Below, in pieces: positions 1-10,631 of a stretch of DNA of 10,631 bases. Numbering within the stretch: position 1 is the first letter of the stretch; each line of letters opens with the position of its first letter. Origin of the DNA: Okeania sp. (lineage in GTDB: Bacteria > Cyanobacteriota > Cyanobacteriia > Cyanobacteriales > Microcoleaceae); contig NZ_JAYKGW010000003.1 of NCBI RefSeq assembly GCF_035285525.1, positions 1 to 10,631 on the forward strand. The letters run 5' to 3'. The notes beneath the pieces are model-generated. The model made no database searches, was not told the origin of the DNA, and saw only the letters and a list, made by a program, of their open reading frames with translations. The position numbers were made by a program, and so were the translations under genes.

Positions 1-141
1 CGTTATAGTTATTTGCCTTGAAAATTTTGACTATTGACTACTAAGCTGAAAATTTTGAGGAAACTATAACGTTATAGTTATTTGCCTTGAAAATTTTGAC
101 TATTGACTACTAAGCTGAAAATTTTGACGTTATAGATATTT
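1..141. repeat. Tandem direct repeat with a 69-bp period. The 58-bp unit at 1-58 recurs identically at 70-127, an 11-bp linker sits at 59-69, and a truncated third copy lies at 128-141. The array may continue beyond the left edge.
   Basis: Direct comparison shows 1-58 and 70-127 are identical, and 128-141 matches the unit start with 1 mismatch. Each unit contains TGAAAATTTTGA twice (19-30, 47-58) and a tandem TTGACTA heptamer (27-33, 34-40). CGTTATAGTT (1-10) is the reverse complement of AACTATAACG (62-71). Confidence 0.9.
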
Positions 142-153
142 AACTCGTAATAT
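124..153 (+). promoter_or_regulatory. Candidate sigma70-type promoter for the folK operon: TTGACG (124-129), 18-nt spacer, TAATAT (148-153).
   Basis: The hexamers are close to consensus with acceptable spacing, about 120 nt upstream of the folK ATG. The -35 element is created at the junction of repeat copies 2 and 3. This rests on sequence pattern only, in an AT-rich background where such matches are common. Confidence 0.3.
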
Positions 154-274
154 CATGTTCGTTAGTATCATTTGTGTAAAAGTTGGAGAAATATCTACCA
201 TATTTAAAATTTTTTTTCCTTCTCTAACAACTTGTTACTTAAGAATATAAAAACTCAAACGTATCCTTCAAACA

Positions 275-793
275 ATGTCTAATTCTACTAACTTAAACTA
301 CTCAAAAAAAGAGCAAGGCAATGCAGCTATTGGTATGGGTAGCAACTTGGGAGAATCTCTTGATACTCTTAAAAATGCCATTCAAACTTTAGATGAAATT
401 CCTGGCATTAACTTAATTACTTATTCTAATTGGTATAGAACTAAACCTGTAGGTGGTCCAAAACAATCAGACTTTATCAATGGTTGTGCATTATTAAAAG
501 TAGAATTAACTCCCCATAAATTGTTAGAAATTTTATTAGATGTTGAACAAAAATTTAAGCGAGTACGTTTAGAACATTGGGGACCTAGAACCTTAGATTT
601 AGATTTAATATTATACGATGATTTAATATTGGATACCCCTAATCTACAAATACCCCATCCTCGAATGAAAGAAAGAGCTTTTGTACTTGTCCCTTTAGCA
701 GAAATAGCTCCTAATTGGATAGAACCAGTTTCAGGAAAAACTATCGCTAAACTTCAAGAAGAAGTAGAATGTTCTGGAGTATTTCCACTTTAA
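275..793 (+). CDS. folK: 2-amino-4-hydroxy-6-hydroxymethyldihydropteridine diphosphokinase (HPPK)
   Basis: The 172-aa ORF carries the HPPK hallmarks: GSNLG near the N-terminus, YRTKPVGGPKQSDFINGC, WGPRTLDLDLILY and IPHPRMKERAFVLVPLAEI. Confidence 0.93.
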   Translation: MSNSTNLNYSKKEQGNAAIGMGSNLGESLDTLKNAIQTLDEIPGINLITYSNWYRTKPVGGPKQSDFINGCALLKVELTPHKLLEILLDVEQKFKRVRLEHWGPRTLDLDLILYDDLILDTPNLQIPHPRMKERAFVLVPLAEIAPNWIEPVSGKTIAKLQEEVECSGVFPL

Positions 794-823
794 AAAAAGG
801 CAAGTTAAATTAGCAATTTACTT

Positions 824-1543
824 ATGATTAAAAAAGCACTTATTACAGGTTCAGCAGTAGGAATAGGTAGAGCGATCGCTCTCGACTTAGCGAGTAAAGG
901 ATTTGATGTAGCATTTCATTATAGGCGCAGTGGAGAAGCAGCTAATCAAGCAGCTCAAGAGGCAGCTACCTATGGAGTTAAATCTATTGCTTTACAGGCA
1001 GATGTTACTAAACCAGAGGAAGCTAAATCTTTAGTAGAAAATGCTGCTGAAAAACTGGGAGGATTATCTGTTGTAGTTAATAATGTGGGAAACTTTCTCG
1101 AAAAAACAACTAGCCAAATATCCATAGAAGAGTGGCATGAAATGCTTGATTCAAACTTAAATTCTACCTTTTATGTTACTCAAACAAGTATTCCTTACCT
1201 TAAAGCAGCAGGTTGGGGACGTATTGTCAACTTTAGTTTCGCCAGTGCCCAACATCTTAAAGCAGATGACCAACAGACAGCCTATAGAATTGCCAAGACT
1301 GGTATTATAATCTATAGTAAGTCCCTAGCTCAAGAATTAATTAAGGACAAAATTACTGTAAATGTAGTTGCCCCAGGAGCAGCAGAAAATACTATTGGTT
1401 TAGAAGAAACGATTCCTATGCTCCCAACTAAACGGGCTGCAACTTTGCAAGAAGTAAGTCATGTAGTTGGCTTCTTTGTTAGTCCCGAATCAGGTTACAT
1501 TACTGGACAAGTTTTGGAAGTGGCAGGGGGTTGGAGATTATAA
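824..1543 (+). CDS. Short-chain dehydrogenase/reductase (classical SDR, FabG-like). It is a candidate pteridine or side-chain reductase by context only.
   Basis: The protein is 239 aa. It has TGSAVGIGRAIA (TGxxxGxG cofactor loop), HYRRS after beta2 (basic residues typical of NADPH-preferring SDRs), NNVG, and AYRIAK (catalytic YxxxK). It starts 30 nt after the folK stop. Confidence 0.9.
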   Translation: MIKKALITGSAVGIGRAIALDLASKGFDVAFHYRRSGEAANQAAQEAATYGVKSIALQADVTKPEEAKSLVENAAEKLGGLSVVVNNVGNFLEKTTSQISIEEWHEMLDSNLNSTFYVTQTSIPYLKAAGWGRIVNFSFASAQHLKADDQQTAYRIAKTGIIIYSKSLAQELIKDKITVNVVAPGAAENTIGLEETIPMLPTKRAATLQEVSHVVGFFVSPESGYITGQVLEVAGGWRL

Positions 1544-1615
1544 TTGTTTCTGAATTTCCGAGATTATGGTTAAATAAATATGATGGGAATAAGAAAAGAT
1601 TAAAGGAGTGGAAAA

Positions 1616-2524
1616 ATGCTGACTCTAGCAGATATTTGTGAGGTATATAACAAACATCAAAATGATTACAATAACACCCAAGTAGAAGAGTTTACTATTG
1701 GAAATAAAAAGTTTAACTTTAATTCTCAAACTTCTATTTTAGGAATCATTAATCTTTCTACAGAATCTTGGTATAAACCCACTATTTGTTATACTCCAGA
1801 ACAAGCAATTTGCCGTGGTAAAGTATTAACACTTCAAGGTGCCGATGTCATAGATATTGGTACTGAGTCTACTGGCAAAACTACAGCTAGGGTAGATCGG
1901 TTAGAACAAATAAGTCAACTTTTACCTATTCTGAAAACTTTCAGTCAAGAAGGTATATTAACTTCAGTGGAAACTTATTATCCAGAAGTTGCCAGGGAAT
2001 GTTTAAAAGCAGGCGCAAATGTTATCAACTTTTTGGGAACTGAAAATAGCGAAGAAATGTATCAAGCTGTAGCTGATTTTGATGCAGCAATTATTATTTG
2101 TTATGTAGAAGGAAAACACGCTAGAGATGTAGGAGAATTTGATTTTGATTCAGGTAGAGATATGATCGATGTGCTATACGATTATTTTGCCAAAGAGATA
2201 GAAATAGCAACTAAAATAGGAGTGAGAAAAATTTTTATTGACCCAGCAGTGGGTGTAGGATACGCAAATTTTTACTACCAATACAAAAATATATCAAATA
2301 GAATGAGATATCAAATTGATACTCTTTTAAATGGTTTTAGACTAAGAAAATTAGGGTTTCCTGTTTTTAATCAAATACCTACAGCTTTAGAAATTTTTGG
2401 AGAAGAGTTCAGAAGTTCTCAAGTTTTTACGGCAGTTTTTGCAGCACTAGGAAAAAATGATATGGTTAGAACCCATGAAGTTGCTAAAGTAAAATCTCTT
2501 TTTGAAACTATGAGTTGGTTGTAA
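1616..2524 (+). CDS. Dihydropteroate synthase-like pterin-binding protein (divergent FolP homologue)
   Basis: The protein is 302 aa with an AAGGAG Shine-Dalgarno at 1603-1608, 7 nt before the ATG. DHPS-like blocks are LGIINLSTESW (compare GILNVTPDSF), GADVIDIGTEST (compare IDVGGESTRPG), SVETYYPEV (compare SVDTSKPEV), FIDPAVGVGY (compare LDPGFGFGK) and VRTHEV (compare IRVHDV). Confidence 0.85.
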   Translation: MLTLADICEVYNKHQNDYNNTQVEEFTIGNKKFNFNSQTSILGIINLSTESWYKPTICYTPEQAICRGKVLTLQGADVIDIGTESTGKTTARVDRLEQISQLLPILKTFSQEGILTSVETYYPEVARECLKAGANVINFLGTENSEEMYQAVADFDAAIIICYVEGKHARDVGEFDFDSGRDMIDVLYDYFAKEIEIATKIGVRKIFIDPAVGVGYANFYYQYKNISNRMRYQIDTLLNGFRLRKLGFPVFNQIPTALEIFGEEFRSSQVFTAVFAALGKNDMVRTHEVAKVKSLFETMSWL

Positions 2525-2544
2525 TAGATATTTCCAAAAAAAGA

Positions 2545-2633
2545 GGGAACAGGAAATAGGGGAAAGTTGAAAAAATTTACTCTCTGTTTCCTGTTAAATA
2601 TTCTCTCTCTCAACTAGAAAATTTATTTTCCAC
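2545..2633. repeat. Copy of a dispersed repeat with an internal 9-bp inverted repeat. Part of it (2588-2633) recurs in inverted orientation at 7125-7170.
   Basis: AACAGGAAA (2548-2556) pairs with TTTCCTGTT (2587-2595) across a 30-nt loop. The reverse complement of 2588-2633 aligns with 7125-7170, with a core of 21 positions carrying 1 mismatch plus an AACAGGAA block at identical spacing. Confidence 0.6.
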
Positions 2634-2657
2634 AACCACTTAGTCTAAATATTCAAG

Positions 2658-3380
2658 ATGATGGTAAAAAAAGCACTTGTGACAGGTTCAGCAGTGGGAA
2701 TAGGTAGAGCGATCGCCCTCGACTTAGCAAGTAAAGGATTTGATATAGCCTTTCACTATAACAAAAGTGCAGAAGCAGCCAACCAAGCTAGTCAAAAAGC
2801 AGCTACTCAAGGTGTGAAAGCGATCGCTCTGCAAGCTGATATTACTAAACCAGAGCCAGCTAGATATTTAGTAGACAGTGCAGCGGAAAAACTGGGAGGT
2901 TTATCAGTAGTAGTTAATAATGTAGGCAACTATCTAGGAAAACCTCTCATTCAGGTATCTATAGAAGAGTGGCATGACGTTATTAATTCTAACCTTAACT
3001 CCAATTTCTATGTCACTAAAGCAGCACTTCCCTATCTGAAAGCAGCTAATGGAGCAAGGATAGTAAACTTTGCTTGTGCTAATGCCCAAAATGTGGTAGC
3101 ACGGAAAAATAATGCAGCTTACATAATTGCCAAAACTGGTATTATTATCTATACTAAGTCCTTAGCAGTTGAGCTAATTAAAGATAAAATTACTGTTAAT
3201 GTAGTATCGCCAGGAATAGCAGAAAATTCTTTGGATTTAGAAAAAATGATTCCTAAAATCCCAGCCCAACGACCTGCAAGTTTCGGAGAAATTAATAATG
3301 CAGTTTGGTTTTTTATTAACCCAAATTCTAATTATATTACAGGACAAGTATTAGAAGTATCGGGTGGTTGGCTTTTATAG
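2658..3380 (+). CDS. Short-chain dehydrogenase/reductase, a close paralogue of the 824-1543 product
   Basis: The protein is 240 aa and has the same motif set: TGSAVGIGRAIALDLASKGFD, HYNKS, NNVG, AYIIAK and ITGQVLEVSGGW. It aligns to the first SDR end to end without gaps apart from one extra N-terminal residue, and roughly two thirds or more of residues are identical by eye. Confidence 0.9.
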   Translation: MMVKKALVTGSAVGIGRAIALDLASKGFDIAFHYNKSAEAANQASQKAATQGVKAIALQADITKPEPARYLVDSAAEKLGGLSVVVNNVGNYLGKPLIQVSIEEWHDVINSNLNSNFYVTKAALPYLKAANGARIVNFACANAQNVVARKNNAAYIIAKTGIIIYTKSLAVELIKDKITVNVVSPGIAENSLDLEKMIPKIPAQRPASFGEINNAVWFFINPNSNYITGQVLEVSGGWLL

Positions 3381-3859
3381 TTAAGGTTTGCACAAAAAAA
3401 GCAGAGTTTGCGAAGTGTCTGCAAGCTGGGAAGACAGAAACAGGAGAAGGAATAATTGTTCTTTAATTTCTCTACCATTTTTTCCCGAAAATCCCAATTT
3501 TTGGGTAGTTATTATATTTGTAAAAGGTAAACTTTTTCAGTATAAAAAAAGATTATAACCATTAGATATCTCCAGAAAAGAGTGAGTAGGGAGAAATAAT
3601 TAATTATTATACCGTATTATATTTCTCCAATTCCTGACTTCATATCCTAAAAACCCTTACCTTTACCAATAGAAATCTCCAAAAATAAAAAATCAAACCA
3701 ATTATCGTACAGAAATTATCAATTCTTTCTTCCTATAGCCCATTGCCTATTGCCTCTTTTCTAGAAATGTCTAATATACCAAATGGGTTCTATATATTTG
3801 ACCTAGGTAAGATATTTTATGGTAGTTTAGTAAAAGTAAAACAAAAAAGCTGATTTCCT

Positions 3860-5020
3860 ATGAATGTAACTTCCGATGATATTAAAGCTGTATACGAGGA
3901 AAGCAATGCAACTCAACATTATTTGTCTCCAAATCGTAAAGACAATGTAAAAGTTTACTGGGAAGAAGCTTTTTCTCGTTTCGTTTTCAAACAAGCAATT
4001 CTTTCTATTGATACTCCTGCTCGCGAAAAGTTGCGTGTACTTGATGTCGGAGCTGGAATAGGAGACGGATACACTTTATTAAGCGACCTGTTGGCACAAG
4101 AACCTAGTTTGGATAAGTGCAACCTAGATTATCTAGGTATTGATATTAGTCCAGAAATGGTGGAAACTGCCAACAACTTATACAAAAATAACACGAACGT
4201 TCGCTTTGAGCAAGCCGACATTCGTAAACAAATTCCTGAAAGTCCTTTTGATTTATATCTTTCCTGTGGAGTTCCTTATTCTCATCTTACCCATGAAGAG
4301 TTAGAAACAGTCTTAAAGATACTATTTGAACGTATTCTTAAAAATCAATCTCCCTGTGCAGTTGTGATAGACGTTTTAGGAAGATACAGTATTGAATGGC
4401 AACCGCACTGGAGTGAGAGTCGGTGGAACTATAATATGAGTTTTTTCAAGAGTGAGGGCGAAGCTAAACCTACATTAATGAGTTTCTATTCTCACGAACA
4501 TCTAGAAAAAATAATTCGGAATGCTGCAAGTGAAGTTAATTGTCCAATTAAAAATCTAGCTTTCTTCGATCGCTCAATCGTAGTTGGTCGCCATACTTCA
4601 ACAGGAGCTTTTAATCGAGAACTTCCTAAATATCGCAATCTAGTTAATTCTTTACTCGATCCAAATCAAGAAACAGATTTGAATCAACTGATTCTGCGAG
4701 TAGAATCAGGAGATGCTCCAGAATATATTATTAAGTTCTTCCATCAGTTTTCTGGTTGGTGGAATACTATAATCGCTGAAGCAGCAGAATTGCTCAATGA
4801 ATCCTTAGAAGTAAATCGGGTGCAACTACCTGCCAATATCGAAAGCTTAGATGTACTGATTAAGCAAAATTTAGCTAATTCTGTTTTAACTAATGATAGA
4901 CAAAGAATAGAGTTAGCTGTTGCCAAAAGATTACAGCAACTTGAACAAACTTGTGAACCAGGGTACGGCGTTGGTCACGATCTATTCGGAGTTGTTTGGT
5001 TAGATACAAGAAATTCCTAA
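3860..5020 (+). CDS. Class I SAM-dependent methyltransferase with a long uncharacterised C-terminal extension
   Basis: The protein is 386 aa. It has LRVLDVGAGIGDG (motif I, GxGxG), YLGIDIS (acidic end of beta2), VRFEQADIR and FDLYLSCGV (motif IV-like). I recognise no motif in the roughly 200 residues after the Rossmann core. Confidence 0.85.
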   Translation: MNVTSDDIKAVYEESNATQHYLSPNRKDNVKVYWEEAFSRFVFKQAILSIDTPAREKLRVLDVGAGIGDGYTLLSDLLAQEPSLDKCNLDYLGIDISPEMVETANNLYKNNTNVRFEQADIRKQIPESPFDLYLSCGVPYSHLTHEELETVLKILFERILKNQSPCAVVIDVLGRYSIEWQPHWSESRWNYNMSFFKSEGEAKPTLMSFYSHEHLEKIIRNAASEVNCPIKNLAFFDRSIVVGRHTSTGAFNRELPKYRNLVNSLLDPNQETDLNQLILRVESGDAPEYIIKFFHQFSGWWNTIIAEAAELLNESLEVNRVQLPANIESLDVLIKQNLANSVLTNDRQRIELAVAKRLQQLEQTCEPGYGVGHDLFGVVWLDTRNS

Positions 5021-5064
5021 ACTCTGGATATGTATTTTTTCATTTTTGTAGTAACTTAAAAAAT

Positions 5065-5757
5065 ATGACATTTTTAATTACAAATGACGACGGTATCGAT
5101 GCTACAGGTATCCGAACCCTACACGCTGCCTTGTCTGAAGTCACAACCAAACCTAGTGTTATAGTTGGTCCCAAGCACCATCTATCAGGGTGTAGTCATC
5201 ATATTAATATCCGTACAGGAATCGCCGTAGAGCATCGCTCAGATTCGGAGATTTCTGTAGAAAGTACCCCAGCAGACTGCGTGCGTTTAGGTGTTAATTA
5301 TTTATATAAGGATATTGATTTTGTGCTATCGGGTATTAATCAAGGTTGTAATTTAGGTTCGGATATTTATCCGTCGGGAACGATAGCGGCAGCACGAGAG
5401 GCAACTATACATAGGATTCCAGCGATCGCCTTTTCCCATTTCCGAAGAGCTGAATGGGAAATAGACTGGGAAAGAGCAAAGAGATGGACTATTCAAGTTC
5501 TGAATATGTTGTTAGAAAAACCGATAGAACCAGGAACTTTTTGGTCGATTAATTTTCCACATCTGACATCGGATATGAACGAGCCAAACATTGTTTTTGC
5601 TCCCTGTTGCACTCGCCCACTGCTAACTGAGTTTGTTTTGGAGGGATCGTCCTATCGGTACATAGGTGACGACATTAACCGCAAGTCTGACCCCGGTACG
5701 GATGTTGATGTCTGCTTATCAGGTAATATTGCCATCTCTAAAATTCAGTTGTGGTGA
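5065..5757 (+). CDS. surE: SurE-family 5'/3'-nucleotidase/phosphatase
   Basis: FLITNDDGIDATGIRTL is the N-terminal metal-binding NDDG motif, and SGINQGCNLGSDIYPSGTIAAAREA is the SurE signature block. I chose the internal ATG at 5065 (MTFLITNDDG) because SurE proteins begin just before the NDDG strand, and because the 4996 start overlaps the methyltransferase. Confidence 0.85.
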   Translation: MTFLITNDDGIDATGIRTLHAALSEVTTKPSVIVGPKHHLSGCSHHINIRTGIAVEHRSDSEISVESTPADCVRLGVNYLYKDIDFVLSGINQGCNLGSDIYPSGTIAAAREATIHRIPAIAFSHFRRAEWEIDWERAKRWTIQVLNMLLEKPIEPGTFWSINFPHLTSDMNEPNIVFAPCCTRPLLTEFVLEGSSYRYIGDDINRKSDPGTDVDVCLSGNIAISKIQLW

Positions 5758-5827
5758 TGCTAGTTTGATGTTTGGTGTCAAAAATGGAAGCATCTAAACT
5801 ACATCAACGCTCTTTATATCATAACTT

Positions 5828-6068
5828 ATATCATGTCCGGATAATTAGTGATACAGGATTTACGCAAGTGAACCCAGAAACCCGGTTTCTCGTAGACATC
5901 TATTGCTCAAAACAAGGATTTATCGTAGAAACCGGGTTCCTCCCGTGTAAGTCCTATGATAAAAAGACTTTCTCCTGTTCTCTCCTGACTTCTGTAGAAC
6001 GGCCGTTCGCCCCTACAACTAACTCGTGACTTCTCCCTTATTTATATATGTTCATCCGGACATGATAT
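5828..6068. mobile_element. MITE-like non-coding module of 241 bp bounded by a 15-bp perfect terminal inverted repeat
   Basis: ATATCATGTCCGGAT (5828-5842) is the exact reverse complement of ATCCGGACATGATAT (6054-6068). The interior holds two copies of the GAAACCCGGTTTCTCGTAG-type palindromic repeat (5877-5896 and 5924-5940, inverted relative to each other). I could not identify a transposase or a clear target-site duplication. Confidence 0.4.
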
Positions 6069-6144
6069 TACGCAAAGTCTTAGATAATCAGGATTTAAGC
6101 AAAGGTACTATATATAGTTTGTCGGTGCGTTACGCTACCCCTTT

Positions 6145-6274
6145 ATATCAAATCCGCTGGCTTTGGAGAATAAAATTATAGCATCAGAAAAGAGCGAAAA
6201 GCCTAGTCTGTAGAGGGTTTGGAGACCAAACCCCTACTACGAGCGAATTATACCGATACTACCGGATTTGATAT
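6145..6274. repeat. Second inverted-repeat-bounded module (130 bp), with termini related to those of the 5828-6068 module
   Basis: ATATCAAATCCG (6145-6156) is the exact reverse complement of CGGATTTGATAT (6263-6274). These termini share ATATCAnnTCCG with the neighbouring module. An internal hairpin sits at GTAGAGGGTTTGG...CCAAACCCCTAC (about 6210-6237). Confidence 0.4.
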
Positions 6275-6531
6275 TACATGTCGTCTAGGGAAGCACACCG
6301 CTTACCAAGAATAAATCAACTTCAGTCTTCTTTCTTAGTTTCTTCTTTCTTCGTTACTTTGAAATTTTACTTACAGCACTTTTCACTCTTGATGAACCAA
6401 ATCGATCGGCATAACCAAACCCTTGTAGGGACGTTGCATAACAAAAATGCGTTTCATGTCGCGCAGCGATACGTTCCTACTGTGGTTCACTAAAATGAAA
6501 ACCGCTGTAACTAATTATTGAGGATATAGTA

Positions 6532-6984
6532 ATGACATTAAATGAAAAAAAAGAGGAAAAATCTCAAACTCTCAAAAATGAATCTAACTCAGATAGTTGG
6601 ATAATAGGTAAAGAATTTAGATTTGAAGCTGCTCATCAACTACCTAATCACGATGGGAAATGTGCCAGATTACATGGCCATTCTTGGCGGGGTGTTATTT
6701 ATATTTTTGGTAATAAGTTGATAACTTCTGGAGCCAAACAGGGTATGATTATGGATTATGGAGATATTAAAAAATATATTAAACCCCTCCTTGATAATTA
6801 TTTAGATCATTATCATTTAAACGAAACTACAGGTTTAACTAATCCTACCAGTGAGGCGATCGCTAAATGGATTTATGAACAATTAGAAGATAAAATTCCA
6901 GGACTTGTAGCAGTTAGAATTGATGAAACTTGTACCAGTCAATGTATTTATTCAAAAGGAAAAATTGATTTTTTAATGTTTTGA
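6532..6984 (+). CDS. queD: 6-carboxy-5,6,7,8-tetrahydropterin synthase / 6-pyruvoyltetrahydropterin synthase family protein (QueD/PTPS)
   Basis: The protein is 150 aa. It has FRFEAAHQLPNHDGKCARLHGHSW (the CxxxHGH zinc/catalytic motif of the PTPS fold), GMIMDYGDIK and LDHYHLNE. Confidence 0.88.
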   Translation: MTLNEKKEEKSQTLKNESNSDSWIIGKEFRFEAAHQLPNHDGKCARLHGHSWRGVIYIFGNKLITSGAKQGMIMDYGDIKKYIKPLLDNYLDHYHLNETTGLTNPTSEAIAKWIYEQLEDKIPGLVAVRIDETCTSQCIYSKGKIDFLMF

Positions 6985-7124
6985 GGTAATAGAGAATAGG
7001 TTCATTAATTAATAATGAATAATTGATAACTACTTCTCGTTAAAATCATCAGATTTAATATCAGGAAATCTTATTTATTTTTATCAATTATCCATTGGTA
7101 AATTTTTCAATATAATAAGTAGTC

Positions 7125-7170
7125 GTGCAAAATAAATTTCCTAGTTGAGGGAGGAAATGGGGAACAGGAA
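7125..7170. repeat. Inverted copy of the 2588-2633 dispersed repeat
   Basis: GTGCAAAATAAATTTCCTAGTTGAG...AACAGGAA aligns with the reverse complement of 2588-2633 (GTGGAAAATAAATTTTCTAGTTGAG...AACAGGAA). Confidence 0.6.
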
Positions 7171-7417
7171 GAAAGAATTGATAACTTCTGGATCGAATTA
7201 GAGATATATAATAGTAATATGTAATTAATTTTTTATAAGCACTTATCTTCTGAGTTTTTTAATTAGGAGTTGCTGATTAAATCTCAAAGGATTAATATAT
7301 AAAATTTTTAGACTTCTTATACCTACAAAAGTACCTATTTTTTGTCTGAAAATGGTAAAATTTTGACTCTAATCAAATTAAAATTATTAGTGCAATAGTA
7401 TATAGAAATTTAGTGAA

Positions 7418-8380
7418 ATGAAAAAAACCATAGGAATTATTGGAGGAGGACCTGCTGGAATGTCTTGCGCACTCTGGTTAAAGTATTTAGGTTTTTCTCC
7501 AATTATTATTGAAAGAAAACAAAAACTGGGAGGTTTACAACAGTTAAGTAATTTTCAAAATGTCTGGTATTTAGGATTAATTGAAAAAACTGGATATGAA
7601 ATTGCTGAACAGTTTCGTCAACATATTAAAATAGAAGAAATTTCTACATTATTAGGTTCTCAACTTAAGAGTATTGTCAAAGATGGGGATAATTTTCAGA
7701 TATTTACTGAAGCAAAAGAAATTACAGCTCAAGGTTTAGTTATTGCTACAGGACAAAGAATTAAAGGATATGAAAGTATCAAGTTTATTGAGGGTAGTCA
7801 CGAACTTTTATCATCACAAGAAATATTCTTCGATCCTGGTACTACTCCTCTACTTACACCCCAGATGAATGATAAAATAGTTGCCATTGTTGGAGGAGGT
7901 GATAATGGGTTAGTAACAGCAATACGTTTCTCAGAAACTGCTAAACATATTCACCTATTTGTTCGTTCGCAAATGTGTGGTTTTAAGGTTAACCAAAAAA
8001 CAATTCACGATAAAATTGAAGCTGGTAAAATAACATTGCATCAACTAACAATTATTAATAGATTTGCCGTTCAGAATAATCAAATTTATATCACTTTTAG
8101 AGATGGAGAAAAACCAGAAGAAAAATTAGCATTTGACTCTCTATGTTTGAGAATTGGGTTTGCTCCAAATATAGAAGATATAGTGCAAATTTTTAATGAA
8201 GGAAACTTAGGCAATATTCAACTTAATGAAAAAGGATATATTTCTACAGATCAATTTTTACGGACTTCTATTCCTAACATTTATGTTGCTGGAGATGTAG
8301 CAAATCCCAGAGATCCCTGTGTAGCAACAGCAGTAGCTCAAGGTGCTATTGCTGCTAGAAGTATACAAGAAGATTTATAA
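7418..8380 (+). CDS. FAD/NAD(P)-binding oxidoreductase with a thioredoxin-reductase-like fold but no redox-active CxxC
   Basis: The protein is 320 aa. It has IGIIGGGPAGMSCA (FAD GxGxxG), VAIVGGGDNG (NAD(P)H GxGxxG) and IYVAGDVAN (C-terminal FAD motif). There is no Cys pair in the segment preceding the second GxGxxG, where TrxR carries CATC. Confidence 0.88.
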   Translation: MKKTIGIIGGGPAGMSCALWLKYLGFSPIIIERKQKLGGLQQLSNFQNVWYLGLIEKTGYEIAEQFRQHIKIEEISTLLGSQLKSIVKDGDNFQIFTEAKEITAQGLVIATGQRIKGYESIKFIEGSHELLSSQEIFFDPGTTPLLTPQMNDKIVAIVGGGDNGLVTAIRFSETAKHIHLFVRSQMCGFKVNQKTIHDKIEAGKITLHQLTIINRFAVQNNQIYITFRDGEKPEEKLAFDSLCLRIGFAPNIEDIVQIFNEGNLGNIQLNEKGYISTDQFLRTSIPNIYVAGDVANPRDPCVATAVAQGAIAARSIQEDL

Positions 8381-8392
8381 TCAGAAATTACG

Positions 8393-8643
8393 CAAAGAAA
8401 TCCGGTTTCTCGTAGTAGAAAGAAATCTGGTTTCTCGTAGTAGAAAGAAACCCGGTTTCTCGTAGAAAACGGGTTTCTGGGTTCTGATGAGGATAAAAAT
8501 TTACTGATTAATAATTATAAATAGTTTTTTAGAAAGAAACCCAGTTTCTCGTAGAAAGAAACCGGGTTTCTCCTAGAAAAAAACCCGGTTTCTAGGTTCC
8601 GATGAGGATAAAAATTTACTGATTAATAATTATAAATAGTTTT
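8393..8643. repeat. Composite repeat block. It holds three 25-bp tandem units of AGAAAGAAAYCYGGTTTCTCGTAGT and further degenerate palindromic copies, all nested in a ~115-bp duplication (8472-8528 is repeated at 8587-8643).
   Basis: GGTTTCTCGTAG occurs at 8404, 8429 and 8454 (25-bp period), with related copies at 8543, 8564 and 8587. The 57-bp segment GGTTTCTGGGTTCTGATGAGGATAAAAATTTACTGATTAATAATTATAAATAGTTTT recurs 115 bp downstream with 2 mismatches. Confidence 0.85.
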
Positions 8644-8694
8644 AATTATTAATTATCAATTATTCATTATTCCCTATTCCCTAAAAATATAAAA

Positions 8695-9324
8695 ATGAGT
8701 TTAACCAAAGAATTTAAAAGTAGATATCACGAGTCGCGGATGCAATATATGGCAACAGGAAAATCTCCCACCTGTTCAGTCATTTCTTCTCAAACACCTT
8801 ACTGGAAAAATAATCGACTTATTTTTCCTTTTTTAGTTGATGACTGGGAACATTTTTATTACGTTGACTTTCCTAAAAAATTTAAAAATACAGAAAATAC
8901 CTACCCATCTATTTTAATAGGAATAGCAATGGCAGAAATTTATCGCCTTTGTGAAATATGTACTCCTAAAATAGTAAAAGTACCTTGGTATAGTTGTCTT
9001 CAATGGGAAATAGATTGGTGGAATGAAGATATTTATTGGTATCTTCAGCAAAAGTTTTATCTGGAAAAATGGGATTGGGAAAAAATGCCTCCCATAGAGT
9101 TTTCTCCAAATTCAAATTATACAGAAAACTCTGCTTTTCCTTCTGTTAATGATACTTATCTTCTTGCAGTTAGTGGTGGTAAAGAAAGTACATTTGCTTT
9201 TGAGTGGATGCAGCAAGCAAACCTGCCCATAGAAGCATTTACTTTACATAATGCGGGAGGAATATTAGGTAATAAATGGCTGGAAAAATTCCCAGTATTT
9301 GACTATATTAAAAATCAAACTTAA
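8695..9324 (+). CDS. N-terminal part of a PP-loop (adenine nucleotide alpha-hydrolase superfamily) protein. It is probably the upstream half of a frameshifted gene.
   Basis: The ORF is 209 aa. A Trp-rich N-terminal region of unknown function is followed by LLAVSGGKEST (9172-9189 encodes SGGKES, a variant of the SGGxDS PP-loop). The ORF stops only 44 residues after the ATP-binding loop. Confidence 0.6.
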   Translation: MSLTKEFKSRYHESRMQYMATGKSPTCSVISSQTPYWKNNRLIFPFLVDDWEHFYYVDFPKKFKNTENTYPSILIGIAMAEIYRLCEICTPKIVKVPWYSCLQWEIDWWNEDIYWYLQQKFYLEKWDWEKMPPIEFSPNSNYTENSAFPSVNDTYLLAVSGGKESTFAFEWMQQANLPIEAFTLHNAGGILGNKWLEKFPVFDYIKNQT

Positions 9325-10081
9325 TCTATGGGAAATACAAGCTCATACCCAGGAAGAACCGGCTGAACATTTTGCTTATGAAGGTGTTCGTAATGATCCT
9401 ACTATTACTAATGCTCTGTTCATTATGATGATAATTGCTATGCAGCAAGGTCACCGATTTTTGATATTAGCAAATGATAAGAGTTCCAATGAATCTAATG
9501 CTACATATCAGGGGCGAGAAGTTAATCATCAAAGTGCTAAAGGAGCTGCTTATATAGAACGTTTTAATGATTTTTTAAAGCGCAAAGGTTTGCCTTTTGG
9601 TTATGTGAGTATTTGCGAAGAAGTTTATTCTATAGGTACGGTTCATCAGCTATCTTTATGGAACAAAAATATCTTAAATAACCTTACTTCTTGTAATGAA
9701 GCACAGTGGTCTCCAGAAGATGTGCGATGGTGTTGTAACTGTCCAAAATGTGCTTTTTCTTATGCTTTAATTGAATCTATGACGGATTACAGTTTTGCTT
9801 CTCAAGCAGTAGGAAAAGATTTATTTAGTCTGGCAGAACTTGAGAATATTTGGAAAGGTTTATTTGACCCAAATACGGAGAAACCATTTGAGTGTGTTGG
9901 TGAAAAACGTGAAACTTTAATGGCTTTAGTTAAATGCAAAAAACAACGTCTTAAAAATGGAGAACCTTTGGGTATTCTTGTGGAAATACCTGATGTTGAT
10001 TTTGATAATTCTTTTCTCAAAATATCTCCTCCTCAAAATATTCCAATTGAACATCAAGAAAAACTAAATTCTGTTAAGTAG
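9299..10081 (+). CDS. C-terminal part of the same PP-loop-type protein, with a Cys cluster. It lies in the +1 frame relative to 8695-9324.
   Basis: The ORF is 260 aa. Its only start is a TTG inside the upstream ORF, and the frame is open from 9269. It contains LILANDKSSNE, NHQSAKG and WCCNCPKC (9731-9751), which resembles the C-terminal metal-binding Cys clusters of some PP-loop enzymes. It would supply the rest of the nucleotide-binding fold missing from the upstream ORF. Confidence 0.6.
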   Translation: MTILKIKLNLWEIQAHTQEEPAEHFAYEGVRNDPTITNALFIMMIIAMQQGHRFLILANDKSSNESNATYQGREVNHQSAKGAAYIERFNDFLKRKGLPFGYVSICEEVYSIGTVHQLSLWNKNILNNLTSCNEAQWSPEDVRWCCNCPKCAFSYALIESMTDYSFASQAVGKDLFSLAELENIWKGLFDPNTEKPFECVGEKRETLMALVKCKKQRLKNGEPLGILVEIPDVDFDNSFLKISPPQNIPIEHQEKLNSVK

Positions 10082-10239
10082 GGAATAGGAAATGTAGTTA
10101 GTCTGGTAGTTGGTTGAAATACTTGAAGTTTTGGATTATAAAAAAAGGTAAAATTTTGCCATAAGAAGAATTATACGAAAAAGGTTAATGCAATATTTTA
10201 TATAATCTTCGGTTGAATAATTACACTTAGGAGGAGGAG

Positions 10240-10631
10240 GTGAGTCATCAAAATTGGCAATAGTTGCTGATCGAAAAAGTCGTTTATACATTTCCTTAAG
10301 CACCCCGGCACAGGGGGTGAGCCATCAAAATTGGCAATAGTTGCTTACAGAAAAAGTCGTTTATACATTTCCTGAAGCACCCCGACAGAGGAGGTGAGCC
10401 ATCAAAATTGGCAATAGTTGCTTACAGAAAAAGTCGTTTATACATTTCCTGAAGCACCCCAACAGAGGAGGTGAGTCATCAAAATTGGCAATAGTTGCTT
10501 ACAGAAAAAGTCGTTTATACATTTCCTTAAGCACCCCGACAAAGGAGGTGAGTCGTGAAAATTGGCAATAGTTGCTTACAGAAAAAGTCGTTTATACATT
10601 TCCTTAAGCACCCCGACAAAGGAGGTGAGTC
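10240..10631. repeat. Non-coding tandem array with a 77-bp period: five complete units (starts 10240, 10317, 10394, 10471, 10548) and the start of a sixth, continuing past the right edge
   Basis: GTGAG(T/C)C recurs at exact 77-bp intervals. The units differ only at unit positions 6, 8, 10, 30-33, 58, 68-69, 72 and 76. The period is not a multiple of 3, and no ORF of 60 aa or more lies in the array. Confidence 0.95.

Follow-up and report, generated by a model that had tools for sequence, protein, structure and literature searches.

A lineage-restricted pterin gene neighbourhood in Okeania sp. that may conjugate and reduce a pterin with an acceptor other than pABA

Does a run of co-directional pterin genes in a filamentous marine cyanobacterium, the Trichodesmium relative Okeania, serve folate synthesis, or does it yield another, modified or conjugated pterin, as the initial annotation had proposed? 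The window analysed here is the whole 10,631-bp contig of an Okeania sp. assembly. Profile searches recovered all nine protein families named beforehand, co-directional on the plus strand and at or near the positions first assigned to them, and the view that nothing credible lies on the minus strand was borne out, the ORFs there being at most 72 aa long and each lying inside a plus-strand gene. No tRNA and no credible Rfam match was found in the 10,631-bp window. The genes are loosely packed, with gaps of 480, 775, 434 and 315 nt, the intergenic sequence being filled by short dispersed repeats:

275-793, plus strand: HPPK (FolK), 172 aa; PF01288 139.9 bits, TIGR01498 145.6 against a cutoff of 54.1
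824-1543, plus strand: SDR1, TmpR-type dihydropteridine/dihydrofolate reductase-like; NF012208 379.6 against 325
1616-2524, plus strand: DHPS-like1, the cluster core; PF00809 92.6 bits, TIGR01496 102.7, under the cutoff of 162.6
2658-3380, plus strand: SDR2, a second TmpR-type SDR; NF012208 370.1 against 325
3860-5020, plus strand: class I SAM methyltransferase (MTase), 386 aa; Methyltransf_25 47.8 bits
5065-5757, plus strand: SurE-family 5'/3'-nucleotidase/phosphatase, 230 aa; PF01975 155.5 bits, NF001493 278.5 against 230
5815-6508, no strand: non-coding segment of ~690 nt carrying GAAACCCGGTTTC-type palindromic repeats
6532-6984, plus strand: QueD/PTPS-I (6-carboxy-5,6,7,8-tetrahydropterin synthase type); PF01242 115.4 bits, TIGR03367 99.2 against 89.25
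7418-8380, plus strand: TrxR-fold FAD/NAD(P)H flavoprotein; PF07992 108.6 bits, TIGR01292 121.9 against 343
8394-8643, intergenic: palindromic repeat array, 22-25-nt units (AGAAACCCGGTTTCTCGTAGA) inside a 115-nt duplication
8695-10081, plus strand: QueC/MurL-like PP-loop ATPase gene, frameshifted (ORFs 8695-9324 and 9299-10081)

The segment at 5815-6508, within which repeats D5 and I6 fall, stayed unmatched when the window was run by blastn against the Dapis locus L085, where it is missing at that position; other loci gave short dispersed matches only.

The core protein, DHPS-like1, is 87% identical to Tery_0697 of T. erythraeum. It keeps the pterin and diphosphate residues N22, N115, D185, R255 and H257 (E. 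coli numbering here and below), but F28, R63, P64, D96, S219 and K221 are absent, with W replacing F28, E replacing D96 and A replacing K221. By contrast, F28, D96, S219 and K221 are each present in 40/40 canonical DHPS from many phyla, P64 in 39/40, and position 63 is R in 35 and K in 4 of the same set. The replacements extend to the whole DHPS-like family, all 31 members of which have E at 96, C at 139, P at 219 and A at 221 and lack R63, and all 31 keep N22, S27, E60, N115, D185, G189, R255 and H257; this ligand conservation spans cyanobacteria, Verrucomicrobia and actinobacteria. Only 51 of 1.84 billion representatives reached E≤1e-30 in the DHPS-like search, and among the 100 full-length top matches 36 carry the family signature and 56 the canonical NFRPDNMDKSRKRH signature, with a clean switch at ~105-115 bits. 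Judged by these sequences, the family is best described as a discrete clade, and DHPS-like1 as a member of this rare, uncharacterised group of E96/C139/A221 DHPS paralogues. The alignment of strand 7 is uncertain, hhalign placing F and MAFFT placing A opposite K221. A basic residue repositioned from the invariant FRLRK segment could compensate for K221.

The loss of the catalytic K221 would also fit a protein that is no transferase at all, acting instead as a pterin-binding or regulatory protein, as a carrier or in a different chemistry, as suspected for mycobacterial FolP2; the folP2 of M. leprae is indeed a DHPS paralogue that fails to complement a folP mutant (PMC1971073). We consider this highly unlikely, since no member, whatever its phylum, has lost the diphosphate/Mg ligands (N22, R255, H257) or the pterin ligands (N115, D185), which argues for continued turnover of a diphosphate substrate. 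Moreover, FolP2 (2vp8) does not stand nearer to the family than canonical DHPS does, and the family's pairing with HPPK and with a subtype-matched reductase is tight.

Nor is the DHPS-like gene the housekeeping folP. A folK/DHPS-like pair standing alone in its genome, with a DHPS-like gene that complements a folP mutant, had been named as speaking against the initial proposal; in T. erythraeum IMS101, the one genome in which a canonical folP was verified, the orthologues Tery_0697 and Tery_0699 coexist with Tery_1381, a canonical folP that has a TIGRFAM DHPS match and adjoins tpiA. All three genes are expressed, and expression of the paralogues is no weaker than that of the canonical folP. As the pABA-binding residues of DHPS-like1 are lost, the protein probably makes a pterin compound other than folate.

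A place within folate metabolism would nevertheless be conceivable if the DHPS-like proteins were alternative or salvage DHPS isozymes, for example re-coupling the pterin donor, hydroxymethyldihydropterin diphosphate, with p-aminobenzoyl-glutamate or a different pABA derivative from folate breakdown, or conferring resistance to natural antifolates, and if a cyanobacterium lacking folA used the TmpR-type SDRs as its DHFR. In that case the extra carboxylates of pABA-Glu could be held by the invariant basic FRLRK segment, and the expression of the paralogues agrees with such a role, but K221, R63-P64, F28 and S219, invariant or nearly so in canonical DHPS, are replaced in every family member, the TIGR01496 score stays under its cutoff, the paralogues coexist with a canonical folP, and the Streptomyces and Verrucomicrobia members sit outside folate clusters. 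Altogether we regard a folate role of this kind as clearly unlikely.

The folate alternative draws further on the two SDRs, in both of which the TGxxxGxG and S...YxxxK motifs are visible. Both pass NF012208, the NCBIfam model for [quoted passage not shown] (cutoff 325), and SDR1 shares 92% identity with Tery_0696, for which KEGG gives TTHA0461, the DHPR/DHFR of T. thermophilus, as the best match. No folA was found in the examined part of the T. erythraeum gene table. DHFR activity is documented for the TmpR-type family, so that the window SDRs could simply be the organism's DHFR and a link to folate is thus possible. A DHFR gene is recorded as missing in Prochlorococcus (PMC1971073). The pairing of the reductases follows the DHPS paralogues: wherever a cyanobacterial locus extends far enough, a TmpR-type SDR directly adjoins the DHPS-like gene, and in 11/12 loci the subtypes of the two vary together, SDR1 being the partner of DHPS-like1. 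SDR2 is 81% identical to Tery_0698, which precedes the DHPS-like2 gene Tery_0699 in T. erythraeum; no remnant of DHPS-like2 was found in the window, and SDR2 is the orphan partner of a DHPS-like2 gene lost from the Okeania lineage to which the window belongs.

The supply genes are shared ground, as the grouping with FolB, HPPK and a Nudix hydrolase corresponds to the pterin branch within folate biosynthesis and also counts for the folate alternative. The window HPPK is 88% identical to the folK Tery_0688, and the product of HPPK is 6-hydroxymethyl-7,8-dihydropterin diphosphate. Besides the HPPK and FolB of the neighbourhood, no other folK or folB is annotated in the examined part of the T. erythraeum table, so that these two may be housekeeping supply genes that serve folate as well. 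FolB adjoins the cluster in relatives, and the earlier idea that a PTPS-III enzyme feeds HPPK and bypasses FolB does not apply, since the window PTPS has the motif C-A-R-L-H-G-H, which fits CxxxHGH (QueD/PTPS-I) and not ExxHGH, ruling out a PTPS-III identity. In the PDB it matches P. aeruginosa 2oba and E. coli QueD 3qn0 best.

QueD adjoins the TrxR-like gene in three loci (L007, L012 and L014), and the TrxR-like family occurs in 8 loci beside a DHPS-like, QueD or MurL-like gene. No redox-active CxxC was found in the flavoprotein in its alignment to TrxR 4zn0. The PP-loop gene is split by a single +1-nt frameshift, frame 1 being followed by frame 2, and if any one base in 9296-9324 is removed, an ORF of 462 aa results that is collinear with the intact homologues of 464-465 aa (L016, L018). 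Its protein carries SGGKES as the PP-loop and WCCxCPKC as a C-terminal motif, scores 71.9 with the MurL model NF041275 against a cutoff of 700, and yields a predicted model (pLDDT 90.9) that matches QatC, QueC 3bl5 (TMt 0.66) and Cap9 (TMt 0.71). The enzyme thus appears QueC-like by its predicted fold and MurL-like by sequence; since it is frameshifted, the window copy is probably inactive.

The MTase-SurE pair is of another origin. The SurE ORF opens at 4996, the likely start being M at 5065, and the gene called in L001 spans 5065-5757. The window MTase is 86% identical to a Dapis copy in the same position, but shares 57% and 54% identity with the main copies of Okeania and T. erythraeum (Tery_1776), which are located elsewhere; the corresponding values for SurE are 92% for Dapis and 72% for the Okeania main copy. 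The window pair is a diverged, recruited duplicate of a general cyanobacterial pair, the MTase being widespread in cyanobacteria and mostly accompanied by SurE; the main copies lie well apart from pterin genes, in T. erythraeum (Tery_1776/1774), in Okeania (L087, L088) and in a further cyanobacterium (L089). The initial annotation had these enzymes methylate and dephosphorylate a pterin; both families are indeed present, but since they duplicate a pair sited away from pterin genes, a pterin role is only possible. MTase homologues together with a HAD phosphatase, which is not homologous to SurE, adjoin DHPS-like1 in L009 and in Nodularia (L091).

The arrangement goes beyond chance, as many filamentous cyanobacteria have these families around the DHPS-like gene. 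HPPK, FolB, Nudix, QueD, TrxR-like, PP-loop and methyltransferase genes are found around it in Oscillatoriales and Nostocales, and counted over species-level representative genomes the recurrent neighbours are Nudix (11 loci), HPPK (10, at most 10 kb from the DHPS-like gene), TrxR-like (8), FolB (7), MurL-like (6) and QueD (5), while an EgtD-like Methyltransf_33 gene is near in 10 loci, Verrucomicrobia included. The expectation that the gene set travels together is therefore upheld across cyanobacterial orders. The adjacencies QueD-TrxR-like, like2-MurL-like-TrxR-like and like1-TrxR-like recur in Dolichospermum, Symploca, Caldora, Rivularia and Brasilonema. Beside the conserved core the tailoring sets vary, comprising MTase and SurE in the window and Dapis, MTase and HAD in Nodularia and L009, and SET, aminotransferase and 2OG oxygenase in Roseofilum and Phormidium.

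This recurrence has to be weighed against signs of decay. The close relatives L005, L007, L085 and T. erythraeum do not share one gene order, copies of QueD and the TrxR-like gene are degraded to remnants in sister genomes, and the T. erythraeum QueD has an in-frame stop in its N-terminal extension. The nine genes can thus not be taken as one intact pathway, as first suggested, given the frameshifted PP-loop gene, the lost partner of SDR2 and the decayed sister copies; loss of several cluster genes in the clade would fit a dispensable function. Such decay would also suit a mosaic assembled as Trichodesmium-clade genomes underwent their frequent rearrangements, in which only HPPK-SDR-DHPS-like(-SDR) is a functional unit, QueD serves queuosine, MTase-SurE is general, and decay is overtaking the neighbouring genes for the flavoprotein and the broken PP-loop enzyme. 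The varied order with its remnants, the MTase-SurE pairs without pterin genes, the frameshift, the standard type of QueD along with queA in T. erythraeum, and the large, repeat-rich gaps all point this way. The recurrence of the QueD/like1/like2/MurL-like/TrxR-like adjacencies in distant genera does not, nor do the diverged MTase paralogue kept in the same Dapis slot and the MTase homologue that flanks DHPS-like1 together with a non-homologous HAD phosphatase in Nodularia and L009, so that we hold a mosaic to be somewhat unlikely.

The reading we prefer, at a little short of even confidence, is that the window encodes a lineage-restricted accessory module that conjugates a pterin to an acceptor other than pABA and reduces it, embedded among pterin-precursor genes. 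HPPK, as its family membership suggests, would pyrophosphorylate 6-hydroxymethyl-7,8-dihydropterin. DHPS-like1 appears to keep the half-site for the pterin ring and the diphosphate leaving group, whereas the loop-1, loop-2 and strand-7 residues that in true DHPS bind pABA and stabilise the transition state seem to be replaced; for this reason it most likely still ionises the pterin diphosphate but would pass the dihydropterin-6-ylmethyl group to a non-pABA nucleophile, probably an amine-bearing, anionic or phosphorylated small molecule. SDR1, to judge from its family and invariant adjacency, would then convert the 7,8-dihydro product by reduction into the tetrahydro form, or else recycle its quinonoid form. 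A second recurrent sub-module of QueD, the CxxC-less flavoprotein and the QueC/MurL-like carboxylate-adenylating enzyme may act on 6-carboxy-tetrahydropterin, and the MTase-SurE pair could tailor the acceptor or product or provide the unassigned dihydroneopterin-monophosphate phosphatase step. The proposal of a modified or conjugated pterin thus gains from the non-folP paralogue and the gene co-occurrence, but not in its form of a single intact pathway, and the chemistry of the product is inferred.

No publication on the DHPS-like gene cluster was found, and its components can be set beside several known systems. Like canonical FolP (EC 2.5.1.15), DHPS-like1 is a Pterin_bind TIM-barrel, its best PDB matches are all DHPS (E down to 2e-22), and N22, N115, D185, R255 and H257 are common to both. 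As in the FolB-FolK-FolP branch it adjoins HPPK, and in relatives FolB and Nudix as well; no folE, folC or pab genes were found in the DHPS-like neighbourhood. Mycobacterial FolP2 (Rv1207, PDB 2vp8) is likewise an additional DHPS paralogue and no substitute for FolP, but belongs to another clade, 2vp8 scoring below canonical DHPS against both the window protein and the Streptomyces member, and clusters with cell-wall genes (PMC1971073).

The PP-loop protein shares the SGGKxS motif and the C-terminal Cys cluster with QueC, QatC, Cap9 and MurL; its predicted fold matches the first three and its sequence the MurL model, and among its homologues PF26298 and PF26299 are present as precomputed Pfam domains. 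PP-loop enzymes of this type carry out ATP-driven carboxylate activation. By contrast to these enzymes, its gene stands in a pterin cluster and not in a cell-wall, queuosine or defence context, PADLOC giving no defence-system match for it, and with at most ~29% identity to other MurL-like proteins it belongs to a small, almost exclusively cyanobacterial family.

The archaeal methanopterin enzyme (TIGR00284-type) offers a parallel for the transfer, since this DHPS-fold protein starts from the same pterin donor and lets an acceptor other than pABA, namely ribofuranosylaminobenzene phosphate, take the place of the diphosphate, and a later dephosphorylation step would suit the SurE and HAD phosphatases. 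The sequence relation is, however, marginal (TIGR00284 24.4 for the window DHPS-like protein against a cutoff of 256.65), and no RFAP synthase or other methanopterin gene was found in any locus examined. As for TmpR and TTHA0461, both window SDRs exceed the NF012208 cutoff, but here two SDR subtypes occur, each with its own DHPS paralogue, and the putative substrate may be a dihydropterin conjugate instead of dihydrofolate. Finally, in H. pylori DHPS is fused to a flavin-dependent dihydropteroate reductase (PMC1971073). The Okeania genes follow the same logic of a DHPS-fold enzyme coupled to a reductase of its product, except that the reductase is an SDR with a gene of its own and the DHPS part departs from the canonical type.

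Profile searches of the window recovered, on the + strand, every gene family named in the initial annotation, which are thus confirmed. Its statement that nothing credible lies on the other strand likewise holds, since the minus strand offers only four ORFs of 60-72 aa, each within a + strand gene. The contig has a G+C content of about 34%, and 5.7 kb of it is reproduced by one Logan contig.

Genes of the window, with profile scores against model cutoffs
275-793, + strand: HPPK (TIGR01498, 145.6 against an equivalog cutoff of 54.1)
824-1543, + strand: SDR1 (NF012208, 379.6 against 325)
1616-2524, + strand: Pterin_bind protein, here DHPS-like1, a paralogue of dihydropteroate synthase (PF00809, 92.6 bits against 25.5)
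2658-3380, + strand: SDR2 (NF012208, 370.1 against 325)
3860-5020, + strand: class I SAM methyltransferase (profile search)
5065 (likely start)-5757, + strand: SurE (NF001493, 278.5 against 230; N-terminal NDDG motif, LITNDDG)
6532-6984, + strand: QueD/PTPS (TIGR03367, 99.2 against 89.25)
7418-8380, + strand: TrxR-fold flavoprotein (profile search)
8695-9324 and 9299-10081, + strand: PP-loop gene in two overlapping ORFs (SGGKES PP-loop protein across both)

No tRNA was found in the window, the sole Rfam match (C0719, 19.7 bits against 50) is at chance level, and so are the promoter patterns (38 against 38.3 in shuffles) and terminator patterns (4 against 6.1). The contig starts with a perfect 58-nt direct repeat at 69-nt spacing (1-127), upstream of HPPK, and parts of 147-225 recur in two of the compared loci (L005 and Okeania SIO1I7, L007) as a short dispersed repeat. 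At the other end, 10235-10631 is a 77-nt tandem repeat (5.2 copies, 95% matches) that is non-coding in six frames and reaches the contig end, where it is probably the reason for the assembly break. Clusters of 21-25-nt palindromic units (AGAAACCCGGTTTCTCGTAGA) lie at 8394-8643 and 5870-5935, one of them within a segment of about 690 nt (5815-6508) that is absent at that position in Dapis sp. BLCC M126; they resemble a minor family of repeats in this clade, mobile or able to expand.

DHPS-like1 aligns with E. coli FolP at an hhalign probability of 99.3 and falls below the TIGR01496 equivalog cutoff (102.7 against 162.6), as do Tery_0699 of Trichodesmium erythraeum (114.3), which represents a second subtype (like2), and a Streptomyces member (147). 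With T. erythraeum Tery_0697 it shares 87% identity. The T. erythraeum paralogues have no 'ana' or 'ava' entry as best KEGG hit, and one of them matched only Synechocystis slr2026, annotated as dihydropteroate synthase, so Anabaena PCC 7120 and Synechocystis may both lack the clade. In a genome scan with the family alignment, identities to the window protein were 54-90% in filamentous cyanobacteria, 44-49% in Verrucomicrobia, 35-37% in Streptomyces and Kineosporiaceae, and at most 33% for canonical FolP (28% in Prochlorococcus). Searched exhaustively with HMMER, 1.84 billion representatives yielded 6,902 matches of the DHPS superfamily, only 51 of them at E<=1e-30; among the best 100 full-length matches 36 carried the family-type signature and 56 the canonical one, with a clean switch at about 105-115 bits, from which the clade can be judged discrete and rare. 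All PDB matches above threshold were DHPS or HPPK-DHPS, bar one designed repeat protein. Identity with mycobacterial FolP2 was rejected, as 2vp8 ranks under canonical DHPS among these matches, and so was membership of the archaeal methanopterin DHPS-like family (TIGR00284, 24.4 against a cutoff of 256.65). A MeTr/MetH-type Pterin_bind protein was provisionally set aside because the DHPS-specific diphosphate ligands N22 and R255-x-H257 are strictly kept and because of the PDB matches just described. Public records label the clade proteins 'dihydropteroate synthase', NCBIfam holds no model specific to the clade, and no description of clade or cluster was found in the literature on the family, on DHPS-like enzymes in gene clusters or on Trichodesmium folate genes.

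The active-site comparison covered 31 family members, 40 canonical DHPS spanning many phyla, and E. coli FolP, whose numbering is used. Among canonical enzymes D96, S219 and K221 are each present in 40/40, F28 in 40/40, P64 in 39/40 and R63 in 35/40, with lysine in a further four. All 31 family members carry E96, C139, P219 and A221 and lack R63-P64; the replacements are F28 to W or T, R63 to S, A, G, L or N, P64 to K, E or A, D96 to E, S219 to P and K221 to A, although the counterpart of K221 depends on the alignment, hhalign setting F rather than A opposite it. N22, S27, E60, N115, D185, G189, R255 and H257 are kept in all 31. In DHPS of established structure the retained residues are the ligands of the pterin ring and of the diphosphate with Mg, and the lost ones form the pABA pocket and include the catalytic lysine. 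Loss of that lysine would suit a protein that is not a transferase at all, a reading which, next to the full retention of the presumed donor ligands, appears highly improbable. The preferred reading is that of an HPPK-fed DHPS paralogue, in which the protein would still use hydroxymethyldihydropterin diphosphate from the neighbouring HPPK and would transfer the pterin-methyl group to an acceptor other than pABA, and the SDR would then reduce the product; this is held tentatively, at somewhat less than an even chance.

A folate-related role is one alternative. Both window SDRs pass NF012208, the model for TmpR / SDR dihydropteridine-dihydrofolate reductases; on this reading the paralogue would be an alternative or salvage DHPS that might use pABA-Glu, for instance, and the SDR would supply DHFR activity in a cyanobacterium devoid of folA. 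In T. erythraeum IMS101, the closest complete genome, the listed genes include folB (Tery_0687), folK (Tery_0688) and folC (Tery_1603), as well as a canonical folP, Tery_1381, which matches the TIGRFAM DHPS model, adjoins tpiA and lies about 1 Mb away (PMC12090762 supplement). The initial annotation had proposed a non-housekeeping pterin cluster and held that it would fail if the folK/DHPS-like pair were the genome's only copy and the DHPS-like gene complemented a folP mutant; in T. erythraeum the DHPS-like gene and a canonical folP coexist, and this main test therefore goes its way in that species. In the expression table of the same source the DHPS paralogues reach about 43-160 in the table's units and folP about 21-36, so that they are expressed at least equally. 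The accompanying iron-availability transcriptome gives Tery_0697 (L002, the T. erythraeum locus, 10001-10906) as significantly regulated (log2FC about 1, padj 4.6e-4 and 8.7e-4), along with its neighbours Tery_0693 and Tery_0702; canonical folP is not among the significantly regulated genes in that table (PMC12090762). With a separate folP in T. erythraeum and the presumed pABA pocket lost throughout the family, a folate-related role is considered unlikely.

The DHPS-like gene was expected to travel with its neighbours, and a census in which ORFs from 32 loci were clustered bears this out, the same families recurring around it. TmpR-type SDRs occur in 16 loci, directly beside the DHPS-like gene in all cyanobacterial loci whose flanks are long enough, Nudix hydrolases in 11 (mostly directly upstream of the SDR), HPPK in 10, EgtD-like Methyltransf_33 in 10 (4 of them in Verrucomicrobia, where it is the sole conserved partner), a CxxC-less TrxR-like flavoprotein in 8, FolB in 7, a MurL-like PP-loop protein in 6 and QueD in 5. 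The Streptomyces and Kineosporiaceae loci showed neither conserved neighbours nor a recognisable biosynthetic cluster. There are two cyanobacterial subtypes, like1 (the window type) and like2, 56% identical to each other, and the SDR subtype matches that of the neighbouring DHPS-like protein in 11 of 12 loci. The order in T. erythraeum is SDR1-like1-SDR2-like2-QueD, and its Tery_0698 is 81% identical to the window SDR2. Neither the window nor Dapis (L085), L005 or Okeania SIO1I7 has a like2 gene, and no remnant of one was found in the window's gap at 5757-6532; given this absence and the subtype matching, the window SDR2 is therefore an orphan. The like2 proteins of Verrucomicrobia share 60-64% identity with that of T. 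erythraeum, which suggests horizontal transfer. Among partners of the like2 type, only the EgtD-like Methyltransf_33 (81 bits, where the EgtD cutoff is 291) is kept across phyla (Verrucomicrobia L020, L022, L025 and L027; L002 15720-16712; L017 8243-9232), and the Hormoscilla operon itself includes it, reading Nudix-MT33-SDR-like2. In two genomes the ergothioneine genes EgtB and EgtD immediately precede HPPK, and other genomes have near the cluster an OpuAC-permease/ABC-ATPase pair of the betaine or ergothioneine uptake type and a 'Cyano_EgtBD' domain protein (L006 1520-4104; L018 1231-3784; L015 13385-15736; L085 12803-13381). In Okeania SIO1I7 a DUF1688 protein with faint likeness to a queuosine-salvage family (L007 3384-4622, 525 bits) adjoins FolB.

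Beyond the shared core, the genes beside like1 vary with lineage. In Roseofilum (L092 12913-15474) and Phormidium sp. CCY1219 (L008 1412-3947) like1 is followed directly, in the same orientation, by a SET-domain methyltransferase, a class I/II aminotransferase and a 2OG-Fe(II) oxygenase, candidate enzymes for synthesis or modification of the acceptor, and in L090 an FMO, a P450 and other genes are found beside it. The HPPK-SDR1 interval of Okeania SIO1I7 (L007 5838-12909) holds a two-domain N-methyltransferase, PanD, two gamma-butyrobetaine-hydroxylase-like dioxygenases and a CmcI-like methyltransferase; the same insert is present in decayed form in T. erythraeum (L002 4127-7971, Tery_0690-0693), where the methyltransferase is fragmented. 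These insert genes look like a betaine- or carnitine-type pathway. Trichodesmium accumulates trimethyl-homoserine, and we know of no methyltransferase identified for it.

The methyltransferase-SurE pair of the window has a mosaic history. In Dapis the order FolB(-)-HPPK-SDR-like1-SDR-MTase-SurE-QueD is found at about 90% nucleotide identity, with the pair in the same slot. A class I methyltransferase of about 388 aa and SurE form a pair conserved across cyanobacteria, reminiscent of surE-pcm in E. coli. It occurs without pterin genes in T. erythraeum (Tery_1776/Tery_1774), in Okeania (L087 and L088, both 6001-9518) and in L089 (6001-7896), and Tery_1776 is very highly expressed in the T. erythraeum table, at 600-1650 in its units (PMC12090762). 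Compared with the Okeania main copies, the window MTase shows just 57% identity and the window SurE 72%, which marks the window pair as a diverged duplicate, inserted at the position that like2 occupies in T. erythraeum. The window methyltransferase showed no significant similarity to the T. erythraeum EgtD-like Methyltransf_33 (E 0.34, in the SAM-motif stretch). A homologue of it recurs beside like1 in Nostocales, together with a non-homologous HAD phosphatase (Nodularia L091, and L009), so that a functional link of the pair to the pterin genes is possible. That only HPPK, SDR and the DHPS-like gene form a unit, in an otherwise mosaic neighbourhood, is less likely than not, given this Nostocales recurrence and the family census; it fits the inserted duplicate and is partly compatible with the preferred reading of an HPPK-fed paralogue.

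The downstream trio of QueD, flavoprotein and PP-loop protein departs in part from the initial annotation. Its suggestion of a PTPS-III-type bypass of FolB does not stand, since the motif C-A-R-L-H-G-H fits the CxxxHGH signature of PTPS-I/QueD, with Ala rather than Glu after the Cys, and not the ExxHGH of PTPS-III (CExxHGH in hybrids; PMC5041015); the closest structures are E. coli QueD and P. aeruginosa PA2666. The flavoprotein has both dinucleotide-binding motifs, and thioredoxin reductase was rejected for it (TIGR01292, 121.9 against 343.45), CxxC being absent from the sequence and from its alignment to 4zn0. The QueC-like reading of the PP-loop protein is supported by its fold, as a confident predicted model (pLDDT 90.9) matches QatC, B. 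subtilis QueC (3bl5, TMt 0.66, spanning only the core of the 465-aa protein) and Cap9 (TMt 0.71). SGGKES and WCCxCPKC are present; none of the QueC family models matched. Precomputed Pfam annotation gives its homologues the MurL domains PF26298 and PF26299. The family is small, comprising about 36 clusters at >=39% identity, nearly all cyanobacterial; a gap in identity sets it apart from the MurL-like proteins found in other phyla (25-29% identical). MurL itself was rejected (NF041275, 71.4-71.9 against a cutoff of 700), a MurD2-like gene being found in none of the loci, and so was anti-phage defence (Qat, CBASS type IV), PADLOC giving no matches for the PP-loop, DHPS-like and SurE proteins. 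A PDB sequence search with the MurL-like protein gave nothing significant, the weak 'DxWEHAYY' match being to SOD (E 0.6). QueC-type enzymes adenylate a deazaguanine carboxylate. As MurL is likewise thought to adenylate a carboxylate, the alpha-carboxylate of glutamate (PMC8788868), we reasonably infer by analogy that the PP-loop enzyme would be carboxylate-activating, its substrate perhaps being 6-carboxy-tetrahydropterin made by QueD.

In Caldora and another cyanobacterium the PP-loop gene is a single ORF of 464-465 aa. In the window it passes from frame 1 to frame 2, and any one-base deletion in 9296-9324 restores 462 aa; this single +1-nt frameshift may mean true pseudogenization or a mistake in the assembly. 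Similar decay is seen in sister genomes, with QueD fragments (L005 10956-11500), a 126-nt TrxR-like remnant (L085 9087-9212) and, in T. erythraeum QueD, an in-frame stop within the N-terminal extension.

Since several cluster genes have decayed in the Trichodesmium/Okeania clade, the function of the cluster is suggested to be dispensable there. As to the product, it is possible, at rather less than even probability, that the paralogue and its dedicated TmpR-type reductase make an undescribed tetrahydropterin conjugate, a 'pteroate analogue', whose non-pABA moiety would come from or be tailored by the lineage-specific methyltransferase, phosphatase, PLP and 2OG-oxygenase sets, and that in intact clusters, such as those of Symploca/Caldora (L015/L016) or Dolichospermum (L012), the trio of QueD, flavoprotein and QueC/MurL-like protein adds a 6-carboxypterin-derived amide branch. 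If true, filamentous cyanobacteria, the Trichodesmium clade among them, would have a new class of cofactor or metabolite, and Verrucomicrobia and Streptomyces would hold relatives.

Carriers of the clade include Trichodesmium and its relatives, major nitrogen fixers of the sea, in which both paralogues are expressed, one of them iron-responsively. Naming these proteins 'dihydropteroate synthase' makes folP seem more numerous than it is, and predictions about folate metabolism and resistance to sulfonamides may be led astray. What is new is an enzyme of the DHPS fold whose acceptor site has been rewritten and which belongs to a conserved pterin cluster; this is a concrete lead but does not yet amount to evidence for a new cofactor. 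DHPS is among the best-studied drug targets, and to our knowledge only two acceptor types for the same pterin diphosphate are known for its fold, pABA in folate and RFAP in methanopterin; an enzyme that keeps the donor site, has a rewritten acceptor site and stands alongside its own reductase and HPPK offers a lead to a third acceptor, and possibly to a new pterin cofactor.

Follow-up and report, generated by a model that had tools for sequence, protein, structure and literature searches.

The window, by which we mean the whole stretch of 10,631 nucleotides of Okeania sp. DNA that was analysed, carries a series of genes on its forward strand. The first (275..793, +) encodes FolK (HPPK; PF01288 139.9 bits, TIGR01498 145.6 against a cut-off of 54.1), whose product is 6-hydroxymethyl-7,8-dihydropterin diphosphate (DHPPP). 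It is followed by a TmpR-type SDR reductase, SDR 1 (824..1543, +; NF012208 379.6 bits, cut-off 325), which is annotated as a dihydropteridine/dihydrofolate reductase, has FabG-type SDRs as its nearest solved structures and ends 72 bp 5' of the DHPS-like gene (1616..2524, +) that is the subject of this work. Next comes SDR 2 (2658..3380, +; NF012208 370.1 bits, cut-off 325), a paralogue of the same TmpR type that shares about 75% of its nucleotides with SDR 1. In IMS101 the copy of SDR 2 stands before a second DHPS-like gene, P2, and no P2 gene is present in the window. A full-text search returned no literature on the TmpR SDR. A terminator-like hairpin lies 3' of SDR 2 (3484..3505, +); it comes from a consensus scan only and is not above shuffle expectation. 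It is the sole site of its kind in positions 1-4000 and, judged by sequence, could possibly mark the end of a folK-SDR-DHPS-like-SDR transcription unit. Upstream, no riboswitch or other RNA element was found at E <= 1 apart from a chance sRNA match.

Beyond the hairpin lies a gene for a SAM-dependent methyltransferase of 386 residues (3860..5020, +; Methyltransf_25/31/12/11 matches), homologues of which, with 42-43% identity, adjoin a DHPS-like gene in L008 and in Nodularia (L085). The next gene (5065..5757, +) encodes a SurE-type 5'/3'-nucleotidase or phosphatase (NF001493 278.5 bits, cut-off 230); translation probably begins with the ATG at 5065 and not, as in the listed ORF, with TTG at 4996, the NF001493 match beginning at ORF residue 22. 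A HAD phosphatase occupies the equivalent place in Nodularia, and the SurE-type enzyme may strip the last phosphate from dihydroneopterin phosphate. A PTPS/QueD-family enzyme with a CxxxHGH motif follows (6532..6984, +; PF01242 115.4 bits, TIGR03367 99.2 against a cut-off of 89.25), and then a thioredoxin-reductase-like flavoprotein (7418..8380, +; Pyr_redox_2 108.6 bits; TIGR01292 121.9, below its cut-off of 343), which has thioredoxin reductases as its best PDB matches and no visible CxxC redox motif. The last gene (8695..10081, +) is for a MurL-like PP-loop ATPase with SGGKES and C..CxxCxxC motifs, and a frameshift near 9300-9325 divides it into two ORFs. It scores 71.9 bits on the MurL model NF041275, below the cut-off of 700, and has no PDB sequence relative and no Pfam family. 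Intact orthologues (467-496 aa, 74-77% identity) are found directly 3' of P2-type genes in L009, L014, L015, L018 and L089.

The ORF at 1616-2524 starts with ATG and encodes 302 residues. Its product belongs to the Pterin_bind superfamily and has the TIM-barrel fold of dihydropteroate synthase (DHPS). PF00809 matches it with 92.6 bits (cut-off 25.5), over profile positions 2-176 of 244 only; its closest PDB sequence relatives are DHPS (6PZ2, E = 2e-22). The AF2 model (pLDDT 83.8, pTM 0.87) is an 8-stranded beta/alpha barrel, whose best Foldseek matches are again all DHPS (TM 0.65-0.78, probability 1.00). With dN/dS values of 0.19 and 0.25, the gene is under purifying selection. On the DHPS equivalog model TIGR01496 the protein reaches 102.7 bits, below the cut-off of 162.6; three other members of its family, described below, score 114.3, 126.5 and 147.2, so that four of four tested members fall short, whereas FolP of Prochlorococcus (L054) scores 313.8, about twice the cut-off.

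The original prediction, made by eye, was that the protein keeps the fold-defining blocks of FolP and has lost several substrate-binding residues. We compared it with E. coli FolP (sequence identical to PDB 1AJ0, whose numbering we use) in MAFFT alignments and by hhalign, with a profile of 29 family members set against one of 14 canonical DHPS. The Asn of ILNVT, the Asp of LDPG and the Arg and His of RVHDV are indeed kept: N22 corresponds to N46, D185 to D209, R255 to R285 and H257 to H287. N115 (N138), T62 and R235 are kept likewise. Every substitution that had been listed was found again by both methods. In loop 2, ESTRPG has become ESTGKT (R63 to G87, with R63/P64 replaced by G/K); SVDT is SVET (D96 to E119); INDI is INFL, where the pterin-binding Asn is kept and the change is limited to D116 to F139; GFGFGK is AVGVGY (F190 to V214); and in loop 1, TPDSF is STESW (F28 to W52), E50 of which is peculiar to the lineage of the window protein, at least 90% of close relatives having Asp. 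The GxSRKS block of alpha-loop 7, with its pterin-binding K221, has no counterpart: hhalign places a 6-residue gap there, and in ungapped register an Ala stands at K221. Loop 2 does retain basic residues. The R63 position is Gly in the window protein and variable family-wide, with K88 (common in sub-branch P1) and/or R92 (23 of 29 members) 1-5 residues away in a flexible loop.

In solved DHPS structures, the pABA-binding elements are loops 1, 2 and alpha-loop 7. There, pABA and the beta-phosphate are bound by the Arg of loop 2 together with the Lys/Ser of alpha-loop 7, R255 forms a stack with the pterin, and K221 is one of four residues that hydrogen-bond to it (PMC2994781). Of the pterin set, Asp96/Asn115/Asp185/Lys221 plus the stacking Arg255, our protein keeps N138, D209 and R285; D96 is Glu in all members and K221 is missing. 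Of the diphosphate/anion site (Asn22, loop-2 Arg63, Arg255, His257), N46, R285 and H287 are invariant in the family; the fourth position, R63, is the variable one with the basic neighbours just described. The pABA-pocket set (Phe28, Thr62-Arg63-Pro64, Phe190 and Ser-Arg-Lys-Ser) is not matched in the window protein, which has W52, G/K and V214 and lacks SRKS. The comparison supports the view that the residues stacking on the pterin and binding the diphosphate have been retained, and that the elements binding pABA are precisely those that have been rebuilt. With K221 gone and a longer Glu in place of D96, DHPPP binding or ionisation may nevertheless differ or fail.

The substitutions are not confined to one protein. 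All full-length relatives have E for D96, Y for S98, T for I117 and E for D258 and lack SRK, a recurrence that makes the pattern a set of family traits, far beyond chance, rather than decay. Ten residues (N46, E84, E119, Y121, N138, R170, D209, R285, H287 and E288) are invariant in 29 members from four phyla, and all 22 cross-phylum invariant residues are present in the window protein. Canonical R63, P64, D116, K192 and the S219-K221 segment are missing from the family, while R170 and Q98 are new invariant residues relative to canonical DHPS. The family consensus reads DPGLGFYY and PVCHALPHAFE. A member can be told by the motif N-L-S-x-D-S, by Glu at the D96 position with x-Y behind it, by N-x-T/L following strand 4, by R170 in loop 5, by the lack of SRK beyond strand 7 and by R-T-H-E (hence a signature of E-T-Y / R-T-H-E type), and also by a score on the family HMM far above that on the canonical one. 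For the window protein the two scores are 439.9 and 157.6, the family HMM having been built from 29 sequences that include it; members outside the build (e.g. P0123, P0129, P0155 and P0161) separate from canonical DHPS equally well. Across 90 loci the scores are bimodal, with no intermediates. A neighbor-joining tree of family and canonical DHPS sequences gives the family clade 97.5% bootstrap and the canonical clade 94%. Given the sub-threshold TIGR01496 scores, the bimodal HMM scores and this clade, we are dealing with a cross-phylum DHPS-fold family distinct from canonical FolP. It has 2,119 members at E <= 1e-20, in cyanobacteria, Verrucomicrobia, Actinobacteria and one chlorarachniophyte alga. 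Full-text searches of the literature found nothing published about this family or about a paralogue of FolP in cyanobacteria, nor anything connecting pterin with EgtD-like genes.

Several known systems could be thought to include such a protein. Canonical FolP (EC 2.5.1.15; E. coli 1AJ0, B. anthracis 1TWS/3TYD, C. difficile 6PZ2) has the TIM-barrel fold in common with the family, and FolK and FolB genes nearby. Identity between the two is only 20-28%; beyond the missing residues already named, the family lacks R220 and S222 of alpha-loop 7, its D96>E, S98>Y and D258>E changes are fixed, and its genes are paired with an SDR and tailoring enzymes and not, as in canonical FolP, with FolC or Pab genes. 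HMM scoring found no canonical FolP inside any family locus; it was found in Prochlorococcus (L054; at most 45% identity to any canonical representative compared) and in a Verrucomicrobiia genome (L063). The sulfonamide-resistant enzymes Sul1-Sul4, true pABA-using DHPS, have a remodelled pABA site, and the window protein scores 38-64 bits on their models against cut-offs of 475-600. The known precedent for another acceptor in this fold is the methanopterin-pathway enzyme of archaeal MJ0301 type, which joins DHPPP to the arylamine beta-RFA-P, with methylation and reduction as later steps. Its model, TIGR00284, gives the window protein 24.4 bits (cut-off 256.65); neither RFA-P synthase nor other methanopterin genes were found near the DHPS-like gene, and the MJ0301 type is archaeal, unlike the cyanobacterial, verrucomicrobial and actinobacterial hosts of our family. 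Mycobacterial FolP2 (Rv1207; PDB 2VP8) is similar in concept, being an additional protein with the DHPS fold and a DHPS annotation that does not replace FolP. Our protein does not belong with it: 2VP8 is matched at E = 3.8e-12 as against 2e-22 for canonical 6PZ2, the Streptomyces member likewise gives 7.5e-11 as against 1.4e-27 for canonical DHPS, and the gene neighbourhoods differ. Representative P0208, considered as a FolP2, turned out to be another divergent type.

Within the family the window protein is P1, a sub-branch that evolves fast and arose inside cyanobacteria by duplication of the ancestral P2 type. P1 forms a clade with 100% bootstrap in the neighbor-joining tree, where it sits on a long branch, and joins cyanobacterial P2 with 99%. 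Only P1 has AVGVGY, PVFNQIPTALE and an insert of 4 residues, and it has lost the family-conserved 'YRES' of loop 1 and 'CHALPH' of loop 7; the P2 type retains GxGF with its Phe. Because of these losses P1 could be less active than P2, or different from it. P1-bearing genera usually carry a P2 copy as well, and the P1 acceptor may have shifted or P1 may act together with P2.

Another reading, most plausible for the more degenerate P1, is a non-catalytic pterin-binding protein, that is, a carrier, a sensor or a regulatory partner of P2 or the SDR. The loss of K221 and of the family loop motifs, the long branch and the usual presence of P2 would all fit, and FolP2, which did not complement a folP mutant (PMC1971073), would be a precedent. 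A mere binder, on the other hand, would not need N46, E84, D209, R285 and H287 to be invariant; dN/dS is about 0.2; and in L005, L085 and L086 P1 is the sole copy amid the same set of enzymes. The invariant residues and the position in an operon among enzymes make this reading less likely, and we consider it quite improbable. The original prediction, a paralogue that still binds a pterin diphosphate and uses a different acceptor, or one that has a non-catalytic pterin-binding role, is partly supported: the protein belongs to a distinct family with its pterin-stacking and diphosphate residues kept and its pABA elements rebuilt, and the first of the two forms is the more likely.

What surrounds the family genes elsewhere? 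An SDR orthologue lies directly 5' on the same strand, at 16-379 bp, in all 18 cyanobacterial genome-collection loci with upstream sequence, and also in L030. In 17 of 40 loci a FolK gene is found less than 10 kb from the DHPS-like gene; a PTPS/QueD-type enzyme occurs in seven of the 40 and a flavoprotein in ten, mostly just 3' of it. A pterin-branch set recurs near family genes, consisting of Nudix, FolB or PTPS, FolK, and SurE or HAD phosphatase; together these neighbours would supply DHPPP. Methyltransferases recur too. EgtD-like genes are of two kinds, true EgtD (398-405 bits) and a non-EgtD MT33-like methyltransferase (51-81 bits), the second of which adjoins the family gene, as an orthologue, in both cyanobacteria and Verrucomicrobia. 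A link with ergothioneine was considered and rejected: true EgtD occurs with EgtB and EgtC in L005 and L018 only, and the MT33-like enzyme is the real cluster member. In an actinobacterium a DHFR-like RibD_C reductase is encoded directly 5' of the family gene. Neither FolK nor SDR stands beside it in Verrucomicrobia and Streptomyces, and the Streptomyces neighbourhoods have no conserved partner.

The most conventional reading of such neighbourhoods is that the family is a genuine, divergent folate-pathway DHPS, using pABA or p-aminobenzoyl-glutamate (the latter leading directly to dihydrofolate), with the SDR as dihydrofolate reductase and the cluster as a module for folate synthesis or salvage. 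Like folP, which often does so, its genes sit with FolB, FolK and a Nudix hydrolase; the SDR family NF012208 is annotated with DHFR activity, and the actinobacterial member stands behind the DHFR-like RibD_C gene. T62 is kept, the P2 type keeps GxGF, and K88 or R92 lies near the R63 position; Francisella DHPS also has Lys for the loop-2 Arg, and public annotations all name family members dihydropteroate synthase. Still, we judge a folate role unlikely. The scores lie below a curated cut-off that Prochlorococcus FolP doubles, and no member has the Ser and Lys of alpha-loop 7 by which DHPS holds the pABA carboxylate and the pterin. The genes are patchy in cyanobacteria and occur as tandem duplicates, unlike a housekeeping gene. 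They co-cluster with methyltransferases, a betaine-type dioxygenase and the MurL-like ATPase, none of which takes part in making folate, and the family occurs in Streptomyces, which is known to have a canonical folP.

A gamma-butyrobetaine/TmpA-like dioxygenase is present in some clusters, and together with the EgtD-like N-methyltransferase it is suggestive of betaine chemistry. PF00809 also covers methyltetrahydrofolate methyltransferases, and the pterin-binding domains of MeTr/AcsE and MetH likewise lack the DHPS Lys. One could imagine a MeTr/MetH-like methyl-tetrahydropterin-binding methyltransferase module of trimethylammonium metabolism, working without a pterin diphosphate. This seems to us very improbable: no MeTr or MetH model (NCBIfam, E <= 0.01) matches the window protein, its sequence and fold neighbours are all DHPS, the DHPS-specific diphosphate motifs N..DS and R-x-H are invariant, the annotated neighbourhoods hold no corrinoid protein, and FolK is there in 17 of 40 loci.

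On evidence that is computational throughout, we favour, with about an even chance of being right (roughly 0.5), a DHPPP-using alkyl-transferase with an acceptor other than pABA, whose product is reduced by the SDR to give a non-folate pterin. DHPPP from the adjacent FolK would bind in the barrel. Asn46 (Mg/PPi), Arg285 and His287, all retained, would help to expel the diphosphate, and the pterin-6-methyl cation would pass to a nucleophile. This nucleophile would not be p-aminobenzoate, because its pocket in DHPS is formed by loops 1, 2 and 7, all of them replaced here. The TmpR-type SDR encoded just 5' might then reduce the 7,8-dihydro product to the tetrahydro level, and the methyltransferases, flavoprotein and MurL-like ATPase of the cluster would probably tailor it further. 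The end product could be a cofactor, a pigment or a signal; the loss of the pABA-holding residues, in a large family within a conserved pterin cluster, makes an unknown pterin compound, not folate, the probable outcome.

Alternatively, there may be no acceptor. Loss of diphosphate by elimination (a lyase or reductive route) would leave an exocyclic-methylene or quinonoid intermediate for the SDR to reduce to 6-methyl-dihydropterin and 6-methyl-tetrahydropterin, a cofactor of the hydroxylase type. In its favour, the family has given up the entire acceptor pocket yet keeps the residues for pterin and PPi, pairing with the reductase is obligate in the cyanobacterial loci, and in Verrucomicrobia the family gene stands alone. 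In the alga Amorphochlora the family domain is fused to pterin-4a-carbinolamine dehydratase (PCD), a link between the family and the chemistry of tetrahydropterin cofactors; with the dihydropteridine-reductase annotation of the SDR, it points to a recycled cofactor. Yet the rebuilt loops are highly conserved ('YRES', 'CHALPHAF', R170), suggesting that something is bound there, the bacterial loci contain neither a PCD gene nor an aromatic amino-acid hydroxylase, and we know of no precedent for acceptor-free elimination in the DHPS fold. We think that it has little chance of being correct.

Returning to a transferase with a non-pABA acceptor, a bolder suggestion can be made as to the pathway, although we regard it as doubtful. 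Filamentous cyanobacteria, Verrucomicrobia and some algae could share a pathway to pterin conjugates that has not been described so far, with this enzyme at its committed step, moving the pterin-6-methyl group of DHPPP to an amino-acid-derived acceptor that is probably N-methylated or cationic. Such an acceptor is suggested by the MT33-like enzyme, the one neighbour conserved across phyla, by the recurrence of gamma-butyrobetaine-type dioxygenases in the cluster, and by a pocket that has lost cationic and gained aromatic residues (W52, Y121, F139, Y163, Y216). The product might be a new folate-like cofactor or a natural antifolate; in the second case the trimethoprim-resistance-type SDR might serve as a self-resistant DHFR. 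Two observations count against the favoured transferase reading: no gene obviously making an alternative acceptor was identified, and family genes in Verrucomicrobia and Streptomyces lack FolK and SDR neighbours.

DHPS is the target of sulfonamides and the textbook "signature" enzyme of folate synthesis. More than 2,000 database proteins of the family bear the name dihydropteroate synthase, yet four of four tested members fall below the curated threshold and lack the pABA elements. Where folate capability or sulfonamide targets are predicted from such genes in a genome, the prediction is therefore probably wrong. Should the acceptor indeed be different, it would be only the third class known for the DHPS fold, after pABA and the methanopterin precursor, and an unknown pterin metabolite would be expected in organisms of ecological importance, namely Trichodesmium, bloom-forming Nostocales, soil Verrucomicrobia and chlorarachniophyte algae. 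Cyanobacteria contain large pterin pools of poorly understood function (PMC3546692). The conserved cluster is a directly testable gene set for heterologous expression.

The window comes from a Trichodesmium-like filamentous cyanobacterium. Its plus-strand ORF at 1616-2524, part of a conserved pterin cluster, encodes a 302-residue DHPS-like protein of a new type that is still uncharacterised. The protein is 87% identical to a T. erythraeum IMS101 protein annotated "dihydropteroate synthase" and 90% identical to its counterpart in a cyanobacterial MAG locus. Searching 1.84 billion cluster representatives exhaustively gave 51 clusters at E <= 1e-30 and then a tail of ordinary DHPS; the same substitutions are common to all full-length high scorers. 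A profile search yielded 2,119 proteins at E <= 1e-20. Its members come from many filamentous cyanobacteria, from Verrucomicrobia (44-49% identity) and Streptomyces (36-37%), and also from Kineosporiaceae, SAR324 and Amorphochlora, a chlorarachniophyte alga. On the NCBIfam DHPS equivalog (cut-off 162.6 bits) the window protein scores 102.7 and other tested members 114-147, all below the cut-off, against 313.8 for Prochlorococcus FolP. No true intermediates appeared when the 90 loci and 100 representatives were scored with family and canonical HMMs, which separated all of them, and an NJ tree supports the family clade at 97.5% and the canonical clade at 94% bootstrap. For the window gene compared with two Trichodesmium-lineage orthologues, dN/dS is 0.19-0.25. 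These proteins are a family and not a decayed gene, and its members are systematically mis-named DHPS in databases. Full-text searching turned up no literature on the family, nor anything relevant on TmpR.

In the AF2 model the barrel is confident (pLDDT 83.8, pTM 0.87), and loops 1, 2, 5, 6 and 7 are weak. The nearest solved structures are all DHPS; a methyl-pterin methyltransferase resembling MeTr seems very improbable to us. The methanopterin-type model TIGR00284 gives 24 bits against a cut-off of 257. Membership of the FolP2 family was rejected because M. tuberculosis FolP2 (2VP8) matches more weakly than canonical DHPS. A third DHPS-fold group (representatives P0185, P0191, P0203, P0210, P0211, P0213, P0254 and P0225) obtains about equal scores from the family and the canonical HMM and in the tree lies between the two. 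Its loop 1 has N-E-S and its loop 2 Q-S-S-H-Y/F, without R63; D-W follows strand 3 and the P-R-K Lys is kept. The group may be another uncharacterised subfamily.

We aligned the ORF product and its relatives with E. coli FolP (identical to PDB 1AJ0), and 29 family members with 14 canonical DHPS by profile-profile alignment (hhalign). All the kept and changed residues listed in the original prediction hold. In E. coli numbering, with window positions in brackets, N22 (N46), T62, N115 (N138), D185 (D209), R255 (R285) and H257 (H287) are kept; the changes are F28>W52, R63>G87, P64>K88, D96>E119, S98>Y121, D116>F139, GFGFGK>AVGVGY and D258>E288. The G-x-S-R-K-S block after strand 7 does lack a counterpart, as had been proposed: hhalign places a 6-residue gap there, Ala stands at K221 in the ungapped register, and the Pfam match (PF00809) ends ahead of this region, at profile position 176 of 244. 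Some of the predicted changes need refinement. TPDSF has indeed become STESW, with a lineage-specific Glu where relatives have Asp; INDI has become INFL, which still contains the pterin-binding Asn. The loop-2 Arg is gone, yet basic residues stay close, namely K88, common in the P1 sub-branch, and R92, present in 23 of the 29 family members.

In solved DHPS structures the pterin is recognised by Asp, Asn, Asp and Lys, and the R-x-H Arg stacks against it; the loop-2 Arg touches the carboxylate of pABA or the beta-phosphate, while alpha-loop 7 holds both pABA and the pterin through its Lys and Ser (PMC2994781). Given these roles, the residue pattern indicates that the larger part of the half-site for pterin and diphosphate is retained in this protein, and that the half for pABA has been lost. 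This lends partial support to the earlier interpretation, a pterin-diphosphate-using paralogue with another acceptor or a non-catalytic one. We think a divergent true DHPS, or a salvage enzyme using pABA-Glu and feeding an SDR-type DHFR, unlikely. Canonical FolP was found in Prochlorococcus and in one Verrucomicrobiia genome, the family is patchy and duplicated, and Streptomyces has folP; from this we infer that canonical FolP probably co-occurs with the family in the same cyanobacterial genomes.

The DHPS-like gene is the third of a same-strand run, after FolK (275-793) and a TmpR-type SDR (824-1543). A second TmpR-type SDR (2658-3380) and a terminator-like hairpin (3484-3505) follow, then a SAM methyltransferase (3860-5020), a SurE-type phosphatase (5065-5757), a PTPS/QueD-type enzyme (6532-6984), a thioredoxin-reductase-like flavoprotein without CxxC (7418-8380) and a frameshifted MurL-like PP-loop ATPase gene (8695-10081). 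No riboswitch was found. We fetched 40 family loci, among which one IMS101 region appears twice, as L001 and L002. Every one of the 18 cyanobacterial genome-collection loci with upstream sequence has a TmpR-type SDR (NF012208, scoring above the cut-off) as the gene immediately upstream, in the same orientation and at a distance of 16-379 bp, and so has one uncultured bacterium; a Kineosporiaceae genome has a DHFR-like RibD_C reductase there instead, at 8 bp. Within 10 kb, FolK occurs in 17 of the 40 loci, a non-EgtD MT33-like methyltransferase in 15, a Nudix hydrolase in 14, FolB in 11, a flavoprotein in 10, PTPS in seven and a MurL-like ATPase in six. Nudix hydrolase, phosphatase (SurE in the window, a HAD enzyme in Nodularia), FolB or PTPS, and FolK would between them cover the whole pterin branch that starts at dihydroneopterin triphosphate and yields DHPPP. 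This is the chief ground for proposing DHPPP as the substrate; the loss of K221 and D96>E are the main grounds for caution.

The best-supported reading makes the protein a DHPPP-dependent alkyl-transferase whose acceptor is not pABA, and we give it a probability of about 0.5. The retained Asn, Arg and His would bind and expel the diphosphate as in DHPS, and loops 1, 2, 5 and 7, rebuilt yet themselves conserved, would bind a different nucleophile. The partner SDR would reduce the dihydro product, which methyltransferases and other cluster enzymes would then tailor. Expulsion of diphosphate without any acceptor, by a lyase giving 6-methyl-pterins, is in our view quite unlikely. Cyanobacterial pterins are abundant and their function is unclear (PMC3546692).

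Cyanobacteria have two types of the protein. P2 has the family consensus (loop 1 NLSxDSWYRES, DPGLGFYY, PVCHALPHAFE); in P1, the window type, loop 1 reads WY(K/N)xx, and the other two segments are DPAVGVGY, plus a 4-residue insert, and PVFNQIPTALE. P1 is monophyletic (100% bootstrap) and sister to cyanobacterial P2 (99%), and is therefore a fast-evolving duplicate that arose within cyanobacteria. IMS101 has a tandem SDR-P1-SDR-P2, Lyngbya PCC 8106 has P1 and P2 in one supercluster, and Roseofilum has two P1 copies with an SDR between; in the window P1 stands alone, without any trace of P2. A non-catalytic pterin binder is improbable too; the degenerate P1 copy would be the likeliest case of one.

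The MT33-like methyltransferase, 41-43% identical between Lyngbya and Verrucomicrobia, is the only neighbour of the DHPS-like gene conserved across phyla. In six Verrucomicrobia loci (L087:8920-9897, L088:8936-9916, L020, L022, L024, L026) it adjoins the DHPS-like gene convergently, ending a cox/SCO1/DUF420 operon. The order is CtaA-CtaB-COX1-COX3-COX2-SCO1-DUF420-MT33; the MT33-like gene overlaps DUF420, placing an EgtD-like enzyme beside copper and haem-a assembly genes. Identity with EgtD was rejected (51-81 bits against a cut-off of 290.9; true EgtD 398-405), and true EgtD, with EgtB and EgtC, occurs only in L005 and L018.

Some cyanobacterial clusters also contain a gamma-butyrobetaine/TMLD/TmpA-like dioxygenase, aspartate decarboxylase and further methyltransferases. 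The TauD-fold dioxygenases (L089:4082-5218 in Lyngbya, L001:6985-7971 in IMS101, and L006) are closest to the trimethylammonium-substrate enzymes TmpA (245 bits), gamma-butyrobetaine dioxygenase (219) and trimethyllysine dioxygenase (184), all below cut-off; aspartate 1-decarboxylase adjoins them in IMS101 and Okeania. Genome and transcriptome of Amorphochlora both show the family domain in a fusion with a pterin-4a-carbinolamine dehydratase whose HHP motif is intact (A. amoebiformis representatives P0138 and P0284, P2-type); bacterial family loci have no PCD gene.

The window SDRs are a paralogous pair flanking the DHPS-like gene. Near the N-terminus both have TGSAVGIG (TGxxxGxG) and not TGxxxRxG, said to be the hallmark of PTR1/FolM/PruA pteridine reductases (PMC13259868); their nearest solved relatives are FabG enzymes. 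The PTPS-family protein has CxxxHGH and exceeds the QueD cut-off (99.2 against 89.25 bits), with neither QueC nor QueE near its gene. It might be a PTPS-III-type bypass of FolB, conceivable because the window has no FolB gene, or a maker of a 6-carboxy-pterin. The MurL-like gene, with PP-loop SGGKES and QueC-like C..CxxCxxC, consists of two overlapping ORFs (8695-9324 and 9299-10081) that a frameshift separates, near 9300-9325 and beside a run of five A; it is a pseudogene, or else the sequence is in error there. Orthologues are intact in Symploca and Lyngbya (467-496 aa), and in IMS101 a 600-bp remnant (L001:14413-15017) is all that is left. The stretch separating the flavoprotein gene from the MurL-like one (8394-8643) contains 22-25-nt and 115-nt repeats with hairpin-like GAAACC(C)GGTTTC cores. 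A direct repeat in the first ~150 nt, absent from the TRF output, encodes an ~18-residue translation twice, and a 77-nt tandem repeat (5.2 copies, 95% matches) at 10235-10631 reaches the window end.
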